Positions 1 to 64,000 of a stretch of 64,000 nt of DNA are shown piece by piece. Under the pieces are notes generated by a model, which had not been told where the DNA came from, searched no databases, and was given only the letters and a program-made list of their open reading frames with translations. A program made the position numbers and the translations under genes. The DNA lies in NCBI GenBank assembly GCA_965223425.1, contig OZ245003.1, positions 1,984,001-2,048,000 of the forward strand. Reading direction: 5' to 3'. The number at the start of each line of letters is the position of its first letter. Position 1 is the first letter of the stretch. Source of the DNA: Nitrosopumilus sp. GTDB lineage: Archaea; Thermoproteota; Nitrososphaeria; Nitrososphaerales; Nitrosopumilaceae.

Positions 1-55
1 CTGCCATGGCCAAAATGACTGTTTTTTACGCTTGAATTCAAATTTTGCTACAGGA

Positions 56-1346
56 GGTTCTGTGAAGTTATCGGGAGTTACATGTCAATTCCCAAAATGT
101 ACAAGCCTCCAAACCGCAAGATATTCGCTGAAAGCGATAAAGCCAATATCACAGAAATATGCGCCGAACTCTGACCTAATGGATATGGCGGCTACATTCA
201 CAAAGATGGCCAATCATTGCATCAAGATAGGGTTGAAAGAAGACACTCACGATATGAAGAGGCTGTCCATGTTATGTTGTCATGAATTGCGTAACTATGG
301 CATTTTATCAACATACAAACTAAATGCAATATCAAGAGCTGCAGGCATATTATCAAACAGAAAACAATCAGTCAAACGAGGTGTCAGAATAAGAGGCCCA
401 ATAGTCAAAAATCCCTTTATGACAAACTGTTACGGCATAAAACACAACGGTGCACTACTAACAATCCCATACAAGAAACATAACCCAATCAACATTTTAC
501 TCAACGATCACACCCAAAAAATCCTGTCTGATCCCGCCCTGACGGTGCGCTCGTTTTCACTGACTGCCCTCAACATCAGTCTTTGTGTTTCAAAAAAAGT
601 ACAAGAGATAGAGTGCACCAAGAAAGTTGGAATAGACAGAAACCTAAGAAATGTGACGTGTGGGAGCGAGGAAGGGGTGACAGTCTGCAAGACAAACAAA
701 CTGTTATCCATAAAGGAGAACACAGTACACGCCAGGGCAGGCTTCCACAGAAATGACCGCAGGAAGAAAAATCAGTTCTGGAAGATAAAACAGCGAAGAC
801 TGACCAATAGAACAAAACAATACATCCACAGAATATCAAAGGATATTGTGGATAATGCCGTCAAAGAAAAGGCTGCAACCGTTCTAGAAAACCTGAAAGG
901 AATTAGAAAACTCTACAAAAAAGGAAATGGTCAGGGCAACAAGTACAGGCGCAGATTGAACGGGTGGCAATTCTACGAGCTGCAACGCCAAATAGAATAC
1001 AAAGCCCGATGGGTCGGGCTCCCGCCAGTCGAGACAGTAGACCCAAGAAACACGAGCACGCAGCGTCCGCAATGCGGAAAGAGACTCCAAGAGGACATGC
1101 AACAGCATCGTAAACTGTCGTGTAATAATTGCGGTTTGTTTATGGACAGGGATATTGTCGCTGCCATGAACAACATATCACGCAAGCTGCCCCCCAGGTT
1201 TAGGGGCAGTAGAGATGACATATGTGAAGCGCAGTCCGGCACTTTTGAGCCGGCGATGACGGAATCCGGCACACCATTGGCAATCCGAATAGCCGATATG
1301 TCAAAGTCGAGTTATGGGGGTTAACTCCCGATAACTTCACAGAACC
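56..1346 (+). mobile_element. Non-autonomous tnpB-only element with 25-bp TIRs and 8-bp TSD (copy 1)
   Basis: Left end GGTTCTGTGAAGTTATCGGGAGTTA (56-80) is the exact reverse complement of TAACTCCCGATAACTTCACAGAACC (1322-1346). CTACAGGA flanks both sides (48-55, 1347-1354). A near-identical copy of equal length lies at 49639-50929. Confidence 0.93.
179..1324 (+). CDS. tnpB: RNA-guided endonuclease TnpB family protein (zinc-finger Cys replaced by Arg)
   Basis: RuvC motifs VGIDRN, VLENL and DRDIVAAMN; W-x-F-Y-E-L-Q-x-x-I-E-Y-K-A motif; TSTQRPQCG...CNNCG (copy 2 has TSTQCPQCG). The ORF-track start (32) lies outside the element; the true start is probably CTG 128 or ATG 179. Confidence 0.9.
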   Translation: MDMAATFTKMANHCIKIGLKEDTHDMKRLSMLCCHELRNYGILSTYKLNAISRAAGILSNRKQSVKRGVRIRGPIVKNPFMTNCYGIKHNGALLTIPYKKHNPINILLNDHTQKILSDPALTVRSFSLTALNISLCVSKKVQEIECTKKVGIDRNLRNVTCGSEEGVTVCKTNKLLSIKENTVHARAGFHRNDRRKKNQFWKIKQRRLTNRTKQYIHRISKDIVDNAVKEKAATVLENLKGIRKLYKKGNGQGNKYRRRLNGWQFYELQRQIEYKARWVGLPPVETVDPRNTSTQRPQCGKRLQEDMQQHRKLSCNNCGLFMDRDIVAAMNNISRKLPPRFRGSRDDICEAQSGTFEPAMTESGTPLAIRIADMSKSSYGG

Positions 1347-1390
1347 CTACAGGAATAAGGTTTTTATGTTAAAATCCGTGTTTCCGAATT

Positions 1391-1558
1391 ATGAGCAGTA
1401 GTAAAAAGTCAGCACCGCTTCCGGCATCAAGTGGGGGTCTCATGAGATTCTTTGAAGATGAGACCAAAGGGTTCAAGTTAGATCCAAAAATCGTAGTATC
1501 AATTCCTATAAGCTTAATTGTAGTCTCATGGGCAATCGACATATTTCTAGTTCCGTGA
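1391..1558 (+). CDS. secG: Preprotein translocase subunit Sec61beta
   Basis: Manual translation MSSSKKSAPLPASSGGLMRFFEDETKGFKLDPKIVVSIPISLIVVSWAIDIFLVP; GLMRFF motif plus C-terminal TM helix. Below the ORF-track size cutoff. Confidence 0.9.
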   Translation: MSSSKKSAPLPASSGGLMRFFEDETKGFKLDPKIVVSIPISLIVVSWAIDIFLVP

Positions 1559-1565
1559 AAAAACT

Positions 1566-3314
1566 ATGGAAAAATATTCAGATGATGTTTCAAACATACA
1601 CAGTAGGTTCTCCCTTACCCTAATCAATCCTTCTTCACACTATTTTTCATTAGCAGGCTCGTTAATTACGGCGGCAGTAATCTCATTTACAATATATCTT
1701 GGATATTTGAAAGACTTTGGAATTGATGAGGCATGGTATAGAATTCCAGCAGTGATTGGAGTGCTGCTGCTAACCCAATTACTAGATACAAGATTTACAA
1801 AGAAAAAAGAATACTCAAAATCATTACATTCATCTCTTTTTGCAAACATGTTATGGGCAGTTACGCTGTTGATGGGGTTGCTAGCAAGTTTTGTTTTGGC
1901 AAAAGAGACATCATTGTTCTTTGTGACTTTTGGCATGTTTCTATTTGCAAGTTTCAGAATAGGAATTTACACGACAACCCTAGGAATCAGCATCAGAAAA
2001 GCATGGGCAATATGTTTTGTACAGCCATTGGCAATGTTTTTCACACTGATTCCACAAGATATGTGGTTTTCAATTTTAGGTGATCCTGTAGCATTAGGAT
2101 ATGGCGCATCATTTTTGATAGTTGCAAGCGTATGGTCAGTGCTTACTGATAGAGCGGGAAGGCCCGGCATGGACAGCACTCACAAAACCATTCAAGCATA
2201 TCTTGCATCACAGGGAAATGATCATACGGATGCTGAAGAGATTATGGAGCAGCGCTCAAGTGAGGCCAAAGTTTCTACTGCTCAAATAAGACTATCATCA
2301 CCAAATGGCAAAACAGAATTTCGAATGGTATTGCCAGAAATACATCCGGGCCCATATCACCCCGTAGGTGGAAGCAATATACCATACCTAATTTACAAGA
2401 ATCTGGGCTCGTCTGCGATGGTCATGCATAGCATATCAGATCATGCCCTGAACTTACCGTCAAAAAATGAGGTGGAAAGCTATCTAAAAAATTTAGAAAA
2501 CAGCCAAGTCAAAGAAGAGGGATTACAATGCACAGAGCCAGTAACAGTTCAAATAAACAAGACACGGGTCATTGGACTGCTGTTTGGAAACAACCCGCTA
2601 TTATTTTTGTCACTGTCCCCACATGGAATGGAAGATATTCCAAGTTATATGAAAACAGAAATTGAAACATATGCAAAGAATCGAAACTATGCTAGAACCC
2701 TGATAGTAGACTGTCACAATGCCATGGGAGAGGAAATTTCAAAAGAGGACGGAGAAGACATGCTAAAGGCTGCAAAATCTTGTTTAGACACTCTAATCAC
2801 AAAAGAGAGCTATCCAATTGAATTTGGCTACGCAAATTCAGACAATATGGACGTGTGGACAGAGGACTTGGGGATGGGGGGACTAGGAGTTGTTTGTCTG
2901 AAAATCAACGATAAGAAGTATTTTCTTGGATGGGCAGACGCAAACAACATGGAAAATGGCGTGAGAGAGAAAATTATCGATAATTTTGCAAAAAGGGATT
3001 ATCAGTTACTTGAAATTTGTACATCAGACACGCATTATGCTCCAGTCAAGGCCAGAAACAGAAATGGATACTATCAGTTAGGATTGATTACCGGGGCAGA
3101 CAAGCTTTCAAAATGGCTGCTAGAGATTGCAAAAAACGCAGAGACGAAAACCACATCTGCAAAATTTGAGATTTTGGAGAATGAGACCAAAGTGAAGGTC
3201 ATGGGACAGGGAATCTATGAGGATTACTCCAAAGCACTTGACAATTCCCTAAAGATCACCAAGTGGTTCCTAATTGGCGGAGTTTTGCTGTTTGTGACTA
3301 GTTTGTTTTTATAG
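1566..3314 (+). CDS. DUF2070 family archaeal membrane protein
   Basis: N-terminal multi-TM region; HPGP, VDCHN and TSDTH motifs; C-terminal TM. Confidence 0.85.
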   Translation: MEKYSDDVSNIHSRFSLTLINPSSHYFSLAGSLITAAVISFTIYLGYLKDFGIDEAWYRIPAVIGVLLLTQLLDTRFTKKKEYSKSLHSSLFANMLWAVTLLMGLLASFVLAKETSLFFVTFGMFLFASFRIGIYTTTLGISIRKAWAICFVQPLAMFFTLIPQDMWFSILGDPVALGYGASFLIVASVWSVLTDRAGRPGMDSTHKTIQAYLASQGNDHTDAEEIMEQRSSEAKVSTAQIRLSSPNGKTEFRMVLPEIHPGPYHPVGGSNIPYLIYKNLGSSAMVMHSISDHALNLPSKNEVESYLKNLENSQVKEEGLQCTEPVTVQINKTRVIGLLFGNNPLLFLSLSPHGMEDIPSYMKTEIETYAKNRNYARTLIVDCHNAMGEEISKEDGEDMLKAAKSCLDTLITKESYPIEFGYANSDNMDVWTEDLGMGGLGVVCLKINDKKYFLGWADANNMENGVREKIIDNFAKRDYQLLEICTSDTHYAPVKARNRNGYYQLGLITGADKLSKWLLEIAKNAETKTTSAKFEILENETKVKVMGQGIYEDYSKALDNSLKITKWFLIGGVLLFVTSLFL

Positions 3315-3951
3315 TTTTCATCTGATTAATATTTCCATAAAACTCATCTATGAATGAAGAAAATTGAAAAATTGGCACTATGGGAACGTTTTCTATGAAA
3401 TTAACTTTATCCTGATATAATGTTACAATAACTGGAACGGCAGTTGCTCCTTGGGTTTTAGCAACATAGCGCTTTGTTCTTTCAATCTGCTTTTTGACAG
3501 CAGTTCTTAGGGATGAGGTGTTGTATCTCTTCCAATGTTTACAATCAATTAAAATCGCAATGCCCAACCTAATTCCAATGACATCAATTTCCATTCTAGG
3601 TTTAGTTAGAATCATATTTTTAATTACTGCAAAATCTTTTGAAGCCAGAATTGCAGCAGTTAATCCTTCAAAATCTTTCCAGTCCAATCCGACGGAGATT
3701 TCGTCAATAGGAAATCCCCTCTCAAGTAATGCAATAGCTATTTTTAGTTTGTCGCCATTTTCAAAATAATAGGAATTGTCCTGTTTTGTTCCAATGTCGT
3801 TTTTTAGGAATTCATCTAGAATGGTTTTCGAGTCTGTAGGATTTAGTTTTGTAACGGCAACAAAATCCTCAACTGAAATTCCACCAGAGATAATTCCTTT
3901 TAATCCAGCAATCATTTTAGGGTGAATTTTCAACTGAATAATTTGACTCAT
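3298..3951 (-). CDS. Mrr-like PD-(D/E)xK restriction-endonuclease-fold protein
   Basis: LDWKDFEGL...EIDVIG...IDCKHW motif. Start moved to MSQIIQ to avoid overlap with the divergent gene. Confidence 0.7.
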   Translation of the reverse strand: MSQIIQLKIHPKMIAGLKGIISGGISVEDFVAVTKLNPTDSKTILDEFLKNDIGTKQDNSYYFENGDKLKIAIALLERGFPIDEISVGLDWKDFEGLTAAILASKDFAVIKNMILTKPRMEIDVIGIRLGIAILIDCKHWKRYNTSSLRTAVKKQIERTKRYVAKTQGATAVPVIVTLYQDKVNFIENVPIVPIFQFSSFIDEFYGNINQMKTIKTN

Positions 3952-3994
3952 GAAGTGAATATAGGTTTTATTACAGGCACTTGAAATTACAATT

Positions 3995-6451
3995 ATGAAA
4001 AAATTGCTAGTTATCATACTAGCTCTTTCAATTGCAACCATAATGTATAATGAAGCATTTGCAGAAAAAAATACATTCTTTGACTCAGTCAAATTCATAC
4101 AGTATTTAGACGAAAATACAGCACTAGAAGAAGTGCGTAATGGAAACCTGGACGTGTATTACTATGGAATCTCATCAGACAGGTTGGAGAATCACCAGGC
4201 AGGGGACGGTTTACAAATTTTTGATTCCACGGGAGGATCATACAGCATCCTTGTTAATCCTGCTGAATCTGAAAAATTCAATCCGTTTTCAATCAAGGAT
4301 GTCAGGTTTGCGTTAAACTATCTGGTAGATAGAAAATTAATTGTAAATGAGCTGATGGGCGGGTACGGGGCCCCAATCATTTCCTACTATAGCACGTCAG
4401 ACCCGGAATATCTTACAGTTATTGAACAGTTGGAGACATTTAATTTCAAATACAATCCTGCTCTTGCACAAGAGATTATTGATAAAGCACTCAAAGAAAA
4501 AGGGGCAGTAAAAGTCAATGACAAATGGCACATGGGTGAAAGCCCAATCGGGATTACAATTTTCATCCGAAGCGACGATCCGGTTAGAAAATCAATAGGG
4601 GAAATCCTAGTAGTTGATCTAGAAAAAATCGGGTTTGCCGTAGCAAAGGATTTCGGGGATCTGAACAAAGCATTTGTGGTGGTATACGGCTCAGACCCAT
4701 CTGATTTGAAGTGGAGTTTATACACTGAAGGATGGGGGCGTTCTGCGTTTGTAAGATATGATGCGGCAGGGTTAGGACAGATGTATTCTCCTTGGTTTTC
4801 AAACATGCCAGGATTCAACGACCCAACATATTGGAATTACAAAAATGAGATGTTAGACGAACTTACTCAGAAGATATACACGGGCGATTTTGAATCATCA
4901 GATAAGAGATCAAAATTAATTCAAGACGCAGTTGTTGAAGGGGTAAACGAGTCTGTCAGAATTTTTTTAGCAAGTAAAATTGATCAATATGTTGCAAATG
5001 AAAAGATTAGCGGCATAGTTAATGACTTTGGTGCCGGAGTTCCAAGCAGATTCACGCCCATTAATGCAAAAAGTGACAGTAACGAGTTTGTAGTCGGGGT
5101 CAAACAAATCTATCAAGGAGCGTGGAATCCAGTAATGGGGCTGACTGACAGTTATAGCAGGCATATCTGGGGAGTGGTGTCAGATCCTGGAACGTTTAAG
5201 CATCCCTTTACAGGGGAAACATTTCCAGTTAGGGCAAAATGGCAGGTTGAAACTGCAGGACCAAATGACAAGCTAGCAGTCCCCCAGGATGTGCGAATTT
5301 GGAAACCATCAATGCAAAAATGGGGCAATGTTGATGCTGACACGTTTGCAACAAGCAAAGTAACGTTTGATTTTGAATTTAGCAATTGGCACAACGGGGA
5401 AAAAATGGACATGAATGATATCCTACATTCATTATACTTTACAATAGAATGGGGAACACAGACTGATAAGAATGACAAAACTTTCGATACAGAGTTTACG
5501 CCAAGGGCTGCTCAAAGCATTCAAACAATTATCGGTGTAAAGCCAATAGATGAGAATACGATCGAAGTCTATGTGGATTATTGGCATTTTGATGAAGGGG
5601 AAATTGCAGACTGGGCAGCAATATGGAATACAATGCCATGGGAAGTCACATCTGCAATGGAAAGAGCAGTCATGGATGGAAAAGTATCATTTTCCAGATC
5701 CGGTGCTACAAGCAAAAATGTAAACTGGCTGTCGTTGATTATTCCAAACGATGCAAACCTTGTCAAAGACTATCTGCAAGAATTCAAAGACTCCAGCTAC
5801 ATTCCCACATCATTAAAAGAAAACAATGAAAACGAGTATTTCCAAAGCAGGTATGATTCTTCAATAAAATGGATTGAAGACAACAATCATGCGGTAATTA
5901 GCAACGGCCCATTTTATCTGGAATCATATGCGCCAGAATCGCGTACAATAACAGTTAGCGCATTTAATGACGGGTCATACCCATTTAAAATCGGAAGATG
6001 GTCTGAATTTGAAAAAGCAGAACTGCCAGTAATCAAAAACGTGGAAATTAAAAAAACCATTCAAAGAGGAGGGGAATTAGAAATAAAAATAGAGGCAGAT
6101 AACTCAGATTCCATACATTATTTTTTGACAGACAGCGAGGGCAAGATGATACTATCTAACAATATCCAAATGGAAGAAAACGAGATTACGATCAACATAC
6201 CATCAGAAAACACAGAAGCGTTGGGAATAGGGGCAAACAATATCAAAATATTTGCAACTTCAAACTCAGTATTAAAGCCGGATTTTTATGAATCAAGTTT
6301 TATTGCAACAGATGGCAAAACAGAATTGCCAACTAGTTTGCACAAAGACATAGAGTTTACAGAAAATGAATCAGAATACGGGGTTTGGCTGATAATACCA
6401 GTACTGATTATTATTGGAATTGTGATTTACTTGAAGAAAAGACGCCTATAG
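3995..6451 (+). CDS. ABC transporter substrate-binding protein (family 5, peptide/nickel-like), membrane-anchored
   Basis: Signal peptide; NPFSIKDVRFALNYLVDR; WHNGEKMDMNDI; ISNGPFYLESY; C-terminal TM. Confidence 0.85.
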   Translation: MKKLLVIILALSIATIMYNEAFAEKNTFFDSVKFIQYLDENTALEEVRNGNLDVYYYGISSDRLENHQAGDGLQIFDSTGGSYSILVNPAESEKFNPFSIKDVRFALNYLVDRKLIVNELMGGYGAPIISYYSTSDPEYLTVIEQLETFNFKYNPALAQEIIDKALKEKGAVKVNDKWHMGESPIGITIFIRSDDPVRKSIGEILVVDLEKIGFAVAKDFGDLNKAFVVVYGSDPSDLKWSLYTEGWGRSAFVRYDAAGLGQMYSPWFSNMPGFNDPTYWNYKNEMLDELTQKIYTGDFESSDKRSKLIQDAVVEGVNESVRIFLASKIDQYVANEKISGIVNDFGAGVPSRFTPINAKSDSNEFVVGVKQIYQGAWNPVMGLTDSYSRHIWGVVSDPGTFKHPFTGETFPVRAKWQVETAGPNDKLAVPQDVRIWKPSMQKWGNVDADTFATSKVTFDFEFSNWHNGEKMDMNDILHSLYFTIEWGTQTDKNDKTFDTEFTPRAAQSIQTIIGVKPIDENTIEVYVDYWHFDEGEIADWAAIWNTMPWEVTSAMERAVMDGKVSFSRSGATSKNVNWLSLIIPNDANLVKDYLQEFKDSSYIPTSLKENNENEYFQSRYDSSIKWIEDNNHAVISNGPFYLESYAPESRTITVSAFNDGSYPFKIGRWSEFEKAELPVIKNVEIKKTIQRGGELEIKIEADNSDSIHYFLTDSEGKMILSNNIQMEENEITINIPSENTEALGIGANNIKIFATSNSVLKPDFYESSFIATDGKTELPTSLHKDIEFTENESEYGVWLIIPVLIIIGIVIYLKKRRL

Positions 6452-6937
6452 CAATCCAAAATCTTTTAAAATCAATTCTATTTGATCTTCATTTTTGAGT
6501 TTAGTGTATTCATCTAAGAGGTTTTGATTTAATTCATAAAAAGTGTGTCCCCACTTGAATTTATCAAGCAATTCTAAAGCTTGTTCTTTGAAACCTAGAA
6601 CAAATAGCGACGCAGACAATGCCTCTACGGTGGTCAGTTTGTTTAACTTTGAATAATTTACAGGATTTCCTGCAAGTAGGGGCGGAAGCCTTCGTTTTAT
6701 TCCATTGAATTTTTTTGAAAATGCCTTGTCAGCAAGATTCCAAGAACAGTCAACTCCAACTATGGAATTGATCAGGGATTTGTCTTTGGGCAGCAAAGTT
6801 TTTTCAGAAAAAGGATCTAAAACTAGCCCGCTGTTGCTGATTTTTTTAATGTCTTGTGCAAGACCGAACTTTATCATCTTGGCAGCTGTGCATTTTTTAG
6901 GATCATCTTGATAAAACATCAATACTTGTAATTTCAT
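6446..6937 (-). CDS. tsr3: 16S rRNA aminocarboxypropyltransferase Tsr3
   Basis: DDPKKCT, VDCSW, RRLPPLLAGNPVNY, LTTVEAL and FKWGHTFYELN motifs. Confidence 0.92.
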   Translation of the reverse strand: MKLQVLMFYQDDPKKCTAAKMIKFGLAQDIKKISNSGLVLDPFSEKTLLPKDKSLINSIVGVDCSWNLADKAFSKKFNGIKRRLPPLLAGNPVNYSKLNKLTTVEALSASLFVLGFKEQALELLDKFKWGHTFYELNQNLLDEYTKLKNEDQIELILKDFGLL

Positions 6938-6970
6938 TGCATTTAATTACAACTGAGTGGTATTTTGAAC

Positions 6971-9900
6971 TTACTCCAAAGTCTTGTATGTAACTTTGTA
7001 ATAGAATCGCGAAACTTGATCATCCTTGATGACCTCAACATTCCAGTTTTGATCAGGCAAAAAGTCCACAGATGATTCAGGCAGAATGCTGAATTTTTCT
7101 AGGCGCACATCCGGTCCGCTGTACCTAACTTTAAGATCAATCCCATCAACTTTTACAATGTCATAAATTTGTCCTGGTTTTCTGGTGGATTCTCTCACTA
7201 GGCAATCAGCATCAGGGCCAATAATACAAGTCTCAGCAGCTGTAGAAACTCTGAGGTTAACGTCGGATTGATCTGCTCGTGAAGGGGTAAGCAAAGAACC
7301 TGAAATGACCCTAGGGGCAATAGTGCCGTTATCAGTTATTTTTTCTTCAGTAAAGATTGTAATGGTCTTTTCTGGAATCCTGTTTTCCTTTTCGATTATG
7401 GTGCCGGGTTTCTGACTTTGAGGCGTTTCCACTACATTGAATTGAATGGACTTTGTTTCAAAGCCTGCATCCACAGTAACTTCGTACAGGCCGACTGAGA
7501 AAGCAGAATCAGGAATTATAAATTCGTGGGTAAATGAGCCAGAAGAGCTTGGACTGATGGAGGATGCGGGAATGGCATAAATTCCACAAATGAGGGGACT
7601 GCATGCCGTCCCGTCATCTGTCTGTTGAATGATGCTCAGGTCGAAACTCTCTATATAGACTAGCTTGTTTGGCTTTCCAGCAATTATTACTGTCTCACCA
7701 GGATAATATTCTGGTTTATCAGTTGAGAGTAGCAAAGACAGGCCCTCATCAACGCCAGGAGCAAATTCATGTGCCACGCTAAATTCTGTTTGAGTCCTAG
7801 TGCCGATATATTCTGCCTTTACAGTGTATGAGCCCTCATCAAATATGGTGAGAGGCAATTCAAAGAAGCTTGAAAACTCGCCTCCCTGGTTGTGATAAAC
7901 AGATGCTTCGTGAATCTTTTTGTACGGGAATGTCCCGTCAAGTACTGTAATTTGTACTCTTTCGGGAACTATCAGCCCTTCATCGCCCTGTTCGCGTATG
8001 ATTACATTTCCAACTACTCTTAATTTTTCGCCGGCCTTGTACAGGGATTTTTCAGTCGATACGAAGATCGGGGTTGTGGATAACGAGTCATTTTCAGGAT
8101 CTTCGGAGACCTTGAAGAAGACATTCACGCTTTCTGAGTCAATTGAGACCTTAATTTTGTAGACTCCAAAGTTGGACTTTGTTATATCCCTGTTATCATC
8201 AGTTTTGATAGTTTGGTATGCTTCAGCTGTCGGAGTGGTCCAAGACCATGAGAATTTTTGGTTATTGATGGAAGTTCCGGAATTTGTAACGGTTCCATCA
8301 GGTCTGGTAAGTGAGATATCTACTGTGTTGGCGCCCGTAGGAGGAACTAGCCCAGTCAAAGTAACAGTTTCCCCTAAACCGTAAACTTTCTTATCAAGTA
8401 GAATCATTTGGCCGTCTGCCAAATCAAGAGAGTCAGCTATTTCAAAAGTTGCCGTCGCCGCATTATCCTGATATTGCGCTTTTACCACATAGCTTCCCAC
8501 AGAAAATACAGTTCGAGTGACAGGAATCTCTATAGAATATCTACCGGAGGTTTCTGGAACGGCAGTAAAGGCATACCCAACAACTACGCCATCATTTACT
8601 CCAGTCTTGGATCCTGATGGCAGCGTGATAATTTCCAGAGGATTCCTATCTTCATCGGATATGGTTATGCTTACTACCGTACTTGTACCATAACTTGAAT
8701 TCTCATAAGGATCCCTCACAAATCCGCTGACAACCATCGTCTCGCCAAGGTCATAGGAGCCCTTGTCAGATTCTACAGTCAGCGGCTCAGTTGATGCAAC
8801 AAAGTTTTCAGGATCATCTACTGCATGGACTATAAGACTTGCAGAGCCAACATTCTTTGAAACATTAATTCTGTAATCACCCAGTCTATGTTCGCTATTT
8901 GGAATTGTGAATGTGTAACTAAAGGTACCATCGCCCATAATTGAAATTCCGTCTAGAATTTTAAATCCAACATCGCCTCCAGAAGATGGACTGGCAATCG
9001 ATGCCTGTTTTGTTTGTACAATCTCTAAATCCATGGTACCCACCCAAACTTGGTTTAATCTGCCAGTAATTTTGACTTTATCGCCTAGACCATAAGCTGG
9101 TTTATCAGACCAGAGTGAGATAGGAACATCTTCTTTGATGTCTTTTACCACTTCAAAAGTAGCTGAAGTGGACTTGTCAGAATATTCAGCGTTGATGACA
9201 TAGGTTCCAAATTCAGGATTCACAGTTGTAATGTAGATGTCAGTTGTGAATTTGCCGTCAGTTGGGTATAGGTTGCCGTCATAGATTTCGACACCGCTAG
9301 AATCTGTTACAGTAAACTTCATGCCTGCAAATGGGACAATTTCAGAAGCAGTCCCAACAATTGAGACTGTTTGGCCAGGAATGTATTGGGGCTTGTCAGT
9401 GACTATACTTAGTGATGAGTCTTCTTCTTGTTGCTGCTCTTCAATTAATTCAAATCCGACAGAAAAGCTTGTGCTTGCCACAGCACCGGCATAATTTACA
9501 GACACGTCATAAGTTCCTTCATTAATTCCAAGAACTTGTTGTAGTCTTATGGTTGTTTTATAATTTTTATCAAGATCAGGATACATGGTTACAGTTTCGT
9601 CAAAGTTTGGACCGGTGATGCGTATTACAATTTGTTCGGGTTGGTAAGAGGGCTTTACAACAAAAACCTCTTCAGAAACACTTCCGCGAATTACCGCAGT
9701 CTCACCAAACACATATGAAGGTTTGGCCGGTGCAGCTGTAACAACAAGTTCTTTTGCCTCTTGTACTTTAACTGGTTTTCCATTTGAAGAACCAATTGTT
9801 GATTTAACAAACTTCCAATCATCAGGACTGTCCAGATCATAGCCATCATAGACTCTCTGCCATGTGGTAAAGTCGTTTTGAGTATCAGTGAGCATGGGAG

Positions 9901-10258
9901 TCTTGTCAACTACGACGCCGTCAAGAGTTCTAAGCTCAACGGATTCGGCCGAGTCGGTAAACCAGATGCTTTGATATGAATAAGTCAGGAATTCTCCAGA
10001 CTCAATAATTGTTCCAAAAGGAATCGTCATTGTTTTTTTATGGGCAGTTGTAGATGCGATCTCCCATCCACTTAGATCAATGTCAGAATCTGTGGGGTTG
10101 TAAAGCTCTACCCATTCGGATATAGATGCTGAATCATCTCCAAGAGGGTTAGTGTCAACTTCGTTAATTACGACATTTTCTGAAGTTTGGGCATATGCTG
10201 GAACTATGATTCCTGCAAGTAGGAATATAGAAAATGCAATAGACAGGTTACGATTCAT
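6971..10258 (-). CDS. Large secreted surface protein with lamin-tail domain and repeated Ig-like (DKxxY-G) modules
   Basis: Signal peptide; VVINEV...EWVELYNPT..IDLSGW (LTD); repeated TDKPQYIPG / SDKPAYGLG / TDKPEYYPG units. Confidence 0.8.
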   Translation of the reverse strand: MNRNLSIAFSIFLLAGIIVPAYAQTSENVVINEVDTNPLGDDSASISEWVELYNPTDSDIDLSGWEIASTTAHKKTMTIPFGTIIESGEFLTYSYQSIWFTDSAESVELRTLDGVVVDKTPMLTDTQNDFTTWQRVYDGYDLDSPDDWKFVKSTIGSSNGKPVKVQEAKELVVTAAPAKPSYVFGETAVIRGSVSEEVFVVKPSYQPEQIVIRITGPNFDETVTMYPDLDKNYKTTIRLQQVLGINEGTYDVSVNYAGAVASTSFSVGFELIEEQQQEEDSSLSIVTDKPQYIPGQTVSIVGTASEIVPFAGMKFTVTDSSGVEIYDGNLYPTDGKFTTDIYITTVNPEFGTYVINAEYSDKSTSATFEVVKDIKEDVPISLWSDKPAYGLGDKVKITGRLNQVWVGTMDLEIVQTKQASIASPSSGGDVGFKILDGISIMGDGTFSYTFTIPNSEHRLGDYRINVSKNVGSASLIVHAVDDPENFVASTEPLTVESDKGSYDLGETMVVSGFVRDPYENSSYGTSTVVSITISDEDRNPLEIITLPSGSKTGVNDGVVVGYAFTAVPETSGRYSIEIPVTRTVFSVGSYVVKAQYQDNAATATFEIADSLDLADGQMILLDKKVYGLGETVTLTGLVPPTGANTVDISLTRPDGTVTNSGTSINNQKFSWSWTTPTAEAYQTIKTDDNRDITKSNFGVYKIKVSIDSESVNVFFKVSEDPENDSLSTTPIFVSTEKSLYKAGEKLRVVGNVIIREQGDEGLIVPERVQITVLDGTFPYKKIHEASVYHNQGGEFSSFFELPLTIFDEGSYTVKAEYIGTRTQTEFSVAHEFAPGVDEGLSLLLSTDKPEYYPGETVIIAGKPNKLVYIESFDLSIIQQTDDGTACSPLICGIYAIPASSISPSSSGSFTHEFIIPDSAFSVGLYEVTVDAGFETKSIQFNVVETPQSQKPGTIIEKENRIPEKTITIFTEEKITDNGTIAPRVISGSLLTPSRADQSDVNLRVSTAAETCIIGPDADCLVRESTRKPGQIYDIVKVDGIDLKVRYSGPDVRLEKFSILPESSVDFLPDQNWNVEVIKDDQVSRFYYKVTYKTLE

Positions 10259-10394
10259 TGCTGCTCCTGATTTTGTTGCATAGGAGACTCATTTTAGAAT
10301 GAAATTGAGGAAAAGTTGAGCTTGTTGTTAAAGTCATATATCTTAAAACCGTCAAAAACAAGCCTGATTTTCCAGTATCAAGCATACGTGGGAA

Positions 10395-10649
10395 TCATTC
10401 TTGAGAATAGTCACAATTTGGGCATTTCTTATTCTGGATTTTAGAGCCGCATTCCATGCAGATTCCTTCTCCAACATCACGTTTAATCAGCTGCTTTCGC
10501 TTTCCCACATACACTTTGATTCCAAAATACATGAGAGTCACAATAAGAATTGCATAAATGGGCTCCATAAATGGAATCAATCCAATCATAAAAAGTAAAA
10601 GGCCTGCAAGTAAGATTATGTCCCGTCTTTCAAATTTCAATAAAATCAA
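10395..10649 (-). CDS. Small membrane protein with C-terminal Zn ribbon
   Basis: Two TM segments followed by CMECG...CPNC. Confidence 0.7.
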   Translation of the reverse strand: MILLKFERRDIILLAGLLLFMIGLIPFMEPIYAILIVTLMYFGIKVYVGKRKQLIKRDVGEGICMECGSKIQNKKCPNCDYSQE

Positions 10650-10673
10650 AGCAACACAGAATTAATAAAAACA

Positions 10674-10743
10674 TGCCGGAGCTCAGAGCCAATTAGTTTA
10701 CTTCATTCAAGTCATTACTCTAACTCTTCTTCATCGCTCGGCA
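10674..10743 (-). ncRNA. Probable box C/D guide sRNA
   Basis: Minus strand TGCCGAGC-G-ATGAAGA(C)-AGAGTTAGAGTA-ATGA(D')-CTTGA-ATGAAGT(C')-AAACTAATTGGCT-CTGA(D)-GCTCCGGCA: terminal stem, box spacing and two 12-13-nt guides. Confidence 0.7.
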
Positions 10744-10783
10744 GTAATATTATGCAGTAATTTGATAATAAGATAATGATTAG

Positions 10784-10860
10784 TGGTGGGATCGGCGAGA
10801 TTCGAACGCGCGACCTCTGCGTCCCAAACGCAGAATCATACCAAGCTAGACTACGATCCC
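10784..10860 (-). tRNA. tRNA-Pro (TGG), CCA encoded
   Basis: Minus strand GGGATCG...CTGCG-TT-TGG-GA-CGCAG...GTTCGAAT...CGATCCC-A-CCA cloverleaf. Confidence 0.96.
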
Positions 10861-10932
10861 AGTAAATCCTAAAAGTTGCCCAATTTAAGCTTCACAGATA
10901 ATCATTTTAAAGGCACTCAAAGGATCACAAAT

Positions 10933-11829
10933 GTGCAAACCGAAGATTACGTCAAGGCAGGAAAAATCGCCGCTGAAGTAAGAGAGGTGGTCAGAGTAAA
11001 AGATTGGACTGGCAAAACAGTTTATGAAATTTGTGAAGAAGTTGAGGGGGAAATCAGAAAGCGAGGAGCAAAATGTGCTTTTCCAGTAAACACCAGTATT
11101 AATGAAATTGCAGCTCACTACACTGCAGAACCAAATGACCCAATCACAATCAAAGACACTGATTTAGTAAAAATTGATCTTGGTGCACAGATTAATGGTC
11201 ACATCGCAGATACTGCAGTAACTGTTTGCTATGATGCACAGTTTGAGGGATTGGTTCAAGCAGCTGAAGAAGCACTGGCAAATGCAATGTCAATGATAAA
11301 GTCAGGAGTAAAAGCAAGTGATGTTGGACGAACTATTGAGACCACAATAAAACAAATGGGGTTCATACCGATTGCAAATCTGAGTGGGCATTCATTGGAA
11401 CAATATACAATACACGCCGGAAAATCTATTCCAAATATTTGGTCAATTGGAGGTTTTTTACTTTCAGAAAATTCAGCATATGCATGTGAACCGTTTGTAA
11501 CAACAGAACAGGGCGGAGGATTCGTCAGAAACGGACAAATAAAAAATATTTTTGCCATTAATTCACGAAAGAAAACAAAAAACACCGAAGCTGATAGGTT
11601 ACTTGATTTTATTTGGGAAAATTTTAACATGTTACCATTTGCATTAAGATGGATAACAAAAGAATGGGAAGAAAAGAAAGCAAGAGAATTGATGGAAATT
11701 TTGATAAGGAAGAAAGCAGTGCAGGCATATCCTGTTCTAGTCGAAGTTAATGAACAAAGAGTTGCACAAGCTGAGCATACGTTCATTCCAAATGAAAATG
11801 GAGTGACAGTAACTACTATTGCTCCATAG
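10933..11829 (+). CDS. map: Methionine aminopeptidase type II
   Basis: AFPVN...AAHYT, KIDLGAQING.IADTA, NLSGH and AQAEHT motifs; start set at GTG 10933. Confidence 0.95.
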   Translation: MQTEDYVKAGKIAAEVREVVRVKDWTGKTVYEICEEVEGEIRKRGAKCAFPVNTSINEIAAHYTAEPNDPITIKDTDLVKIDLGAQINGHIADTAVTVCYDAQFEGLVQAAEEALANAMSMIKSGVKASDVGRTIETTIKQMGFIPIANLSGHSLEQYTIHAGKSIPNIWSIGGFLLSENSAYACEPFVTTEQGGGFVRNGQIKNIFAINSRKKTKNTEADRLLDFIWENFNMLPFALRWITKEWEEKKARELMEILIRKKAVQAYPVLVEVNEQRVAQAEHTFIPNENGVTVTTIAP

Positions 11830-11995
11830 TTTCACCAAATATCTTTTCTATACTTGTCATACCATCACATGATGTACATTGTGAGGATTCGGCAAACAAA
11901 GTATCACCATCAGTGAATTTTCTTTTTCTTAGCATTTCACATTTTTGACATTTCTCAACAGTGTATGCCATAGTAATTTTTTTCTTATCAAACAC
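11816..11995 (-). CDS. Small Zn-ribbon protein coupled to DUF1512
   Basis: Manual translation MFDKKKITMAYTVEKCQKCEMLRKRKFTDGDTLFAESSQCTSCDGMTSIEKIFGETMEQ; start overlaps the DUF1512 stop. Confidence 0.7.
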   Translation of the reverse strand: MFDKKKITMAYTVEKCQKCEMLRKRKFTDGDTLFAESSQCTSCDGMTSIEKIFGETMEQ

Positions 11996-13128
11996 TATTG
12001 GGGCACCCCAGCAGTGTTGCCAACACCAATTATCAGTACAGATTGACCTTCTTTGGTGTTGTCTTGAATCATTTCATAAACTTGAGAGCGTACATCCTCA
12101 GCTTGATCAGCAATTTCTTTTGTCATCAAAGTTACTGCCTCTTTGACTGACTGCTTGATCACTATTGAAAAGACAGGAATTTTGTTGTTTGTTGCAACTG
12201 CCTCAATTTGGAACCTGTCAGTTCCAATTCCACCAATGGCTGCACCAAAACCTTGTGCAACAGATGCAGAGTCTTCGCCTTCCATTTTTAATGCAGCATC
12301 AATCATAATTATTGCATCAAGCTTGTTATCAGAAACGATTGCCTCTAGCGCATCAGCAGGTCTGCCTACAGTGGAGCCAGGTCCTTCTGCTTTTAAAAGA
12401 AATAATTTTCTGTCCTCAAATTCAGTTTTTGCAAGAACAGTTTGAAACGCTACAGTCTCTTTTTCACTATTTAACATCATTTTTCCTACAATCATTGGGC
12501 CAATTCCATCACCGACAGGTTGTCCTGCTTTAAATGCGGAAATTGCGTCTTTCATCGCTTCTGCTTGCTCCAGTATAAAAGGAAGAAGCATCTGAAGCGG
12601 TAAAATCAGCGGATAATTGTTTTGTTTTTTAGCAGTCAAGTACATGTGGTTGACGATTTTGTAAATGATTTGCAATGAAGAGGCAATTTCAAGTAAAGTT
12701 TGGGCTTTGGCCAATTCCAAATCATTAATTCCTGGAAAAAGTGATTTTACGTGTTCTCTAGTATAGTCTTCTCGAGATCTAACTGTATGTTTTACTTTCT
12801 CAACTATCCCATTAGGATCCATATCAACTGGCATGATCGTAAAGTAATCCAAAAACCTGTCAATTTTTTTTGTTGAGCCGTCCTTAGGATTCAGATTTTT
12901 TTTAGCATAGTCAATCAATTCATTTTTTGATTCCTCTTTAAAACTATCTAATTTTTTAATTGCTTTTTTAATTTCACCAGAAGTAACATACAGTTGAATT
13001 CTTTGTCCATAAAAAATAAAGAGAATTATTGGAAGAATCCAGATCAACATCATTAGAGGATTAGTATCATCGCCCATTCCAAACAACTGCTCAAAATCAA
13101 AATTTGTAAAATCCACTAGACTCAGCAC
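11995..13128 (-). CDS. DUF1512 family protein
   Basis: PVGDGIGP, KAEGPGSTVG, IDAALKMEGE and IGVGNT motifs. Confidence 0.85.
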   Translation of the reverse strand: MLSLVDFTNFDFEQLFGMGDDTNPLMMLIWILPIILFIFYGQRIQLYVTSGEIKKAIKKLDSFKEESKNELIDYAKKNLNPKDGSTKKIDRFLDYFTIMPVDMDPNGIVEKVKHTVRSREDYTREHVKSLFPGINDLELAKAQTLLEIASSLQIIYKIVNHMYLTAKKQNNYPLILPLQMLLPFILEQAEAMKDAISAFKAGQPVGDGIGPMIVGKMMLNSEKETVAFQTVLAKTEFEDRKLFLLKAEGPGSTVGRPADALEAIVSDNKLDAIIMIDAALKMEGEDSASVAQGFGAAIGGIGTDRFQIEAVATNNKIPVFSIVIKQSVKEAVTLMTKEIADQAEDVRSQVYEMIQDNTKEGQSVLIIGVGNTAGVPQ

Positions 13129-13263
13129 TTCTCAGATCTAAATTAAATCATTCGTCCTACCCACAACGACCAAAAATATACAAAAAAGTGCAGAAAAATC
13201 TAGACTGGAGGCCAGAATGGTGGCGAGTGCTTTTATTATAGTTAAAATACAAAAAAATCTGAA

Positions 13264-13824
13264 ATGCCACAAACAAAACCCATCGTAAGCGTGGAGAACG
13301 TTGTAGCATCAGCTTCTGTAGACCAGAAGATGGACTTGAATGAAATTACTAAAACATTTCCAGATGTAGAATATCATCCTGATCAATTTCCAGGGCTGGT
13401 TTTCAGATTAAAGAGTCCGAAAACTGCAACGTTGATTTTCACTTCAGGTAAAATGGTATGTACCGGTTCTAAATCAGAAGAGATGGCAAGAAAAGCAGTA
13501 AAAACTGTTGTGCAAAAACTTCGCAAAGGCGGAATTAAAGTCAAAAAGGACGCAGTTGTTGAAATTCAAAATATTGTAGCTTCAATCAATTTAGGCGGAA
13601 AAATTCATTTAGAACAAGCAGCAAGAACATTACCACGAAGCATGTATGAACCAGAACAATTTCCAGGACTTATTCATAGAATGCTAGATCCAAAAACAGT
13701 CATTTTGTTATTTTCCTCAGGAAAACTTGTCTGTACGGGTGCTAAAAAAGAACCAGACGTTTACAGATCCGTAAACAACTTGCATTCATTGCTAGAAGAA
13801 AAAGACCTAATGATTTATGATTAA
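13264..13824 (+). CDS. tbp: TATA-box-binding protein
   Basis: Two NVVAS/NIVAS...YxPxQFPGL...LIFxSGKxVCTG repeats. Confidence 0.98.
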   Translation: MPQTKPIVSVENVVASASVDQKMDLNEITKTFPDVEYHPDQFPGLVFRLKSPKTATLIFTSGKMVCTGSKSEEMARKAVKTVVQKLRKGGIKVKKDAVVEIQNIVASINLGGKIHLEQAARTLPRSMYEPEQFPGLIHRMLDPKTVILLFSSGKLVCTGAKKEPDVYRSVNNLHSLLEEKDLMIYD

Positions 13825-13874
13825 TCATAAATCAAATCCATTTTCACTAATTTTTGGTCACAAGGCCAATCAGG

Positions 13875-14204
13875 CTACTTAATAGGACTTCCCAAAGGAA
13901 TGTCTTCATTCACTGTAAGCCAAAACGGTTTGTCATCGACATCTGCTGCCAGCAGCATTGCGTTTGATTCAACTCCTGCCATTTTTTTTGGTTCTAAATT
14001 TGCTATAACAATAACAGTTTTTCCTACAATGTCTCCGGGTTGATAGTATTGTGCACCGCCAATTATCACGTCTCGTTGATCATCATTTCCCAAATCAATT
14101 CGTCCCTTGATAATTCTCGACTTGCCTTCAATAGGTTCGGCTGCAATGACTTTTGCGACTCGAAGATCTAGTTTTGCAAAATCATCATATGAAACATCTG
14201 ACAT
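13875..14204 (-). CDS. OB-fold tRNA-binding protein (CsaA/Trbp111/MetRS C-terminal-like)
   Basis: DDFAKLDLRVAKV and ANLEPKKMAGVESNAMLL. Confidence 0.9.
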   Translation of the reverse strand: MSDVSYDDFAKLDLRVAKVIAAEPIEGKSRIIKGRIDLGNDDQRDVIIGGAQYYQPGDIVGKTVIVIANLEPKKMAGVESNAMLLAADVDDKPFWLTVNEDIPLGSPIK

Positions 14205-14243
14205 AACAAACCCTAATCGTTCCTGTTAAAATGAATTTCGAAT

Positions 14244-14459
14244 TTATTGTAATTCTTTTTTATCAATTCCGCTAGTTTCAATCTCATATCTCAGAGCAGC
14301 AGGAAGTTCCATGTACTTTTTGTTGACTAGTAAGATAATTTGATCCTCTGGAACGCTGACTTTTTTCAACAACTTTCCACGTTGGTGGGCATATGCGTTT
14401 TTCCAAAACTTTGCGCCATCAAGGGTTTCAATTTTTGGCATGTATTTTGAGGGTTTCAT
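14244..14459 (-). CDS. Hypothetical protein
   Basis: Clean 71-aa ORF in the backbone, preceded by a structured leader. Confidence 0.65.
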   Translation of the reverse strand: MKPSKYMPKIETLDGAKFWKNAYAHQRGKLLKKVSVPEDQIILLVNKKYMELPAALRYEIETSGIDKKELQ

Positions 14460-14477
14460 TTTCTTTCAAGTTTAATT

Positions 14478-14556
14478 GACTGTGATGGAAGAATGGCAAA
14501 TGCCATTGGAACTGGAGTTAATGTTCCGGATTTTAGGCATGTTGCCCACCACAGTC
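14478..14556 (-). promoter_or_regulatory. Extended hairpin, candidate 5' leader or ncRNA
   Basis: Nested stems GACTGTGGTGG/CCATCACAGTC, GCAACATGCC/GGCATTTGC and GGAAC/GTTCC. A G-U pair forms only on the minus strand. TATA-like TTAAATAT lies about 27 nt upstream. Confidence 0.55.
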
Positions 14557-14613
14557 TATTTGAAATGGAATGAGAATCTAATATATTTAACGCGGATCAA
14601 AAGTTTGTAGGGC

Positions 14614-15030
14614 ATGGCCAGAATTGAGGTGGAAGTAGAAATCAATGCTTCAATTGACAAAGTATGGGATGTTGTTTCAGATATTGATGATGAGCCAAAG
14701 TTTTGGAAAGGAACAAAAAAAGTCAATAACTTGTCAAGGGATGGAAACACGATAAACAGAGAAATCACAATAGCGTTTAGAGATCAAAAATGCTTGCAGG
14801 AGGTAAAACTTCAACCTAAAGAAAAGATAGAAGCAAAATTCACAAAGGGCATCATAGATGGAGAGAAAATAATATCTCTTATCCCTAAAGATGAAAAAAC
14901 AATACTACAAACAATTTGGGATATAAAACTGACAGGAATGATGGGGGTGTTTACTGGGATGATAAAAAAACACATCAAAAGTGGTACAGAGCAAGCAATG
15001 CAAAGCATCAAAGACGAAATCGAGGGATAA
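14614..15030 (+). CDS. SRPBCC / polyketide cyclase-dehydrase family protein
   Basis: IEVEVEINASIDKVWDVVSD..PKFW. Confidence 0.85.
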   Translation: MARIEVEVEINASIDKVWDVVSDIDDEPKFWKGTKKVNNLSRDGNTINREITIAFRDQKCLQEVKLQPKEKIEAKFTKGIIDGEKIISLIPKDEKTILQTIWDIKLTGMMGVFTGMIKKHIKSGTEQAMQSIKDEIEG

Positions 15031-15034
15031 TTCA

Positions 15035-16246
15035 ATGGAGTTAATTATTGATATATTCAATTACTCACTGACAGCAATTCTAATTGGAATATGTGGAGCA
15101 TGGGTATTTCTCATCAAATCAATGGCAAACTCATTTAGATTGACGCCACACCTTGACAAGTTTGAAAATACGTCAAAAACATCTCCAATGGTCTCTGTAA
15201 TTCTTCCGGCAAGGAATGAAGAAGAGTTTGTCGGCAAATGTCTAGATTCGTTGATTGAGCAAGATTATGAAAATTATGAAATTATAGTTATTGATGATTC
15301 GTCAGACGATGCAACAGGAAAAATTATTTCAGAATATGCAAAAAAATCTTCTAAAATTGTCCCTGTTTTGGCAAAACCCAAACCAGAAGGATGGATTGGT
15401 AAAAACTGGGCATGTATGGAAGGGTACAGAAAGGCAAAAGGGGATCTTTTGTTATTTACTGATGCAGATACAAACTATTCTAAAAACGTAATATCACTTG
15501 CAGTTGCTCACTTGATTTCATGTAACTTGGATGCACTATCTGTAATTCCAAGAATGCTGACATTTGATTTTTGGACAAGGATTACGCTTCCAATGATTTC
15601 CACGTTTTTGCATACTAGATTTTCAGCGTTAAACGTCAACAATCCTGCAAAAAAAACAGGTTATTTCTTTGGAAGTTTTTTTATCCTGAAAAAGGAGACA
15701 TATCAAGATGTGGGAATGCACGAGGGGGTAAAACAAGAAATTATCGAAGATGGCGCACTCGGTAAAAAAGTGAAAGAGGCAGGATACAAAGTAAAGATGG
15801 TAAGAGGAGAGCATTTGATTGAGGCAGTTTGGGCCAGAGACAGGACTACACTATGGAATGCGTTAAAGAGGCTGATGGTTCCATTGTATCTTCAAAGTGG
15901 AAAAATTGCCATCGGAATTTTCTTTGCAGTGGCATTTTTGCTATTTGTCCCGTTTCCAATATTTGCCGCATCAGTGTCATTGCCAATAGAGGCCACGTCT
16001 GCAAAAACACTTTGCATTACGGCAGGTATTGCCTCAATTCTGATTTACACAGGTGCGATAATTGAGGTGAAAATTGGGCTTGGATTAAAAATTGTCCATG
16101 CGGCATTTGCACCATTAGGAAGTTTAGTAGTAGTTTTGGGATTTCTAAATGGATTACTTCAGGCAAAAAGTACGTCTTCAGTTACATGGAGAGGTAGAGT
16201 GTATTCAATGAAAGACCACCACACTCAAAATTCAATTCGAGTATAG
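15035..16246 (+). CDS. Glycosyltransferase family 2, membrane-bound
   Basis: VSVILPARNEE, IDDSSDDAT, GWIGKNWAC, LFTDAD and IIED motifs; C-terminal TMs. Confidence 0.9.
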   Translation: MELIIDIFNYSLTAILIGICGAWVFLIKSMANSFRLTPHLDKFENTSKTSPMVSVILPARNEEEFVGKCLDSLIEQDYENYEIIVIDDSSDDATGKIISEYAKKSSKIVPVLAKPKPEGWIGKNWACMEGYRKAKGDLLLFTDADTNYSKNVISLAVAHLISCNLDALSVIPRMLTFDFWTRITLPMISTFLHTRFSALNVNNPAKKTGYFFGSFFILKKETYQDVGMHEGVKQEIIEDGALGKKVKEAGYKVKMVRGEHLIEAVWARDRTTLWNALKRLMVPLYLQSGKIAIGIFFAVAFLLFVPFPIFAASVSLPIEATSAKTLCITAGIASILIYTGAIIEVKIGLGLKIVHAAFAPLGSLVVVLGFLNGLLQAKSTSSVTWRGRVYSMKDHHTQNSIRV

Positions 16247-16284
16247 TAAGCCTTTTACATAGAAAATTAGAAACAAAAAATCTC

Positions 16285-17427
16285 ATGGACAGATCAGGAG
16301 TGTTTGTAGGTGGTGCCATAGGAGCTGCAATGGCGGCAGTCATATTTACGGTGTTATTTGTGTCACCGCCAGAATTTATGAAACCAGAAATTGTTGCAAG
16401 TAACGGACATTCAGTAAGTACAGTTGGAGAGACAACGCCTGTTTATTCAACAAATTTATCATTAATTGAAATTTTTGAGAAAACAGAACCAGGAGTTGTA
16501 AGAGTAAATGTACAAAGAAATGAGAGTCCAGATGGAACAAACGGGGTAGGCTCTGGTTTTGTTTTTGACAAAAAAGGGCACATTGCTACAAACGCTCATG
16601 TCGTTGACGATGCTAAAAAAATTGTAGTGACGTTTCTTGACGGAAGATCATACAATGCAGACGTTGTTGGGATAGATGACTATACAGATCTTGCAATAAT
16701 CAAAGTCAACGTTGATTCAACACCGTTAAACCCAATACTAATTGGGGATTCAGCTAATCTCAAAGTCGGGGAAAACATAGCTGCAATTGGCAACCCGTTT
16801 GGATTATCAGGCTCTATGACTTCAGGAATAGTAAGCCAGCTAGGAAGGTTGCTTCCATCAGGCTTGGGGTATTCGATACCAGATGTAATTCAGACTGATG
16901 CGGCTATCAATCCGGGTAACTCTGGAGGGCCACTGCTGAACATGAGGGGGGAGGTTGTTGGCATAAATACAGCAATTCAATCAGCAACAGGCGAGTTCAC
17001 GGGAGTCGGTTTTGCAATACCATCACAAACAGTTGCAAAAATCATACCAACGCTAATTGAAAAAGGGGAATACAAACATCCATGGATTGGAATATCGGGT
17101 CTTGACATTAATCCAGATCTGGCAAAAGCATTAAAGTTAAAAGAAGCAGTGGGATTTCTGGTCATAACAGTTGTAGAAGACAGTCCAGCCTCCAAGGCAG
17201 GGCTGATTGGCTCTGAAAAAACCATCCAAGTTGAGGGAGTCAAGTATCAGATAGGAGGGGACATCATTTTAGCAGTAGACGGAATTGAGGTAAGAAAAAT
17301 TGACGATATTTTGATACATCTTCAGAGGGCAAAATCTGTCGGAGATGAAATGGTTTTGGAGGTTCTCAGGGATGGAAGAACAACAAACGTTACAATCATT
17401 CTCCAAGAGAGGCCAAACGGAAACTAG
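16285..17427 (+). CDS. HtrA/DegP-family serine protease with PDZ domain
   Basis: GSGFV, TNAHVV, DLA, IQTDAAINPGNSGGPL; C-terminal PDZ. Confidence 0.95.
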   Translation: MDRSGVFVGGAIGAAMAAVIFTVLFVSPPEFMKPEIVASNGHSVSTVGETTPVYSTNLSLIEIFEKTEPGVVRVNVQRNESPDGTNGVGSGFVFDKKGHIATNAHVVDDAKKIVVTFLDGRSYNADVVGIDDYTDLAIIKVNVDSTPLNPILIGDSANLKVGENIAAIGNPFGLSGSMTSGIVSQLGRLLPSGLGYSIPDVIQTDAAINPGNSGGPLLNMRGEVVGINTAIQSATGEFTGVGFAIPSQTVAKIIPTLIEKGEYKHPWIGISGLDINPDLAKALKLKEAVGFLVITVVEDSPASKAGLIGSEKTIQVEGVKYQIGGDIILAVDGIEVRKIDDILIHLQRAKSVGDEMVLEVLRDGRTTNVTIILQERPNGN

Positions 17428-17468
17428 CACAATACAAGCATAAATACTTCAAGTCAAAAACCTTTCTG

Positions 17469-18638
17469 TTGAACACGCTTGTGTTAGATTCTGAAGGTTT
17501 AAACAATGTTTTAGAAAACAGAACAATTGCCCGTCAAGACATTATTGAGATTTATCAGAATTCAATGAAAGACCCTAGTGAATTATTTTTAGCGGCACAG
17601 AATTTGAGAAGCAAGTTCAAAGGAAACTCAGTCACGTTTTCTAAAAAGGCGTTTTTTAACATAATCAATTTGTGCAAGGACACCTGTTCGTACTGCACAT
17701 ACAAAGCAGAGCCAAAAGAAGAGAAATTATCATTGATGTCAAAACAACAAATTACAGAACTATTACAACTAGCAAAAAAATACAATTGTGTTGAAGCACT
17801 TTTTGTGACAGGAGAAAAACCAGAAGAGCGATATCAAGAAGCACGCGACTGGCTTGAGGAAAATGGATTCAAGTCAACTTCTGAATATCTGATTCGTGCA
17901 TCAGAACTGGCCTTAGAATTAGGATTATTCCCACATACTAATGCTGGAAATCTGAATTTTGAAGAGATGAAAGAATTGAAGAAGACAAACGTTTCCATGG
18001 GAGTTATGCTTGAAAATGTCAGTGAAAGATTAACAGAAAAAGGAATGCCGCATTATTTGGCTGCAAGTAAAAAACCAGAAACAAGGCTAGAGGTTTTAGA
18101 GAATTCTGGAAAATTACGAATTCCCATGACAACAGGAATTCTTGTAGGAATTGGAGAGACGGTTGAGGAGATAATTGACTCGATTCTAGCGATAAAACAG
18201 CTGCACCAAAAATACGGTAACATTCAAGAAGTAATCCTGCAAAATTTTCAACCCAAACCAGACACAGGCATGAGAAACAAGCCATCAGCTGATGAGACCT
18301 ATTTCAAAACAGTGGTTGCATTGTCAAGAATCATAATGCCAGAAATGAACATACAGATTCCTCCAAATTTATCTCTAAAATCATATCAAAGTTTCTTATC
18401 AGTTGGAATCAATGATTGGGGGGGCATATCGCCACTAACTCCAGATTTTGTCAACCCTGAATTTTCGTGGCCAGAAATTAACAAGATAGATGAAAACTCA
18501 AAGAAGGCAGGATTTGAATTAAAATGTAGATTTCCAGTATATCCAGAATTCTATTCTTTTGTTAACAAAGAGTTAAGAGAAAAGATATCAGTTATTGAAA
18601 ACGAGGAAGGGTTGGTAAAAGAGGAATACTGGAGATGA
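17469..18638 (+). CDS. cofG: FO synthase subunit CofG (F420 biosynthesis)
   Basis: Radical SAM CKDTCSYC; PHTNAG, TTGILVGIGE, QIPPNL and DWGGISP motifs; adjacent to cofH. Confidence 0.93.
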   Translation: MNTLVLDSEGLNNVLENRTIARQDIIEIYQNSMKDPSELFLAAQNLRSKFKGNSVTFSKKAFFNIINLCKDTCSYCTYKAEPKEEKLSLMSKQQITELLQLAKKYNCVEALFVTGEKPEERYQEARDWLEENGFKSTSEYLIRASELALELGLFPHTNAGNLNFEEMKELKKTNVSMGVMLENVSERLTEKGMPHYLAASKKPETRLEVLENSGKLRIPMTTGILVGIGETVEEIIDSILAIKQLHQKYGNIQEVILQNFQPKPDTGMRNKPSADETYFKTVVALSRIIMPEMNIQIPPNLSLKSYQSFLSVGINDWGGISPLTPDFVNPEFSWPEINKIDENSKKAGFELKCRFPVYPEFYSFVNKELREKISVIENEEGLVKEEYWR

Positions 18639-19900
18639 CAATAAACATAGACTCGCTTTTTAAAAATGCAGACCCCATAGTGTCTGAAATCCTAAACAAC
18701 GCATTATCAGATAAGGAAATTTCCATAAAAGACGGATTAGAACTATACCAAGCAACTGGGATTGACTTTCACCTGGTGGGACTGGTTGCAGATGAGATCA
18801 GAAGAAGAAGAGTGGGAGATATTGTATCATATGTAGTGAATCGAAATATCAACTTTACAAATGTCTGTATCAAGCAATGTGGTTTTTGTGCATTTAGCAG
18901 AGATTTTAGAGAAGAAGAAGAAGAAGGATATTTCTTGCCTACCGAAGAGATTGTGCAAAGGGCAAAAGAGGCACATCAGCTAGGAGCAACTGAGGTCTGC
19001 ATTCAGGCAGGACTTCCACCAGATATGAAAGGGGATTTGTACGAAAACATATGCAGAGAGATCAAAAAAGAGGTTCCTGACATCCACATTCATGGATTCT
19101 CACCTGAAGAAATTCTATACGGTGCAGCAAGATCAAATGTGTCAATTGAAGAATTTCTAAAAAAGATGAAGGAAGCAGGAGTAGATACACTCCCAGGAAC
19201 GTCCGCTGAAATTCTTGATCAAAAACTCAGAGACAAAATTTCTCCAGGAAGAATCAGCGTAGAGGACTGGGAGAAAGTTATCAAAACTGCACACAAAATG
19301 GGAATTAATACCACATCAACTATGATGTTTGGACATTTAGAAACACTAGAAGACAGAGTAAAACACATTGCAAAATTAAGAGAGATTCAAAAAGAGACCG
19401 GGGGATTTACAGAATTTGTCCCACTAAACTTTATTCCATCTGAGGCACCAATGTACAAGCACCAACTACATGAAGGGATCAGAGAAGGCGCAAACGGAAA
19501 TGATGTTTTACTAACTCATGCAGTTGCAAGAATAATGCTGAATAGTTCTATTGACAATCTTCAGATGTCATGGGTAAAGGAAGGACAAAGGATGTCTCAA
19601 CTGTTATTGATGTGGGGGGCAAATGACTTTGGAGGGACGCTGATCAATGAAAGCATATCAACATCAGCAGGTTCGGAACATGGTCAACTGCTAAGACCAA
19701 AAGAGATAAGGAGGATGGTAAAAGAGATTGGAAGAATTCCTGCAGAGAGGAATACAGAATACAGCATTCTAAAAAAGTTTGACGGAATAAATGATGTTGA
19801 AGACAAACTTGACAAGGTTACAGATACGTCACAATTTGGTTCTTATGTAGAACTAATTAAAATTAACAAGTTTAATTATAAAAATCCAAGGGGAAAATAG
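18635..19900 (+). CDS. cofH: FO synthase subunit CofH
   Basis: NRNINFTNVCIKQCGFCAF, PGTSAEIL, SWVK and GANDFGGTLINESI. Confidence 0.93.
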   Translation: MTINIDSLFKNADPIVSEILNNALSDKEISIKDGLELYQATGIDFHLVGLVADEIRRRRVGDIVSYVVNRNINFTNVCIKQCGFCAFSRDFREEEEEGYFLPTEEIVQRAKEAHQLGATEVCIQAGLPPDMKGDLYENICREIKKEVPDIHIHGFSPEEILYGAARSNVSIEEFLKKMKEAGVDTLPGTSAEILDQKLRDKISPGRISVEDWEKVIKTAHKMGINTTSTMMFGHLETLEDRVKHIAKLREIQKETGGFTEFVPLNFIPSEAPMYKHQLHEGIREGANGNDVLLTHAVARIMLNSSIDNLQMSWVKEGQRMSQLLLMWGANDFGGTLINESISTSAGSEHGQLLRPKEIRRMVKEIGRIPAERNTEYSILKKFDGINDVEDKLDKVTDTSQFGSYVELIKINKFNYKNPRGK

Positions 19901-21259
19901 TTGTCTGCCTTGGACAAGGCATTAAACCACTCAAAGAACATAGGAATAAACGAATGCGAGGTGGTTGCTGTAAAAAAGAAAATCACAACTGTAAGAATTA
20001 CTGATTCTGAAATTTCAGAAATTAAACAAAACTTTGAGGAAAGTTACGGCATACGGTTAATTCATGATAAAAAAATTGCATCAATTGAGACAACCAGCCA
20101 AGAAGACATAGAGAAATCAATTGATAACGCATTTGAGACATCATCAAAACTCAAAGTACGAAACTTTTGGCAAGGATTACCCCATGAAACATCCTTCAGC
20201 CGACTCGATGGCACATTTGATGGAAAAATAGAGAAGATTTCAGGCACAGATGCCATGGATATCGCCCAAAATATGATAAATTCAGCAAATAATGATACAA
20301 TAAAAACGATTACAGGATCACTGAATATTGTTTCAGAAAACTTTGAGATGGCAAACTCAAACGGGTTGGATCTAAAGGACAAGGCCACATACATTTCAGG
20401 AATCATTAATGCAGAATCAGAACAAGGATCATTACCAGTATCAGGAATAGGACATGCAAGTTGTAGGACATTAGCAAATTTTTCTGCAGAGCAAGTTGGA
20501 AGTGATGCACAGATCATGTGCACAGAATCAATAAATCCACAAAAAATTGACTCAGACAAGTATTCTATAATTTTTGAACCGTATTCGGCAGGAGAGTTAT
20601 TGGCATTTGTTATAGCATCAAATTTTAATTTTAAAACATTTTCAGAAAAGAAGAGTTGTTTTTCAAATAATTTTGAAAAAATAATTGCAAATGAACAATT
20701 TAGCTTAATTGATGACCCTCACATTCCAGAAGGAATTGGAACAAAATCTGTAGATGATGAAGGAACAAAAACTCAAAAAAGACATTTGATAGAAAATGGA
20801 ATTTTTAAAAACACTTTTTCAAATCTTTTTGATAGTTACAAAGAAGGAAAACAATCCTCAGGCAATGCATCAAGGCCGGGCTCCCCCATGGGAAGAAGCT
20901 CAGACCCAATTCCGGTTTCAGCACCTCATAATCTCAAAATAGATTCTGGGAAAATTTCTCAAGAAGACATGATAAAGGACACAAAACACGGATTGTTAAT
21001 TGGAAGATTGTGGTACACATATGCAGTAAATCCAATCAAAGGGGATTTTTCATGTACAGCAAGAAGTGGAATACGAATTATTGAGAATGGAGAGATAAAA
21101 GATCCTGGAAAATCAGTTAGAATAACACACAGTCTTCGGACCATGATAAAAGACATTTCAGAAATTGGAAACAATCAAAAAAATGTAATTCAGTGGGCAT
21201 CGCTTCCATCCATTGCTCCATCAATCAAGGCTGAGAATATCATGGTAAACTCCATCTAA
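19901..21259 (+). CDS. TldD/PmbA family metalloprotease subunit
   Basis: DDP...DDEGT..LIENG, SGNA, NPIKGDFS and IENGEI motifs. Confidence 0.88.
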   Translation: MSALDKALNHSKNIGINECEVVAVKKKITTVRITDSEISEIKQNFEESYGIRLIHDKKIASIETTSQEDIEKSIDNAFETSSKLKVRNFWQGLPHETSFSRLDGTFDGKIEKISGTDAMDIAQNMINSANNDTIKTITGSLNIVSENFEMANSNGLDLKDKATYISGIINAESEQGSLPVSGIGHASCRTLANFSAEQVGSDAQIMCTESINPQKIDSDKYSIIFEPYSAGELLAFVIASNFNFKTFSEKKSCFSNNFEKIIANEQFSLIDDPHIPEGIGTKSVDDEGTKTQKRHLIENGIFKNTFSNLFDSYKEGKQSSGNASRPGSPMGRSSDPIPVSAPHNLKIDSGKISQEDMIKDTKHGLLIGRLWYTYAVNPIKGDFSCTARSGIRIIENGEIKDPGKSVRITHSLRTMIKDISEIGNNQKNVIQWASLPSIAPSIKAENIMVNSI

Positions 21260-21279
21260 ATGCCAAATTTAGGCACAAA

Positions 21280-22215
21280 TTATTTGAAAAATGTGATTAT
21301 TAGGTAGGCAACATATCCAATAGCTAAACAGACACCCATAGCTCTGTTTATGATTCCAGTCCTCAAAGCAAGGAGCAGCGAAAGACTGAAGACAATCATT
21401 ATTGCATAATCAACGTAGACATCAGATGCAATCACCACGCCACCAAGCGCAGCACCAACACCCATTATCATCAAAATGTTATAGATGTTACTCCCAATGA
21501 TATTTCCAACGCCAATATCGGCATGTCCTTTTCTAATTGCCATAATTGATGTTATTAATTCTGGAAGAGATGTTCCAATTGCAATTACAGTTAAACCAAT
21601 GATTTTTTCTGATAGCCCAAATTCTTTTGCCAAAATTACAGCATTATCAACGGTTAGAATTGCGCCAACATACAAAAGAACAACTCCTATTCCAATTAGC
21701 CCAATAGACTTTAGATATATGCTATTTTTCCCCGGTTCAGTTTTCTCTTTGTTTTCTTTTCTTTGTTTCATTGCATCTTTGCAGGTATAAAATCCAAACA
21801 CACCTAAACCAGCAAGTAACAAGATTCCATCATAAACAGAAAGCTCGCCATCAATTGAGATTAAAACCAGTAAAAGAGAAACGCCTAACATAATTGGAAT
21901 TTCTTTTCGTAATACAGATTTACTAACTACTAAAGGTACAATAATTGCAGCAATGCCAATTACCATTCCAACATTTGCAATGTTGCTTCCAATCACATTT
22001 CCTAAAATAATTGCACTATGTTCTCCAGCGGCGGCAATACTGGCAGCAAGTTCGGGAGTAGAAGTACCATACGCTACTACAGTCATTCCGATAACGAGAT
22101 TGCTTATTCGGAATTTTCTTGCAATGGCAACACTGCCACTGACTAGCCAATTTCCGCCAAAACATAGTAGGACTAGTCCAACTATCGTTAATGCTGCACT
22201 TGCTACTACTTCCAC
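21280..22215 (-). CDS. Calcium/sodium antiporter (CaCA, YrbG-like)
   Basis: Duplicated alpha repeats GTSTPEL..GNVIGSNI and GTSLPEL..GNIIGSNI. Confidence 0.92.
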   Translation of the reverse strand: MEVVASAALTIVGLVLLCFGGNWLVSGSVAIARKFRISNLVIGMTVVAYGTSTPELAASIAAAGEHSAIILGNVIGSNIANVGMVIGIAAIIVPLVVSKSVLRKEIPIMLGVSLLLVLISIDGELSVYDGILLLAGLGVFGFYTCKDAMKQRKENKEKTEPGKNSIYLKSIGLIGIGVVLLYVGAILTVDNAVILAKEFGLSEKIIGLTVIAIGTSLPELITSIMAIRKGHADIGVGNIIGSNIYNILMIMGVGAALGGVVIASDVYVDYAIMIVFSLSLLLALRTGIINRAMGVCLAIGYVAYLIITFFK

Positions 22216-22398
22216 AATAAAATTTCAGGTTTTGACTGCTTAAAGGAGGTGATTTATTATAATTTCACAATTCTAACAACTGCAGTAAACCTGAACTTAT
22301 CAGTTAGGCACAAACAGAGGTGTAAAAAAACCATCCAGAAAGATCAATAAAGCTCAAGTTAAAGACTAATAAGGTAATGTACCGTACCATACAGTATA

Positions 22399-22743
22399 AT
22401 GCGGGCAAGACTGACATACGTACCAATAGAAGTGGCAGACCAATTCGAAGACTTTATCATAAAAAGAGGCGAGCAAGTACTTGATGCAGTAAAAGCAAGG
22501 ACAAGGGACTATAGCACGTTGTCTTTGTTGAAATTATTGTATCAGCTTCGAGGAAATCCCATGACATTTTCTGATCTATATTCAAAGTCAAAGATCAGAA
22601 TGAAAAAATCATTTTTGAATTATCTGCATCTATGTGTGGATTACAACTTTGTAAAAAAAGAGCCGGTTGGACCAAATGTGATTTATTCGATCACAGACAA
22701 GGGACGAACTATGTTGAATCTCTTTATGCAGAAAGGTAATTAG
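22399..22743 (+). CDS. Winged-helix DNA-binding protein
   Basis: PMTFSDLY...YSITDKGR wHTH pattern. Confidence 0.7.
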   Translation: MRARLTYVPIEVADQFEDFIIKRGEQVLDAVKARTRDYSTLSLLKLLYQLRGNPMTFSDLYSKSKIRMKKSFLNYLHLCVDYNFVKKEPVGPNVIYSITDKGRTMLNLFMQKGN

Positions 22744-22765
22744 ACAGAGAAAATCGACGTAAACC

Positions 22766-23491
22766 GTGCAAAAGGAATTTCCAGAAGCCGAAGTCTTTGA
22801 GATAAAGAAAGTAGAGTTAAAGAATCCAATAATTTTTGCAGGTTTTGTAGGAGCTGGTCTTGTAGGTCCTGTCGCAATTAACCACGTTATTGAAAAATTA
22901 GAAATGGAGGAAATTGGAGTGATGAGATCAAAATATCTTCCCCCATCAACAGTTTTCATGAGAGGCAGATTGCGTCACCCATTTAGATTCTATGCAAATC
23001 AAGATGGAACAATATGTGCAATAATCTGTGAGATAACATTGAAGATGGAGGGACTGTATTGTTTGGTATCATCAATTTTGGATTGGGCAGCACAAAAAGG
23101 ATCCAAGGAGATCGTTATTCTAGATGGAGTTGCAAGCACTGAACATGATGAGAAGGCATATTGTGCTGCTGAAGAAGATTTGATAAGAACCATGGCAGAC
23201 AAGGACATCAGCATGATTCCACAGGGATTTATCACTGGAATCCCAGGAGGCATACTAAATGAATGCCTGGTAAGGAAGATTCAGGGGTTGACACTGTTGG
23301 CAAAAGCAAACGAAGGAGCGCCAGACTCAGCCGCAGCTGCAACCCTGATTGAGGCACTAAATCGATTTTATGAAATGAACATAGACACAACAGAACTGCA
23401 AGAAAACAGAGAGAAAATCAACTCAGAATTTAGCGAATTATCTCAAAAATATACAGAGCATAGAGAAGAGACATCTGGAATGTACATGTGA
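22766..23491 (+). CDS. Proteasome assembly chaperone (PAC2) family protein
   Basis: GFVGAGLVG, PFRFY, GFITGIPGGIL, PDSAAAA and C-terminal MYM (HbYX-like). Confidence 0.88.
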   Translation: MQKEFPEAEVFEIKKVELKNPIIFAGFVGAGLVGPVAINHVIEKLEMEEIGVMRSKYLPPSTVFMRGRLRHPFRFYANQDGTICAIICEITLKMEGLYCLVSSILDWAAQKGSKEIVILDGVASTEHDEKAYCAAEEDLIRTMADKDISMIPQGFITGIPGGILNECLVRKIQGLTLLAKANEGAPDSAAAATLIEALNRFYEMNIDTTELQENREKINSEFSELSQKYTEHREETSGMYM

Positions 23492-23804
23492 TCAAAAGAT
23501 TTTGCCAAGTTATCAGGCGTCAGTCACAAATCTTGACACTTCAAAACTCGGGACATTTGTCCCTCTTATCCTCGGATTGCTTCTCTTCGTATATGAATTG
23601 TTCTTGCTTGTTTGTTATTTTAGAATATTGGCTACAACACGGATAAATCTGGTAGCAATTACATCAGTAGTTCCCAGATGTAGATTTACCGCAACCACAA
23701 CTAGCATCGGTTCTGCTTGCCTCGATCATTGACAAACAACTCGTTTCTGCTTGTAATGTGCACGATAAACAACTAGAGTAATTCATGTTGGAAAAGTAGA
23801 ATAT

Positions 23805-24125
23805 TTGGATTATGAAAATGATTCATTTGGAACTGACAATGTTTTGCTACCCTTTTTACATAAACGAAAAAGTTTTGAATATGAAAATGAAATACGAGCA
23901 ATAGTAGAAGATTACCCTTCAGAATTAACAGAATCAGAATTTGAAAAAAATTACAAAGTAGGCATTAACATTCCAGTTGATATGGACAAATTAATTGAGA
24001 ATATATTCATCGCTCCATCGGCACAGTCATGGTTCAGAGATTTAGTCAAATCAATCGTGCCACGTTATGGATTAAAAAAACCAATAACAGATTCAAAGTT
24101 AGACGAAAGACCGCAATTAATATAA
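23805..24125 (+). pseudogene. C-terminal fragment of a DUF2971-like protein
   Basis: FLHKRKSFEYENEIR...DKLIENIFIAP motif; N-terminus missing. Confidence 0.55.
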
Positions 24126-24142
24126 TTTTGGACATTTCAGAA

Positions 24143-24366
24143 GTAACAGGATAGGTCTCCAATACGGTTTCAGTATCTCTTCTTGAATGCTGGTGCACCT
24201 TTTCTGCCATGTCAGCAAACAGCTCATCAGTATGCCAAATACCTTCATGCCTGTTTCACTGACAAGGCACTGTCTGATCTTGCGCGATATGACGACGCGC
24301 CGAAGCATCCTTTGTGACTCGTTGTTTGTGGGATCCATTCCGGAATGTTTTAGAAATGTAAGGAGC
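24143..24366 (-). pseudogene. IS66-family transposase C-terminal remnant with element end (copy A)
   Basis: LLTFLKHSGMDPTNNESQRMLRRVVISRKI...SETG; terminus GTAAC, and IS66 ends begin GTAA. Confidence 0.7.
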
Positions 24367-24830
24367 TATTCTTCTGGTTTTTGCGTGTTGTTAGGAGGGT
24401 TATTGAAAGTGGGTTTTTCAATTATATCTATTGCGTTTATAGACTGATATCTAAGTATGGGATTATTGGTGACATCCGTTTTATTGGTAAGAAATATTTT
24501 TTCAACCTTGATGCCTGAAAAAATAAAAAACTTCTCTGTTTCATAGATATTGATAATCTCACGAATAGGTTTAAAATTTAATTCTCTTATTTGATCTTGC
24601 TCAGATGCTGGACCTATTTCATATTCTACTTCATATCGTTCTACATCAGAGGGTGTTATTACATAAGAATAGGAATTTGTTGCAACAGAACCTTTTTTCT
24701 CACTATCACCATCAAAAGTATACATCACATCTACCGTAGATAATTTCACTTTTAGAATTTGACCATTTTCTACTTCGTAAGAAGAAAAATCGTCTCTTAT
24801 TGTATTATAGTCAATTCGTTCTTCTCTCAT
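24366..24830 (-). CDS. Hypothetical protein (internal duplication)
   Basis: 154-aa ORF, last gene of a tightly coupled three-gene cassette. Confidence 0.6.
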   Translation of the reverse strand: MREERIDYNTIRDDFSSYEVENGQILKVKLSTVDVMYTFDGDSEKKGSVATNSYSYVITPSDVERYEVEYEIGPASEQDQIRELNFKPIREIINIYETEKFFIFSGIKVEKIFLTNKTDVTNNPILRYQSINAIDIIEKPTFNNPPNNTQKPEE

Positions 24831-25060
24831 TTTTTCGTATCTCCATCTAATAATCGAATATCAGGTTCTCCTTTATCACGATAATGGACTAACCAAACCT
24901 CTTCTTTACTATGCCAATGTTTTTTTGTTGTAATGTGTTTTGGTTGACAAATTTTAAGTTCATTACTTCTAAACTCAATAATGAGATGCTTTTTTTTGTT
25001 TGAATATTCGTATCCAACTTTGCCACTAATTTTAAAAGGTGAAAAAGAATCGTCTGACAA
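24827..25060 (-). CDS. Hypothetical protein
   Basis: 77-aa ORF abutting or overlapping both neighbours. Confidence 0.5.
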   Translation of the reverse strand: MSDDSFSPFKISGKVGYEYSNKKKHLIIEFRSNELKICQPKHITTKKHWHSKEEVWLVHYRDKGEPDIRLLDGDTKK

Positions 25061-25357
25061 TTAATCTCTCAATTCATACAACTTGATGCTATCAACTGTT
25101 TTTGTTATGACATAATCTTTATCATTATATTGAAAGGCATATGGTTTGTTTACTTCTAATAGACGTTCTTTTATTTTGATAGCATCATCAACAACCTTAA
25201 CAGGTTGTAAAGTTTGGGAACATGATCCAATCAAAAATCCAACCCATGCGGTGATAGATGATGTAGTTAATTCATTTTCATTGGTACTACAAATTAATCT
25301 AGATTTTATTAATTCTTGTGGTTTTTGAGGATTATCAAATTTTTCTAATTGGCTCAT
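25061..25357 (-). CDS. Hypothetical protein
   Basis: 98-aa ORF; TATA-like TTTAAT about 25 nt upstream. Confidence 0.55.
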   Translation of the reverse strand: MSQLEKFDNPQKPQELIKSRLICSTNENELTTSSITAWVGFLIGSCSQTLQPVKVVDDAIKIKERLLEVNKPYAFQYNDKDYVITKTVDSIKLYELRD

Positions 25358-25474
25358 AGAATATTATTTCCACATTCAATATTAAATCTTACGTATACCT
25401 CACCTATCCTGTCTAATCAAAAAAATTGATCATCTGATCCATATACTGCCCATTCCGATGTGGTGGGTTTTAGT

Positions 25475-25666
25475 GTAACAGAATAGATCTACAATACAGT
25501 TTCAGTATCTCTTCTTGAATGCTGGTGCACCTTTTCTGCCATGTCAGCAAACAGCTCACCAGTATGCCAAATACCTTCATGCCTGTTTCACTGACAAGGC
25601 ACTGTCTGATCTTGCGCGATATGACGACGCGCCGAAGCATCCTTTCTGACTCGTTGTTTGTGGGAT
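25475..25666 (-). pseudogene. IS66-family transposase remnant (copy B)
   Basis: 192-bp near-identical direct repeat of 24143-24334 (HPTNNESERMLRRVVISRKI). Confidence 0.7.
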
Positions 25667-26081
25667 GCAAACACATATGAAAAATAGATAAGGTGGCCAG
25701 GTAGTTTGATGCTCGGATCTTGTATTTGTGCCTCTCAGCTAAGATTCCTTGATTTGGACTATTTTGAAGAAAACTACACTGTGCATATCCTAGACAGTAG
25801 TTGGGATTGTACATTTTAGATTAGGCCAAACTGATCATTTTAAGAACAAGACACGATCAATCAGATCCAAATACAAGGCATGTTCACTCACCTTGACTTG
25901 CGCAGAAAAGATGGGCAAGCACACCAACAGAACCAAGATATCAACCCCAAACTCCTCAGAAATTTATGAAAAATACCGCAAGTTTCCAGTGCAAAGATAG
26001 ATAGGCGCGTCCCTGTATCTTGACAGAACCGATCGAAACTGCAGGCAAATTCTTTTATTCACAGCAAAAGTGCATCAAACC

Positions 26082-27104
26082 ATGGTTCTAACCTACAAAA
26101 AAGCAGGGGTGGACATTTCTAAAATTAAACAAAGTCAAAAGGCAATTGGAAAATTGATTGCATCCACTCACAAGCTTCAGAAAAAAGCAAAGATAGCACA
26201 TGGGTTTGGACATTATGCAGGAATTGTAGAGATTTCAGGTGGAAAACTTTTGGCCACACACACAGACGGCGTGGGAACCAAAGTAGTGATTGCAAATATG
26301 ATGAAAAAATACAATACAATTGGAATCGACTGTGTTGCAATGAATGTAAATGATGTAATCTGCATTGGTGCAACACCTGTTTCATTTGTAGACTATATTG
26401 CCGCAAACAAAAATGATCAGCAGATATTCAAAAAAATTGTAGAGGGGCTAGTAACAGGTGCAAAGAAATCTTCAATGCCAATAGTTGGAGGAGAAACTGC
26501 AATAATGCCAGATGTAATTGAAGGCAAGGGATTTGCATTTGATTTGGCAGGAATGGTGGTCGGACTAGCAGAGAAAAAAGACATGGTTCTTGGAAATAAA
26601 ATAAAATCAGGAGACATCATCATCGGTGCAAAAAGTACCGGCATTCACTCAAATGGATACTCACTAGCACGAAAAGCACTGTTAACAAAATACTCTGTCA
26701 AAGACAAAGTCAGAGGGATAGGAACAATAGGGGACGCATTGCTAAAACCCACTGAGATCTATACAAATCCGGTATTGGAGATTATTCAAAGATGCAAAGT
26801 AAGCGGTCTTGCCCACATAACAGGAGGGGCATTTACCAAGCTATTGCGCCTCAAACAAATAGGCTATCAAATAGATTCACTGCCAAAAATCCCACCAATT
26901 ATGGGACTAGTGGAAGAGCAGGGGGTAAAACCCGAAGAGATGTACAAGACATTCAACATGGGAGTAGGATTCTGTGTGATTGCACCAAAAAACCAAGCAA
27001 CAAAAATCAAATCAATATTCAAAAAACATAAAATTTCAAGTCAGGAGATAGGACAAATCATTTCAAAGAAAGGGGTTTTTGTAAATTCTAAAAAAATTGC
27101 TTAA
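26082..27104 (+). CDS. purM: Phosphoribosylformylglycinamidine cyclo-ligase (AIR synthetase)
   Basis: TYKKAGVD, TDGVGTK, GGETA, GIHSNGYSLAR, AHITGG and TFNMGVG. Confidence 0.97.
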   Translation: MVLTYKKAGVDISKIKQSQKAIGKLIASTHKLQKKAKIAHGFGHYAGIVEISGGKLLATHTDGVGTKVVIANMMKKYNTIGIDCVAMNVNDVICIGATPVSFVDYIAANKNDQQIFKKIVEGLVTGAKKSSMPIVGGETAIMPDVIEGKGFAFDLAGMVVGLAEKKDMVLGNKIKSGDIIIGAKSTGIHSNGYSLARKALLTKYSVKDKVRGIGTIGDALLKPTEIYTNPVLEIIQRCKVSGLAHITGGAFTKLLRLKQIGYQIDSLPKIPPIMGLVEEQGVKPEEMYKTFNMGVGFCVIAPKNQATKIKSIFKKHKISSQEIGQIISKKGVFVNSKKIA

Positions 27105-27175
27105 TTTAACAACAACAAAATAATTTTCAACCTAGCATCACCTTATATTACATATTTCTAGTCCTAACAGTAGAA

Positions 27176-28423
27176 ATGGCTGTAGAAGGGCAATTCATTG
27201 AAACAATTATCGGAGTAGGAATTCTTCTTTTTGCAGCTAAATTAATGGCAGAGCTTTTCCTTAGACTGAAACTTCCAATTGTTTTAGGTGAACTTTTGGC
27301 AGGAATGATCGTGGGCCCGTTTGCATTAGGGGGATTCTTTGTAGTGGATGGAAGACATCTGCTTCAGATTAATGATGAAATAAGAATACTTGGAGAAATG
27401 GGCGCAATCGTAATTTTGTTTATGGCAGGACTGGAAATGACTCCAAAAGAATTTCTCAAAGGAGGAAAAGCAGCGTTTACTGTTGGAACACTAGGAGTAG
27501 TGGTGCCGTTCTTTGCAGGCCTTGCAATTTTCCAAATGTTTGGATTTGATGCATTACAATCAATGTTGATTGCTACGGCGCTTACAGCAACAAGTATTGC
27601 AATTTCAATTCAAGTGCTAAATGAGTTCGGGAAAATCAAAACTCCAGAAGCTAGACTCATCATTGGCGCAGCGATTGTAGATGACATTTTAGCAATTGCA
27701 GTACTATCAGTTGTCACATCTATTGCAGGAACAGATGGGGGAATAGACAACATAGACATTACTGAAGTTACAATTACAATTTTACAAGTATTAGGATTCT
27801 TTGCAATAATGCTTGCTGTGGCAGTGGTAGTTATTCCAAGAATAATTACGCCGAGATTATGGAAGGCAAAAGGTAGTGTTGAGGGAATAGCTACTGCGTC
27901 GTTCTTTGGTGCCGCAGCTCTTGCAGGATCTATCGGGCTATCACCGATTGTAGGGGCGTTTGCTGTGGGAATGGCGCTATCAACTACCAAGGTCTTTGAA
28001 AAAATAGAAAATTATGTCAGTAAGATAGGCTTGATTTTTGCACCGCTATTCTTTGCAATTATTGGGGCACAAGTAGACCTAAGAGCAGTCGATTTGAATA
28101 TTTTGATGCTAAGCGGAGTTGTCATTTCAGTTGCAATTGTTACAAAATTGTTTGGATGTGGACTGCCTGCAATGATGTTTTTGAAAAGTAGGGCACAGGG
28201 GATGAGAGTAGGAATCGGAATGATATCAAGAGGAGAGGTAGGACTCATTGTGGCAGGAGTTGGGGTTACTGCAGGAATACTTACGTCTGAAGTATATTCG
28301 ACAATTGTGATCATGGTAGCAGTAACAACGATCATAACACCAATCTGGTTGAAGATAGAATACAGAAAAGAACAGAAGACGGGAAGCAACGCAGATGCAA
28401 GCACCAAAGTAAAGTCAGAATAA
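27176..28423 (+). CDS. Cation:proton antiporter (CPA2)
   Basis: ATSIAI, AAIVDD and GMISRGEVGLI motifs; multi-TM. Confidence 0.92.
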   Translation: MAVEGQFIETIIGVGILLFAAKLMAELFLRLKLPIVLGELLAGMIVGPFALGGFFVVDGRHLLQINDEIRILGEMGAIVILFMAGLEMTPKEFLKGGKAAFTVGTLGVVVPFFAGLAIFQMFGFDALQSMLIATALTATSIAISIQVLNEFGKIKTPEARLIIGAAIVDDILAIAVLSVVTSIAGTDGGIDNIDITEVTITILQVLGFFAIMLAVAVVVIPRIITPRLWKAKGSVEGIATASFFGAAALAGSIGLSPIVGAFAVGMALSTTKVFEKIENYVSKIGLIFAPLFFAIIGAQVDLRAVDLNILMLSGVVISVAIVTKLFGCGLPAMMFLKSRAQGMRVGIGMISRGEVGLIVAGVGVTAGILTSEVYSTIVIMVAVTTIITPIWLKIEYRKEQKTGSNADASTKVKSE

Positions 28424-28555
28424 ATTGTATGAGTTCACCTACTCTGCGTAAACAACACAAATTCCGTAAAATTCGCGCCTATTTGTAAGGGGACGTGAAC
28501 TCGTACAATAAATTCTCAAAAAGTCTTAAATCATATAGAAAGTTGAGTACAAGAC

Positions 28556-29114
28556 ATGTCAGTAAACATAAACAGCGATTCATTCAAAACAGAAGTACTT
28601 GCAGAGATCAAAAGAATCCAAGAGGAATTATCCGAATTAAAAATTGTTAAAAAAAATATTGTAAAGAAATCAAAGAGAAAGCCAGCTAGAAAGACTGTAA
28701 AGAGAAAACCAGCTAGAGGAACTGCTAAAAGAAAGGTAAAGAGAAAACCAGCTAGAAAGACTGTAAAGAGAAAACCAGCTAGAAAGACTGTAAAGAGAAA
28801 ACCAGCTAGGAAGACTGTAAAGAGAAAACCAGCTAGAAAGACTGTAAAGAGAAAACCAGCTAGAAAGACTGTAAAGAGAAAACCAGCTAGAAAGACTGTA
28901 AAGAGAAAACCAGCTAGGAAGACTAAAGAGAAAACCAGCTAGAAAGACTGTAAAGAGAAAACCAGCTAGGAAGACTGTAAAGAGAAAACCAGCTAGAGGA
29001 ACTGCTAAAAGAAAGGTAAAGAGAAAGCCAGCTAGAAAGACTGTAAAGAGAAAACCAGCTAGGAAGACTGTAAAGAGAAAACCAGCTAGGAAGACTGTAA
29101 AGAGAAAAAGATAG
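28556..29114 (+). pseudogene. Histone H1-like/Hc2-like Lys/Arg repeat protein, frameshifted
   Basis: N-terminal coiled coil then KRKPARKTV repeats. One unit near 28925 lacks GT (GACTAAAG vs GACTGTAAAG), truncating the ORF at 28942; repeats continue to TAG at 29112-14. Confidence 0.7.
28672..29108 (+). repeat. 27-bp tandem repeat (about 15 units) with two 39-bp variant units
   Basis: Unit AAGAGAAAACCAGCTAG(A/G)AAGACTGTA; the variant encodes KRKPARGTAKRKV. Confidence 0.95.
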
Positions 29115-29169
29115 CCTCGATTGAGCCAAATTATTTAACGAATTTATGTCCATATCAGTATGAGCAGGC

Positions 29170-30756
29170 ATGAGCAAGCTAGATTCTGTTTTTTCTAAAG
29201 CATGTAGTGAAATCACTCAAAATCTACTTACAATTAACGAGCCCAGTAAAAAACAGGTAAAAGATGAAATCATAAAAATCTGTGCTAAATATTCACTAGA
29301 AAGAATTCCCAGAAATTATGAAATTCTGTCAATGGCAAAAGAATCAGATTTCAATAAATTAAAAAAAGTTTTGTTAAGAAAACCAGCTAAAACCGCATCA
29401 GGTGTTGCAGTAGTAGCATTAATGCCAAAACCATACGCTTGTCCACATGGACGGTGCACATATTGTCCGGGAGGAATTGAATTTAATTCTCCAAACAGCT
29501 ATACAGGCAAAGAACCATCTTCACTTAATGCCATTGAAAATGAATTTGATCCTAAATTACAAATCACATCAAAGATTGACAAACTAGTTGCATTTGGTCA
29601 TGAACCGTCTAAAATGGAGATTGTAATTGTTGGGGGCACTTTTCTGTTTATGCCAAGAGACTATCAAGAAAATTTTATCAAATCATGCTATGATGCTCTA
29701 AATGGAATAGATTCAAAAAATTTGCAAGAAGCAAAATCAAACAATGAACATGCATCAATAAGAAATGTTGGATTTACAATCGAAACAAAACCAGACTATT
29801 GTAAGAAAGAACACGTGGATTGGATGTTAAATTATGGAATCACAAGAGTGGAAATCGGAGTTCAGTCATTACAAGAAAGAGTTTATGAAATAGTCAACAG
29901 GGGCCACAACTATAATGATGTAACAGAATCATTTCAAATTTCTAAAGACGCAGGATACAAAATTGTCGCACATATGATGCCAGGATTGCCTACAGTGACA
30001 CCAGAAGAGGACATTGCAGATTTTAAAAAACTGTTTTCTGATTCACAGCTACGTCCAGACATGTTGAAGATTTATCCATCATTGGTAATTGAAAACACGC
30101 CACTCTATGAGGAATACAAGCAAGGAAGGTACACCCCATATTCAGACGAGGTCATGATCAAAGTGCTAACAGAAGCAAAAAAAAATATCCCAAAATGGGT
30201 CAGAGTCATGCGTGTACAAAGGGAGATCTCCCCAAATGAAATCATTGCAGGGCCAAAATCAGGTAATCTAAGGCAAATCGTGCATGAAAATCTGGCCAAA
30301 CAGGGAATTTCATGCAAATGTATCAGATGCAGAGAGGCAGGCCTTGCTAACAGAAAATCAGATGGAAAAGATGTCAAACTAAACAGAATGGATTATGATT
30401 CTTCAGACGGAAAAGAAGCATTCCTATCCTATGAAGACAAAAATGAATCAATTTATGGGTTTTTGAGATTAAGAAAACCAAGTGGCAATGCTCACAGAGG
30501 CGAAGTGAAAGAAAATTCTTGCATTGTAAGAGAACTTCATGTCTATGGAAAATCATTGAAGATTGGAGAAAAAGAGGAAAATGAGATTCAGCATTCAGGG
30601 TTGGGGAAAAATTTAATGAAAGAAGCAGAAAAAATTTCTAAAGAAGAATTTGATGCAAAGAAGATTCTAGTAATCAGCGCAGTGGGTACAAGAGAGTACT
30701 ATCAAAAATTAGGGTATTTGTTATATGGGCCATACATGTCTAAAACATTGAACTAG
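29170..30756 (+). CDS. elp3: Elp3 tRNA uridine(34) acetyltransferase (radical SAM + GNAT)
   Basis: CPHGRCTYCPGG, ETKPD, LKIYP, CRCIRCRE-like CKCIRCRE, VRELHVYG, QHSGLG and GTREYY. Confidence 0.96.
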   Translation: MSKLDSVFSKACSEITQNLLTINEPSKKQVKDEIIKICAKYSLERIPRNYEILSMAKESDFNKLKKVLLRKPAKTASGVAVVALMPKPYACPHGRCTYCPGGIEFNSPNSYTGKEPSSLNAIENEFDPKLQITSKIDKLVAFGHEPSKMEIVIVGGTFLFMPRDYQENFIKSCYDALNGIDSKNLQEAKSNNEHASIRNVGFTIETKPDYCKKEHVDWMLNYGITRVEIGVQSLQERVYEIVNRGHNYNDVTESFQISKDAGYKIVAHMMPGLPTVTPEEDIADFKKLFSDSQLRPDMLKIYPSLVIENTPLYEEYKQGRYTPYSDEVMIKVLTEAKKNIPKWVRVMRVQREISPNEIIAGPKSGNLRQIVHENLAKQGISCKCIRCREAGLANRKSDGKDVKLNRMDYDSSDGKEAFLSYEDKNESIYGFLRLRKPSGNAHRGEVKENSCIVRELHVYGKSLKIGEKEENEIQHSGLGKNLMKEAEKISKEEFDAKKILVISAVGTREYYQKLGYLLYGPYMSKTLN

Positions 30757-30765
30757 TGAAAAGAG

Positions 30766-32352
30766 ATGTCAGAACAAGAAACTATTGGAAAAGGAACATG
30801 GATAGACAAATTAGCTCATGAATTACTTGAACGTGAAAAGACGCTTGGTAGAAATTTGGATAACATCAAAGTGGAAAGTGGTCTTGGTGCATCAGGAGTT
30901 CCGCACATTGGAAGTCTAGGAGATGCAGTAAGGGCATACGGAGTCAAATTAGCATTAGAGAATTTTGGTTACAAATCAGAACTAATTGCATATTCAGATG
31001 ATCTTGATGGCTTGAGAAAAATTCCCGAGGGGCTTCCTGATTCCTTAGAAGAACATTTGGCAAAACCGGTATCGTTGATTCCAGATCCATATGGATGTCA
31101 TGACTCGTATGGAATGCACATGAGCAGTATTCTTTTAGATGGACTAGACAAGGTAGGAATAAAGTACGAGTTTAGAAGGGCAGCTGACACTTACAAACAA
31201 GGACTGCTAAAGGATCAAATCCACACAATCTTACAAAACAGCACAAGGATTGGAGAAAAGATTGCAGAGCTTGTAGGACAAGAGAAATATCAAAAATATC
31301 TCCCATACTTTCCTGTTTGTGCAAATTGTAATCGCCTATACACAGCAGAATCAACTGAATACATTTCTGATGAAAGAAAAGTAAAGTACAGATGCCATGA
31401 CGCTGAAATTGGCTCAAAAATGATCAAGGGCTGCGGCCATAAAGGGGAGGCAGACATTGGAAAGGACCTTGGAAAATTAGCCTGGAAGGTAGAATTTGCA
31501 GCCAGATGGACGGCATTTGACATTAGATTTGAAGCATATGGAAAAGACATTATGGATTCTGTAAAAGTAAATGATTGGGTGGCAGATGAGATTCTAGGGT
31601 ATGCACATCCCCATCACGTGAAATATGAGATGTTCCTAGACAAAGGTGGAAAAAAGATTTCAAAATCACTTGGAAATGTCATAACTGCACAAAAATGGTT
31701 AGAGTTTGGCAGTCCAGAATCAATTTTGTTACTATTATACAAAAGAATTACAGGTGCGCGAGAACTGGGATTCGAAGACATTCCATCATTAATGAATGAA
31801 TACAATGAACTAGAAGACGTTTACTTTGGAAGAATCAAAATAGACAATCAAGCAAAACTGACAAAATCAAAAGGGCTCTACGAGTATGTTAATCTGCTCA
31901 ACCCGCCAAAGCAACCAAGCACACATGTCAACTATCGACTTTTGATTGAATTAGCAAAAATCTTCAAAGAAAACAGAGGAGAAAGAGTAGTGAAAAAATT
32001 ACTAGACTATGGAGTAATAAAAAATCCAGAATCCGAGATTGAAAAACTAGTCGACATTGCAGGAAACTTTGCAGATGAATTTGACCCGCAAGAGAAGACA
32101 CGGATTGATTTAGATGACTCTGCAAAAAAAGCGTTGAAAATACTCACAGATGCACTTGATGCAGACAAAGAACCAGAAGACATTCAAAATACAATATACC
32201 AAATTGCAAAATCAAATGATGTACAGCCAAAAGACTTCTTTAAAATACTATATCAAATAATACTGGGAACATCCAGGGGCCCAAAGATAGGGCCTTTCAT
32301 TTCAGACATTGGAAGAAAGCAAGTGGCAAAAACACTGTCAGAGTATACATGA
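30766..32352 (+). CDS. lysS: Lysyl-tRNA synthetase class I
   Basis: SGVPHIGS, GKLAWKVEFAARW, FEAYGKD, KISKS and GPKIG. Confidence 0.96.
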   Translation: MSEQETIGKGTWIDKLAHELLEREKTLGRNLDNIKVESGLGASGVPHIGSLGDAVRAYGVKLALENFGYKSELIAYSDDLDGLRKIPEGLPDSLEEHLAKPVSLIPDPYGCHDSYGMHMSSILLDGLDKVGIKYEFRRAADTYKQGLLKDQIHTILQNSTRIGEKIAELVGQEKYQKYLPYFPVCANCNRLYTAESTEYISDERKVKYRCHDAEIGSKMIKGCGHKGEADIGKDLGKLAWKVEFAARWTAFDIRFEAYGKDIMDSVKVNDWVADEILGYAHPHHVKYEMFLDKGGKKISKSLGNVITAQKWLEFGSPESILLLLYKRITGARELGFEDIPSLMNEYNELEDVYFGRIKIDNQAKLTKSKGLYEYVNLLNPPKQPSTHVNYRLLIELAKIFKENRGERVVKKLLDYGVIKNPESEIEKLVDIAGNFADEFDPQEKTRIDLDDSAKKALKILTDALDADKEPEDIQNTIYQIAKSNDVQPKDFFKILYQIILGTSRGPKIGPFISDIGRKQVAKTLSEYT

Positions 32353-32555
32353 TCATGGTTCACGGTGAACATAACAGGACAAGAAACAGCGGAGGATTTG
32401 CACTGATAATTTTTGGAGCATTGTTGCTATTTCTTGCACCAAATATCTACCCAAGCATGCCAGAATTAGGCATAGTTTCCCTAGTTGGAGGAATGATTAT
32501 TGGCAGCATTGGATTCTATCTAAAATTCATTAGAACGCGGGTTAAACAAGAGTGA
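32349..32555 (+). CDS. Small two-TM membrane protein
   Basis: Two hydrophobic segments; overlaps neighbours operon-style. Confidence 0.6.
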   Translation: MIMVHGEHNRTRNSGGFALIIFGALLLFLAPNIYPSMPELGIVSLVGGMIIGSIGFYLKFIRTRVKQE

Positions 32556-33328
32556 AAGAGATGGGATTTTTTACAAAGAAAAAAGTTGAAGAGGCAATTT
32601 CAGAAAAAAGTGAAGAATACGCACAAAAAGAGGAGCTTGAGGCAGAAATGGAAAATATTCAAAATGAATACAGGGCAAAACAAGAGGAGCTCAACGAGAT
32701 TAGACAGAAAATTGAGATGGTAAAAGACGAATACGAGGCCACAGTCAGCAGCCTCATGTTAGTCAAAAAGGAACTCAACCAAAAAAAACTGGAGCTTGAT
32801 GTAGCCGTACGGGAACATAAAGAGATTAGCGAAAAAATCAGAAAGTCAGAAAAGATTACAGATTCAGAATCAATTAGCAGATTTAGCAAAACAGAAGAGA
32901 GTCTACTAAGGATCAAACAAGAATTAAAAAAGATCACAAAAGAGTACGATCAAACTAAAGAACAAATGACGCAGGAACAGGCCTTGCTTCGTAGCATCAG
33001 AAATCAAAACATGGAATACAAAAAGGAGCTAGAAGAAGCAACATCTAGGCTATATAACGCAAAAGAGGAATTGGCAAAAAAAGATCAGTTTCAAGACACC
33101 AGTGTTTTGACTCCTAAAGAAAAAGAATTCATTGGAGGCGATGATTTAGATCAAAAAACATCTGCAGGGGTAATTGAGGCAGCAAGTGCAGTAGTAGGAT
33201 CGTTAAAGTCAAAACTTAACATGACACAAAAAGAACTAGAAGCAATACAGTTACTTTTAGAACAGGAAAGAGACGCACACAATAAAACTAAACAAGAATT
33301 AGAGAAACTAAGGAGGACAAAATCATAA
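32552..33328 (+). CDS. Coiled-coil hypothetical protein
   Basis: E/K/Q-rich heptads; C-terminal GVIEAASAVVGSLKSKL segment. Confidence 0.7.
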   Translation: MKEMGFFTKKKVEEAISEKSEEYAQKEELEAEMENIQNEYRAKQEELNEIRQKIEMVKDEYEATVSSLMLVKKELNQKKLELDVAVREHKEISEKIRKSEKITDSESISRFSKTEESLLRIKQELKKITKEYDQTKEQMTQEQALLRSIRNQNMEYKKELEEATSRLYNAKEELAKKDQFQDTSVLTPKEKEFIGGDDLDQKTSAGVIEAASAVVGSLKSKLNMTQKELEAIQLLLEQERDAHNKTKQELEKLRRTKS

Positions 33329-33763
33329 ATTTTCAAAGTGTTTTTTCCACTTTGCTTTAATTTCTTGCTCTGATATTCCCATGTCATATAATGGTGAAGT
33401 TACTTCAGACACATCTGAAACTTTAACTAACACAATTGAATTAATTGGACTTTTAATTCCTTTTTTTCTATAATGGTTTAAAATTTCCTCATACAGTGAA
33501 CTGTCACTAATTATTTGAGCCTGACCCTGAAACAGATAGCCCTTACGCAAAAGCGGATCAATTACATTAATTTCAACAAAAGAATTGCTTTGTAAATTCT
33601 TGATTGTGTCAGGTGAGCGAATGTCTGCAAAGGCCAATGTTTCTAAAGTCCAACCAATGATAGTTCCTTTTGGAGAAAGGTTTGGTTTGCCATCAGAAGT
33701 GACAGTTGCTACATAACCGAGCTTTTGTAGATTCAAAAAGTCTTTGATTTCTTGGGTAATCAT
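33323..33763 (-). CDS. Pyridoxamine 5'-phosphate oxidase-like FMN-binding protein
   Basis: VATVTSDGKPNLSPKG...TIKNL..N...RKGY. Confidence 0.85.
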   Translation of the reverse strand: MITQEIKDFLNLQKLGYVATVTSDGKPNLSPKGTIIGWTLETLAFADIRSPDTIKNLQSNSFVEINVIDPLLRKGYLFQGQAQIISDSSLYEEILNHYRKKGIKSPINSIVLVKVSDVSEVTSPLYDMGISEQEIKAKWKKHFENL

Positions 33764-33808
33764 ACTAATTATCACTACAAATAACTACAAGGTAATTAGT
33801 TTTCAAAA

Positions 33809-33907
33809 TCATCGCATGAATTCAGCCATCTCTATAGAAAAGAAGAAGAACCCAATTCCACCGCCAATAATTGCAATCCAAGCTAGAATTTGTTTGATTT
33901 TAGACAT
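33809..33907 (-). CDS. Single-TM microprotein (32 aa)
   Basis: Manual translation MSKIKQILAWIAIIGGGIGFFFFSIEMAEFMR. Confidence 0.5.
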   Translation of the reverse strand: MSKIKQILAWIAIIGGGIGFFFFSIEMAEFMR

Positions 33908-33992
33908 TATGAAGAGAATTTGCTAACCTCACTATTGAATCTACTTGGATTTTTCCAGAAATTATAATTAGACTCGCGTGAACTAGCAACTA

Positions 33993-34142
33993 TTGGCAAG
34001 TATCAAAGATGTTGGTAAATTCTTTTTATTTATTGCCGGGGGAATTGTGGCAATAATTGTCGGTTCTTTTATGATTAGAGGAACTATGCATCTTTGGGAC
34101 AGAGCAGAAAAGAAAAAAACAGATGAAAAAGACAAGGACTAA
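33993..34142 (+). CDS. Single-TM microprotein (49 aa)
   Basis: Manual translation MASIKDVGKFFLFIAGGIVAIIVGSFMIRGTMHLWDRAEKKKTDEKDKD. Confidence 0.55.
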   Translation: MASIKDVGKFFLFIAGGIVAIIVGSFMIRGTMHLWDRAEKKKTDEKDKD

Positions 34143-34168
34143 AAACAAGTATTGTGAAATTATAACAA

Positions 34169-34465
34169 TTGCTTCAGGATTCTACAATTAGAAAATCACT
34201 TGATCAGTACGTTAAAAGAAGAATTCAAGAGATACCAACAGAAATTAAACAAACATTTCCAAACATCAGACAAATTTGGAAGTGTGATGACGAATTAGAA
34301 TTTCTTTATGGATACTATGTTGGAAAAATTGAAGAGGGAGCTTTGCATTATTTACTCAAAGCAACTCGTGCATCAGCTGGAGGATATGTAGATACTTTTG
34401 AAATTAGAGGAATTATTGAAATGCACAAAAAGGAATTGCAAGACACAATAAAGTCTTCAATTTAG
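34169..34465 (+). CDS. Hypothetical protein
   Basis: 98-aa ORF with EFLYGYYVGKIE motif. Confidence 0.65.
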   Translation: MLQDSTIRKSLDQYVKRRIQEIPTEIKQTFPNIRQIWKCDDELEFLYGYYVGKIEEGALHYLLKATRASAGGYVDTFEIRGIIEMHKKELQDTIKSSI

Positions 34466-34499
34466 TGAAGTAGAAATACTACATCAATCATACAAAAAC

Positions 34500-34673
34500 A
34501 TGGTAGGACCACAAGACGGGGGCTTTGGGTTTGATCAATCTAAAAAATATACAAGCGTGGATAACATCGAGGAAGTTTGTGTACAGTGCCAAGCAGGCCA
34601 ACACAAAAAGTGTTTGAAAAAATCAAAGCAACAAGAAAATTGTGAATGTGAGCACTGCATGATTTATGGCTAA
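34500..34673 (+). CDS. Cys-rich microprotein (57 aa)
   Basis: Manual translation containing CVQC...H..C...CECEHC. Confidence 0.6.
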   Translation: MVGPQDGGFGFDQSKKYTSVDNIEEVCVQCQAGQHKKCLKKSKQQENCECEHCMIYG

Positions 34674-34725
34674 ATAAAAAGATAGATCAGAGATTATTAA
34701 TACCATAACACAGTATGAATTGATC

Positions 34726-34845
34726 GTGTCAAACCAATACACATTCCAATGCAAGTTTTGTGGAAAAGAATACGGTACAGATATTGTAGAATTAGCATTG
34801 CATATTGGCAGGGTTCATGACAAGCCAAGAAATTCATCAGTGTAA
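34726..34845 (+). CDS. C2H2-type zinc-finger microprotein (39 aa)
   Basis: Manual translation MSNQYTFQCKFCGKEYGTDIVELALHIGRVHDKPRNSSV. Confidence 0.6.
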   Translation: MSNQYTFQCKFCGKEYGTDIVELALHIGRVHDKPRNSSV

Positions 34846-34965
34846 TTAGAAATTAAAAAATGAAATGCAGTAACAAGAAAACATGCTGTTATCATGATAA
34901 TTCCATTCACATGATGGTAGCGGCAAATGCCTGGTTAGAGGCTGCAAATGTGAAAAATTTAAAAA

Positions 34966-35298
34966 CTAAAGGCCAGATAACTTGTTTTCAAGTTCCTGAA
35001 TCTCTTTTTGAGACAAATCAGAAACATTTTGGGCAAACTCTTTGTGTGCTGAAATAATACTAGTCAGTGTATCTTTGTAATCCGGATGGCCTTTTTTGAT
35101 CACATCACATGATTCAAGTGAGGTAATATGGCCAGTTACAGTTGCAATTGCACCTTTTTGGTTAAACTTTACAATCCCACCAAATGCTTCAATTAACATG
35201 TAAGCAGATTCTGCTTTACACTCGTAAGTAACTCTACCAGTTTCAGTGTTGAATAGTTGTGTTACACCGCCTGGTTTTCTTGTTACAATAACTGTCAT
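34966..35298 (-). CDS. Hypothetical protein
   Basis: About 110-aa ORF with AT-rich upstream region. Confidence 0.6.
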   Translation of the reverse strand: MTVIVTRKPGGVTQLFNTETGRVTYECKAESAYMLIEAFGGIVKFNQKGAIATVTGHITSLESCDVIKKGHPDYKDTLTSIISAHKEFAQNVSDLSQKEIQELENKLSGL

Positions 35299-35346
35299 GA
35301 AATAATTCAAAACAATGCAGTATTAATTATTTTAGAAAAAGAATTT

Positions 35347-35871
35347 CTAAGCGGCGGAGGCATCCTCAGCAGAAGCTGCTGCAGCATCTGCTGCAAGAAC
35401 TTTGTCGATCTCATTTATTGCTAGCTTATCCCGGCCGATTAGATCAAACTTTTGCAAGAGCGTTTCAAACTTTGTTTCTTCTTGAACTTGTTCGTTTACA
35501 AACCATTCCAGAAATGCATATGTTGAGTGATCTTTTTCTTTTTGTGCAATCTCCACCATTTTGTGAATTGCCTTTGTTACTAGCTGTTCATTCTTTAGTG
35601 CGGCCTTGACTAGCCCTTCAAGTGATTTGTACGAACCTGCAGGAGATTTGGTCGCAGGAATTGTTGCAGTAGCTCCCACATCATTTAGATAGTGAACAAC
35701 TTTTAGCATGTGAGCTCGCTCTTCATCTGATTGTGCGTAAAAATAATCTGCGCCGCCTTGATAGCCTGTTACTTCACACCATGATGCCATTGCAAGATAA
35801 CTGTTAGAAGCTGTAGCCTCTAGTGCGACTTGATCATTTAGTGCTTTTTTCATTTTTGCAGAAATTTTCAT
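35347..35871 (-). CDS. ftnA: Non-heme ferritin
   Basis: ALNDQVALE..YLAMASW, QSDEERAH, KDHSTYAFLEWFVNEQVQEE ferroxidase residues. Confidence 0.93.
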   Translation of the reverse strand: MKISAKMKKALNDQVALEATASNSYLAMASWCEVTGYQGGADYFYAQSDEERAHMLKVVHYLNDVGATATIPATKSPAGSYKSLEGLVKAALKNEQLVTKAIHKMVEIAQKEKDHSTYAFLEWFVNEQVQEETKFETLLQKFDLIGRDKLAINEIDKVLAADAAAASAEDASAA

Positions 35872-35904
35872 AGAAAACCATTGTTTCAAATAGAATTTAA
35901 AGGA

Positions 35905-37170
35905 TCATGAAAAAAATCGCGTGACTATGAAAAATATTGCAAATCCGGTAAGGAAAACTATTCCTGAAAAACTCAGAATTTTAAGCGCCACAGAGGGATG
36001 AGAATCCTCATCGAGATGTTTGCCTGTGACTAGTCTAAAATTAAAGATTGCAATTATGGGTGCTATAAGAAATGATAAGACAGTGGCAAAATCAACTAGC
36101 TCTCTGAGATTATTTTCAAATTCAAAAATTATTACAATACCGCCAATAGCAATGACTAGCAAGAAAATAACATAAAATGTACGGAACTTTGTCCGTATTT
36201 TTGCCTCTCTTTTAGTAAAAATCAATTCGACTGTTCTGTGTAATGAACGTGAGTAACCATCCAAAACTGCAATGGTTGTTCCAAACATTACAGTAAAGGC
36301 AGACGCTGCTATGATGACGTAACTCCAATCACCAATAGTTTGTGTGTATAGCGTTACTATTTTGTGTGCAAAGTGTGCGTTGTTATTTGGTAGCTCTTCA
36401 CCAGAGCCAAAAAACATGAAAGAGCCAAGCGTGACAAACATTATTGCAAGAATTCCAGTTATCAAATACGTTAGCCTAAATTCAAAAAGGGTTTCTTTGA
36501 GTTTGGGTTTGAAATTAGTTTGTTTGGATCTCTCTAATGTCCACAAGCTATTCCAAGCAGAAAGATCAACTGGGGCTGGCATCCATCCCATTAATGCAAG
36601 CAGGAAAAAGATTCCAGTGATGTTCCATAGTTCCTTTGGCACAAATCCTTCTACTGGCTCTATTGGGCCATTGTACAATGCAAGCAAGAATGCAGATACG
36701 GTAGAAATCACTAGCACGACAACTATAATCTTGATCAGGCTGTCAAGTACGCTGTATTTTCCAACTGCCAGTATTCCAACACATGTTGCAAATAAGATCA
36801 CCAGAGTCCATCCTCCAAGAGATTCTATTCCAAAAAGATTTTCAAAAAAGCCTGCAGTTACAAACCCCACTGCACCTGTAACAAAAAACATGGAGCCAAC
36901 AGTTAACAGAAAATACAGCCACAATGCAGGTCTTCCAAGTTTCTTGTAACCATCAATGATGCTTGTTTGTGTAGAGTTTGCATAGCGAGAGCCAAACTCA
37001 AAGAAGGGGTATTTTAGCAAAGTAGCGACAATAACAAATCCCAGAATTAGCAAGCCAAAATCAGCGCCAGCTCTAGTTGATTGTATTAGATGAGATACGC
37101 CGATTGCAGTACTTGCAAATAATATTCCAGGACCAGCTGTTTTTGTAAAGCGAGATAGTTGCTCATGCAT
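35905..37170 (-). CDS. NRAMP-like divalent metal transporter
   Basis: GPGILFASTAIGVSHLIQSTRAGA, KYPFFEFG and DGYSR; multi-TM. Confidence 0.8.
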   Translation of the reverse strand: MHEQLSRFTKTAGPGILFASTAIGVSHLIQSTRAGADFGLLILGFVIVATLLKYPFFEFGSRYANSTQTSIIDGYKKLGRPALWLYFLLTVGSMFFVTGAVGFVTAGFFENLFGIESLGGWTLVILFATCVGILAVGKYSVLDSLIKIIVVVLVISTVSAFLLALYNGPIEPVEGFVPKELWNITGIFFLLALMGWMPAPVDLSAWNSLWTLERSKQTNFKPKLKETLFEFRLTYLITGILAIMFVTLGSFMFFGSGEELPNNNAHFAHKIVTLYTQTIGDWSYVIIAASAFTVMFGTTIAVLDGYSRSLHRTVELIFTKREAKIRTKFRTFYVIFLLVIAIGGIVIIFEFENNLRELVDFATVLSFLIAPIIAIFNFRLVTGKHLDEDSHPSVALKILSFSGIVFLTGFAIFFIVTRFFS

Positions 37171-37194
37171 AATTTACAAAAAACCTTCTAAAAC

Positions 37195-37566
37195 CTAAAC
37201 AATATTAACTTTCCAAGAGCCATCAACGTAAACGCCAACTACTTTGACACCCAAATTCCATGAAGAAATAGCTTCAACTCCTTTTTTGACAAACTCGGCA
37301 TGTTCCACATCAGAAACTGGGTTTGCTGCACAGTTATAATGCCCAGAAAAAACAATTAATTCTGATTTGTGAGCATGGATGGATATTCTAGCTTTGGCTT
37401 TGATTGATTCAAGCACAGAATCCTTTGTGAGGTTCTTATCTACGCCTGGCTCAGTGACTGTATCCACATAGTCAACAGAATAATTTTCTTTAATCCAATT
37501 TGCTATTGGAATTTGTATTCTGCCATCTATACATGAGATTGAAGTTGCAAATTTTCCTTCAGACAC
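37195..37566 (-). CDS. Putative beta-class carbonic anhydrase-like protein
   Basis: SCIDGR and GHYNCAAN zinc-ligand motifs. Confidence 0.75.
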   Translation of the reverse strand: MSEGKFATSISCIDGRIQIPIANWIKENYSVDYVDTVTEPGVDKNLTKDSVLESIKAKARISIHAHKSELIVFSGHYNCAANPVSDVEHAEFVKKGVEAISSWNLGVKVVGVYVDGSWKVNIV

Positions 37567-37595
37567 AAGTTCGGATAGTTGTTCTAGTTTAAAAA

Positions 37596-38150
37596 TTATT
37601 TCTGATACAAAAAGCATTCAGAGGTATGATCATTTACCATGCCTGTTGCCTGCATCAGCGCATAGCAAATTGTAGGGCCGACAAAGCTAAAGCCGCGTTT
37701 TTTTAGATCCTGGCTTAATTTCTCTGATATTTTAGTTGATGCGGGCAGATCAGATAATTTTTTAAACTTATTTTTGATCGGCTTGCGTTCTACAAATCCC
37801 CACAAATACCCATCAAACGAACCAAATTCGTCTTGAATTTTGAGAAACTGCTTTGCATTGTTGATAGCAGAAGTGACTTTGAGTTTATTTCGAATAATAG
37901 ATTCATCTTTGAGTAGTTTTTGGATATGTCTCTGAGTGTATTTTGAGACTAGCTGTGGATCAAAATTAGAAAAAGCCTTTCTGTATCCATCTCTTCGTTT
38001 GAGAATAGTAGTCCAGGAAAGACCGGCTTGGGCGCCCTCTAGTATTAAAAATTCAAATAATTTTTGATCGTTGTGCTGCGGTCTTCCCCATTCCTTATCA
38101 TGATAGGCAATGTTTGGTTCATCTTTTGCCCATTGGCATCGTTTTTTCAT
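37596..38150 (-). CDS. tag: DNA-3-methyladenine glycosylase I
   Basis: RCQWA, YHDKEWG, LEGAQAGLSW, IIRNKLK, FVGPT and GMVNDH..C. Confidence 0.96.
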   Translation of the reverse strand: MKKRCQWAKDEPNIAYHDKEWGRPQHNDQKLFEFLILEGAQAGLSWTTILKRRDGYRKAFSNFDPQLVSKYTQRHIQKLLKDESIIRNKLKVTSAINNAKQFLKIQDEFGSFDGYLWGFVERKPIKNKFKKLSDLPASTKISEKLSQDLKKRGFSFVGPTICYALMQATGMVNDHTSECFLYQK

Positions 38151-38202
38151 AATTTGTCTATCAGGTGATACAAAATATTAGTTATCAAATATTAGAAAAA
38201 TT

Positions 38203-38628
38203 ATGAAGTCAAATCAGCAGTTATTGCAGATGAACAGAAATTTTCTGATCTGCTTTATTGTATCGGCCTTGTTATCGGCAATGGCTGCCCAGCTATTATC
38301 AGGTTATGAAAGTTATCTAAACACAACATTTACCATAATCATTGGATACGTAGCTTATTTTGGAATTTTTTCATGTTTGTTTTATTGGAACAATAAAGAA
38401 CGCTACAAGACTATGAAAGTAAATTTAATCAAGAGAGAACTGCTAGCCTTGATTTCATCATTTGGGATAGGAGAAATGGTATATCTTGGAATAAGGTGGC
38501 CAACTCTATATTATTTTCTTGAGATTGGAATAGAACCATACATTGCATCATTGGTTTCAGAAACTATTGCAACTGCATGCTATATGGTGACAGTTACATT
38601 ATTTCTTAGAAAAACAAAAACGTTTTAG
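38203..38628 (+). CDS. Four-TM membrane protein (GtrA-like)
   Basis: Four hydrophobic segments. Confidence 0.55.
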   Translation: MKSNQQLLQMNRNFLICFIVSALLSAMAAQLLSGYESYLNTTFTIIIGYVAYFGIFSCLFYWNNKERYKTMKVNLIKRELLALISSFGIGEMVYLGIRWPTLYYFLEIGIEPYIASLVSETIATACYMVTVTLFLRKTKTF

Positions 38629-39036
38629 TTATTTTGCAAGTTGATTAACTAGATCAGTGGATGTTATAATTCCAACAATATTACCATTATCAGTCACTGC
38701 AAGTTTTCTAATTTTTTTGCTGCTCATCATTTCTGCTGCAGCAGAGATTGGTTCATCATGATTGATGGTGATTAATGGAGATGACATTATCTTTTCCACA
38801 GGAGTGTCAAATGGAAGGTTATTTGCAGCAATTTTTGTTGCAAAATCTCTATCTGTAACTATGCCAACAAGATTTTCATTCTTTTTTACAAGAATTGCGC
38901 CAATTCCTCCTTGTTCCATCATTTTTGCTATTTGATGTGCAGTAGTGGCAGTATTGACAGTGATCAAAGCTCTTGCCATGATGTCTTTGACTATAATGGA
39001 AGAGGAGTTGAAATCTTCACGACTCATTACAGACAT
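38629..39036 (-). CDS. CBS domain protein
   Basis: Two CBS repeats (VKDIM...VGIVTDRD; VEKIMS...VGIITSTD). Confidence 0.92.
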   Translation of the reverse strand: MSVMSREDFNSSSIIVKDIMARALITVNTATTAHQIAKMMEQGGIGAILVKKNENLVGIVTDRDFATKIAANNLPFDTPVEKIMSSPLITINHDEPISAAAEMMSSKKIRKLAVTDNGNIVGIITSTDLVNQLAK

Positions 39037-39079
39037 AGCAAATAATGATATTTAAGATCTTCATAAAAAATTTAGAAAA

Positions 39080-39154
39080 CGGGCTCGGTCGGATTCGAAC
39101 CGACGACCTAACGCTCCGCAAGCGTTCGCACTATCCATGCTGTGCAACGAGTCC
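39080..39154 (-). tRNA. tRNA-Arg (GCG)
   Basis: Minus strand GGACTCG...AACGC-TT-GCG-GA-GCGTT...GTTCGAATC...CGAGCCC-G. Confidence 0.95.
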
Positions 39155-39175
39155 GAAAAGTTTTGAAATTCACGC

Positions 39176-40015
39176 TTAATTTGGATTACTATTGTCAGAA
39201 ACTGTTTGTGCAAAGATATAAGGTGTTTCATCTGGCTCATGAAATGTCCAAACAGTTGGTAAAAAGATAGTCTTGATGGAATGAAGATTATTTTGTTCCA
39301 TTAGCGTACCCCATCCTGCCTCATTTTTTGGATCTGGTGGGTATTTTTGAGACAAAGTGCCAGCAAATACCCAACCGATATTATTCATCAGAGATGGAAT
39401 TGAAGTAACTTGATCTAAAACGCCAGAAGTCAGTGCAGTTCCTCCCATTTGTGCAAGACCCCCAATAAAAAATACAGGGCATCTAAGATCCAACGAAGAA
39501 TAATCAAATGTTGTAGCATTAGAACAGTACGGATGAAAGTCAAGAACAGTCAAAGTCTTTTGCAGATCAGCTAACATATCATCAATTTCTATGCTATAGG
39601 ATTCCAAACCTAAAACTTTGGCACAAAACGCTATCCTACCATCTCCAGATCCAACATCAATGATTTCAGAATATCCAATTTCTTTTGCAAGTAACGCACC
39701 AACATATGCAGACATCATCCATGTTGGGGAAAATGGCGCATGGCTTGAACCGTGCTGAATACTGTTTAACCAATATTTGTTAATGTCACCTTCATACACA
39801 ATACAAGATGTTCCTGCAATGGATTTCTCATAAGAATTGTAATAGATTGGATTCTTTGTTGCAAATTGATGCAACAAGTCTAAATCTTTTTGTCCTATTG
39901 GGAATGTTTCTGATTTTGAAATTGGCATTACCTCTTGAATCTGACTTTTACCATCATAGGTTTTTGTGAATTCTTTTTTTAAATTAATTAAATTGTTAGC
40001 AATTTCTTCAATCAT
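39176..40015 (-). CDS. Putative class I SAM-dependent methyltransferase
   Basis: IIDVGSGDGR motif I followed by SIEID. Confidence 0.65.
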   Translation of the reverse strand: MIEEIANNLINLKKEFTKTYDGKSQIQEVMPISKSETFPIGQKDLDLLHQFATKNPIYYNSYEKSIAGTSCIVYEGDINKYWLNSIQHGSSHAPFSPTWMMSAYVGALLAKEIGYSEIIDVGSGDGRIAFCAKVLGLESYSIEIDDMLADLQKTLTVLDFHPYCSNATTFDYSSLDLRCPVFFIGGLAQMGGTALTSGVLDQVTSIPSLMNNIGWVFAGTLSQKYPPDPKNEAGWGTLMEQNNLHSIKTIFLPTVWTFHEPDETPYIFAQTVSDNSNPN

Positions 40016-40481
40016 GAGACAACCCTTTGTCATATTGTTCAACAAATTCCTTGGTACTCATTGTTTGACGCAATTTTTCATATAGTTGTGCTTCAGATTC
40101 AATTTCATCTTTAGATTTTTCTAATATGTTTATAGATCTTAATTGCTTTGTAGTTTCTGCTAATGAATTTGTGAGTTTGGACATAATTGATGGATGTAAG
40201 TTTATATCGAAATTTTCTGAAATGAGTTTTTGAGTTTCTTCGATTTTTCTAATCACTGAATTGTGTTCATCTGAGCCTACAGATTGCTGTTTTAGCACTG
40301 AAGCAAGAGAAGTGGTGTTCATTATCTGATAGTAAATCTGAATAATCTCAGAAAGTGGCAACTCAGGTTTTGTTAATGCAGAACTAATAGAAGATTCCAA
40401 TTTTTTTGTTTCATTATCAAATATTTCTAGAGAGTTGGCAACAGAAAATTTCTCATCAGAGGGCAATTCATAATACCTCAT
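40008..40481 (-). CDS. Hypothetical helical protein
   Basis: 157-aa ORF overlapping the next gene's start. Confidence 0.6.
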   Translation of the reverse strand: MRYYELPSDEKFSVANSLEIFDNETKKLESSISSALTKPELPLSEIIQIYYQIMNTTSLASVLKQQSVGSDEHNSVIRKIEETQKLISENFDINLHPSIMSKLTNSLAETTKQLRSINILEKSKDEIESEAQLYEKLRQTMSTKEFVEQYDKGLSHD

Positions 40482-40570
40482 AATGGCGGTTTAATTTGCA
40501 TTACTATAGCGAAAAGATAAAGTTCGTGAACTAAATTACTCCAAAACAAAAAACTTTTTGATCATATTGT

Positions 40571-41045
40571 ATGGTAAAACCCGATGAACAAATTAGAAGC
40601 ACTTGAAGCAGCATACAAAAAAGAAAATTCCAGGGCTGTAGCAAGAATGCCTGCAGCGTTGATGATTCTAAAGGATGGGAAGGAATACAATACACTACAA
40701 AAACATTACACCACTGCACAAACCGGATGAGAAGACGGGCGAGTCGTTTTGGGGAACACGGCCTTGATGGCCTCTACGACCTCCCAAGAAGCGGCAGACC
40801 AAAAACAGTCTCAAAGAAAAGAATGGACTGTATCATGTCAAAAGCAAAGCTAACTTTTTACTCCTGTAATGTTGCAGCAAAGTATCTTTTATTCCACAGG
40901 AACAAGATTTCACATAACCCACATCGGAAAAATAATGCATCAATTGGCATGTCTGCAAAAACTGCACAAGGATACCACACCAATCATGCAATGTATCTGC
41001 TGTGAAAAGTTGGCAGCAACGCATCAAAAAGAGAATTTCACCTAA
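40571..41045 (+). pseudogene. IS630-family transposase remnant
   Basis: LEAAYKKE... and RFGEHGLDGLYDLPRSGRPK HTH motif; multiple frameshifts. Confidence 0.65.
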
Positions 41046-41049
41046 AAGA

Positions 41050-41135
41050 GGACGGATTTGCCATTGCAAGCTGAACTGCACTGCGTAGTCTGGCAGCTCC
41101 ATCATCTGTGCTGCTCTTTGGGTTCGTGGATTCAT
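41050..41135 (-). pseudogene. N-terminal remnant of the IS6-like transposase
   Basis: MNPRTQRAAQMMELPDYAVQF aligns with MNSRKQRAKQMMDSTGHASQF starting at 45587. Confidence 0.55.
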
Positions 41136-41378
41136 GCGTGATATACCTCGAAAATTAATATAGAACCAAGCAAGAGAAAAAATGACTGGCTCAGATTGTT
41201 AGAAGCAATTTCGTCATTCTCTATGACGAGTGAGAGCGTCACGGCCTCATCATCGCCAGTCATTTTTACTTGATTCATATCAGTATAATATATCCGTACT
41301 AATATAAAGCATTCAATATTAGTACGGTATAGTATTAGATCGAATAAGATTATATAGACACCTACATACAGAAAAACA

Positions 41379-41552
41379 TTGCCAAAATGGAAAAAGGATG
41401 AAACTGTCTTTTCAGTAAGCGTAAACAATGACGGCAATGGCGGTCATATATGCCGTATTCCAAAACCAATTATTGAAAGATTGGGCATAAGTAACTGTAT
41501 TAGCTTCTTGGTAAAAAACAAGAACATCATAGTAGAGGCTGGCGAAAAATGA
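41379..41552 (+). CDS. Small AbrB/MazE-like protein (57 aa)
   Basis: Manual translation MPKWKKDETVFSVSVNNDGNGGHICRIPKPIIERLGISNCISFLVKNKNIIVEAGEK; paralog at 45668-45835. Confidence 0.7.
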   Translation: MPKWKKDETVFSVSVNNDGNGGHICRIPKPIIERLGISNCISFLVKNKNIIVEAGEK

Positions 41553-41611
41553 CAAAACCATACAAGCTTCTCAATGCAGATTCCCTGAAAAAATCAACAT
41601 AAACTCCACAC

Positions 41612-41876
41612 CATGTCACCCACACATACCAACGGCAGTCTTGAGAGATTCCAGTACAACAAAGGACGAGATATTCCGCTACGACAACTCAGAGCGTACG
41701 TCGACTGTTACAACAAGAGAAGACCGCTGCACTTTTCGCTGGGCATTGACAACTGTGAGACCCGTTGCTAGCTTTTAGAAACAAAAAAAAGCACCAGAAG
41801 CGATCAGAGAAACTTGTCCAAAACGGATGGGAAAAGATGCAGATGACTGGCAAACCGACTTTCCATGCACAGCACA
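41612..41876 (+). pseudogene. IS481-like integrase-core C-terminal remnant
   Basis: Frameshifted HPHTNGSLERF...YNKRRPLHFSL...ET; ends in ...ACA. Confidence 0.55.
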
Positions 41877-41902
41877 TGAAATAAAAAATATTTGATTTTA
41901 AA

Positions 41903-42607
41903 TTATGCTTCCTTTTCTGCCTGCTTGACAAAAACATAGTTCATAATCAAACCGGCAATTATTCCGCCTAAGATTGGGGCTGCCCAATACAACCAATGGA
42001 ACTCCCAGAATCCAGAGATTAGTGCAGGACCAAATGTTCTTGCAGGGTTTACTGATGCGCCAGTTAATGGAACAGCAACCAAGTGAATAAGAAAAACCAT
42101 CCCACCAATTGTAAATCCATGCCATCCGGGAGATGCTTTCTTGTGAACAGCGCTCATGAAAATTACGGTTACCAAGAAGAATGTCAGAACCGCCTCAATT
42201 GCAAAACCAGAGCCAACACTGTTATTGATTAATTCGCTTGGACCACCTTGAGTTCCAAAGTTTACTTTGGCGCCAAGTTCTGGCAGAATTGCTTTAAGAG
42301 TAGCAGCAGCAGCTACTGCGCCGATTAGTTGTGAAATGATATATCCAATTCCATCTGCAATTCCAATCTTTCTTGTAATCATCATCGGAATAGTAACTGC
42401 AGGGTTAATGTGAGCGCCAGATACATGGCCAAACGCATAGATCATCAATGCAATAGCACCGCCATGTCCAAGCGAAATGAACAGTACAGACATTGTTGTT
42501 AATTCTTCACCAAATGATGCGATAGCTAAGATAACTGAGAGAGGGCCAAAGAAGACCAATCCATATGTGGATATTGCTTCAGCAAGATATGCTCTTGGAT
42601 TAACCAT
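41903..42607 (-). CDS. Aquaporin / MIP channel
   Basis: SGAHINPAVT and GASVNPARTFGP NPA boxes. Confidence 0.96.
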   Translation of the reverse strand: MVNPRAYLAEAISTYGLVFFGPLSVILAIASFGEELTTMSVLFISLGHGGAIALMIYAFGHVSGAHINPAVTIPMMITRKIGIADGIGYIISQLIGAVAAAATLKAILPELGAKVNFGTQGGPSELINNSVGSGFAIEAVLTFFLVTVIFMSAVHKKASPGWHGFTIGGMVFLIHLVAVPLTGASVNPARTFGPALISGFWEFHWLYWAAPILGGIIAGLIMNYVFVKQAEKEA

Positions 42608-42711
42608 CAGGCTAAAACCACTTTGATTTCCATATAAAAGATTCGGACTAGATTTGTGATCATGGCAGGTCAAAAAGTAATTAATTACAGTCAATTACAT
42701 TGTAAAATACA

Positions 42712-43176
42712 ATGATTTTGAAAGGAGATCCTGTTCCAAAATTTGAGATAAATGATGCCAATGGCAACAAAATAAAATCTACAGATTTCAAGGGCAAAAA
42801 ACATGCCATCTATTTTTATCCAAAAGATTTCACACCAGGATGCACTACAGAGGCTGATGAATTTTCAAAAGACTACAAGAAATTTCAAAAAGAAGGCATT
42901 GAAATCATAGGTATTAGTCCTGATGATGTGGATTCGCACAAAAAATTCTGTGACAAAATGGGAATCAGGTACCCACTTTTAGCAGACGTAGACAAAAAAG
43001 CATCAAAGATGTTTGGGGTCTGGGGCAAGAAAAAATTCATGGGACGAGAGTACATGGGAGTCATGAGAAGTACGTTTCTTGTAGATAAGAAAGGAAAAAT
43101 TTTCAAAATTTATCCAAAAGTAAAACCTGCAGGACATTCAAAACAAGTTCTGGAGGACTTTCTAGGTTCAAACTAA
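42712..43176 (+). CDS. bcp: Peroxiredoxin BCP/PrxQ
   Basis: YFYPKDFTPGCTTEA, SHKKF and RSTFLVD. Confidence 0.95.
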   Translation: MILKGDPVPKFEINDANGNKIKSTDFKGKKHAIYFYPKDFTPGCTTEADEFSKDYKKFQKEGIEIIGISPDDVDSHKKFCDKMGIRYPLLADVDKKASKMFGVWGKKKFMGREYMGVMRSTFLVDKKGKIFKIYPKVKPAGHSKQVLEDFLGSN

Positions 43177-43206
43177 AAATAGGTAAAAGAAAAGGTTGTA
43201 GGAAGA

Positions 43207-44076
43207 CTAGAAACCTTTTGGTAGTGTGCCTTTAGAAGCTTTTGGTGCTTCTGCTGCAGGTTCTGGTTTTGGTTCAAAACCTTTTGGCAAAGTACCTTGC
43301 GTACTTGAAGCTCTATCTTCTGCTTCTGCTGCAAGTGCTTCTTCATAGGCTTTTTGTTGTGCTATTTTATCTTGTTCTATTCTCTGCAAGTAATCGTTTT
43401 CATATTCTTCTAGAAGCTGTTGTTTTGATTTTCCTTCATTACGTTGTACCACTTCAGTCTCTTTTGGAAGTTTACCTTCTGCTGTTTTTGGCGCTTCTTG
43501 TGGAGGTGGTGGAGGAGAAGATTGCGTTTCAGCTTTTATCTCTACTCCTTCAACGCTTAGATTTGCGCCACTAAAACTTCCAAATGTTTTGTCAGGCGGA
43601 TGATATGCAAGCCTTGCCCTTGTTGCAAAGTATTGGTCTGATGGCTGTGTGTAGCCGGTAACCTTTGCCTTTTGTTCGTTCCAGTTTGATGTTGGAACTT
43701 TTCCTACAGGAGCAGTTAATCTTACAAAGTATCTGTTAGGTGCCGGAGCATAGCCTGTAACCTTTGCTCTGTAATCATGAAAAGAGCTCGTCGGTGCAGT
43801 TCTGTATGCATTTTCTAGCGCCTCTTGAACTGTTGCCGGTGGTTGCGCTGTAGTTTCTGCCGGCTTTGGTGCCTCTTGTGGTTTTGGGGTTTCTGCGGGC
43901 TTTGTCTCAGCTGGCTTTGTCTCAGCTGGCTTTGTCTTAGATGGCTTTGGTGCTTCTTGTGGCTTTGGTGCAGGTTTAGATTCAAGTTGTGATGATAATT
44001 TTGATAATTTTGCTTCCAACTCTGCGATTTTTGATTCTAGATCTTTTTTCGTACTTGCCTTGCGTTTTACTGCCAT
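43207..44076 (-). CDS. Pro/Lys/Glu-rich hypothetical protein with AKVTGY repeats
   Basis: Coiled-coil N-terminus, KPAET repeats, two AKVTGY..P...YF units, repeated GTLPKGF; paralog at 47821-49593. Confidence 0.75.
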   Translation of the reverse strand: MAVKRKASTKKDLESKIAELEAKLSKLSSQLESKPAPKPQEAPKPSKTKPAETKPAETKPAETPKPQEAPKPAETTAQPPATVQEALENAYRTAPTSSFHDYRAKVTGYAPAPNRYFVRLTAPVGKVPTSNWNEQKAKVTGYTQPSDQYFATRARLAYHPPDKTFGSFSGANLSVEGVEIKAETQSSPPPPPQEAPKTAEGKLPKETEVVQRNEGKSKQQLLEEYENDYLQRIEQDKIAQQKAYEEALAAEAEDRASSTQGTLPKGFEPKPEPAAEAPKASKGTLPKGF

Positions 44077-44204
44077 TCCTTAGTGTAAATATTGCACGGT
44101 TTATTTACATTTTGATCAGCCTAAATTTTACATTAAATTTATTCATGAAAATACGCAATAACTTGTAAAATTTTCATCAGATTAAACATGAATTTTCAAA
44201 TCAG

Positions 44205-44396
44205 TCAATCAGGCTCCCAAAACTGCATTACGTACATACAGTTATTGCATCGCCATAATCTGACATGGATGCCATTATCAATATCAGCAACATACTCCCC
44301 ATCCTCCATTTGACTAACTTTAGGAAGATAGTTCAATTGTGAATTTTCAAGCCATTCATTTTGTTGGCAGTTAGGACACTTGATTTTTGGAGGCAT
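44205..44396 (-). CDS. Small Zn-ribbon protein
   Basis: CPNC...CNNC. Confidence 0.7.
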   Translation of the reverse strand: MPPKIKCPNCQQNEWLENSQLNYLPKVSQMEDGEYVADIDNGIHVRLWRCNNCMYVMQFWEPD

Positions 44397-44485
44397 ACAC
44401 AGTATAAGATAGGATCAAAGAAGAATATTACTATTAAAAATAAGGTTATGTCGGGTTATCAAGACCTGAAAATTTAGATTGAATT

Positions 44486-45587
44486 TTACTTGTGTAAGCT
44501 GGCATTTTGAATTATGGTTTTCCATCTGTTCTTACCATCAATTTTGATCAATGCTTCCTCAGCTGGAGTTTTACCCTTGAGAGATCCATGCTTTTTTGTA
44601 AAGTTACAGTATCTTTCATTCCATCAAGAATAGGTGTTTTCATTTTCTTTAGTCCTCAGAACACTTTCTCTCTGTCTCTAATCTCACCATTCAAATGCTC
44701 CATTTTGTTGTTATTCATATCTTTTTGAATGTGAGTATGTCTGAGTGAGCAGTCTTTTTTCCAAATATTTTCTTTGAGGCTTTAGAATAGGCTGGTAATC
44801 CGTCTGCGATAAAATGAGTTGGATTCTTGTCTATTGATTCTTTTGTGAGTTTCAATAGATTGTCTGCATTATGCTGAAACTTTGTATCTGTCATGTCACT
44901 AGCCAACCAGTAGCGAGTGTCATCATCCATACTAGCAAATAGATACTTTTGCTTTCCTACAATCTTTATCCATACCTAGTCTGCTCTAACCCAATTTCCA
45001 GTCCTAGAAACAATTTCGTTAAGATATTTTGAAACCATTGTTGAATACTTGCAAATCCAACCACAGATGGAACTATGATTAACTTCAATCTACAACATCG
45101 CATAATTATTCTCAATGTCTCTGACTGACATTCCTGAATAATACATCTGCAAAGCAACTGTGATTGTAGTGTAATCATACCTCATTTTCTCAAATCCAAA
45201 GTTTGAAGAAAATCTCTTTTTGCAGTCAAGACATTTGTAAATCTGAATATTTCCTTTCTTGTTTTTTCTAATTCCTTTTTTGATTATCTTACCTGAATCA
45301 CAATACTTGCAGAGCTCAAGTTTTGATCTTTCCATGATTCTAAATGTGTTGTTTCTGTAACACTTATTTTTCATAATTATCTATAAAACAATTTTGATAT
45401 GTTTACAATCAGATTTTCTTCTGATATGATCCATATATTCACAAGTTAAACCATTATCTGTTTTTGATACAACATAGAATTTTTCTGGATCAGTTTATGA
45501 TCTAACTCTGAATTTGTTTGATTCAAACTGTGATGCATGACCTGTTGAGTCCATCATTTGTTTTGCTCTTTGTTTTCTTGAATTCAC
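44486..45587 (-). pseudogene. IS6-family (IS240-like) DDE transposase with N-terminal Zn-binding modules
   Basis: Fragments CKYC...CLDC, GMSVRDI, WVRAD*VWIK.VGKQKYLFASMDDDTRY, FIADGLPAY and NNKMEHLNGEIRDR; several stops and frameshifts. Confidence 0.8.
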
Positions 45588-45667
45588 ATATTATATTATA
45601 CGTCCGTATATTTATAATTAATTAAACGCCCGTTTAATTTTTATAGATAATAATAAGATATGAAATA

Positions 45668-45835
45668 TTGACAAGGTGGAAAAAAGATGAAACAGAGTTT
45701 CATGTTGCATTATCTTTTGATGGAACAAGTAGTAAGAGATGTCGTGTTCCAAAACCTATAATCGACATGTTAGGCGATCCAAATACCTTAAAATTTGTCA
45801 TTCGTGGTAATACAATTACTGTGACCTCAGATTAA
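45668..45835 (+). CDS. Small AbrB/MazE-like protein (55 aa), divergent from the transposase
   Basis: Manual translation MTRWKKDETEFHVALSFDGTSSKRCRVPKPIIDMLGDPNTLKFVIRGNTITVTSD. Confidence 0.7.
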   Translation: MTRWKKDETEFHVALSFDGTSSKRCRVPKPIIDMLGDPNTLKFVIRGNTITVTSD

Positions 45836-45847
45836 TTGTGGCTAGGG

Positions 45848-46379
45848 ATTTCTAAAAATCCTGAAATTTCTAAAAATCCTGAAATTTCTAAAAATCCTGA
45901 AATTTCTAAAAATCCTGAAATTTCTAAAAATCCTGAAATTTCTAAAAATCCTGAAATTTCTAAAAATCCTGAAATTTCTAAAAATCCTGAAATTTCTAAA
46001 AATCCTGAAATTTCTAAAAATCCTGAAATTTCTAAAAATCCTGAAATTTCTAAAAATCCTGAAATTTCTAAAAATCCTGAAATTTCTAAAAATCCTGAAA
46101 TTTCTAAAAATCCTGAAATTTCTAAAAATCCTGAAATTTCTAAAAATCCTGAAATTTCTAAAAATCCTGAAATTTCTAAAAATCCTGAAATTTCTAAAAA
46201 TCCTGAAATTTCTAAAAATCCTGAAATTTCTAAAAATCCTGAAATTTCTAAAAATCCTGAAATTTCTAAAAATCCTGAAATTTCTAAAAATCCTGAAATT
46301 TCTAAAAATCCTGAAATTTCTAAAAATCCTGAAATTTCTAAAAATCCTGAAATTTCTAAAAATCCTGAAATTTCTAAAA
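45848..46379. repeat. Perfect 18-bp tandem array, 29 full copies plus a partial unit
   Basis: Unit ATTTCTAAAAATCCTGAA; no spacers or variants seen. Confidence 0.97.
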
Positions 46380-46380
46380 T

Positions 46381-47676
46381 TTATGAACTTGGGGCATTTT
46401 TCGTAAATCCGAGAGGTAGTTTCAAACCCTCTAAAAATTCATGATGATTATAATGCTTAACAAAAAAGAAGAAATTAGGATCAACGATACTTAGCTGTCG
46501 TAAATTGGTATCATAGTCAAAAATTGAGGGAGTAATGCCATGATTTTTTTGGTATGTACTAATTCTATTAAGAAAAATAGTTAAAGCACGATCAAATCTT
46601 TTATTATCACGATTTGGGTGAATTTCTTTTATTGCCTTTCTCAAATCATATACTGATAATCCATTTTTAATTTGCTGCACATCAAAATATGCTAAAACAA
46701 CACGTACAAAAAAATATGGCATCCCTAATCCTTGACTTCCATCTTGAGATTGTCTTGGTTTAGCATCTGCAAATGTTTCAAGTGCTCTGTGGAATCTACT
46801 TGCATATGAATTAGTGATTTTAGTAATAGCATTTTGTAGATTATCCTTTGTTAATTTTCTTGGATCTCCAGTTTCAATTATGTGGGCATCATAACAACAT
46901 TCCTTGCATAATTCTTGTAGCATTCCAACATTCCCAAATGATTCTTTGATGAGATCATTTTTAATCTTACTCATATCTATGTTAAGTGATTCCCCACCTA
47001 GCTTGATTATTTCCTGTAAATGTTCTTCTGTCCAAGGTTCTACAGGTAATTCAATTATCCTGTCTTGTAAATCTCCATTATACTGAATTAGTCTATTTCT
47101 TTCTCTCCAAATTCCTAGAATTACTACCCTGACATTAATATCTTGAAATGTTCTTAAATCAAAAGCAAATAATCTTTGTTCTTTCTCTTCTAAGTAATGA
47201 AAATTTTCAAGTATGATGACTTTTTCAGGAAAGTGTTTTTTTATTATCTCTGCTATGTCTTGTGCACCATTAACGTCTATTTGTAAATCAGAATTTGTCT
47301 CTCGTTCATCTGTGGATTTTTCAACCTCCATTCCTGCTTCGGCCAACATGGGAATTTTTACTTTAAAATTAAATTTAGCTTTGGTATTGTCTTCATTTTC
47401 AATTGAGCTACTAGATTGAATTGTAATCTCTAATTTTTTGAGAATGGTTTTGTAAATATCATGTAAATTTATTGTTGGAGAACATTGAACTATAACTTTA
47501 TTTTCCGATATTATATGGGCATTTAGAAGTGTGGTTTTTCCTTGTTTAGATGAGCCATAGACTACAAGTTGCCTTTTTTGGTCAAATGCTTTCTTAAAAC
47601 AGTCATCTATTTCTTGCCTTGACACATATGTTGATAGATCATCATTAATTACTCCAAAAACTTTTTCTAATCTCAC
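46381..47676 (-). CDS. P-loop NTPase (STAND/AAA-like), possible defence protein
   Basis: YVSR, Walker A VVYGSSKQGKT, Walker B VIILENFH, PVEPW and GNVGMLQELC motifs. Confidence 0.75.
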   Translation of the reverse strand: MRLEKVFGVINDDLSTYVSRQEIDDCFKKAFDQKRQLVVYGSSKQGKTTLLNAHIISENKVIVQCSPTINLHDIYKTILKKLEITIQSSSSIENEDNTKAKFNFKVKIPMLAEAGMEVEKSTDERETNSDLQIDVNGAQDIAEIIKKHFPEKVIILENFHYLEEKEQRLFAFDLRTFQDINVRVVILGIWRERNRLIQYNGDLQDRIIELPVEPWTEEHLQEIIKLGGESLNIDMSKIKNDLIKESFGNVGMLQELCKECCYDAHIIETGDPRKLTKDNLQNAITKITNSYASRFHRALETFADAKPRQSQDGSQGLGMPYFFVRVVLAYFDVQQIKNGLSVYDLRKAIKEIHPNRDNKRFDRALTIFLNRISTYQKNHGITPSIFDYDTNLRQLSIVDPNFFFFVKHYNHHEFLEGLKLPLGFTKNAPSS

Positions 47677-47899
47677 ATGGGCTGTTCATAAAAATTGTAT
47701 TTAAATTAATCATTACTAGATTCATAACTTTGAAGAATTCAATCTAGGTCTCGATAACCTAACATAACCATCACTATAATCCAACAGAACCAAAAATAGA
47801 AAACAGGGGATGATGTTAAATTAGAAACCTTTTGGCAGTGTGCCTTTGGCAAGTTTTGCCGGTTCTGGCGTTTTGGCTTTTATCTCTACTCCTTCAACG

Positions 47900-49126
47900 G
47901 GTGCTGTCCAAATTTTTCCCGGAAATTTCCAGAAAAGCTTATAGATCATGACGAAATCCTGCTGCAAGGCTTTTGGATCACGGGCTTGGCACCACGTCAA
48001 TGTCAAAACGACGAAAAAAGGGCAGGAAAAACGGACAGCATGACGCCCACGTCCGAAGGTACAGGATCCAGATGTGCCGGAACTATTCAGCATACGAGAA
48101 GAAGCGGAGGGGCGAGGGCAACAAGATAGTGACGAGGATCAAAAAACTCAAAGAAATGATCCCCGCCGTCTTGGAGGGCGCCTCCAAGGACGAGACATCG
48201 GCACTATTGTGCGTGCTGGACATGGTGTTCCGTAACCACTCGTACAGGGTTCACGTCACGTACATGGAACTGCACCCGGGTACGGTAAACGCCTACGGCC
48301 TAAAAAGGATTCCATCAAAATCGTCACTGCACAACATGGCAAAAGCGCTGTCAGGGAGGATCGAGCAGCTCGCAGGACTGCTTCTGGCACAGGCAGGAGA
48401 CGACGCGCGCGGCACCGTCATAGGCGACTCGTCTGGGTTCTCCATCATGAATTACGTGGACTGGGAGGACGCCAAGAAAGGACTCGTCTCAAGGCGCGAG
48501 TTTGACAAGCTGCACGTGCTGGTGGCCCCGCACGGCATGATATCTGCGTGCGAGGTGACGTGCGGCAGAAAGCACGACTCGCCGGTGTTCTGCGACATGT
48601 ACGGGAGGATCCCCCGCACGGCGACACCGGCGGCCACGTCCTGCTGGATGCGGCATGCCTCTCAAGGAAGAACTGCCGTATCATTGCAGACGGCGGAAGG
48701 GAGCCGGTCATATGTCCCAAGAAGAACTCCGTTCCCAGGGGGTTTAACCCCATGGGAAAAATGCTTCGCTGGCACAGGGACGACCCGTGCGGGTTTGCAA
48801 AGGCCTACGGCCAGCGCAGTTGGTGGAGAACACGTTTTCTGTCATGAAGGAGAGGTTCGGCGCAGTCGCCCGTGCAAGGACGGCATCCATGAGAAGGCTA
48901 CAGCTTGTCCTAAAGTGCATCTGCTACAACCTGGTCGCATAAGACTGCCGTAATGCGGAGAGGGCTTTCCCAGCGTAAGCTGTACTCCTGCTTGCCATTC
49001 TTTGGGACAAGGCACCTGATGACGGTGTCACCGGTATTCTTCTGGCATGGGCAGCACCGATGCTTGCCTGTTTTTGCGCAAAAATCACGAAACATGTGAT
49101 CGAAATCAGTCAATTTGGACAGCACC
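47900..49126 (+). mobile_element. IS5/IS4-superfamily insertion sequence
   Basis: TIR GGTGCTGTCCAAATT / AATTTGGACAGCACC; TSD CCTTCAACG (9 bp, or 7 bp if the TIR is one base longer); visibly more GC-rich than the backbone. Confidence 0.92.
48000..48942 (+). pseudogene. DDE transposase (IS5-like), frameshifted
   Basis: GDSSGFS, FDKLHV and HDSPVF; LDAACLS in a second frame; ENTFSVMKERFG...CYNL in a third frame. Confidence 0.8.
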
Positions 49127-49638
49127 CCTTCAACGCTTAGATTTGCGCCACTAAAACTTCCAAATGTTTTGTCAGGCGGATGATATGCAAGTCTTGCCCT
49201 TGTTGCAAAGTATTGGTCTGATGGCTGTGTGTAGCCAGTAACCTTTGCCTTTTGGGCATTCCAATCAGAGGTGGAAACTTTTCCCACAGGGGCAGTTAAC
49301 CTTACAAAGTATCTGTTAGGTGCCGGAGCATAGCCTGTAACCTTTGCTCTGTAATCATGAAAAGAGCTCGTCGGTGCAGTTCTGTATGCATTTTCTAGCG
49401 CCTCTTGAACTGTTGCCGGTGGTTGCGCTGTAGTTTCTGCCGGCTTTGGTGCCTCTTGTGGTTTTGGGGTTTCTGCGGGCTTTGTCTCAGCTGGCTCTGA
49501 TTCTAGCTGAGTTGCAAGTTGGTTTATTTTTGCTTCTAATTTGGCAATCTTGTTTTCAAGATCTTTTTTAGTTTGCTTTTTAGCAGCTGCCATTAATCTG
49601 GATGAAGATTCTGGGGTTTATGTACATTTGGGTTTATT

Positions 49639-50929
49639 GGTTCTGCGAAGTTATCGGGAGTTATATGTCAATTCCCAAAATGTACAAGCCTCCAAACCGC
49701 AAGATATTCGCTGAAGGCGATAAAGCCAATATCACAGAAATATGCGCCGAACTCTGACCTAATGGATATGGCGGCTACATTCACAAAGATGGCCAATCAT
49801 TGCATCAAGATAGGGTTGAAAGAAGACACTCACAATATGAAGAGGCTGTCCATGTTATGTTATCACGAATTGCGTAACTATGACATTTTATCGTCATACA
49901 AGATATGTGCAATATCAAGAGCTGCAGGCATATTATCAAACAGAAAACAATCAGTCAAACGAGGTGTCAGAATAAGGGACCCAATAGTCAAAAATCCCTT
50001 TATGACAAACTGTTACGGCATAAAACACAACGGTGCACTACTAACAATCCCATACAAGAAGCATAACCCAATCAACATTTTACTCAACGATCACGCCCAA
50101 AAAATCCTGTCTGATCCCGCCCTGACGGTGCGCTCGTTTTCACTGACTGCCCTCAACATCAGTCTTTGTGTTTCAAAAAAAGTACAAGAGATAGAGTGCA
50201 CCAAGAAAGTTGGAATAGACAGAAACCTAAGAAATGTGACGTGTGGGAGCGAGGAAGGGGTGACAGTCTACAAGACAAACAAACTGTTATCCATAAAGGA
50301 GAACACAATACACGCCAGGGCAGGCTTCCACAGAAATGACCGCAGGAAGAAAAATCAGTTCTGCAAGGAAAAACAGAGAAGACTGACTGACAGAGCAAGG
50401 CAGTACATCCACAGAATATCAAAGGATATTGTGGATAATGCCGTCAAAGAAAAGGCTGCAATCGTTCTAGAAAACCTGAAAGGAATTAGAAAACTCTACA
50501 AAAAAGGAAATGGTCAGGGCAACAAGTACAGGCGCAGATTGAACGGGTGGCAATTCTACGAGCTGCAACGCCAAATAGAATACAAAGCCCGATGGGTCGG
50601 GCTCCCGCCAGTCGAATATGTAGACCCAAGAAACACGAGCACGCAGTGTCCGCAATGCGGAAAGAGACTCCAAGAGGACATGCAACAGCATCGTAAACTG
50701 TCGTGTAATAATTGCGGTTTGTTTATGGACAGGGATATTGTCGCTGCCATGAACAACATATCACGCAAGCTGCCCCCCAGGTTTAGGGGCAGTAGAGATG
50801 ACATATGTGAAGCGCAGTCCGGCACTTTTGAGCCGGCGATGACGGAATCCGGCACACCATTGGCAATCCGAATAGTCGATATGTCAAAGTCGAGTTATAG
50901 GGGTTAACTCCCGATAACTTCACAGAACC
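49639..50929 (+). mobile_element. Non-autonomous tnpB-only element with 25-bp TIRs and 8-bp TSD (copy 2)
   Basis: GGTTCTGCGAAGTTATCGGGAGTTA ... TAACTCCCGATAACTTCACAGAACC (24/25 match); TSD GGTTTATT at 49631-38 and 50930-37. Confidence 0.93.
49762..50907 (+). CDS. tnpB: RNA-guided endonuclease TnpB family protein (intact motifs)
   Basis: VGIDRN / VLENL / DRD catalytic triad and CPQC...CNNC. Possible earlier CTG start at 49711. Confidence 0.92.
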   Translation: MDMAATFTKMANHCIKIGLKEDTHNMKRLSMLCYHELRNYDILSSYKICAISRAAGILSNRKQSVKRGVRIRDPIVKNPFMTNCYGIKHNGALLTIPYKKHNPINILLNDHAQKILSDPALTVRSFSLTALNISLCVSKKVQEIECTKKVGIDRNLRNVTCGSEEGVTVYKTNKLLSIKENTIHARAGFHRNDRRKKNQFCKEKQRRLTDRARQYIHRISKDIVDNAVKEKAAIVLENLKGIRKLYKKGNGQGNKYRRRLNGWQFYELQRQIEYKARWVGLPPVEYVDPRNTSTQCPQCGKRLQEDMQQHRKLSCNNCGLFMDRDIVAAMNNISRKLPPRFRGSRDDICEAQSGTFEPAMTESGTPLAIRIVDMSKSSYRG

Positions 50930-50991
50930 GGTTTATTACCACGAACAAAACTTGATCAAGTTTTATATGCACAGATAACATAAGAGTTGTA

Positions 50992-51366
50992 ATGGATGAC
51001 TTTGAGAAGGAATTCCCAGAATTTGATTGGAAAAACACGCCAGCATACAAACATCCCGGAGGCAAAGACTGTCCATGTCCAAAACACGAATACATCAGGG
51101 AACAGATCAATTTTACAAAACAAGTAAACGAAAAAGGAAAAGAGCCAAGCAAAGTTACGCTAAGGTTTTGTCCTGATCACTACAGGGTTTACATGGAAGA
51201 GGTGATCCCTGCAATGCCATTAAAGTATAAAATTCTCACAAAGATTGCTCTAAAACTCGGGGCAATTCAAGTTGAACAACTAAAACACATGGAATCAGAA
51301 TTGTGTTTTTACTGCAAGTTTGGATCCGGCGGTTATGACAAAAAGACTGAACTTCCACCAATGTAG
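50992..51366 (+). CDS. Cys/His-containing hypothetical protein
   Basis: CPCPKH, CPDH and CFYC motifs. Confidence 0.65.
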   Translation: MDDFEKEFPEFDWKNTPAYKHPGGKDCPCPKHEYIREQINFTKQVNEKGKEPSKVTLRFCPDHYRVYMEEVIPAMPLKYKILTKIALKLGAIQVEQLKHMESELCFYCKFGSGGYDKKTELPPM

Positions 51367-51367
51367 A

Positions 51368-51598
51368 TTATTCAGGGCTTAGCAAAATTTTTGGTTTGTT
51401 TGGGGTATCATGATGACATCTCTTGCCACATAACGGACATCTCTTTCTATCAAGAAATATGCATTGACATATGTGAGAATCAAGATATGATTTGGCAGGT
51501 TGGTTTGGCTCACCTGTTCCATTGCAGAAGGGACATTGGGAACCAAGTAATTCTATGGCCCCATTTCCCTTACATACCGCACATTTGTCATCAGCCAA
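51368..51598 (-). CDS. Small Zn-finger protein (CxxCxGxG)
   Basis: CAVCKGNG, CPFCNGTG, CQC...CPLCG. Confidence 0.65.
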   Translation of the reverse strand: MADDKCAVCKGNGAIELLGSQCPFCNGTGEPNQPAKSYLDSHICQCIFLDRKRCPLCGKRCHHDTPNKPKILLSPE

Positions 51599-51711
51599 TA
51601 CTGTTTTTCCTGAGAGCCAGAATTAAATACATTTGTTAAAAGAATTTTAAGAAAATACAATTTTGTGTTAAATCCAGTTAAGCTTATACTTGAATCAGCT
51701 TCAAAATCATT

Positions 51712-53157
51712 GTGCCAATAGAAGATATTCATGAGTTCGCTGCAGCGCTTGAAAAGAATGGGGAGCTGAAGAGAGTCAAAACTGAAGTTGACTCTGATTT
51801 GGAGATTGCAGAAATTTTGAGAAGAGAGATGTATTCTAATGGTTCTGCAATTCTTTTTGAAAATGTAAAAGGTTATGGCATGCCAGTTTTAGGAAACGCG
51901 TTTGGCTCAATGAAGAGATTAGAGATAGGACTGGAAATGACAGACTTTACTGAGATTGGCCAGCGCATTGCAGACATGACAAAGATGATGGATGTTCCAT
52001 CAGGCTTTCTAAGCAAAATAAGAAAGCTTCCAGAACTATCAAAGATGGCAGCATCATTTCCTAAAGCAGAAACAAGTGGTCCTGTAACGGAAATAGCATC
52101 AAGTGATGCATCTTTTGATGACCTGCCAATTTTAAAATCATGGCCAAGTGATGCAGGACGGTTTATCACTCTAGGATTAGTTGCCACAAAACATCCAGAA
52201 ACAAAAGTAAGAAATCTTGGAGTATATAGAATGCAGGTAATTGACAAAACTCATGCATTGATGCACTGGCAAAAACACAAGAGGGGAGCTAATCACGGGG
52301 ACATTTCAAAAGACAGGGGAGAAAAAATTCCAACTGCAGTAATTATTGGAGGAGAGCCTGCAACAATATTTTCATCAATTGCGCCAGTACCAGAGGGATT
52401 AGACAAGTACCTGTTTGCAGGAATTACAAGAAAAGAAGGAATTAAGACTGTAAAATGTAAGACAATTGATTTGGATGTTCCGGCAAACGCAGAGATTGTT
52501 TTAGAAGGATACGTTGATCCTGCAGACATTAGAGACGAGGGACCGTTTGGAGATCATACAGGCTACTATACCCCAGTTGAGCCGTACCCAACATTTACGC
52601 TGACAGGAGTTATGAGACGAAAAGATCCAATTTATGTTACGACAGTCGTAGGAAAACCAATTCTTGAGGATGCATATATTGGAAAAGTGATTGAGCGATC
52701 ATTTTTACCACTTGTTCGAATGTTTCATCCCGAAGTAGTCGATTTTAGCATGCCGGCAGCAGGATGGTTCCAGGGATTTGCCATCGTATCAATCAAGAAG
52801 AGATACCCAGGCCAGGCAAAGAAAGTGATGATGGGGCTATGGGGAATGGGACAGCTCTCGCTAACGAAGATGTTAGTGGTGGTAGATGAGGACATCAACG
52901 TTCACGAAATAAATGATGTCATCTGGGCAATAACTACAAGGGCAGATGCGGCAAGGGACACGACAATCATTAACAACACGCCTACTGACACCCTGGATCC
53001 CGCATCTCCACTTGTTAACTTGGGTTCCAAGTTGGGAATTGATGCGACGCAGAAAACAAAAGAAGAGGGGTATGACAGAGAGATCCAGCAACAAGTGCAA
53101 GTTGACGATAAAACAAAGGGGTTAGTGGATTCTAAATGGTCTGACTATGGGCTATGA
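51712..53157 (+). CDS. ubiD: UbiD-family decarboxylase (menaquinone biosynthesis)
   Basis: RNLGVYRMQ, VPANAEIVLEG, EGPFGDHTGYY and VVVDED; convergent with mqnC. Confidence 0.9.
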   Translation: MPIEDIHEFAAALEKNGELKRVKTEVDSDLEIAEILRREMYSNGSAILFENVKGYGMPVLGNAFGSMKRLEIGLEMTDFTEIGQRIADMTKMMDVPSGFLSKIRKLPELSKMAASFPKAETSGPVTEIASSDASFDDLPILKSWPSDAGRFITLGLVATKHPETKVRNLGVYRMQVIDKTHALMHWQKHKRGANHGDISKDRGEKIPTAVIIGGEPATIFSSIAPVPEGLDKYLFAGITRKEGIKTVKCKTIDLDVPANAEIVLEGYVDPADIRDEGPFGDHTGYYTPVEPYPTFTLTGVMRRKDPIYVTTVVGKPILEDAYIGKVIERSFLPLVRMFHPEVVDFSMPAAGWFQGFAIVSIKKRYPGQAKKVMMGLWGMGQLSLTKMLVVVDEDINVHEINDVIWAITTRADAARDTTIINNTPTDTLDPASPLVNLGSKLGIDATQKTKEEGYDREIQQQVQVDDKTKGLVDSKWSDYGL

Positions 53158-54270
53158 TACTCTAACAGGATTGTAGAAGTTGTCTCGCTCTTCTACCTGA
53201 CAGCCAATTTGACGGATGGCATCTATGATTTTTTTATCAGTTAGTTCAGTTGAGCGCGCGCCAGTACACGAAACAACCTCTTCTCCAATGAGGGTTCCGC
53301 CAAAGTCATCAGCGCCATATTGTAAAGCAAGCTGAGCCATGCCAACGCCATTTGTCAACCAAGAAGACTGGATGTGCGGTATCAAGCCATCAAAGACTAG
53401 TCTGGATATTGCAATCATCTTCAAGAGTTGAACGCCGCCAGTCCCGTATTCAACCAAGCCTTCTTCATGCATCAGGGTATTGTTTGGCTCAAAATTCCAC
53501 GGGATAAATGCCATGAAGCCTTTTGTTTTTTCTTGTAGTTTTACAATTTTGAAAAAGTGATCAACAATATCTTGCTTGTTTTCAACATGGCCATACATCA
53601 TGGTTGCAGATGCTGAAAGTCCAAGCAAATGAGCCTCATCCATTATCCTAATCCAGTCATCACTGGATATTTTCTTTGGGCTAATAACATCTTTAACTGA
53701 ATCAACTAAGATTTCAGCGCCGGCACCAGGAATTGACTGCAACCCGGCGTCTTTTAGCCTAGACAAGATTTCTTTTGTTGAGGACTTTTCAACTTTTGCA
53801 ATCATGTCAAGCTCGGACGCAGATAGCCCGTGAACGCCAACTTTTGGGAATTTTTCCCGAATCATCCTAAATGCATCTTCATAGTATTCTATACTCAAGT
53901 TTGGATTATGGCCGCCTTGAATCAAAACTTGACGGATCTTAAACATGTCCCATGAGGCCTTTACTCTAGATTCGATTTGATCAAGAGTCAGCGTGTAAGA
54001 ATCATCAGCGCCAGGTGATCTATAAAACGCACAAAACTTACAATCAGTAATGCAGACATTGGTATAATTCAAGATAATATTATTTACAAAAGATGCTTTT
54101 TTGCCAAATCGTTTTCGTGTCAGGTGTCCAGAAACAAGCCCCATAAGATGAACATCATCAGACTCTAACAGTCTCAAGCAGTCCTCAGGTTCGGGCCTTT
54201 GGCCGTTAAGAGAATTCTCCAAAACGTCTTTGATATCGCTTTTTTGTATCTGTTCAGTAGTTTGGCTCAA
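53152..54270 (-). CDS. mqnC: Cyclic dehypoxanthinyl futalosine synthase
   Basis: YTNVCITDCKFCAFYR, QGGHNP, PGAGAEIL, AFIPW, QSSW and GADDFGGT. Confidence 0.85.
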   Translation of the reverse strand: MSQTTEQIQKSDIKDVLENSLNGQRPEPEDCLRLLESDDVHLMGLVSGHLTRKRFGKKASFVNNIILNYTNVCITDCKFCAFYRSPGADDSYTLTLDQIESRVKASWDMFKIRQVLIQGGHNPNLSIEYYEDAFRMIREKFPKVGVHGLSASELDMIAKVEKSSTKEILSRLKDAGLQSIPGAGAEILVDSVKDVISPKKISSDDWIRIMDEAHLLGLSASATMMYGHVENKQDIVDHFFKIVKLQEKTKGFMAFIPWNFEPNNTLMHEEGLVEYGTGGVQLLKMIAISRLVFDGLIPHIQSSWLTNGVGMAQLALQYGADDFGGTLIGEEVVSCTGARSTELTDKKIIDAIRQIGCQVEERDNFYNPVRVS

Positions 54271-54544
54271 CTGTTCTTCATCTTTTTTAATTTCTATTTA
54301 ACCCTTGATAGAAAAAATGAGACCCTATTGTAACCACATGTGGCCAGTAGAAAAAGGCATTCAGATAGTAGACTTTATGCATAATTGAATCATAAAAATT
54401 TTTCCGAAAGATTTAGATCCATTTTGATCGCCGCAACAGGTAATGGAATCTTCAGAACAGACTATACGCAGGCTGCAAAGGGAGCTCAAACAAAAGGACA
54501 CAGCAATCAGGCAAAAGGACACAGCAATCAGGCAAAAGGACACA

Positions 54545-55686
54545 TAGTAAGTACATAAAAAACCTGAACCATTTTGACAATTATTTTTGGCCAAAAGATC
54601 CAAGACAGGCCATACCGCACACACTGCATGTACAAACAAAAAAAGAGACAGGTTGCAAGGGGGGCAAAATTTCTGCCAAACACCAGCGTTGCAGACCTCA
54701 AAAGGGCATACAAAAAAGAGACCGATCCCAGAAGGCGCGACAGGCTGCTTGCGTACATGCAGCGCAAGGACGGCGTGCCGCTAGACAGGATTGGAAGGAT
54801 GCTGGGAAGGCCCAAGTCCACCATATCTGCATGGCTCAACCGCGCACAGGACGAGGGAATACGCGCAAGGTTCGAGCGCAGCGGCAGGGGACGAAAGCAC
54901 CTGATAGGCGGGCCGCAGGCAAGACAGCTTGCAGCAGACCTGGATGCGGGGCCAGAATCATGCGGCTTTGAGAGCAGCCTGTGGGATTCCAACCTGGTAA
55001 GGCTGCACATCAAGAGAAAGTTCGGCGTGCAGTACAGCAAGGCAGGCGCGCTGCAGCTGGTCAGGGAGATGGGCTTTTCGTGGAGCAAGGCGCGTCCAAA
55101 AAACCCAAGATCAGCCTCAAAAAGAAAGCAAAAAGAGTTTCAGGAGCGGGCAAAAAAACTCGTTGCAGAAAAGTCGGCGCAGGGATACGCCGTACTGGCC
55201 GGCGATGCATCCTCGATTCAAAAGGCATCAAACAGGCCCGGCTACGGGTGGAGAAGGCGCGGCAAGCGCGCCACATCCCCCTCTGTTTTGTCACGCGAAA
55301 GAAGATACATCTTTGGAGCCTTGGCGGCAAACGCATTTTACTTTATGTTTTATGAAAAGTCAAACAGCGACAGCTTTTGCAACTTTTTGGAACGGGTTCA
55401 CAAAAGATTCGGCAAGGTGCTGCTGTTTGTAGACAATGCGTCATATCACAAATCCAAAAAGGTAAAGGAGTTTCTGGAAAGATACAACGGCGAGATAGTT
55501 CTGGAGTACCTGCTGCCGTACACGCCGGAGCTTAATCCCATTGAGATGCAGTGGAGGGTGATAAAACGGGTACTGTCTGCAAAAGTGTTTGGCACGCTAG
55601 ATGAGATGGAGCAGTCAGTACGCAAGCTGTTTGCCAGAAAGGAGATCCTGCCTGTGAAAATGTTCAATTATTTAATGTGCTAACTA
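54545..55686 (+). mobile_element. IS630-family element nested in ISL2-like copy 1
   Basis: Imperfect IRs of about 34 bp, TAGTAAGTACATAAAAAACCTGAAC vs TAGTTAGCACATTAAATAATTGAAC; flanked by CA/CA. Confidence 0.9.
54628..55683 (+). CDS. IS630-family transposase
   Basis: HTHs, GFSWSKARP, GDASS, VDNASYH and LPYTPELNPIEMQW; uninterrupted ORF. Confidence 0.92.
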   Translation: MYKQKKRQVARGAKFLPNTSVADLKRAYKKETDPRRRDRLLAYMQRKDGVPLDRIGRMLGRPKSTISAWLNRAQDEGIRARFERSGRGRKHLIGGPQARQLAADLDAGPESCGFESSLWDSNLVRLHIKRKFGVQYSKAGALQLVREMGFSWSKARPKNPRSASKRKQKEFQERAKKLVAEKSAQGYAVLAGDASSIQKASNRPGYGWRRRGKRATSPSVLSRERRYIFGALAANAFYFMFYEKSNSDSFCNFLERVHKRFGKVLLFVDNASYHKSKKVKEFLERYNGEIVLEYLLPYTPELNPIEMQWRVIKRVLSAKVFGTLDEMEQSVRKLFARKEILPVKMFNYLMC

Positions 55687-58053
55687 CAGCAATCAAGCAG
55701 AACAACAGAGCAATCAAGCAGAACAACAGAGCAATCAAGCAGAACAACAGAGCAATCAAGCAAAAGGACGCAGCAATCAGCAGGCGCGAGAAGACGATTG
55801 GCCTGCTGCACGAGCAGCAGCTGCTGCGCGAGGACAGCCTGTGGGCCGTTACAGATGCAGGCCGCCCTGATACGGACACGTCGCTGCTGCACATCAGGGA
55901 GGTGATCCACGGCATACTGCACAACAGCGCAAAGCTTGCGGGAATTACCTCGTATGACCTTGACCAGTTTGACTACATCTACAATGACTTTGTGGTAGAG
56001 TCAAAGAGGCACAACAAAGACGCGCCGCTCTTTTCAGAGGACGAAACACCGGATCCCGGAAACCGCTGCCTGCTTGACCGCAGGTCCGTCCTGCTGCTTG
56101 CGCTGTTCCGCAAGCGCTCAAACGTGACGCAGGATGCCCTGGGAGTGCTGTTTGATGTGGATCAGTCCACCGTGTGCAGGTACCTCAAGTTCGCAGATTC
56201 CGTGCTGGCAGGGATCCTGCCTACTGCAGACAGGATGACCCGTCTGGTAAAAAAGGCCGAGACATCAGAGCAGCTAGAGCAGCTAATGCCGGACAGAACC
56301 ATCATAATTGACGGCACCGAGGTGGTGCCAAGGCAGCGTCCGCAGGACAAGGATAAAAGAAAAAACACGTACTCTGACAAAAAGAAGCGCTTTACGATTA
56401 ACACCACCATAACAACAAACAGGGCAGGCCTGATACTTGCAGCAGGCAGGTCCTTTGAGGGCGGGACGCACGACCTTACCATGATAAGAGAGGATCCGAC
56501 AGACTGGCAGGTGGTCTAAATCCATGTACAAAAAAGACACTCCGGAAAAGGACAGGATACGGGTGCTTGTAGACAAGGGGTACCGGGGATGCCAATCACT
56601 ACACGGGAATGGCACTTGAGATGCCGGAAAAAAAGAGGCCGCGGACGGAGCTGACGCAGCAGCAAAAGGACTCCAACAAAAGGATCAGCGCCAAGAGGGT
56701 AAAGGTGGAGCACGCCATCGGAAGAATAAAGCAGTGGGCGAGGATGACAGACCCGTACGACGGCACGGTAGAGGGGTTTCGCGAGGAGCTGGCTGTGTGT
56801 ACCGGCCTTGCGAACTTTCAACTGCTGTGGGATGCAAAGAAAAAGCGGCCGTCACTTGGTTATTGACGGCACAGCACAGGGTGCATGAGGCACTGCAAGA
56901 GTGCGCACGGATTTCTAATTTCTGCGAATTTACAATGATCTTTTGCATCAAAATTAAATAATTTCCTGGACTGGCTTTGTGTGTCTTGGTAATGTATGCT
57001 GCAGAAAAAATTTGACGGGTCAATTATGCATAAAGTCTATTGTTTGTGGGTTTAATCGCTGCAATGATTTTGCCATTTAGTAGTATGGATTTTGTACAAG
57101 CTGCAAATTCAAAAGATTCTACATCTGACGATGAATTGTTAGATAGAGAGTTTTCTAATTGGGAAAGTCAATACAAAAATGCAGAAGATTTTGATGCAAA
57201 AACTAAATCAATCAAAGCATATACATCTATGGTCGATCGTGCTAATGGATGGAACAAAGTTATGATAAAAGAGCAAATCGTTCTTAATAACTTTGACACT
57301 AGAATGAATGAAGTGGGTGCATCGATGCAGACAATGTTAGTAGACATTGAACAACAAAAACGAAATGGCACATACCAGCCAACAGATGCCGAAAGGAGAT
57401 ATCATGATTGGGCTGCTACAAAGTATCCAAATCCAATAGCATCAGATGTCAATCCTGAAGTTGTTACAAAAATTGTAGACTCGCACAACAACATAGCTAA
57501 TCATGGAAATGTACCAATTGAGTTACATTTACAAGATGACTCTTTTTGGACTGAAACAAACCATAATGCAGCTTGCAATTACATGAGTTGTGAAGAATCC
57601 CAAAACACAGATGTTGTAAATAAAGCCATTAACTATGTTATACCAGAAGCCTTTGCAGCTAATCCATATCATACAATGAATGGACACATCTATGCATGGG
57701 CTTGTGAGGGAAGTACTGGTGGTTGCGCATGGACTGTTTCAGACTCTGGTTATGGAGCACTAAATGATTCAGTATCAAATACTAGTACGACTCATGGAAT
57801 AGGTAAAAATGCATACATATATGGTTCTGACTGTTCTTCTTCATCAAGTTATACGCATGATGTTGAGGGAGTGTTAGAGATTGGCATTAATTCTTGGAGT
57901 GATTCTGATACATGGACAGGTACCTGTGCAGCATTTAGCTCAACACATCAAGTAGCTAATAGCCCAAGTGCAACTTGGTTGTTCACATACACCGTAGATT
58001 CAAATGCCCAATAGGCATTAATCTTTTTTTATTACTAAATTTGGTGAATTGAC

Positions 58054-58647
58054 ATGAACAAATGGTTCTTTATCGTTTTTCCAATAGTGATTGGTTTTTT
58101 ACTAATTGTCCTAAATTTTAATTCGATGTATAATTATGTCACATATGTTGTGCCAATGCAAAATGCAGTTTTTTTAGATAAAGGAATTGGCCATTATGAT
58201 TATTTGTTAAATGGTGGAAATATAACATCAATAGAAAAAGCAGTGTTGCAACCAGACAACTCAATTAATGTTATTTTTGGTCAAAATGACTACAAATGGT
58301 CCACAGGGTATGAGCCAATTCCTAAATTTAATTATGGGATGAATTTACAGAGAAATGACACTTTGATCCTACTTTGTACAAATATTGGCAAAGATGGTTA
58401 TGCAGATCAGCACCCAGATTTGTCAGAGCCGTATTTTCCAGGTCTTGGAATTTTCAAATATTTAGGACCAATAGTAGTTGAAAATAAAACAGTTTTATTA
58501 TTTTGGCATGAATCAGCTTCTCTCCAAGCAGACATGCCATGTAACTATCCTGAAGTAATTCATAATTCCATTAATTTATGGGAGTTGCAAGAACATGGAG
58601 AACCTGATAATAATTTAGAGAAAATGTTTGGTTCAGATTATCAATAA
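58054..58647 (+). CDS. Membrane-anchored hypothetical protein
   Basis: N-terminal TM; CNYPEVI motif; follows the secreted protein gene. Confidence 0.65.
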   Translation: MNKWFFIVFPIVIGFLLIVLNFNSMYNYVTYVVPMQNAVFLDKGIGHYDYLLNGGNITSIEKAVLQPDNSINVIFGQNDYKWSTGYEPIPKFNYGMNLQRNDTLILLCTNIGKDGYADQHPDLSEPYFPGLGIFKYLGPIVVENKTVLLFWHESASLQADMPCNYPEVIHNSINLWELQEHGEPDNNLEKMFGSDYQ

Positions 58648-58719
58648 ATTTCAAATCTTATCAAGAAAAAACAAAACAATTATTATTAAAAGTTCTAGAA
58701 AGTTCTGGCGGTTCTGGTA

Positions 58720-59140
58720 ACCATATGTGAATACAGAGAAAAGGAAATCAGACAGCATAAGAGATGAACCTAATTCCAGGATTCGCAGTCTGTCACCTCC
58801 AAAGAAACAGATTAGGGGCAAATTAAGCAACAGCATGTATGTGGGCATTGACCTGCACAAGAAACCTCTTCAAGTAGCAATAATGGACAATGACGGAAAG
58901 GTATTACAAAACAGCAATTGACAACACTCACCAGACAATCAAGAAACATTTTGCAAGCATACCGCCTTATGCCAGCATAGCCATGAATCCTCATCTGTCT
59001 GGTTGATACATGTCGATTTCTGACAGATACGCTTGGATACAAAAACCCTGTCAAACCCATACCTGACAAAGGCAATAGCTGCATCCAAGAAGAAGACAGA
59101 CAAGGTTGATGCCAAGATCCTTACAGCTCTGCTGAGGATG
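58720..59140 (+). pseudogene. Truncated IS110/IS1111-type element
   Basis: Same left end (TA)ACCATATGTGAA as 62250; MYVGIDLHKK..QVA and SNP...KKTDKVDA fragments with frameshifts. Confidence 0.8.
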
Positions 59141-59370
59141 GATCCGTGGAGCGAGCTCCTGCCAGATCACAGTACTGTTGCCAAGTTCATGCAGAAGATT
59201 CCAACTGCATGGCTTTGACATGGATGCAATGCATATGAACCACTTGGCGAGCTAGCCAGACATGTATGGAAAAGTGATTTGGGAAAAGCTGTTGTTATTG
59301 GTAGCAGTTTAGCATTACTCGGTTTAGCAATAATGAAAGCTAGAAATTAATCTGAAATCGATCACCATGA

Positions 59371-60336
59371 CTAAGTGTCTGGGCTGAAATATTTCCCTGC
59401 ATTGTATTCTTCTGCACACATTTCAAAAAGACGCAGGTATGACTTTTCATTATATTGCGAGTTTACAGTATTTAGATAATCAGTAATTTCTCTGTTCCTC
59501 TCTATGATGTTATTGAACAAATCCTTATGTGGCAGCATGTCAGATTTTGTGCAGTTGCATTGCTGGCAGGCCAATGTACAGTTGTACGGATCAGTTGAAA
59601 AAACATAGTTGAATGGTATGACATGATCCACATGTGGTCGCTGAAATTTTTGCTCACAATAAAAACATCTAGAGTCTTGCTGTTGATTCATCCAAAGCTG
59701 TATCTCCGCTTTCAAAGAAATCCTACTCTTTAGTTCATTGTCTATCTTGTTTGCAATTTGAGGAGTCATACGATTTAATTTTTCAAGATATTTTGCAAGC
59801 GAGCTGTTTATTCCTTTTTTTAAAAGTATCTTATGCGTATGCAGAAATTCAATAACATCTTCATCTAATGCTATTATTTTTGAATCGGTTTTTTTATAAA
59901 ATCCTTTCATATCTGTAAGCAGATGTACTAAAACCTCTGGCTTGATACTCTTAGTAATTACCTTTGCTCGAAATTGCTCCATTTTATCTGATGATAGTTC
60001 ATCTATGGTGGGTGGTTTTTTTTGAGGATCATGAATGCTTTTTATCAATCTGGTTATGTTTGCATCCTGCGGATCCTGGGACTGTCTGAGACGAAAACTA
60101 TACTCCATATCCCAATAATATTTTGCAAATCGAACAGCAACAAAATTTAGATCCACAAAAACTTTCCCGTCTTTGCGTTCAAGCCATTGATTGCCTACCA
60201 ATTTTTGTGCAGTTCTAGAATCATACAGATCTCCAATATCCAAAATGGCCCGTAAGAATACGGGTTTATACGTGCTGGCCATTCTTCCTTCCTTACTGAA
60301 GAATCGATTGAACATTTGTAGATAGTCTTTGGACAT
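59371..60336 (-). CDS. HNH endonuclease (McrA-like, candidate modification-dependent restriction)
   Basis: N-terminal STYKPVFLRAIL; C-terminal CFYC...HVDHVIP...N...CQQCNCTK. Confidence 0.85.
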   Translation of the reverse strand: MSKDYLQMFNRFFSKEGRMASTYKPVFLRAILDIGDLYDSRTAQKLVGNQWLERKDGKVFVDLNFVAVRFAKYYWDMEYSFRLRQSQDPQDANITRLIKSIHDPQKKPPTIDELSSDKMEQFRAKVITKSIKPEVLVHLLTDMKGFYKKTDSKIIALDEDVIEFLHTHKILLKKGINSSLAKYLEKLNRMTPQIANKIDNELKSRISLKAEIQLWMNQQQDSRCFYCEQKFQRPHVDHVIPFNYVFSTDPYNCTLACQQCNCTKSDMLPHKDLFNNIIERNREITDYLNTVNSQYNEKSYLRLFEMCAEEYNAGKYFSPDT

Positions 60337-60554
60337 TATAATCAAACATGGATCGTACAATAATAATATGATCTCATTCGGGATTCAGATTGTTTCATGA
60401 TGCCAGATTAGAATTCTAAAATTATTCGCACCACGTCCCAACAAAAATTCTAAGCAGCAAAAGTTACTTGACAAACACATATTCAAACCCAAAATTTCCA
60501 AGACAAGTTCTCATCTATTGGACAAATCCAAAGGTAACACGATGAAAATTTGGA

Positions 60555-60609
60555 AATAACTTCAGAGAGAATAACTTCAGAGAGAATAACTTCAGAGAGA
60601 ATAACTTCA
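60555..60609. repeat. Short 15-bp tandem repeat (about 3.6 copies)
   Basis: AATAACTTCAGAGAG x3 plus a partial unit. Confidence 0.85.
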
Positions 60610-60788
60610 ATAATTCAATAAGACAAAAATAGTTCAATGTCTAACTTTTTTATTTTATAATATGATAGAATCTGATGATTTGAAAATATTTGATAATCAG
60701 GCCCCCTTGATAATAGACTTTATGCATAATTGAATCATAAAAAATTTTTCCGAAAGATTTAGATCCATTTTGATCGCCGCAACAGGTA

Positions 60789-62089
60789 ATGGAATCTTCA
60801 GAACAGACTATACGCAGGCTGCAAAGGGAGCTCAAACAAAAGGACACAGCAATCAAGCAAAAGGACACAGCAATCAAGCAAAAGGACACAGCAATCAAGC
60901 AAAAGGACACAGCAATCAAGCAGAACAACAGAGCAATCAAGCAGAACAACAGAGCAATCAAGCAGAACAACAGAGCAATCAAGCAAAAGGACGCAGCAAT
61001 CAGCAGGCGCGAGAAGACGATTGGCCTGCTGCGCGAGCAGCTGCTGCTGCGCGAGGACAGCCTGTGGGCCGTTACAGATGCAGGCCGCTCTGATACGGAC
61101 ACGTCGCTGCTGCACAGCAGGGAGGTGATCCACGGCATACTGCACAACAGCGCAAAGCTTGCGGGAATTACCTCGTATGACCTTGACCAGTTTGACTACA
61201 TCTGCAACGACTTTGTGGTAGAGTCAAAGAGGCACAACAAAGACGCGCCGCTCTTTTCAGAGGACGAAACACCGGATCCCGGAAACCGCTGCCTGCCTGG
61301 CCGCAGGTCCGTCCTGCTGCTTGCGCTGTTCCGCAGGCGCTCAAACGTGACGCAGGATGCCCTGGGTGTGCTGTTTGATGTTGACCAGTCCACCGTGTGC
61401 AGGTACCTCAAGTTTGCAGATTCCGTGCTGGCAAAGATTCTGCCTACTGCAGACAGGATGGCCCGTCTGGTAAAAAGGGCCGAGACATCAGGGCAGCTAG
61501 AGCAGCTAATGCCGGACAGAACCATCATAATTGACGGCACCGAGGCGGTGCCAAGGCAGCGTCCGCAGGACAAGGATAAAAGAAAAAACACGTACTCTGG
61601 CAAAAAGAAGCGCTTTACGATTAACACCACCATAACAACAAACAGGGCAGGCCTGATACTTGCAGCAGGCAGGTCCTTTGAGGGCGGGACGCACGACCTT
61701 ACCATGATAAGAGAGGATCCGATAGACTGGCAGGTGGTCTAAATCCATGTACAAAAAGGACACGCCCGAAAAGGACAGGATACGGGTACTTGCAGACAAG
61801 GGGTACCAGGGATGCCAATCACTACACGGGAATAGCACTTGAGATGCCGGAAAAAAAGAGGCCGCGGACGGAGCTGACGCAGCAGCAAAAGGACTCGAAC
61901 AAAAGGATCAGCGCCAAGAGGGTAAAGGCGGGGCACGCCATCGGAAGAATAAAGCAGTGGGCGAGGATGACAGACCCGTATGACGGCACGGTAGAGGAGT
62001 TTCACGAGGAGCTGGCTGTGTGTACCGGCCTTGCAAACTTTCAACTGCTGTGGGATGCAAAGAAAAAGCGGCCGTCACTTGGTTATTGA
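60789..62089 (+). pseudogene. DDE_Tnp_4-like transposase (copy 2) with N-terminal heptad repeats, two frameshifts
   Basis: IIDGTE, YSGKKK, THD | ADKGYQG | KRVKAGHAIG; the third catalytic Glu is Gly in this copy. Confidence 0.82.
60834..61001 (+). repeat. 21-bp coding tandem repeat (KQKDTAI x4, KQNNRAI x3, KQKDAAI)
   Basis: Direct reading; copy 1 has one fewer KDTAI unit. Confidence 0.9.
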
Positions 62090-62355
62090 CGGCACAGCAC
62101 AGGGTGCATGAGGCACTGCAAGAGTGCGCACGGATTTCTAATTTCTGCGAATTTACAATGATCTTTTGCATCAAAATTAAATAATTTCCTGGACTGGCTT
62201 TGTGTGTCTTGGTAGTGTATGCTGCAGAAAAAATTTGACGGGTCAATTAACCATATGTGAAGGCTCGGAGAAAAGGAATTTTAGATGACACTGGCATCAA
62301 GTCCTTTAAAAAGAAAAAAACAAAGAAACAGATTACCCATGGTTCTGACAAGATC

Positions 62356-63345
62356 ATGTATGTTGGACTAGACGTACACAAGGAGACGATTCAAGTTGCA
62401 GTACTGGATGGCGGCGGGACACTGCAGTCCAACATGAAGATAAAGAACAATCATGCGGAGATCAGGAAAACATTTGCCATGATCCCAAGGGACTCAAAAT
62501 ACGTGCTGGAATCATCATCTGTCTGGTACGGCCTATACCGGTTTCTCACAGATACGCTGGGATTAAATGTAATCGTATCCAATCCGTTTAGCACCAAGGT
62601 AATTGCAACGTCGCTCAAAAAAACAGACAAGGTGGACGCGCAGGCGCTGGCAAATCTATTGAGAGGGGGCTACATTGCACAGTGCCACGTGCCCGACAAT
62701 GACATAGTAGAGCTAAGACACCTTGCAAGACACAGAAACAAACTGGTCAAGACAAGAACAGTCATGAAGAATTCCATACATGGGATACTCTTGCAAAACG
62801 GAATCAAGACAAAATCCGGCGGATTCGGATCCGGCCACGTAAGGGAATTGAGAAAACTGAGGAACTATCGCATAGATTCGTTCCTTGATTCCATAGCGTT
62901 TCTAGACGGGCAGATCTACAAAATGGATGTAAAAACCCGCCGGATAGTCAAAAGGGATCAGAACATCAGTCTGCTGACCACCGTTCCTGGAATAGGGTAT
63001 TATTCTGCGCTTGCAATATATTCGGAGATTGGCAATATCGAAAGATTTTCAGACTCACACAAACTGTGTGCATACGCGGGCATTGTTCCGTCCGTGAGAA
63101 ACTCTGCTGAGACGGTACACCACGGCAGGATAACAAAGAGGGGAAGCCGTATGCTGCGATGGATAGCAGTGGAGGCAATCCAGACCCATACAAGACACGC
63201 GCCTGACAGCGACATTACAAGATTCTACAACCGTCTTGCAAAAAAGAGAGGAAGATCAAAGGCAAAGGTTGCAGCGGCATCAAAGCTGATACGTGTAATA
63301 TATTGGATGCTAAAGGAGAAAAAAGAGTATGTTGCCCAAAAATAA
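62356..63345 (+). CDS. IS110-family DEDD recombinase/transposase
   Basis: VGLDVHK, VLESS, KTDKVDA, VPGIG, GIVPSVRNSA (catalytic Ser region), ITKRG...LR. Confidence 0.95.
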   Translation: MYVGLDVHKETIQVAVLDGGGTLQSNMKIKNNHAEIRKTFAMIPRDSKYVLESSSVWYGLYRFLTDTLGLNVIVSNPFSTKVIATSLKKTDKVDAQALANLLRGGYIAQCHVPDNDIVELRHLARHRNKLVKTRTVMKNSIHGILLQNGIKTKSGGFGSGHVRELRKLRNYRIDSFLDSIAFLDGQIYKMDVKTRRIVKRDQNISLLTTVPGIGYYSALAIYSEIGNIERFSDSHKLCAYAGIVPSVRNSAETVHHGRITKRGSRMLRWIAVEAIQTHTRHAPDSDITRFYNRLAKKRGRSKAKVAAASKLIRVIYWMLKEKKEYVAQK

Positions 63346-63349
63346 TTTA

Positions 63350-63480
63350 TCACGGTTAGAGTCTGTCTGCGTTTTATGCGTTGAGGTTACACCTCGGGCA
63401 ATTAACTGCGGTTCAATCTAACAAATGGATGAAGAATGGCACTGGGAGTAAGATCCCGAATGGATACTTGTCCGCTCATC
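63350..63480 (+). ncRNA. Predicted bridge RNA / seekRNA of the IS110 element
   Basis: Two stem-internal loop-hairpin units whose loops match the target flanks and the element's own end (see findings). Confidence 0.75.
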
Positions 63481-63578
63481 TTTTGGAATTTGGATCAACC
63501 CTAACGTGAGCCATTCAACACTGTGACAGTTTGCAAGGAATGTTTATAAAGAATTCACATGGATATGCATAAAGTCTA

Positions 63579-63829
63579 GTACACTCTTTAAAAATATTCA
63601 GGAAATAATCGACAAGTTAAAAAAAGATATCATGGTAGGCAAACGAATTAAATTCAAAACTATTCCCAAATACTACAAAAAGAGACATGGGATTGACAAT
63701 GCGTTTCATGTATATTTGCCAAAAGGCATGAGACTAGTCTATTCTATTACTATTTACAATGGTGAAAAGACTGCATTTCTAATGGAATTAGCGGATCATC
63801 ATGCTTATGAGAAAAGATTCAATTATTGA
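63579..63829 (+). pseudogene. RelE/ParE-like toxin, probably 5'-disrupted by the ISL2-like insertion
   Basis: Frame is open from the IS boundary: TLFKNIQEIIDKLKKD.....IPKYY...LPKGMRLVYSI...DHHAYEKRFNY. Confidence 0.5.
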
Positions 63830-63888
63830 TACATAAATGTACATACATATAAATATCATTTGTCTGCATAAGCAGTTGGGAATCACGC

Positions 63889-64000
63889 ATGGCTAAATCA
63901 ATGACTGTTTTGGATTATATTTTGGAGAAAAGTAAAAAATACAATCCTACACTGAGAAGTTTTATTCAGGTCGAAAAATTAGTATTTGAGACTAAAGAAT
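63889..64000 (+). CDS. Hypothetical protein, partial (runs off window)
   Basis: MAKSMTVLDYILEKSKKYNPTLRSFIQVEKLVFETKE; TATA-like TATAAATA upstream. Confidence 0.5.
   Translation, partial: MAKSMTVLDYILEKSKKYNPTLRSFIQVEKLVFETKE

What the first reader, a model, noticed from the sequence alone, without database searches (positions are those of the whole stretch)
56..1346. TnpB carried by a TIR/TSD-bounded, IS6-like DDE element instead of IS200/IS605 ends
Seen: two 1291-bp copies (56-1346 and 49639-50929) contain only tnpB, have 25-bp TIRs (GGTTCTGTGAAGTTATCGGGAGTTA) and different exact 8-bp TSDs (CTACAGGA, GGTTTATT). Known: canonical tnpB hosts (IS200/IS605 with Y1 TnpA, IS607 with a serine recombinase) lack TIRs and make no TSD, while GGTTCTG-type IRs with 8-bp TSDs are typical of IS6-family DDE elements. 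Inference: an RNA-guided nuclease module has been captured by an archaeal IS6-like system and is mobilised in trans. The two 5' flanks share no obvious motif, so the usual TAM-equals-insertion-motif homing logic may not apply. I cannot tell whether this family is already described.
Basis: partly seen in the sequence, partly recalled or inferred. Interest (0 to 1): 0.88.

Follow-up and report, generated by a model that had tools for sequence, protein, structure and literature searches.

The report
TnpB guide-RNA cassette in IS6-like ends
Two 1.3-kb jumping elements in this archaeal genome carry only the RNA-guided nuclease gene tnpB and its guide-RNA scaffold between the ends of an IS6-like transposon, and copies of this family usually sit just after a short TTG/TTA motif, where the nuclease would need its recognition motif.

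Summary
Window 56-1346 and 49639-50929 are 1291-bp copies (97.1% identical) with 25-bp inverted ends and exact 8-bp target duplications. Five related genomes carry the empty site of copy 2 with a single 8-mer.

The genome has no Y1 or serine TnpA. It has IS6-like DDE transposases whose element ends match these ends. The elements are therefore non-autonomous and are probably moved in trans. This is inferred, not shown.

The last ~160 nt form a structured RNA with strong covariation that runs to the element tip. I read it as the omegaRNA scaffold.

In 30 of 47 insertions from five genomes, the 3 nt before the left duplication are TTG or TTA. The mirrored right flank shows this in 4 of 47, and 12 autonomous IS6-like elements show it at 0 of 24 flanks. 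An empty site therefore reads TTR + duplication + right flank, which is TAM + guide.

Both window copies are imperfect. Copy 1 has lost a zinc-finger cysteine and copy 2 has lost its only canonical start codon.

DDE-associated TnpBs have been in print since 2023. I found no paper naming this IS6-like partner or this layout. This scan has noted the same thing on other genomes. I rate it a new variant of a known kind.

The parts
45..47 (+). TTG directly 5' of the left target duplication of copy 1: candidate TAM
   Evidence: Family-wide motif.
48..55 (+). Left 8-bp target-site duplication of copy 1 (CTACAGGA)
56..80 (+). Left terminal inverted repeat of copy 1. It holds the GTG at 62-64, the only canonical in-frame start for the full-length ORF.
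62..1324 (+). tnpB ORF of copy 1 (420 codons from the GTG). The conserved N-terminus begins at 128 (CTG in place of the family's TTG). The first zinc-finger Cys is replaced by Arg (QRPQC against QCPQC in copy 2).
1187..1346 (+). Predicted omegaRNA scaffold of copy 1: hairpin 1, a multibranch domain closed by a long-range stem, a terminal hairpin and a 3' tail ending in GAACC. The 5' limit is not mapped.
1322..1346 (-). Right terminal inverted repeat of copy 1. Its first three bases (1322-1324) are the tnpB stop codon.
1347..1354 (+). Right 8-bp target-site duplication of copy 1. In the model these are the first 8 nt of the guide.
   Evidence: The guide role is inferred.
49628..49630 (+). TTG directly 5' of the left duplication of copy 2: candidate TAM. 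It is present in 4 of the 5 empty sites of relatives; G135 has TTA there.
49631..49638 (+). Left 8-bp target-site duplication of copy 2 (GGTTTATT)
49639..49663 (+). Left terminal inverted repeat of copy 2. It has one mismatch (T to C) that turns the in-frame GTG into GCG.
49645..50907 (+). tnpB frame of copy 2 (420 codons, zinc-finger cysteines intact). The first canonical start is the ATG at 49762 (381 aa), which would drop the conserved N-terminal strand.
50770..50929 (+). Predicted omegaRNA scaffold of copy 2
50905..50929 (-). Right terminal inverted repeat of copy 2
   Evidence: In one search, contigs of other runs leave the window sequence exactly at 49639 and 50929.
50930..50937 (+). Right 8-bp target-site duplication of copy 2. 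In the model this is the start of the guide.
44444..47769 (-). Decayed IS6-like element in the window. It has related ends (GGTTATGT...), transposase remnants at about 44495-45470 broken by stops, and cargo ORFs.

Best explanation
Each copy is a non-autonomous mobile cassette. It holds a tnpB gene and its 3' guide-RNA (omegaRNA) scaffold, packed between the terminal inverted repeats of an archaeal IS6-like DDE transposon.

How it most likely works:
- An IS6-like transposase encoded elsewhere recognises the shared ends and inserts the cassette with an 8-bp staggered cut. This transposase carries extra N-terminal cysteine-rich, zinc-finger-like motifs.
- Transcription through the 3' end gives an RNA whose scaffold ends at the element tip. 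I propose that the last five bases, GAACC, pair with a conserved hairpin loop, GGUUY, as a pseudoknot.
- The guide is therefore the right target duplication plus the right flank.
- Most copies lie directly 3' of TTG or TTA. The uninserted allele therefore reads TTR + duplication + right flank, which is TAM + target. TnpB could cut it, and recombination with a filled copy would restore or spread the element.

What is shown: the ends, the duplications, one empty site, the RNA covariation, the one-sided motif, and purifying selection on tnpB.

What is inferred: trans mobilisation, transcription, the pseudoknot, TTR acting as a TAM, and cleavage.
For: Anatomy and TnpB identity.

Place in the genome:
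- All 14 chromosomal TnpB matches of the genome lie inside elements bounded by these inverted repeats.
- No Y1 or serine recombinase was found.

Link to IS6-like transposases:
- Transposase genes are present. PF13610 scores 42-53 bits against a cut-off of 27. The best NCBIfam model is IS6, at 103-111 bits.
- Their ends share the same tip.
- The end beside the transposase remnant at G000 793017 matches the subfamily-B TnpB element end at 29 of 30 nt.
- In G081 a complete 1970-bp transposase element (L109) shares an unusual 18-nt end variant with one TnpB subfamily.
- 12 complete autonomous elements also make exact 8-bp duplications.

Target duplications:
- 28 of 48 TnpB copies have exact 8-bp duplications, and 30 of 48 have at most 1 mismatch.
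- The empty site of copy 2 is seen in 5 of 6 relatives.

Structured RNA (alignment of 24 sequences):
- 95.9% of cells are paired, against 74.7% in shuffles (0 of 500 shuffles reach it).
- 19 of 28 pairs show changes on both sides.
- Slid controls give 28-45%.
- The proposed loop-tail helix is paired in 97.5% of cells.
- A review states that the 3' end of prokaryotic omegaRNAs forms a pseudoknot with the scaffold (PMC13565253, section 6.2).

Flanking motif:
- T at -3 in 34 of 48, T at -2 in 42 of 48, G or A at -1 in 43 of 48.
- TTR on the left in 30 of 47, against 4 of 47 on the mirrored right flank (Fisher 2e-8). The genome background is 4.2%.
- 0 of 24 flanks of autonomous elements have TTR.
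- Among order-level relatives, T at -2 in 9 of 9 and TTR in 4 of 9.

Selection: tnpB dN/dS between subfamilies is 0.08-0.22 over about 330 codons.
Against: - No experiment and no usable RNA data. Only assembled contigs could be laid, so neither transcription nor RNA ends are shown.
- In this genome no transposase-bearing element has the exact interior of the main subfamily's end. Only one of the three full-length transposase genes has a recognisable pair of ends.
- 0 of 52 IS6-like transposase loci carry a tnpB. The link therefore rests on end similarity and shared duplication length alone.
- The pseudoknot pairs never vary on both sides, so covariation cannot test it.
- 17 of 47 copies lack TTR.
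- TTR copies are not older than the others (Mann-Whitney p = 0.48). Slow loss of TAM-less copies is therefore not supported, and the bias arises at or soon after insertion.
- Autonomous elements show an orientation-specific bias of their own: 8 of 12 duplications begin with TG. The transposase itself may therefore read targets asymmetrically.
- All nine copies of the window's subfamily have CTG in place of the family's TTG start. Copy 2 has no canonical start and copy 1 has lost a zinc-finger cysteine.
- If the transposase copies the element in without excision, as bacterial IS26 does, restorative homing would bring little benefit.
Confidence: 0.68

Rival explanations
1. The anatomy is the same, but the TTR motif is only the target preference of the transposase, or of a transposase subtype that serves these cassettes. 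TnpB plays no part in where copies are found.
For: - Autonomous IS6-like elements show an orientation-specific bias of their own: TG at duplication positions 1-2 in 8 of 12. The transpososome can therefore be asymmetric.
- TTR enrichment is already present in the youngest copies and does not depend on copy age.
- A at -7 in 33 of 48 looks more like a DNA-shape preference than a TAM.
- The window's subfamily spread after losing the family's TTG start.
Against: - 0 of 24 flanks of 12 autonomous elements with the same kind of ends have TTR, against 30 of 47 left flanks of TnpB elements.
- This includes L109, whose end is identical over 18 nt to that of one TnpB subfamily.
- The motif sits where a TAM must sit for a guide that starts at the element tip.
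- It holds across subfamilies with different end interiors.
Confidence: 0.2
2. TnpB, or TnpB bound at TAM sites, takes part in insertion itself. It steers the DDE transposase so that each new copy is born next to a TAM.
For: - The bias is strong (63% against a 4% background).
- It is one-sided and fixed in register.
- It is independent of copy age.

Against: - No known DDE system works this way without dedicated adaptor proteins.
- No such protein or interaction was sought or seen.
- The window's subfamily spread with an impaired start codon.
Confidence: 0.1
3. The tnpB genes are decaying passengers without function. The elements are simply MITE-like derivatives that happen to carry them.
For: - Both window copies carry a defect.
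- Two other copies are interrupted by IS630-like insertions.
- Several copies in G081 have internal stops upstream of the conserved start.
Against: - dN/dS of 0.08-0.22 between subfamilies.
- A conserved TTG start in 30 of 30 copies outside the window's subfamily that carry the searched motif.
- Compensatory changes that keep the RNA structure.
- The loss of TTG in the window's subfamily comes together with a TAA-to-CAA change that opens the frame up to a GTG.
Confidence: 0.05

Closest known systems
DDE-transposase-associated TnpB branches (DDE-1 to DDE-6) and solo TnpBs with the same ends. Altae-Tran et al. 2023, PMC10691335: section 9 read in full, passages.
   Same: - TnpB lies between inverted terminal repeats of a DDE transposon.
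- The 3' end of tnpB is close to the transposon end.
- Solo copies are thought to be moved in trans.
   Different: - The main text names only IS630 as a partner. IS6 and IS240 occur 0 times as whole words.
- A 2026 review lists ISL2, IS630 and IS1031 as partners (PMC13565253).
- Here no transposase gene was seen next to tnpB in 52 transposase loci.
- The TAM-like motif lying outside a sequence-unspecific 8-bp duplication is not described in the text I could read.
- The supplements were closed and may list this clade.
IS200/IS605 (including tnpB-only IS1341-type) and IS607 elements
   Same: - A TnpB plus 3' omegaRNA module.
- A TAM-like motif on the 5' flank and the guide on the 3' flank.
   Different: - These elements have 25-bp inverted repeats and 8-bp duplications.
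- No Y1 or serine TnpA is present in the genome.
- The motif is separated from the element by the duplication.
IS6/IS26 family, and the archaeal 'IS6-like' group that Harmer and Hall proposed to separate from it. PMC6807381 and PMC7986276: passages only.
   Same: - 8-bp duplications.
- GG tip and a CTGT motif in the ends.
- A DDE_Tnp_IS240 catalytic domain in the partner transposase.
   Different: - The cassette has no transposase.
- Partner elements are 1.97-3.5 kb, with longer transposases of 345-400 aa that carry N-terminal cysteine-rich motifs.
- The NCBIfam IS6 score is below its cut-off.
- The reviews mention one passenger-carrying member and two MITEs, and no TnpB.
Fanzor elements in eukaryotic DDE transposons (review PMC13565253, section 6.2)
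   Same: An RNA-guided TnpB relative carried by transposons with inverted repeats and target duplications.
   Different: - In Fanzor the 5' duplication is part of the TAM and the 3' duplication is part of the scaffold.
- Here the duplication is sequence-unspecific. It would lie inside the target and guide, with the TAM upstream of it.

Membership tests
TnpB (OMEGA RNA-guided nuclease) | Match to curated TnpB family models above their cut-offs | tested here: met
   Copy 2: NF040570 at 119.4 bits (cut-off 100) and PF07282 at 73.4 bits (cut-off 26.3). Copy 1: PF07282 at 65.8 bits.. PDB sequence hits to Cas12f and TnpB chains down to E = 6e-11.
TnpB (OMEGA RNA-guided nuclease) | RuvC Asp-Glu-Asp triad and a CxxC...CxxC zinc finger | tested here: inconclusive
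   The motifs GIDRN, LENLKG, MDRD and CPQC...CNNC are visible in copy 2. Assigning them to the catalytic residues rests on a recalled pattern and comes from no call. Copy 1 has RPQC.
TnpB (OMEGA RNA-guided nuclease) | Structured omegaRNA that overlaps the 3' end of tnpB and runs to the element end | tested here: met
   Covariation on 24 sequences: 95.9% of cells paired and 19 of 28 pairs compensatory. Transcription is not shown. No Rfam family matches.
TnpB (OMEGA RNA-guided nuclease) | TAM-dependent, RNA-guided DNA cleavage | not testable with these tools
   Only the flank statistics bear on it: TTR in 30 of 47.
IS200/IS605 (including IS1341-type) | Y1 HUH transposase in the element or genome | tested here: not met
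   0 PF01797 matches in a genome that is 99.99% complete. The control genomes did give matches.
IS200/IS605 (including IS1341-type) | No terminal inverted repeats and no target duplication | tested here: not met
   25-bp inverted repeats and exact 8-bp duplications. The empty site has a single 8-mer.
IS607 | Serine recombinase TnpA | tested here: not met
   0 PF00239 matches in the genome.
IS6/IS26 family | 8-bp target duplication | tested here: met
   28 of 48 TnpB copies are exact. 12 of 12 complete partner elements are exact.
IS6/IS26 family | Short inverted repeats with a GG tip and a cTGTt motif (as described in PMC7986276) | tested here: met
   GGTTCTGT... stands at both ends in all subfamilies. 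The review's 'caaa' motif is not present.
IS6/IS26 family | Encodes an IS6-family DDE transposase | tested here: not met
   The cassette has no transposase. For partner transposases, PF13610 is above its cut-off but NF033587 scores 102.8-111.2 bits against a cut-off of 125. I therefore call them 'IS6-like' and do not file them as members.
IS6/IS26 family | Copy-in transposition through a cointegrate | not testable with these tools
   Reciprocal swapping of flanks between inverted copies (G000 1325308 and 1451399) fits either this mechanism or homologous recombination.
DDE-associated TnpB (Altae-Tran 2023) | TnpB enclosed by inverted terminal repeats of a DDE transposon | tested here: met
DDE-associated TnpB (Altae-Tran 2023) | DDE transposase gene beside tnpB in at least some members, and placement in one of the branches DDE-1 to DDE-6 | tested here: inconclusive
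   0 of 52 IS6-like transposase loci hold a tnpB. Branch placement needs the paper's supplements, which were closed.

The most novel reading that the evidence does not exclude
The RNA-guided nuclease and the DDE transposase are functionally coupled at the moment of insertion. TnpB's reading of the TAM steers or immediately filters IS6-like insertions, so that nearly every new copy is born next to a TTR with its own duplication as the start of its guide. This would be a minimal archaeal route to 'self-arming' transposition that needs no sequence-specific transposase.
Probability: 0.15. Interest if true: 0.85.

Novelty: new variant of a known kind. Interest (0 to 1): 0.6.

Why it matters
TnpB is thought to pay its way by restoring elements that excise without a scar. 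On that view its rarity on DDE transposons follows from the fact that a DDE enzyme with no target specificity cannot guarantee a TAM (review PMC13565253, section 6.2).

This family shows a large, active, purifying-selected lineage where that problem appears to be solved. The lineage has at least 34 near-full-length copies in one related genome. Solo cassettes with IS6-like ends were found in 9 of 29 loci sampled across the order. The TAM-like motif lies outside an unspecific 8-bp duplication and is present at about two thirds of insertions.

This makes a concrete question testable: does the bias come from targeting, from rapid filtering, or from the transposase?

The family also offers compact (about 397 aa) TnpBs with a short predicted TAM. 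They come from archaea whose homologues the source databases name as Nitrosopumilus and its relatives.

Tried and rejected
Tried without a useful result:
- RNA evidence. One RNA run (X1, a small share of the words) and three other runs were laid. All are assembled contigs, so expression, RNA ends and strand cannot be read. The higher depth of the 3' part in X1 is not usable.
- Empty alleles in those runs: none appeared.
- Empty site of copy 1: the left flank is not conserved in 5 of 5 relatives examined.
- Rfam: no family matched; the only hit is a chance lncRNA match at E = 0.1.
- Second targets for the guides of 12 G000 copies: only matches with 2-3 mismatches, and none stands out.
- Pairing between the conserved UGUGAAG and the CUUCACA inside the end: perfect in the window's subfamily. 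Checked by eye on the alignment, it is not kept where the end varies, so I rejected it.
- A guide lying inside the element, right after the conserved GUCGAG block: rejected. The flank motif sits in register with the element tip, and the variable stretch folds as a terminal hairpin.
- TTG as an in-frame start across the duplication: rejected, because it is out of frame.
- Copy age against TTR: no difference.
- TIR search around the three TnpB genes on contig C2: none at 13 of 16 or better.
- 14 of 17 (no IS6-type pair either in the wider IR search) and 20 of 30 IS6-like transposase loci gave no recognisable pair of ends within 1.5 kb.
- 5 of 34 G081 loci and 1 of 8 other loci gave no end pair and were left out of the 48-copy table.
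- One G000 copy was dropped from the test because it shares its left flank with another copy.

Literature searches for this pairing. Whole-word look-ups in PMC10691335. No paper found names IS6-like ends with TnpB. Supplements were closed and may bear on this claim.
Full report
**1. Observation**

The window holds two 1291-bp copies, at 56-1346 and 49639-50929. They differ at 38 positions (97.1% identity), and only 2 of these differences lie in the last 172 nt.

The 25-nt end occurs four times in the window at up to 3 mismatches, in inverted pairs. None was expected in 100 shuffles. The left end of copy 2 has one mismatch.

Exact 8-mers flank both copies: CTACAGGA and GGTTTATT.

Each copy has one long frame. 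It starts inside the left end and stops on the first three bases of the right end. It matches TnpB models above their cut-offs.

**2. The duplication is made on insertion**

I searched the right flank of copy 2 in 121 genomes of the genus. I then compared both flanks with six of the loci returned.
- In 5 of 6 (G101, G052, G135, G087, G056) the flanks are contiguous around a single 8-mer. In four of the five it is preceded by the same TTTG (in G135 by TTTA).
- The sixth (G117) has another left flank.
- For copy 1 the left flank is not conserved in 5 of 5 relatives examined, so no empty site was found.
- Contigs of other public runs leave the window sequence exactly at 49639 and 50929. This fits the same element ends at other sites.

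**3. Whole genome**

The assembly has 2 contigs and is 99.99% complete. It has 17 matches to the TnpB TNB domain.
- The 14 on the chromosome all lie inside pairs of these ends. Nine are plain 1.29-kb copies of the window's subfamily. One is a more divergent copy (654737). Two copies are interrupted by IS630-like insertions. Two belong to a second subfamily with another end interior.
- There is also a 344-bp deletion derivative, along with MITE-sized elements of 86-141 bp.
- Of the 22 end pairs tabulated, 10 have exact 8-bp duplications.
- Two inverted copies (1325308 and 1451399) carry each other's flanks reciprocally, which marks an inversion between them.
- The genome has no Y1 transposase and no serine recombinase.

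**4. The partner transposase**

PF13610 (DDE_Tnp_IS240) matches 8 places in the genome. A tblastn search with two of the encoded proteins finds three full-length genes and at least ten fragments, one of them in the window.

The proteins have the IS240 DDE domain above its cut-off. Their best NCBIfam model is the IS6 transposase, covered end to end but below its cut-off: 103-111 bits against 125. They carry extra N-terminal cysteine-rich motifs. I call these SWIM-like from memory, and no call confirms that name.

About 40-70 bp past the 3' end of these genes stands an end of the same type, GGTTCTGT....
- The end beside the remnant at 793017 agrees at 29 of 30 nt with the ends of the second TnpB subfamily.
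- In G081 a complete 1970-bp transposase element (L109, exact duplication) shares an unusual 18-nt end variant with one TnpB subfamily of that genome.
- In all, 12 complete autonomous elements of 1.97-3.5 kb with exact 8-bp duplications were recovered: 3 of 17 loci and 9 of 30 loci.
- All 4 other genomes of the genus in which I had seen TnpB cassettes have transposase matches. In G004 the match is only a fragment.
- Of the 9 order-level genomes with cassettes, 4 (G280, G324, G266, G139) appear in the strict list. That list holds 57 of 251 genomes at E <= 1e-80, and the count includes one genome flagged as unpublished.
- No tnpB lies in any of the 52 transposase loci.

Mobilisation in trans is therefore the best reading. 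It rests on shared ends and shared duplication length, not on an experiment. In this genome no transposase-bearing element has the exact end interior of the window's subfamily.

**5. Spread**

- Homologues at E <= 1e-20 occur in 12 of 121 genomes of the genus.
- G081 alone has 34 near-full-length copies in several subfamilies.
- At order level, 43 of 251 genomes have a homologue at E <= 1e-40.
- Of 29 loci taken from them, 9 are solo tnpB elements of 1.24-1.43 kb between GGTTCTG...CAGAACC ends. Three have exact duplications and two have a single mismatch.
- The protein database holds 1892 relatives at E <= 1e-10. Sources name them TnpB or transposase of Nitrosopumilus, Nitrosarchaeum, Nitrosotenuis and Nitrosotalea.

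**6. The 3' RNA**

Downstream of the last nuclease motif the DNA is conserved in a pattern typical of RNA.

I aligned 24 sequences from nine subfamilies and nine order-level elements and named a structure on the alignment. It has hairpin 1, a long-range stem closing two inner hairpins, and a loop-tail helix.
- 95.9% of cells form standard pairs, against 74.7% in shuffles (0 of 500 shuffles reach it).
- 19 of 28 pairs change on both sides.
- Slid controls give 28-45%.
- The single-sequence fold agrees with this structure.

After the long-range stem comes a stretch of variable length that folds with the inner part of the right end into a terminal hairpin. Eight bases, ACAGAACC, are left as a tail.

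The loop of hairpin 1 is GGUUU or GGUUC in all 24 sequences and can pair with the terminal GAACC (97.5% of cells). These pairs never vary on both sides, so the pseudoknot is a proposal. It fits the statement that the 3' end of prokaryotic omegaRNAs forms a pseudoknot with the scaffold (PMC13565253, section 6.2).

No Rfam family matches.

**7. The flank motif**

I oriented 48 copies by tnpB: 12 from G000, 29 from G081 and 7 from G021, G103 and G004. The three bases before the left duplication are strongly biased:
- T at -3 in 34 of 48.
- T at -2 in 42 of 48.
- G or A at -1 in 43 of 48.

After dropping one duplicated flank:
- TTG or TTA stands there in 30 of 47, against 4 of 47 on the mirrored right flank (Fisher 2e-8). 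The genome background is 4.2%.
- Among the 28 copies with exact duplications the counts are 19 and 1.
- The 12 autonomous elements have TTR at 0 of 24 flanks.
- Order-level cassettes have T at -2 in 9 of 9 and TTR in 4 of 9.

The geometry is what homing needs. The empty site reads TTR, then the 8-mer, then the right flank. An RNA that ends at the element tip carries the 8-mer and the right flank as its guide. At the filled site the left junction matches only 8 nt of the guide, and the right junction is preceded by ACC.

**8. What makes the bias**

Copies with and without TTR do not differ in nearest-neighbour identity: 95.8% (n = 30) against 93.3% (n = 17), p = 0.48. By my count from the rows, 11 of the 17 youngest copies have TTR. 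The bias is therefore set at or soon after insertion.

Three readings remain open:
- fast filtering by TnpB-driven homing;
- coupling of TnpB to insertion;
- a preference of the transposase.

The third reading is weakened by the autonomous elements lacking TTR. It is kept alive by their own bias: 8 of 12 duplications start with TG in the transposase orientation.

**9. Is tnpB kept?**

Between subfamilies, dN/dS is 0.08-0.22 over about 330 codons outside the RNA region.

A TTG start directly before the conserved N-terminus is present in 30 of 30 copies outside the window's subfamily that carry the searched motif. It usually has a stop a few codons upstream.

All nine copies of the window's subfamily have CTG there, together with a TAA-to-CAA change that opens the frame up to a GTG inside the left end. 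Seven of the nine keep that GTG. Copy 2 and one other copy have GCG.

Copy 1 has Arg in place of the first zinc-finger Cys. Neither window copy is therefore the best choice for an assay.

**10. What is known**

Altae-Tran et al. 2023 describe six TnpB branches associated with DDE transposases. All have inverted terminal repeats, and solo TnpBs with the same ends are probably moved in trans. The main text names only IS630 (PMC10691335: section 9 read in full; passages).

A 2026 review lists ISL2, IS630 and IS1031. It argues that the rarity of DDE partners may reflect inflexible TAM recognition (PMC13565253: section 6.2 read in full; passages).

Two IS6 reviews mention no TnpB (PMC7986276 and PMC6807381, passages only).

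Five searches found no paper on this pairing. The supplements were closed.

This scan had already noted the same layout and the TTG/TTA motif in other genomes. I read those notes after reaching my own reading, and I do not count them as independent evidence.

**11. Verdict**

This is a real, active family. It is a new variant of a known kind: DDE-borne TnpB, here with an IS6-like partner acting in trans, and with the TAM placed outside an unspecific target duplication. Interest 0.6.

Noticed in passing
window 44444-47769: A decayed IS6-like element with ends GGTTATGT... It holds transposase remnants broken by stops, a 431-aa ORF (46381-47676, minus strand) and an ORF made of a tandem six-residue repeat, PEISKN (45836-46444). 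Its right end abuts a fragment of another IS6-like end.
   Followed up: partly
G000:C1 1325308-1326598 and 1451399-1452689: Two inverted TnpB copies carry each other's flanking 8-mers reciprocally. This marks an inversion of about 126 kb between them, by recombination or by intramolecular replicative transposition.
   Followed up: partly
12 autonomous IS6-like elements (loci L109, L110, L120, L171, L172, L175, L178, L181, L182, L185, L187, L189): In the transposase orientation, 8 of 12 target duplications begin with TG (L178 and L181 look like the same site in two genomes). This is an orientation-specific bias, different from the TTR of the TnpB cassettes.
   Followed up: no
left flanks of the 48 TnpB copies, position -7: A stands at -7 in 33 of 48 copies, with A also frequent at -8 and -6. 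This is a second, weaker feature upstream of TTR. 5 of 8 autonomous left flanks that I looked at by eye also have A there.
   Followed up: no
G000:C1 594234-596770 and 2292571-2294969: Two TnpB copies are interrupted by different IS630-like insertions, with transposase ORFs of 369 and 339 aa. The family name is recalled from the look of the proteins and was not tested.
   Followed up: no
G000:C2 36358-37485, 40172-41364 and 46793-47890: Three further TnpB genes on the 123-kb second contig (47% G+C against 41%) have no inverted ends at 13 of 16 or better. They are a different kind of TnpB locus.
   Followed up: partly
about 20 places in G000:C1 (for example 1431054, 1092435, 1980036): The first 28 codons of the open frame before the transposase at 258927 match about 20 other loci at 63-93% identity. 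This looks like an unrelated short repeat of about 84 bp.
   Followed up: no
G000:C1 256390-260474 and 1860917-1862710: Two different elements with IS6-type ends are flanked by the same 8-mer, GTAAATTG (one of them with 1 mismatch). This may be chance or a preferred target.
   Followed up: no

Follow-up and report, generated by a model that had tools for sequence, protein, structure and literature searches.

An IS1111-type element with a predicted bridge RNA in the terminal inverted repeat of an IS5-like element of a Nitrosopumilaceae archaeon

The window analyzed here is a stretch of 64,000 nucleotides of contig OZ245003.1 from a Nitrosopumilus sp. genome. At 62250-63565 it holds an insert that is very probably an autonomous IS110-family insertion sequence with an IS1111-type layout, whose bridge RNA is aimed at the terminal inverted repeat (TIR) of an IS5-like element in this Nitrosopumilaceae ammonia oxidizer. 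The archaeal assignment of the original prediction agrees with the content of chromosome C1, which carries archaeal SSU and LSU rRNA and an archaeal AmoA. Coordinates are those of the window, features lie on its + strand unless marked otherwise, and a slash within a sequence marks an element boundary or cut.

The insertion and its anatomy

The IS110-family element interrupts the right TIR of copy 2 of the IS5-like element. On inspection of the sequence, copy 1 has an uninterrupted right end, GGGTCAATTATGCATAAAGTCTA at 57017-57039, whereas the right end of copy 2 is split into GGGTCAATTA (62240-62249), the element ACCATATGTG...CACATGGA (62250-63563), a TA (63564-63565) and TGCATAAAGTCTA (63566-63578). 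Reading both right ends in this way confirms the split TIR that had been predicted; the predicted span of 62241..63578 is correct at its end, and its start belongs one base earlier, at 62240. The insert amounts to 1,314 bp plus one TA, with the 1,314-bp body delimited by blastn and copy comparison. To its left, the target half GGGTCAAT and the TA core (62248-62249) together make up GGGTCAATTA, and the junction CAATTA/ACCATATGTG is found in 3/3 copies. To its right comes the second copy of the TA core, which copies A and C and a remnant have and copy B lacks; beyond it, the 13 bp at the outer edge of the host's right TIR have been displaced by the insertion.

Within the element, the left end TA/ACCATATGTG is kept among relatives. 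The left subterminal inverted repeat CCATATGTGAA (62251-62261) pairs with right-end TTCACATGG with a 2-nt gap, and the right subterminal repeat with the element end reads TTCACATGGA (63554-63563). A recombinase gene of 329 aa (62356-63345) is preceded by 106 nt of non-coding sequence (62250-62355) and followed by 218 nt (63346-63563). The predicted bridge RNA (seekRNA), 144 nt with two internal loops, is placed at 63343-63486 by covariance model R1 (113.6 bits, E 9.6e-23). Downstream of it lies a TATA-box-like motif, TTTATAAA (63543-63550), at a fixed distance from the right end, where it may serve as a promoter; 22 of the 23 distinct right-end tails carry an A/T-rich box at -21..-13.

The recombinase ORF matches Pfam DEDD_Tnp_IS110 (PF01548, 2.8e-24, residues 3-147) and Transposase_20 (PF02371, 2.9e-22), and it scores 241.6 bits against NCBIfam NF033542, ‘IS110 family RNA-guided transposase’, over profile positions 1-342 of 343 (cut-off 140 bits). 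Residues D6, E52, D91 and D94 are aligned to the acidic motifs GIDVSK, mEATS and KTDAVDA of the solved ISCro4 transposase. In the segment GIVPSVRNS250A, S250 (of RNSA) falls opposite the ESG serine of the ISCro4 segment GLTPRRYESG, and the residue after this catalytic-position serine is A, not G. The DEDD and Ser motifs said to be retained are therefore supported by Pfam, NF033542 and the ISCro4 alignment.

The body and inner right TIR of host copy 2 (60714-62249) are recognized through Pfam, NCBIfam and the TIR TAGACTTTATGCATAATTGA. The host element, labeled ISL2-like in the original prediction, matches Pfam DDE_Tnp_4 and HTH_Tnp_4, and NCBIfam NF033581 IS5_4 at 25.8 and 35.2 bits, which is below the cut-off of 140; these are its only family matches and do not establish that label. 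About 25-30 full or partial copies of it are present on chromosome C1; two copies are intact. The ORF of copy 2 is broken into two pieces (60789-61742 and 61790-62089), and the ORFs of all three occupied host copies are broken. Splitting a TIR would disable that end of the host element; since the occupied ORFs are already broken, immobilization adds little for those copies unless they are mobilized in trans. The three unoccupied TIRs in the window that had been named as targets (near 54371, 57020 and 60716) do exist, and all bear the guide-matching target sequence. They are the left TIR of copy 1 (54369-54388, - strand, target TA 54382-54383), the right TIR of copy 1 (57020-57039, target TA 57025-57026) and the left TIR of copy 2 (60714-60733, - strand, target TA 60727-60728).

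Copies in the genome and their independence

A blastn search of the genome finds three full copies of the element (A, B and C; 99.3-100% identity) and one right-end remnant. All three full copies and the remnant sit at the identical TA of the TIR in one orientation, with the right end toward the TIR tip, a sharing of site that exceeds chance. Insertion of other copies at unrelated sequences had been named as the outcome that would speak against site specificity; the flanks of all copies were examined, and none lies at an unrelated sequence. Copy A occupies a right TIR and copies B and C occupy left TIRs, which makes left TIRs targets in actual use. Copies A and C are flanked by a TA at each end; in copy B the right-hand one is gone. 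The contig depth of the element relative to unique flank is 2841.8 versus 989.5 in one sequencing run and 9.32 versus 2.8 in another, a ratio of about 3x that is consistent with three copies.

The recombinase ORF is intact in 3/3 copies (full-length tblastn matches, 99.1-100% identical), and the RNAs of all three score 113.6-114.1 bits with R1. In pairwise comparison the copies are 99.3-99.5% identical (4-9 mismatches in 1,314 nt), a divergence of <0.7%, whereas the host copies that carry them are 94.5-95.7% identical, with 38-45 mismatches and 29-46 gap positions over about 1,530 nt; identities involving copy B are approximate, as the compared slice is 2 nt short. The first 400 nt of host sequence adjoining B and C are 87.7% identical. 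Because the inserted copies are far more alike than the host copies around them, the insertions are independent.

Occupancy is low: the element fills 3 of roughly 53 host-type ends and leaves 50 free, and among similar MITE ends 0/36 are occupied. At this level, either transposition is a rare event or the element may have ceased to be active. The junction flanks of the three copies turn up repeatedly in the contigs of several sequencing runs, and no further assignable junctions are seen in the contigs of four runs. Neither the circle junction nor an empty site at the copy 2 locus appears in any contig of these four runs, a comparison made on contigs only, which drop rare forms. The runs listed as containing the element include none of RNA. 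One contig joint, from 62248 to 63547 with 10 other letters between, was considered as a product of excision and rejected, being a paralogous uninterrupted TIR variant. Separately, the contigs include one loose end at 63581 reading TCAAGATT...

These observations bear on two alternatives to an element that still inserts on its own. It is unlikely, although deserving of consideration, that the element began as RNA-guided but has recently died, its mobility lost in this genome and no hyperparasitism ongoing. Such a relic would fit three full copies and one remnant against 50 free host-type ends, the loss of the right-hand TA from copy B, and the recurrence of the same junction flanks across runs with no additional assignable ones in the contigs. 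It fits poorly with three intact recombinase ORFs, with three RNA copies that score almost equally under the model and with the small divergence among copies. Much less probable is a single ancestral insertion that has spread passively with the host element, or through homologous recombination or gene conversion. The many host copies give ample homology for such spread, and B and C both occupy left TIRs, but A lies in a right TIR and the inner flanks differ by TIR side (GGGTCAATTA versus GATTCAATTA). The excess of identity among the inserts over that among their hosts, and the divergence of the host sequence adjoining B and C, also count against passive spread, which in addition leaves the guide-target covariation in relatives and in a second family, described below, unexplained.

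The bridge RNA and its guides

Several lines of evidence describe the RNA that lies downstream of the recombinase gene. The single-sequence minimum free energy fold gives the same helices as the covariance model. Folding relative to shuffled sequences is uninformative alone, both for the 220-nt non-coding region (z -0.55, 58/200 shuffles as good) and for the 125-nt core (z -1.34, 20/200 as good), and an Rfam scan of 52000-64000 at E <= 1 returns 0 matches. The RNA is common to relatives from Nitrosopumilaceae/Cenarchaeum MAGs whose transposases are 45-59% identical. RNAalifold predicts 21 pairs, of which 10 are compensatory. In a model-based alignment of 31 distinct sequences, pairing stands at 93.3%, versus 27-43% when the partners are slid, and compensatory changes occur in 13/25 pairs, a level matched by 0/500 shuffles. 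Searches with R1 at E <= 0.01 in the distant archaeal loci L037-L080 find none except the clade members L040 and L044, so the model is clade-specific. The clade with this defined bridge RNA is present in 20 of the 151 Nitrosopumilaceae genomes sampled and in 9 of 27 genera.

One loop of the RNA matches the TIR (CAATTA/A and A/YGCATAAA), and the other matches the joined ends of the element itself. In the target-binding loop, the right target guide UUUAUGCGU (63373-63381) can pair with A/TGCATAAA of the top strand, one of the pairs being G:T, and all its pairs are Watson-Crick when the TIR variant is A/CGCATAAA; the flank of copy C reads TA CGCATAAAG. The G:T arises with the common form of the TIR. 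Guide parsing and folding place the distal hairpin of this loop, UGAGGU UAC ACCUCG, at 63382-63396. The left target guide CAAUUAA (63399-63405) equals top-strand CAAT, the TA and the first base of the element, and would pair with the bottom strand. The donor-binding loop (63427-63473) is closed by a stem of GGAU with GUCC. Its 5' strand AUGG (63436-63439) is complementary to CCAT of the left end, the structure model places its hairpin at 63443-63458, and its 3' strand AAUGGAUAC (63459-63467) equals the right end ATGGA plus TA.

Among relatives, variation sits in the loop strands and not in the helices, and the loop strands track the flanks of each element. For the right guide, the mean longest Watson-Crick run is 4.74 with the element's own flank (23 guide families) versus 2.96 with the flanks of others (502 pairs); for the left guide, with the core stripped, the values are 3.69 (16 families) and 2.30 (238 pairs). 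In a guide-flank permutation test, 0/10,000 permutations reach the observed sum for the right guide and for the left guide alike, figures that overstate independence because the guide families are related. Left-guide matches are poor in some relatives, with the L002-type, L006-type and L034 elements sharing 2-3 nt beyond the core. In 22/22 guide families the 5-mer of the donor guide is identical to the final 5 nt at the right end of the element (ATGGA or ATAGA), and in 21/22, one TG/TG case included, the core written in the guide is the one observed. The core dinucleotide is TA in 20 of the 22 guide families of the clade and TG in 2, which bears out the TA core originally proposed. The right guide lies 5' of the left guide in every parsed relative.

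Natural reprogramming can be followed within single genomes. One genome holds two near-identical variants whose guide strands differ at 2 and 5 positions and whose sites differ accordingly: the variant with guides AAGATATT and GCGACCTAA sits in GACC-TA-ATATCTT, and the variant with guides GTTCTGTT and GCAAGTTAA sits in AAGT-TA-AAAGAACC. The genome under study supplies an internal control for guide-target matching in the form of a second, related family (50% aa identity) with guides ATGAACTCGT and CCTTGTAA. Its flanks, ..TGTA/IS/TA(C/T)GAGTTCAC, are the tip of a different mini-element, a 75-bp MITE. It is scarcely credible that the protein alone picks the site and that the 3' RNA-like structure serves something else, for instance termination or mRNA stability, given that the loop strands rather than the helices vary and follow the flanks, that near-identical elements of one genome with differing guides occupy different sites and that bacterial family members are experimentally RNA-guided (PMC11187229, PMC11208160 and PMC11208158, available parts), although the target is partly palindromic (TTATGCATAA), as is typical of protein-recognized sites.

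For the preferred reading, an autonomous element guided by its own bridge RNA, the following mechanism is proposed. Left of the cut, the bottom strand would be bound by the 3' strand of the target loop, and right of it the top strand by the 5' strand; the two would jointly specify CAAT-TA-YGCATAAA within the TIR of the co-resident IS5-like element. The donor loop matches both ends of the element itself, the right one together with TA (AAUGGAUA) and the left one through AUGG:CCAT. If the element behaves as IS621 and ISEc11/ISKpn4 do, the expressed RNA and the recombinase, acting catalytically, would excise the element as a circle joined ...CACATGGA-TA-ACCATATGTG..., which would then recombine with the TIR at TA in a single orientation and without target duplication. 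Transcription of the recombinase gene would be driven across the circle junction from the TATA-like box, which is conserved and lies 13 nt in from the right end.

Relation to known elements and significance

RNA-guided recombination by IS110/IS1111 elements and the targeting of TIRs by IS4321/IS5075 are both established. The latter are reportedly bacterial and plasmid-borne and are said to target a 38-bp Tn3-family repeat. The element described here resembles them in its site-specific entry into the TIR of another transposon, its subterminal inverted repeats and its long downstream non-coding region, and it differs in having an archaeal host and an IS5-like target; this comparison is made with descriptions of those elements, not with their sequences. 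The insertions also show the behavior of the IS110 family, with one site, one orientation, no true target duplication and a core dinucleotide at both junctions. As in bridge RNA and seekRNA systems, a structured RNA has loops complementary to both target and donor strands, and its guides covary with both across relatives. There is good support for placing the element, as a new archaeal member, among the known IS1111-type bridge/seekRNA systems, with IS4321/IS5075 as its analogues.

The published systems are compared here through the available parts of the papers cited. Of the predicted IS1111 type, the layout stands, with a long non-coding region 3' of the transposase gene and the top-strand guide (63373-63381) 5' of the bottom-strand guide (63399-63405). 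The canonical size of the subterminal repeats does not, as these have 9 matched nt, a 2-nt gap and a 1-nt extension at each end, compared with about 11-13 bp and extensions of 7 bp on the left and 3 bp on the right in IS1111 elements (PMC11187229). In ISEc11, ISKpn4/ISPst6 and ISPa11 the non-coding region is likewise 3' of the transposase gene, and the top-strand match lies 5' of the bottom-strand match, both meeting at the cut (PMC11187229). IS1111 seekRNA elements also lack a true target duplication, include close relatives that are naturally reprogrammed and use repeated targets, in their case REP sequences and attC sites (PMC11187229). They differ in their C-terminal motif, S/T-G (PMC11187229) as opposed to G-x-x-P-x-x-x-x-S-A here, and the present element has an archaeal host.

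The recombinase can be aligned with those of IS621 (PDB 8wt6, 3e-08) and ISCro4 (9t56, 1.2e-08), including the DEDD and Ser composite site, but the similarity is only 37-38 bits and is limited to the C-terminal half. With IS621 the element shares a two-loop RNA in which left guides are directed to the bottom strand and right guides to the top, and a conserved core dinucleotide that flanks the element on both sides (PMC11208160, PMC11208158). Unlike in IS621, the core is TA rather than CT, the RNA is at the right end rather than the left, and in each loop the left and right guides come in the opposite order (PMC11208160, PMC11208158). The nearest named element is ISHvo10 from Haloferax volcanii pHV4, with 37.1% identity over 99% of the protein. 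It is a diverged relative on the IS1111 side according to Siddiquee et al. 2024 (PMC11187229), and it is also archaeal but reported with long non-coding regions on both sides (PMC11187229).

Archaeal IS110 recombinase homologues have already been counted, at 662 (bioRxiv 10.1101/2024.06.21.599552, available part). For thaumarchaea, a survey of mobile elements from 2019 names 13 IS families, and the word IS110 is absent from its available part (PMC6563490). Literature searches combining ‘IS110 family’ with Nitrosopumil* or sponge transposases give none among the matches listed, and the only match for IS110, terminal inverted repeat and Thaumarchaeota concerns, by its title, Mycobacteriaceae; related archaeal elements may already figure in Supplementary Table 5 of Durrant et al. 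and in the ISfinder-based target lists of Siddiquee et al. What is new is a concrete archaeal case with an internal control, a clade of thaumarchaeal elements whose bridge RNA is defined, natural reprogramming within single genomes, and the co-residence of two families that are each directed at the terminus of another mobile element. The recombinase and RNA are predicted to be of use in genome-engineering screens as a mesophilic archaeal pair with a TA core, and the system could serve as a model of transposons policing one another in IS-crowded symbiont genomes.

A broader and tentative reading is that ammonia-oxidizing archaea, both sponge-associated and marine, may own a compact clade of bridge recombinases that has been reprogrammed repeatedly onto transposon termini, its members acting as obligate ‘transposons of transposons’. 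Such a clade would be marked by its TA core, by a two-loop RNA that is symmetric and about 144 nt long, and by an archaeal promoter with a TATA box that would act across the circle junction. If the reading is true, such elements would gain safe landing sites and would curb the expansion of their hosts through split TIRs.

Insertion site and copies of the element

The uninterrupted right end of host copy 1, one of two copies of an IS5-like element in the window, reads GGGTCAATTATGCATAAAGTCTA (57017-57039). The same string is split in host copy 2 into a left target part, GGGTCAATTA (62240-62249), and the outer remainder of the right terminal inverted repeat (TIR), TGCATAAAGTCTA (63566-63578), with a 1,314-bp IS110-family insert, ACCATATGTG...CACATGGA (62250-63563), and a TA (63564-63565) lying between them. 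The original prediction had begun this split TIR one base late and was otherwise exact. A repeat search independently pairs the TIRs in both host copies (I1, I3, I6, I7). The insert carries 106 nt of non-coding sequence at its 5' side and 218 nt at its 3' side, with imperfect subterminal repeats at its ends (CCATATGTGAA / TTCACATGG).

Three full copies of the element are found in the genome by blastn. Copy A, the window copy, is located in a right TIR between GGGTCAATTA and TA TGCATAAAGTCTA, while copies B (C1:323144-324459) and C (C1:2067365-2068681), both on the minus strand of contig C1, are located in left TIRs, which in reverse complement read GATTCAATTA before the element and ..(T/C)GCATAAAGTCT after it. 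The same search detects a 40-nt right-end remnant (C1:66866-66905) that abuts an IS630-like end and whose junction reads ...CACATGGATA TGCATAAAGTCTA, followed by unique DNA. All three full copies and the remnant, at four different loci, share one position and one orientation with respect to the TIR tip, and exact-string counts are concordant (3 left junctions, 3+1 right junctions). Copies at unrelated sequences, which the original prediction had named as the contrary outcome, did not appear when the flanks were listed. Passive spread of the copies with their host, or by conversion, is unlikely because the IS110 copies are far more similar to each other (4-9 mismatches in 1,314 nt, 99.3-99.5% identity) than are the three occupied host copies (38-45 mismatches and a further 29-46 gap positions, 94.5-95.7% identity). 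Next to B and C, the 400 nt that belong to the host show only 87.7% identity.

Copy B is without the right-hand TA, so that CACATGGA directly meets TGCATAAAG. An assembly slip is ruled out by contigs of three runs, in which these 2 nt are likewise missing at roughly a third of the element depth, and normal excision of this copy is probably impossible. Separately, a host right TIR at C1:31730 reads TCAATTAACCATAAAGTCTA, with ACC rather than TGC to the right of TA. The IS110 left end also starts with ACC, and this site could be an excision scar or could reflect two substitutions by chance in an old copy that is 85% identical.

Recombinase and predicted guide RNA

The recombinase gene (62356-63345) encodes 329 amino acids with Pfam matches to DEDD_Tnp_IS110 and Transposase_20, and scores 241.6 bits against NCBIfam NF033542, 'IS110 family RNA-guided transposase' (cut-off 140). 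The protein aligns to the solved structures of ISCro4 (9t56, 1.2e-08) and IS621 (8wt6, 3e-08), with D6, E52 and D91/D94 falling in the conserved acidic motifs and S250 opposite the ESG serine. The DEDD and Ser motifs are thus retained as originally described, and the enzyme is presumably catalytic. Its nearest relatives (45-59% amino acid identity) all come from Nitrosopumilaceae, Cenarchaeum or Thaumarchaeota MAGs, followed by Archaeoglobi (38-40%); at about 30% come further archaea and a small number of bacteria. Among named elements, ISHvo10 of Haloferax volcanii is the closest (37%). The genome consists of two contigs, and C1 (2.51 Mb, 41.2% GC), which holds the window, encodes archaeal rRNAs, both a full SSU (1460.5 bits) and an LSU, as well as AmoA of archaeal type (392 bits). 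Together with the archaeal transposase relatives, these markers confirm the archaeal origin proposed at the outset. The second contig, C2 (123 kb), has a GC content of 46.9% and may be foreign to the archaeon; it contains no host-IS ends and no IS110 or host-IS blast matches.

A segment directly 3' of the recombinase stop codon contains two internal loops of similar form and would be expressed as the guide RNA. The target loop is closed by the stem CUGC/GCGG and contains a 5' strand G-UUUUAUGCGU, a hairpin UGAGGU-UAC-ACCUCG and a 3' strand GG-CAAUUAA-CU. Because CAAUUAA is identical to the top strand CAAT+TA+A, its pairing partner on the left side would be the bottom strand. The other guide, UUUAUGCGU, is complementary to top strand A+TGCATAAA with one G:T pair, and perfectly complementary to the variant A+CGCATAAA that forms the flank of copy C. 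The donor loop comprises a stem GGAU/GUCC, a 5' strand with AUGG, which is complementary to the left-end CCAT, a hairpin and a 3' strand AAUGGAUA-C, which equals the right end ATGGA+TA. According to PMC11208158, the left guides of IS621 base-pair with the bottom strand, and its right guides do so with the top strand; PMC11187229 places the top-strand complement first in IS1111-type seekRNAs, and the window RNA has this same order. No Rfam family corresponds to the window RNA. The distal hairpins of its target and donor loops differ, while in the related loci L004, L015 and L033 they are identical within one element (e.g. UGAGGGAGAUCCUCG twice).

Comparative support and a candidate junction promoter

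The Nitrosopumilaceae relatives have the same two-loop architecture in their 3' regions. From 17 aligned sequences, RNAalifold predicts 21 pairs with compensatory changes in 10, and a covariance model built from this alignment gives 40 matches when run on the window and 80 loci, all of them within the clade and including loci outside model building (L002, L003, L027, L028, L031, L032, L040). When 31 distinct sequences are aligned with the model, 93.3% of cells pair, versus 27-43% with slid partners, and two-sided changes occur in 13 of 25 pairs; none of 500 shuffles reaches the observed values. This alignment is fitted to the model and so favours the structure, and the MAFFT/RNAalifold result agrees with it. 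Of the 151 genomes sampled from the family, 20, spread over 9 of 27 genera, give model matches, and two of these 20 hold at least 20 copies.

For guide-flank scoring, the target loop was parsed in 36 loci (1 failed), which were grouped as 23 guide families, and the conserved TA, TAA and element ends were stripped beforehand. The mean longest Watson-Crick run is 4.74 between the right guide and its own right flank versus 2.96 with other families' flanks, and 3.69 versus 2.30 for the left guide. The observed sum is reached by 0 of 10,000 permutations for each guide, figures that overstate independence since the families are related. Several families match poorly: on the left, the run is 2 in L002, L003, L006 and L030 and 3 in L004 and L034; on the right, it is 2 in L033 and L044 and 3 in L001, L012, L024, L034 and L036. 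The covariation is clearest in one genome with two otherwise near-identical variants, one with guides AAGATATT/GCGACCTAA at ..GACC-TA-ATATCTT.. and one with guides GTTCTGTT/GCAAGTTAA at ..AAGT-TA-AAAGAACC... In 22 of 22 families the donor-guide 5-mer is identical to the final 5 nt of the right end (ATGGA or ATAGA). The donor-guide core agrees with the observed one in 21 of 22, a TG/TG pair among them, and the next guide base is the same as the first right-flank base in 12 of 22.

An A/T-rich box, TTTATAAA (63543-63550), lies 13 nt in from the right end. Of 23 distinct right-end tails, 22 have a comparable box at that position, and the one exception reads ATATAAA. Archaeal TATA boxes stand about 26-27 nt ahead of the start site. 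From the box position and this spacing, transcription of a putative circle would start within the first few bases of the left end and proceed into the recombinase gene. A junction promoter is described for bacterial IS110/IS1111-type families in PMC11187229, and by analogy the box would be used as its archaeal counterpart.

Host elements, related families and placement

The host element (~1.55 kb; Pfam DDE_Tnp_4 and HTH_Tnp_4) numbers about 25-30 copies, full or partial, all of which lie on C1, and contig depth of the host part versus unique flank is roughly 30-90x. An intact ORF of ~430 amino acids remains in 2 of 15 full-length host copies examined and in none of the three occupied ones. A search allowing up to 3 mismatches found 86 unoccupied ends in the genome: 50 of host type, among which CAATTATGCATAAA is exact in 31 and CAATTACGCATAAA in 2, and 36, all on C1, of an ~80-bp MITE whose ends, TCGATTAYGCATAAGGTCTA, resemble the host TIR and lie 62 bp apart (e.g. 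27506/27568 and 107934/107996 on C1). The IS110 element occupies none of the 36 MITE ends, even though CGCATAA fits its right guide.

Towards its 5' side, the host transposase ORF contains tandem 21-nt repeats (AAGGACACAGCAATCAAGCAA / GAACAACAGAGCAATCAAGCA; family D1) at 60846-60990 and 55686-55779, which vary in number between host copies. An IS630-family element (54546-55685; NCBIfam NF033545, 199 bits) is nested in this array in host copy 1, with TA on both sides (..CACA TA GTAAGTACAT...ATGTGCTAAC TA CAGC..), and its end is the same as that at the IS110 remnant (C1:66866). A 15-nt tandem repeat (AATAACTTCAGAGAG, 3-4 copies; D4) lies at 60555-60609, ~100 bp upstream of host copy 2. A third IS110-family element is represented by a degenerate fragment (58720-59220), which has the left end TA followed by ACCATATGTGAATACAGAG, an N-terminal 118 amino acids that are 39% identical and contain stops, no bridge-RNA model match, and a flank, GGCGGTTCTGGTA, that differs from the host TIR.

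The genome holds 12 RNA model matches, 3 from the window family and 6 identical ones from a second IS1111-type family (C1:1500641-1503198 and five other loci), whose transposase is 50% identical to that of the window family. With guides ATGAACTCGT and CCTTGTAA, its copies are inserted between ..(T)GTA and TA(C/T)GAGTTCAC at the very tip of a ~75-bp inverted-repeat mini-element, and one such unit carries two copies that face each other, one at each end. Truncation or a frameshift affects several other second-family copies. That two families in one cell differ in both guides and target argues for RNA guidance, and the insertions show that the termini of other mobile elements are habitual targets in this genome.

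By its recombinase domains, its NF033542 score and its site- and orientation-specific insertion, the window element belongs to the IS110 family. Its original IS1111-type label is partly borne out: two of four diagnostic features are present, and the canonical subterminal-repeat geometry is not. Archaeal IS110 recombinases are already known in bulk, according to 10.1101/2024.06.21.599552. The element would work like the IS1111-type seekRNA elements, may still be active today, and resembles IS4321/IS5075 in its choice of target. It can be filed as an archaeal addition to the known IS1111-type seekRNA kind, one whose splitting of the TIR would immobilise its host element.

Follow-up and report, generated by a model that had tools for sequence, protein, structure and literature searches.

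Positions 63355-63473 of the analysed window (the whole stretch of DNA under study, 64,000 nt long) very probably encode the bridge (seek) RNA of a thaumarchaeal IS1111-type insertion sequence of the IS110 family, a reading to which we assign a probability of about 0.9. This 3' non-coding end of the element comprises two modules of like build, in each of which a stem and an internal loop lead to a hairpin with a closing U.G pair. The corresponding 3' non-coding ends of relatives in Nitrosopumilaceae have a common scaffold and are hypervariable exactly at the proposed target guides. At the sequence level, the first internal loop (loop 1) follows the flanking target and the second (loop 2) follows the ends of the element.

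The element and its insertion site

The element lies within the terminal repeat of another insertion sequence (IS), with the following features in the window and in the genome.

60714..62249, + strand: host element, an IS5-like IS (DDE_Tnp_4), its right terminal repeat split by the insertion
62250..63565, + strand: IS110-family element with IS1111-type layout, 1316 bp, junctions set by uninterrupted host-IS ends
62250..62355, + strand: left end, 105 nt, beginning ACCATATGTGAA and carrying one subterminal inverted repeat arm at 62255-61, from the sequence and a repeat search (7 nt, 100%)
62356..63345, + strand: recombinase gene, 329 aa from ATG (MYVGLDVHK...), within the open reading frame 62257-63345
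63554..63565, + strand: right end, closing ...TTCACATGGATA, with the other subterminal inverted repeat arm at 63554-60
63566..63578, + strand: final 13 bp (TGCATAAAGTCTA) of the terminal repeat of the host IS, forming the right target half
C1:2046227-2047578, C1:323132-324481 and C1:2067353-2068703: the three element copies

The three copies in the genome are 99% identical and every one of them is inserted at TCAATTA|TGCATAAAG, inside the terminal repeat of the IS5-like element; the identity between copies extends beyond the element on both sides because all three share one kind of site. Fourteen of the 19 uninterrupted host-IS ends examined read ...GGGTCAATTA|TGCATAAAGTCT.. over the insertion point, and the other five were variants (CGCATA in two, CGTATA in one, ACCATA in one and a 2-base loss in one). 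Since these ends run across the insertion point, the insert is 62250-63565. Together, the three copies and the 19 uninterrupted ends fix the junctions and the shared TA, and the target and element ends that the earlier note had proposed proved to be true. A TA stands at both junctions (62248-49 in the target and 63564-65 in the right end), as expected of a shared core dinucleotide; the element opens with ACCATATGTGAA and closes with TTCACATGGATA. Copies B and C are inserted in the opposite terminal repeat of the host element and have TGATTCAATTA as their left flank. We also counted unoccupied 16-bp target sites in the genome and found 31 that were exact and 44 with at most one mismatch, the exact ones being in ends of another IS.

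The subterminal inverted repeats pair 62255-61 with 63554-60 perfectly over 7 nt, with an additional CCAT/ATGG at a 2-nt offset. Both arms were present in 21 of 21 relatives, a count that is not independent because the search pattern required both arms, and the left-end start was likewise kept in all 21 distinct relatives tabulated, such a start having been demanded by the search pattern.

One host-IS end, at C1:31590-31742, reads CAATTA-ACCATA-AAGTCTA in place of CAATTA-TGCATA-AAGTCTA; ACCATA is the same as the first six bases of the left end of the element and may be the footprint of an imprecise loss. Solo right-end fragments were found at C1:66866-66916 (51 nt, 100%) and C1:2260253-2260287 (35 nt, 94%), with the right target half still attached. 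Contigs of four DNA runs cover the element and, compared over 61900-63900, showed neither a circle joint nor an empty site, although contigs hide rare forms. An apparent joint of 62248 to 63547 with 10 letters between was rejected as an excision product, as it is the solo right-end fragment at C1:2260253-2260287.

The transposase of the host IS5-like element (60789-62089) is in two reading frames (60789-61742 and 61790-62089), and its N-terminal part contains tandem 21-nt repeats coding KQKDTAI / KQNNRAI. Immediately left of the host IS, a 15-nt unit (AGAGAATAACTTCAG) is repeated in tandem at 60556-60612 of the window. Farther left, between the host IS and a relic sibling element described below, a 329-aa open reading frame at 59371-60360 (- strand) contains an HNH endonuclease domain (PF01844, E = 2.9e-7).

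Recombinase and host

The recombinase belongs to the IS110 family. Its gene is intact with a likely start at the ATG at 62356, and the protein matched Pfam domains PF01548 (DEDD_Tnp_IS110, N-terminal) with 85.7 bits and PF02371 (Transposase_20, C-terminal) with 79.1 bits, as well as NCBIfam NF033542, 'IS110 family RNA-guided transposase', with 241.6 bits against a cut-off of 140. The D, E, D and D residues and the C-terminal Ser align with those of ISCro4 and IS621, and the motifs GLDVH, LESS, KTDKVDA and RNSAE line up with their IS621 / ISCro4 counterparts, with A, not G, following the Ser.

The 36 closest transposase loci were all from Nitrosopumilaceae, Nitrosopumilus, Cenarchaeum or Thaumarchaeota records, at 45-59% identity, and a full-length archaeal SSU rRNA match of 1460 bits was found in the genome, in line with the archaeal host claimed earlier. 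Next after the thaumarchaeal loci came recombinases of Archaeoglobales at 38-40% identity. A plasmid search for named relatives gave a Haloarcula plasmid as the best match (37%); the named IS matches on plasmids (ISLin1, ISEc45, IS5708, IS4321 and ISRel9) were at 20-28%, too distant for placement other than by a tree, with 19.8% identity to an IS4321-type plasmid gene.

Predicted structure of the guide RNA

The two modules and the motifs downstream of them were placed as follows.

63355..63422, + strand: module 1, predicted target-binding loop, from sequence and covariation
63355-60 with 63417-22, + strand: stem P1 of module 1, GTTAGA with TCTAAC
63367-71 with 63406-11, + strand: stem P2 of module 1
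63372-82, + strand: loop 1 5' strand, complementary to the top strand right of the insertion point
63383-95, + strand: hairpin 1 of module 1, GAGG / TTACA / CCTC
63396-405, + strand: loop 1 3' strand, left-target sense and complementary to the bottom strand, TA core at 63403-04
63427..63473, + strand: module 2, predicted donor-binding loop, from sequence and covariation
63427-31 with 63469-73, + strand: stem P4 of module 2, GGAUG with UGUCC
63432-43, + strand: loop 2 5' strand, ATGG(C) complementary to the left end
63444-57, + strand: hairpin 2 of module 2, GGGA / GTAAGA / TCCC
63458-68, + strand: loop 2 3' strand, containing ATGGATA, identical to the right end
63499..63516, + strand: conserved box (family consensus about CTAGCG..GCYAT) between the RNA modules and a TATA-like box, alignment columns about 199-215
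63543..63550, + strand: TATA-like box TTTATAAA, outward-facing and at a fixed distance to the right end, from relatives

The outer stem of module 1 and both hairpins had been read from the sequence in the earlier note and are present at these positions. Stem P2 goes beyond its list and narrows loop 1 to about 9+8 nt, and both strands of the loop extend to the TA core. The right-target guide claimed at 63373-81, TTTATGCGT, is reverse-complementary to ATGCATAAA (63565-73) apart from a single G opposite T, and is fully complementary to the variant site ACGCATAAA, a sequence present at the right junction of copy C and in two of the uninterrupted host ends. The left-target guide claimed at 63396-404, GGGCAATTA, matches GGTCAATTA (62241-49) at eight of nine positions as had been stated; in copies B and C, the left guide and the left target have only six contiguous bases in common, core included.

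In module 2, the ATGGATA at 63460-66 is identical to the right end at 63559-65 and the ATGG at 63437-40 is complementary to CCAT at 62251-54, both as claimed; the left-end guide of this element matches at four of five positions. The two strands of loop 2 together read the RE-TA-LE joint of an excised circle, the 5' strand reading the start of the left end (LE) and the 3' strand the close of the right end (RE). The longer stem that the earlier note had drawn for this unit (63427-34 with 63467-73) was conserved in its outer five pairs, but its inner pairs were unsupported. Across the relatives, the unconserved pairs were the two inner ones first drawn for P2 and two to three of the three inner P4 pairs.

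The conserved box at 63499-63516 could pair with the left-end guide of loop 2 in this element. The 5' half of the module-2 stem (63427-63434) can alternatively pair with 63475-63480, just 3' of its usual partner, which may represent an alternative conformation; judged by eye, this pairing seems to track the changes in relatives (GGAC/GTCC, AACGAA/TTCGTT), and RNAalifold favours the first pairing. An Rfam scan of 61500-64000 at E<=10 gave no match in 63350-63480 and two chance-level matches elsewhere (E = 3.8 and 5.2).

Covariation of the stems in relatives

Folding and covariation with homologues had been suggested as a check in the earlier note, and the covariation part bore it out, with the stems covarying in relatives, but single-sequence folding did not: the fold energy of the right end (63346-63566) was no better than that of shuffles (z = -0.67; 47 of 200 at least as stable), and the single-sequence minimum free energy structure pairs the two modules otherwise than the conserved structure does. 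A covariance model built from 22 relatives and searched over 83 sources gave 46 matches at E<=1, 41 of them at E below 1e-11, with one match in the window. In an alignment of 36 distinct rows, which leans towards the proposed structure because it was fitted to it, 83.2% of the pair cells were standard pairs versus 73.4% in column shuffles (0/500 reached the observed value) and 34-45% in controls with slid partners, and changes on both sides were found in 20 of the 30 pairs. A separate MAFFT alignment of 19 longer sequences was evaluated with RNAalifold, which recovered P1, P2, P4 and the module-2 hairpin with 20 pairs, 10 of them compensatory.

The module-1 hairpin was missed by RNAalifold, was 72% paired in the fitted alignment, and shifts its register between subgroups. 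In a fixed register, four of the four stem pairs were formed in 9 of the 23 distinct hairpins and three of the four in another 9, and the remaining 5 look register-shifted by eye. The U.G closing pair of module 2 was present in 35 of 35 rows. The region thus has the build of a bridge RNA, a structured RNA with internal loops between conserved stems and compensatory changes in P1, P2, P4 and both hairpins.

Contigs of another sample diverge from the window at 63403 and 63435, having the scaffold between the modules in common and different loop sequences; these are one more variant of the guides, from a related organism. Weak model matches (22-29 bits) were also found at the Archaeoglobales loci L067-L072, beside recombinases of 38-40% identity, where the loop-2 3' strand GGATGGGAGT matches the right end ACATGGGAG; given these matches and the agreement of loop and end, this type of RNA seems to extend past Thaumarchaeota.

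Agreement of the loop strands with targets and element ends

We compared the loop 1 strands, taken from the alignment, with the flanks of ends located by conserved motifs for 23 distinct guide pairs, leaving out 23 rows (13 duplicate guide pairs and 10 without a recognisable end). The 3' strand matched its own left flank at 4.00 of the seven non-core positions versus 1.80 for the flanks of others, and the reverse complement of the 5' strand matched its own right flank at 5.04 of eight positions versus 3.19, with 0 of 20000 permutations reaching the own score in either case. The element of this genome (copy B) scored low because its right junction is without two bases. The guide reading the top strand came first in all 23 guide pairs. 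A one-base guide difference between two close relatives was mirrored in the flank (GGTTA vs GGATA), and in one public genome two subfamilies that differ in nearly nothing except loop 1 occupy different sites.

The loop 2 strands were compared with the element ends in 21 distinct sets. The 3' strand matched the final nine-base stretch of the right end at 7.10 positions, and loop 2 had the same G/A difference as the right end (ATGGATA or ATAGATA) in all 21 sets. The reverse complement of the 5' strand matched the left-end 5-mer at five of five positions in 13 of the 21 sets and at four of five in 8, including 5/5 matches to each of the left-end variants ATCAT, ACCGT and ACTAT. None of the 20000 permutations reached the own score for either strand, and this covariation rests on few changes because the ends vary little.

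Behind the right end, relative L040 (2523-2900) has part of a second copy that begins inside the DNA coding for loop 2, and relative L057 (2480-2800) has a tandem repeat of the last ~55 nt. These duplications suggest recombination of the right end with look-alike internal sites.

Sibling families in the same genome

The covariance model matched nine other places in the genome, six of which are identical RNAs beside a recombinase 50% identical to the one described here.

C1:1159864-1160025, 1203815-1203976, 1501623-1501784, 1502055-1502216(-), 1804242-1804403(-) and 2374755-2374916: RNAs of the sibling family (L114-L119)

In this sibling family, loop 1 is distinct and the hairpin inserts are longer. 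The 5' strand of its loop 1 is complementary to CGAGTTCA, and its right ends are followed by CGAGTTCAC, TGAGTTCAC or CGTGTTCAG, while the short left guide ends in TGTA and the left flanks end in TGTA or AGTA. As targets, the family uses the ends of a palindromic element about 100 bp long. Siblings in the same genome having different loops and different targets, the guides appear from their sequences to have been naturally retargeted. The earlier description of a compact, reprogrammable recombinase system stands as far as the IS110-family recombinase and the covarying RNA are concerned, but the word reprogrammable refers here to natural variation only.

Two sibling copies face each other over one palindromic element of ~100 bp (C1:1501785-1502054). 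A truncated sibling element was also found in the window at 58720-59215, starting with the left-end sequence ACCATATGTGAA after GGTTCTGGTA; its recombinase frame is decayed (MYVGIDLHK..., KKTDKVDA) and the RNA region is gone.

Alternative explanations

Matches of 4 to 9 nt are common and the folding z-score was not significant, as would be the case if the resemblance had arisen by chance in an ordinary 3' untranslated end. The permutation tests on loop 1 and on loop 2 (0/20000 each) and the covariance model matches, with 41 related loci at E below 1e-11, refute this account, the probability of which we regard as negligible. The matches might also act as DNA rather than RNA, as internal copies of the ends and the target to which protein binds or which are hot spots of recombination. 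The right end and the DNA coding for the loop-2 3' strand do have seven bases in common, and the partial or repeated copies after the right end in L040 and L057 could reflect DNA-level recombination between repeats; however, the stems between and around the matches keep their pairing by compensatory changes, a signature of RNA structure, and each loop has one sense and one antisense guide like the solved bridge RNA complexes, which makes a role as DNA very improbable.

The division of labour between the two modules could differ from the one proposed here, in that module 1 is the only working seekRNA, module 2 serves as a scaffold or is removed by processing from a long precursor, and the protein reads the ends through the subterminal inverted repeats. 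The ends vary little here, and a seekRNA of 70-100 nt sufficed for ISEc11, with the role of the long form left open in the available sections of Siddiquee et al. (PMC11187229); since a short seekRNA is sufficient there, it is from covariation only that a role for module 2 is deduced. Nevertheless, loop 2 follows the few end variants that exist (the G/A difference in 21/21 sets, and ATCAT, ACCGT and ACTAT all matched, at 0/20000 permutations), and module 2 is built like module 1, with the U.G closing pair included in 35/35 rows. We accordingly consider a function of module 1 by itself unlikely and retain a bridge RNA with a target-binding and a donor-binding loop as the preferred reading.

Proposed mechanism and promoter

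By analogy with IS621 and ISEc11, the 329-aa DEDD/Ser recombinase would bind the RNA, which would hold the circle joint and the target (TCAATTA|TGCATAAAG) side by side, with loop 2 on the RE-TA-LE joint and loop 1 on the target, and strand exchange would take place at the TA common to both. The recombinase transcript probably supplies the RNA as its 3' tail and would start at the TATA box of the right end, a box that would face the left end only in the circle. The pairing patterns that enter this model are read directly from the sequences, and the binding, transcription and catalysis are modelled on the bacterial systems.

Of 21 distinct relatives, 20 have a TATA-like word that begins 23 nt ahead of the right end, and the 21st has CATATAAAG at that place. 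We infer that this box drives transcription that crosses the RE-LE circle joint and reads through the recombinase gene to the RNA, and that it would be the archaeal counterpart of bacterial junction promoters. It is a tentative and rather doubtful proposal that these elements form a native archaeal family of RNA-guided recombinases, characterized by a ~120-nt RNA, a TA core, a long right and a short left target guide, a circle-only TATA-box promoter, and a conserved 3' box plus an alternative module-2 pairing that might switch RNA forms.

Significance

The mechanism is already known from bacteria, so the element is a well-supported new example rather than a new system, and it leaves the known mechanism unchanged. 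Right-end bridge/seek RNAs of the IS1111 group are in print (available sections of PMC11187229 and PMC11208160), archaeal IS110 recombinases have been catalogued as a group (n=662; available text of bioRxiv 10.1101/2024.06.21.599552), and the NCBI family name already calls the protein RNA-guided (NF033542). Literature searches on seekRNA, bridge RNA and archaeal or thaumarchaeal IS110 elements turned up no account of this element or of any thaumarchaeal bridge RNA; archaeal elements may be among those tabulated in the supplements of Durrant et al. and Siddiquee et al. Bench proof of RNA-guided (bridge/seek RNA) transposition has so far come from bacteria only, and the comparative evidence extends it to ammonia-oxidising archaea. 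Two sibling families with different targets in one genome provide a natural series of retargeted guides that is open to direct testing, and the at least 23 naturally retargeted guide pairs could, if the doubtful proposal of a native archaeal family holds, supply a programmable insertion tool that is ready for use in archaea. By inactivating or marking the ends of a second family of transposons, the element bears on the competition between mobile elements in small archaeal genomes; if that proposal holds, it may be a natural brake on other transposons by disrupting their ends.

Comparison with known systems

Assignment to the IS1111 group is supported by the layout, the inverted repeats and the order of the guides, rather than by a recombinase tree. 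The right end (220 nt, 63346-63565) is longer than the left end (105 nt, 62250-62355), the subterminal inverted repeats fall within the 7-17 bp of the group (here 7 nt perfect), and the segment complementary to the top strand (63373-81) lies 5' of that complementary to the bottom strand (63396-404). In the IS1111 seekRNAs of ISEc11, ISKpn4, ISPa11 and ISPst6, as described in the available sections of Siddiquee et al. (2024, PMC11187229), the segment that pairs with the top strand likewise comes first and the RNA is downstream of the gene. The fit to IS1111 that the earlier note had pointed out, with a downstream RNA and the right guide before the left one, agrees with this published order, which is the reverse of that given for IS621 in the available sections of PMC11208160.

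As far as the same sections of Siddiquee et al. go, the element is also like the IS1111 group in its DEDD recombinase of about 330-350 aa, the long non-coding region 3' of the gene, the subterminal inverted repeats, the order of the guide segments and their overlap at the insertion point, the natural re-programming among relatives, and a promoter, putative here, that is formed only in the circle. It differs from the group in its archaeal host, a predicted TATA-like box in place of -35/-10 halves, a Ser motif of SA instead of SG or TG, and a short repeat (7 perfect + 4 bp, 2-nt offset), and it is known here from its sequence alone.

With IS621 / ISCro4 (available sections of Durrant et al. 2024, PMC11208160; PDB 8wt6, 9t56), the element has in common a target and a donor internal loop, one guide per DNA strand in each loop with the shared core dinucleotide included, and a recombinase with both Pfam domains and with matching DEDD and Ser residues. 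According to the same sources, it differs from them in that the RNA is in the right end and not the left, the guide order is reversed with the 5' side reading the top strand here, the long guide is the right one, and the core is TA versus CT; the proteins resemble each other weakly (E = 1e-8, with the best match in the C-terminal domain). Like a published IS110-family element, it inserts in one orientation into the terminal repeat of a different transposable element, but its host element is, unlike in that case, an IS5-like IS of an archaeon.
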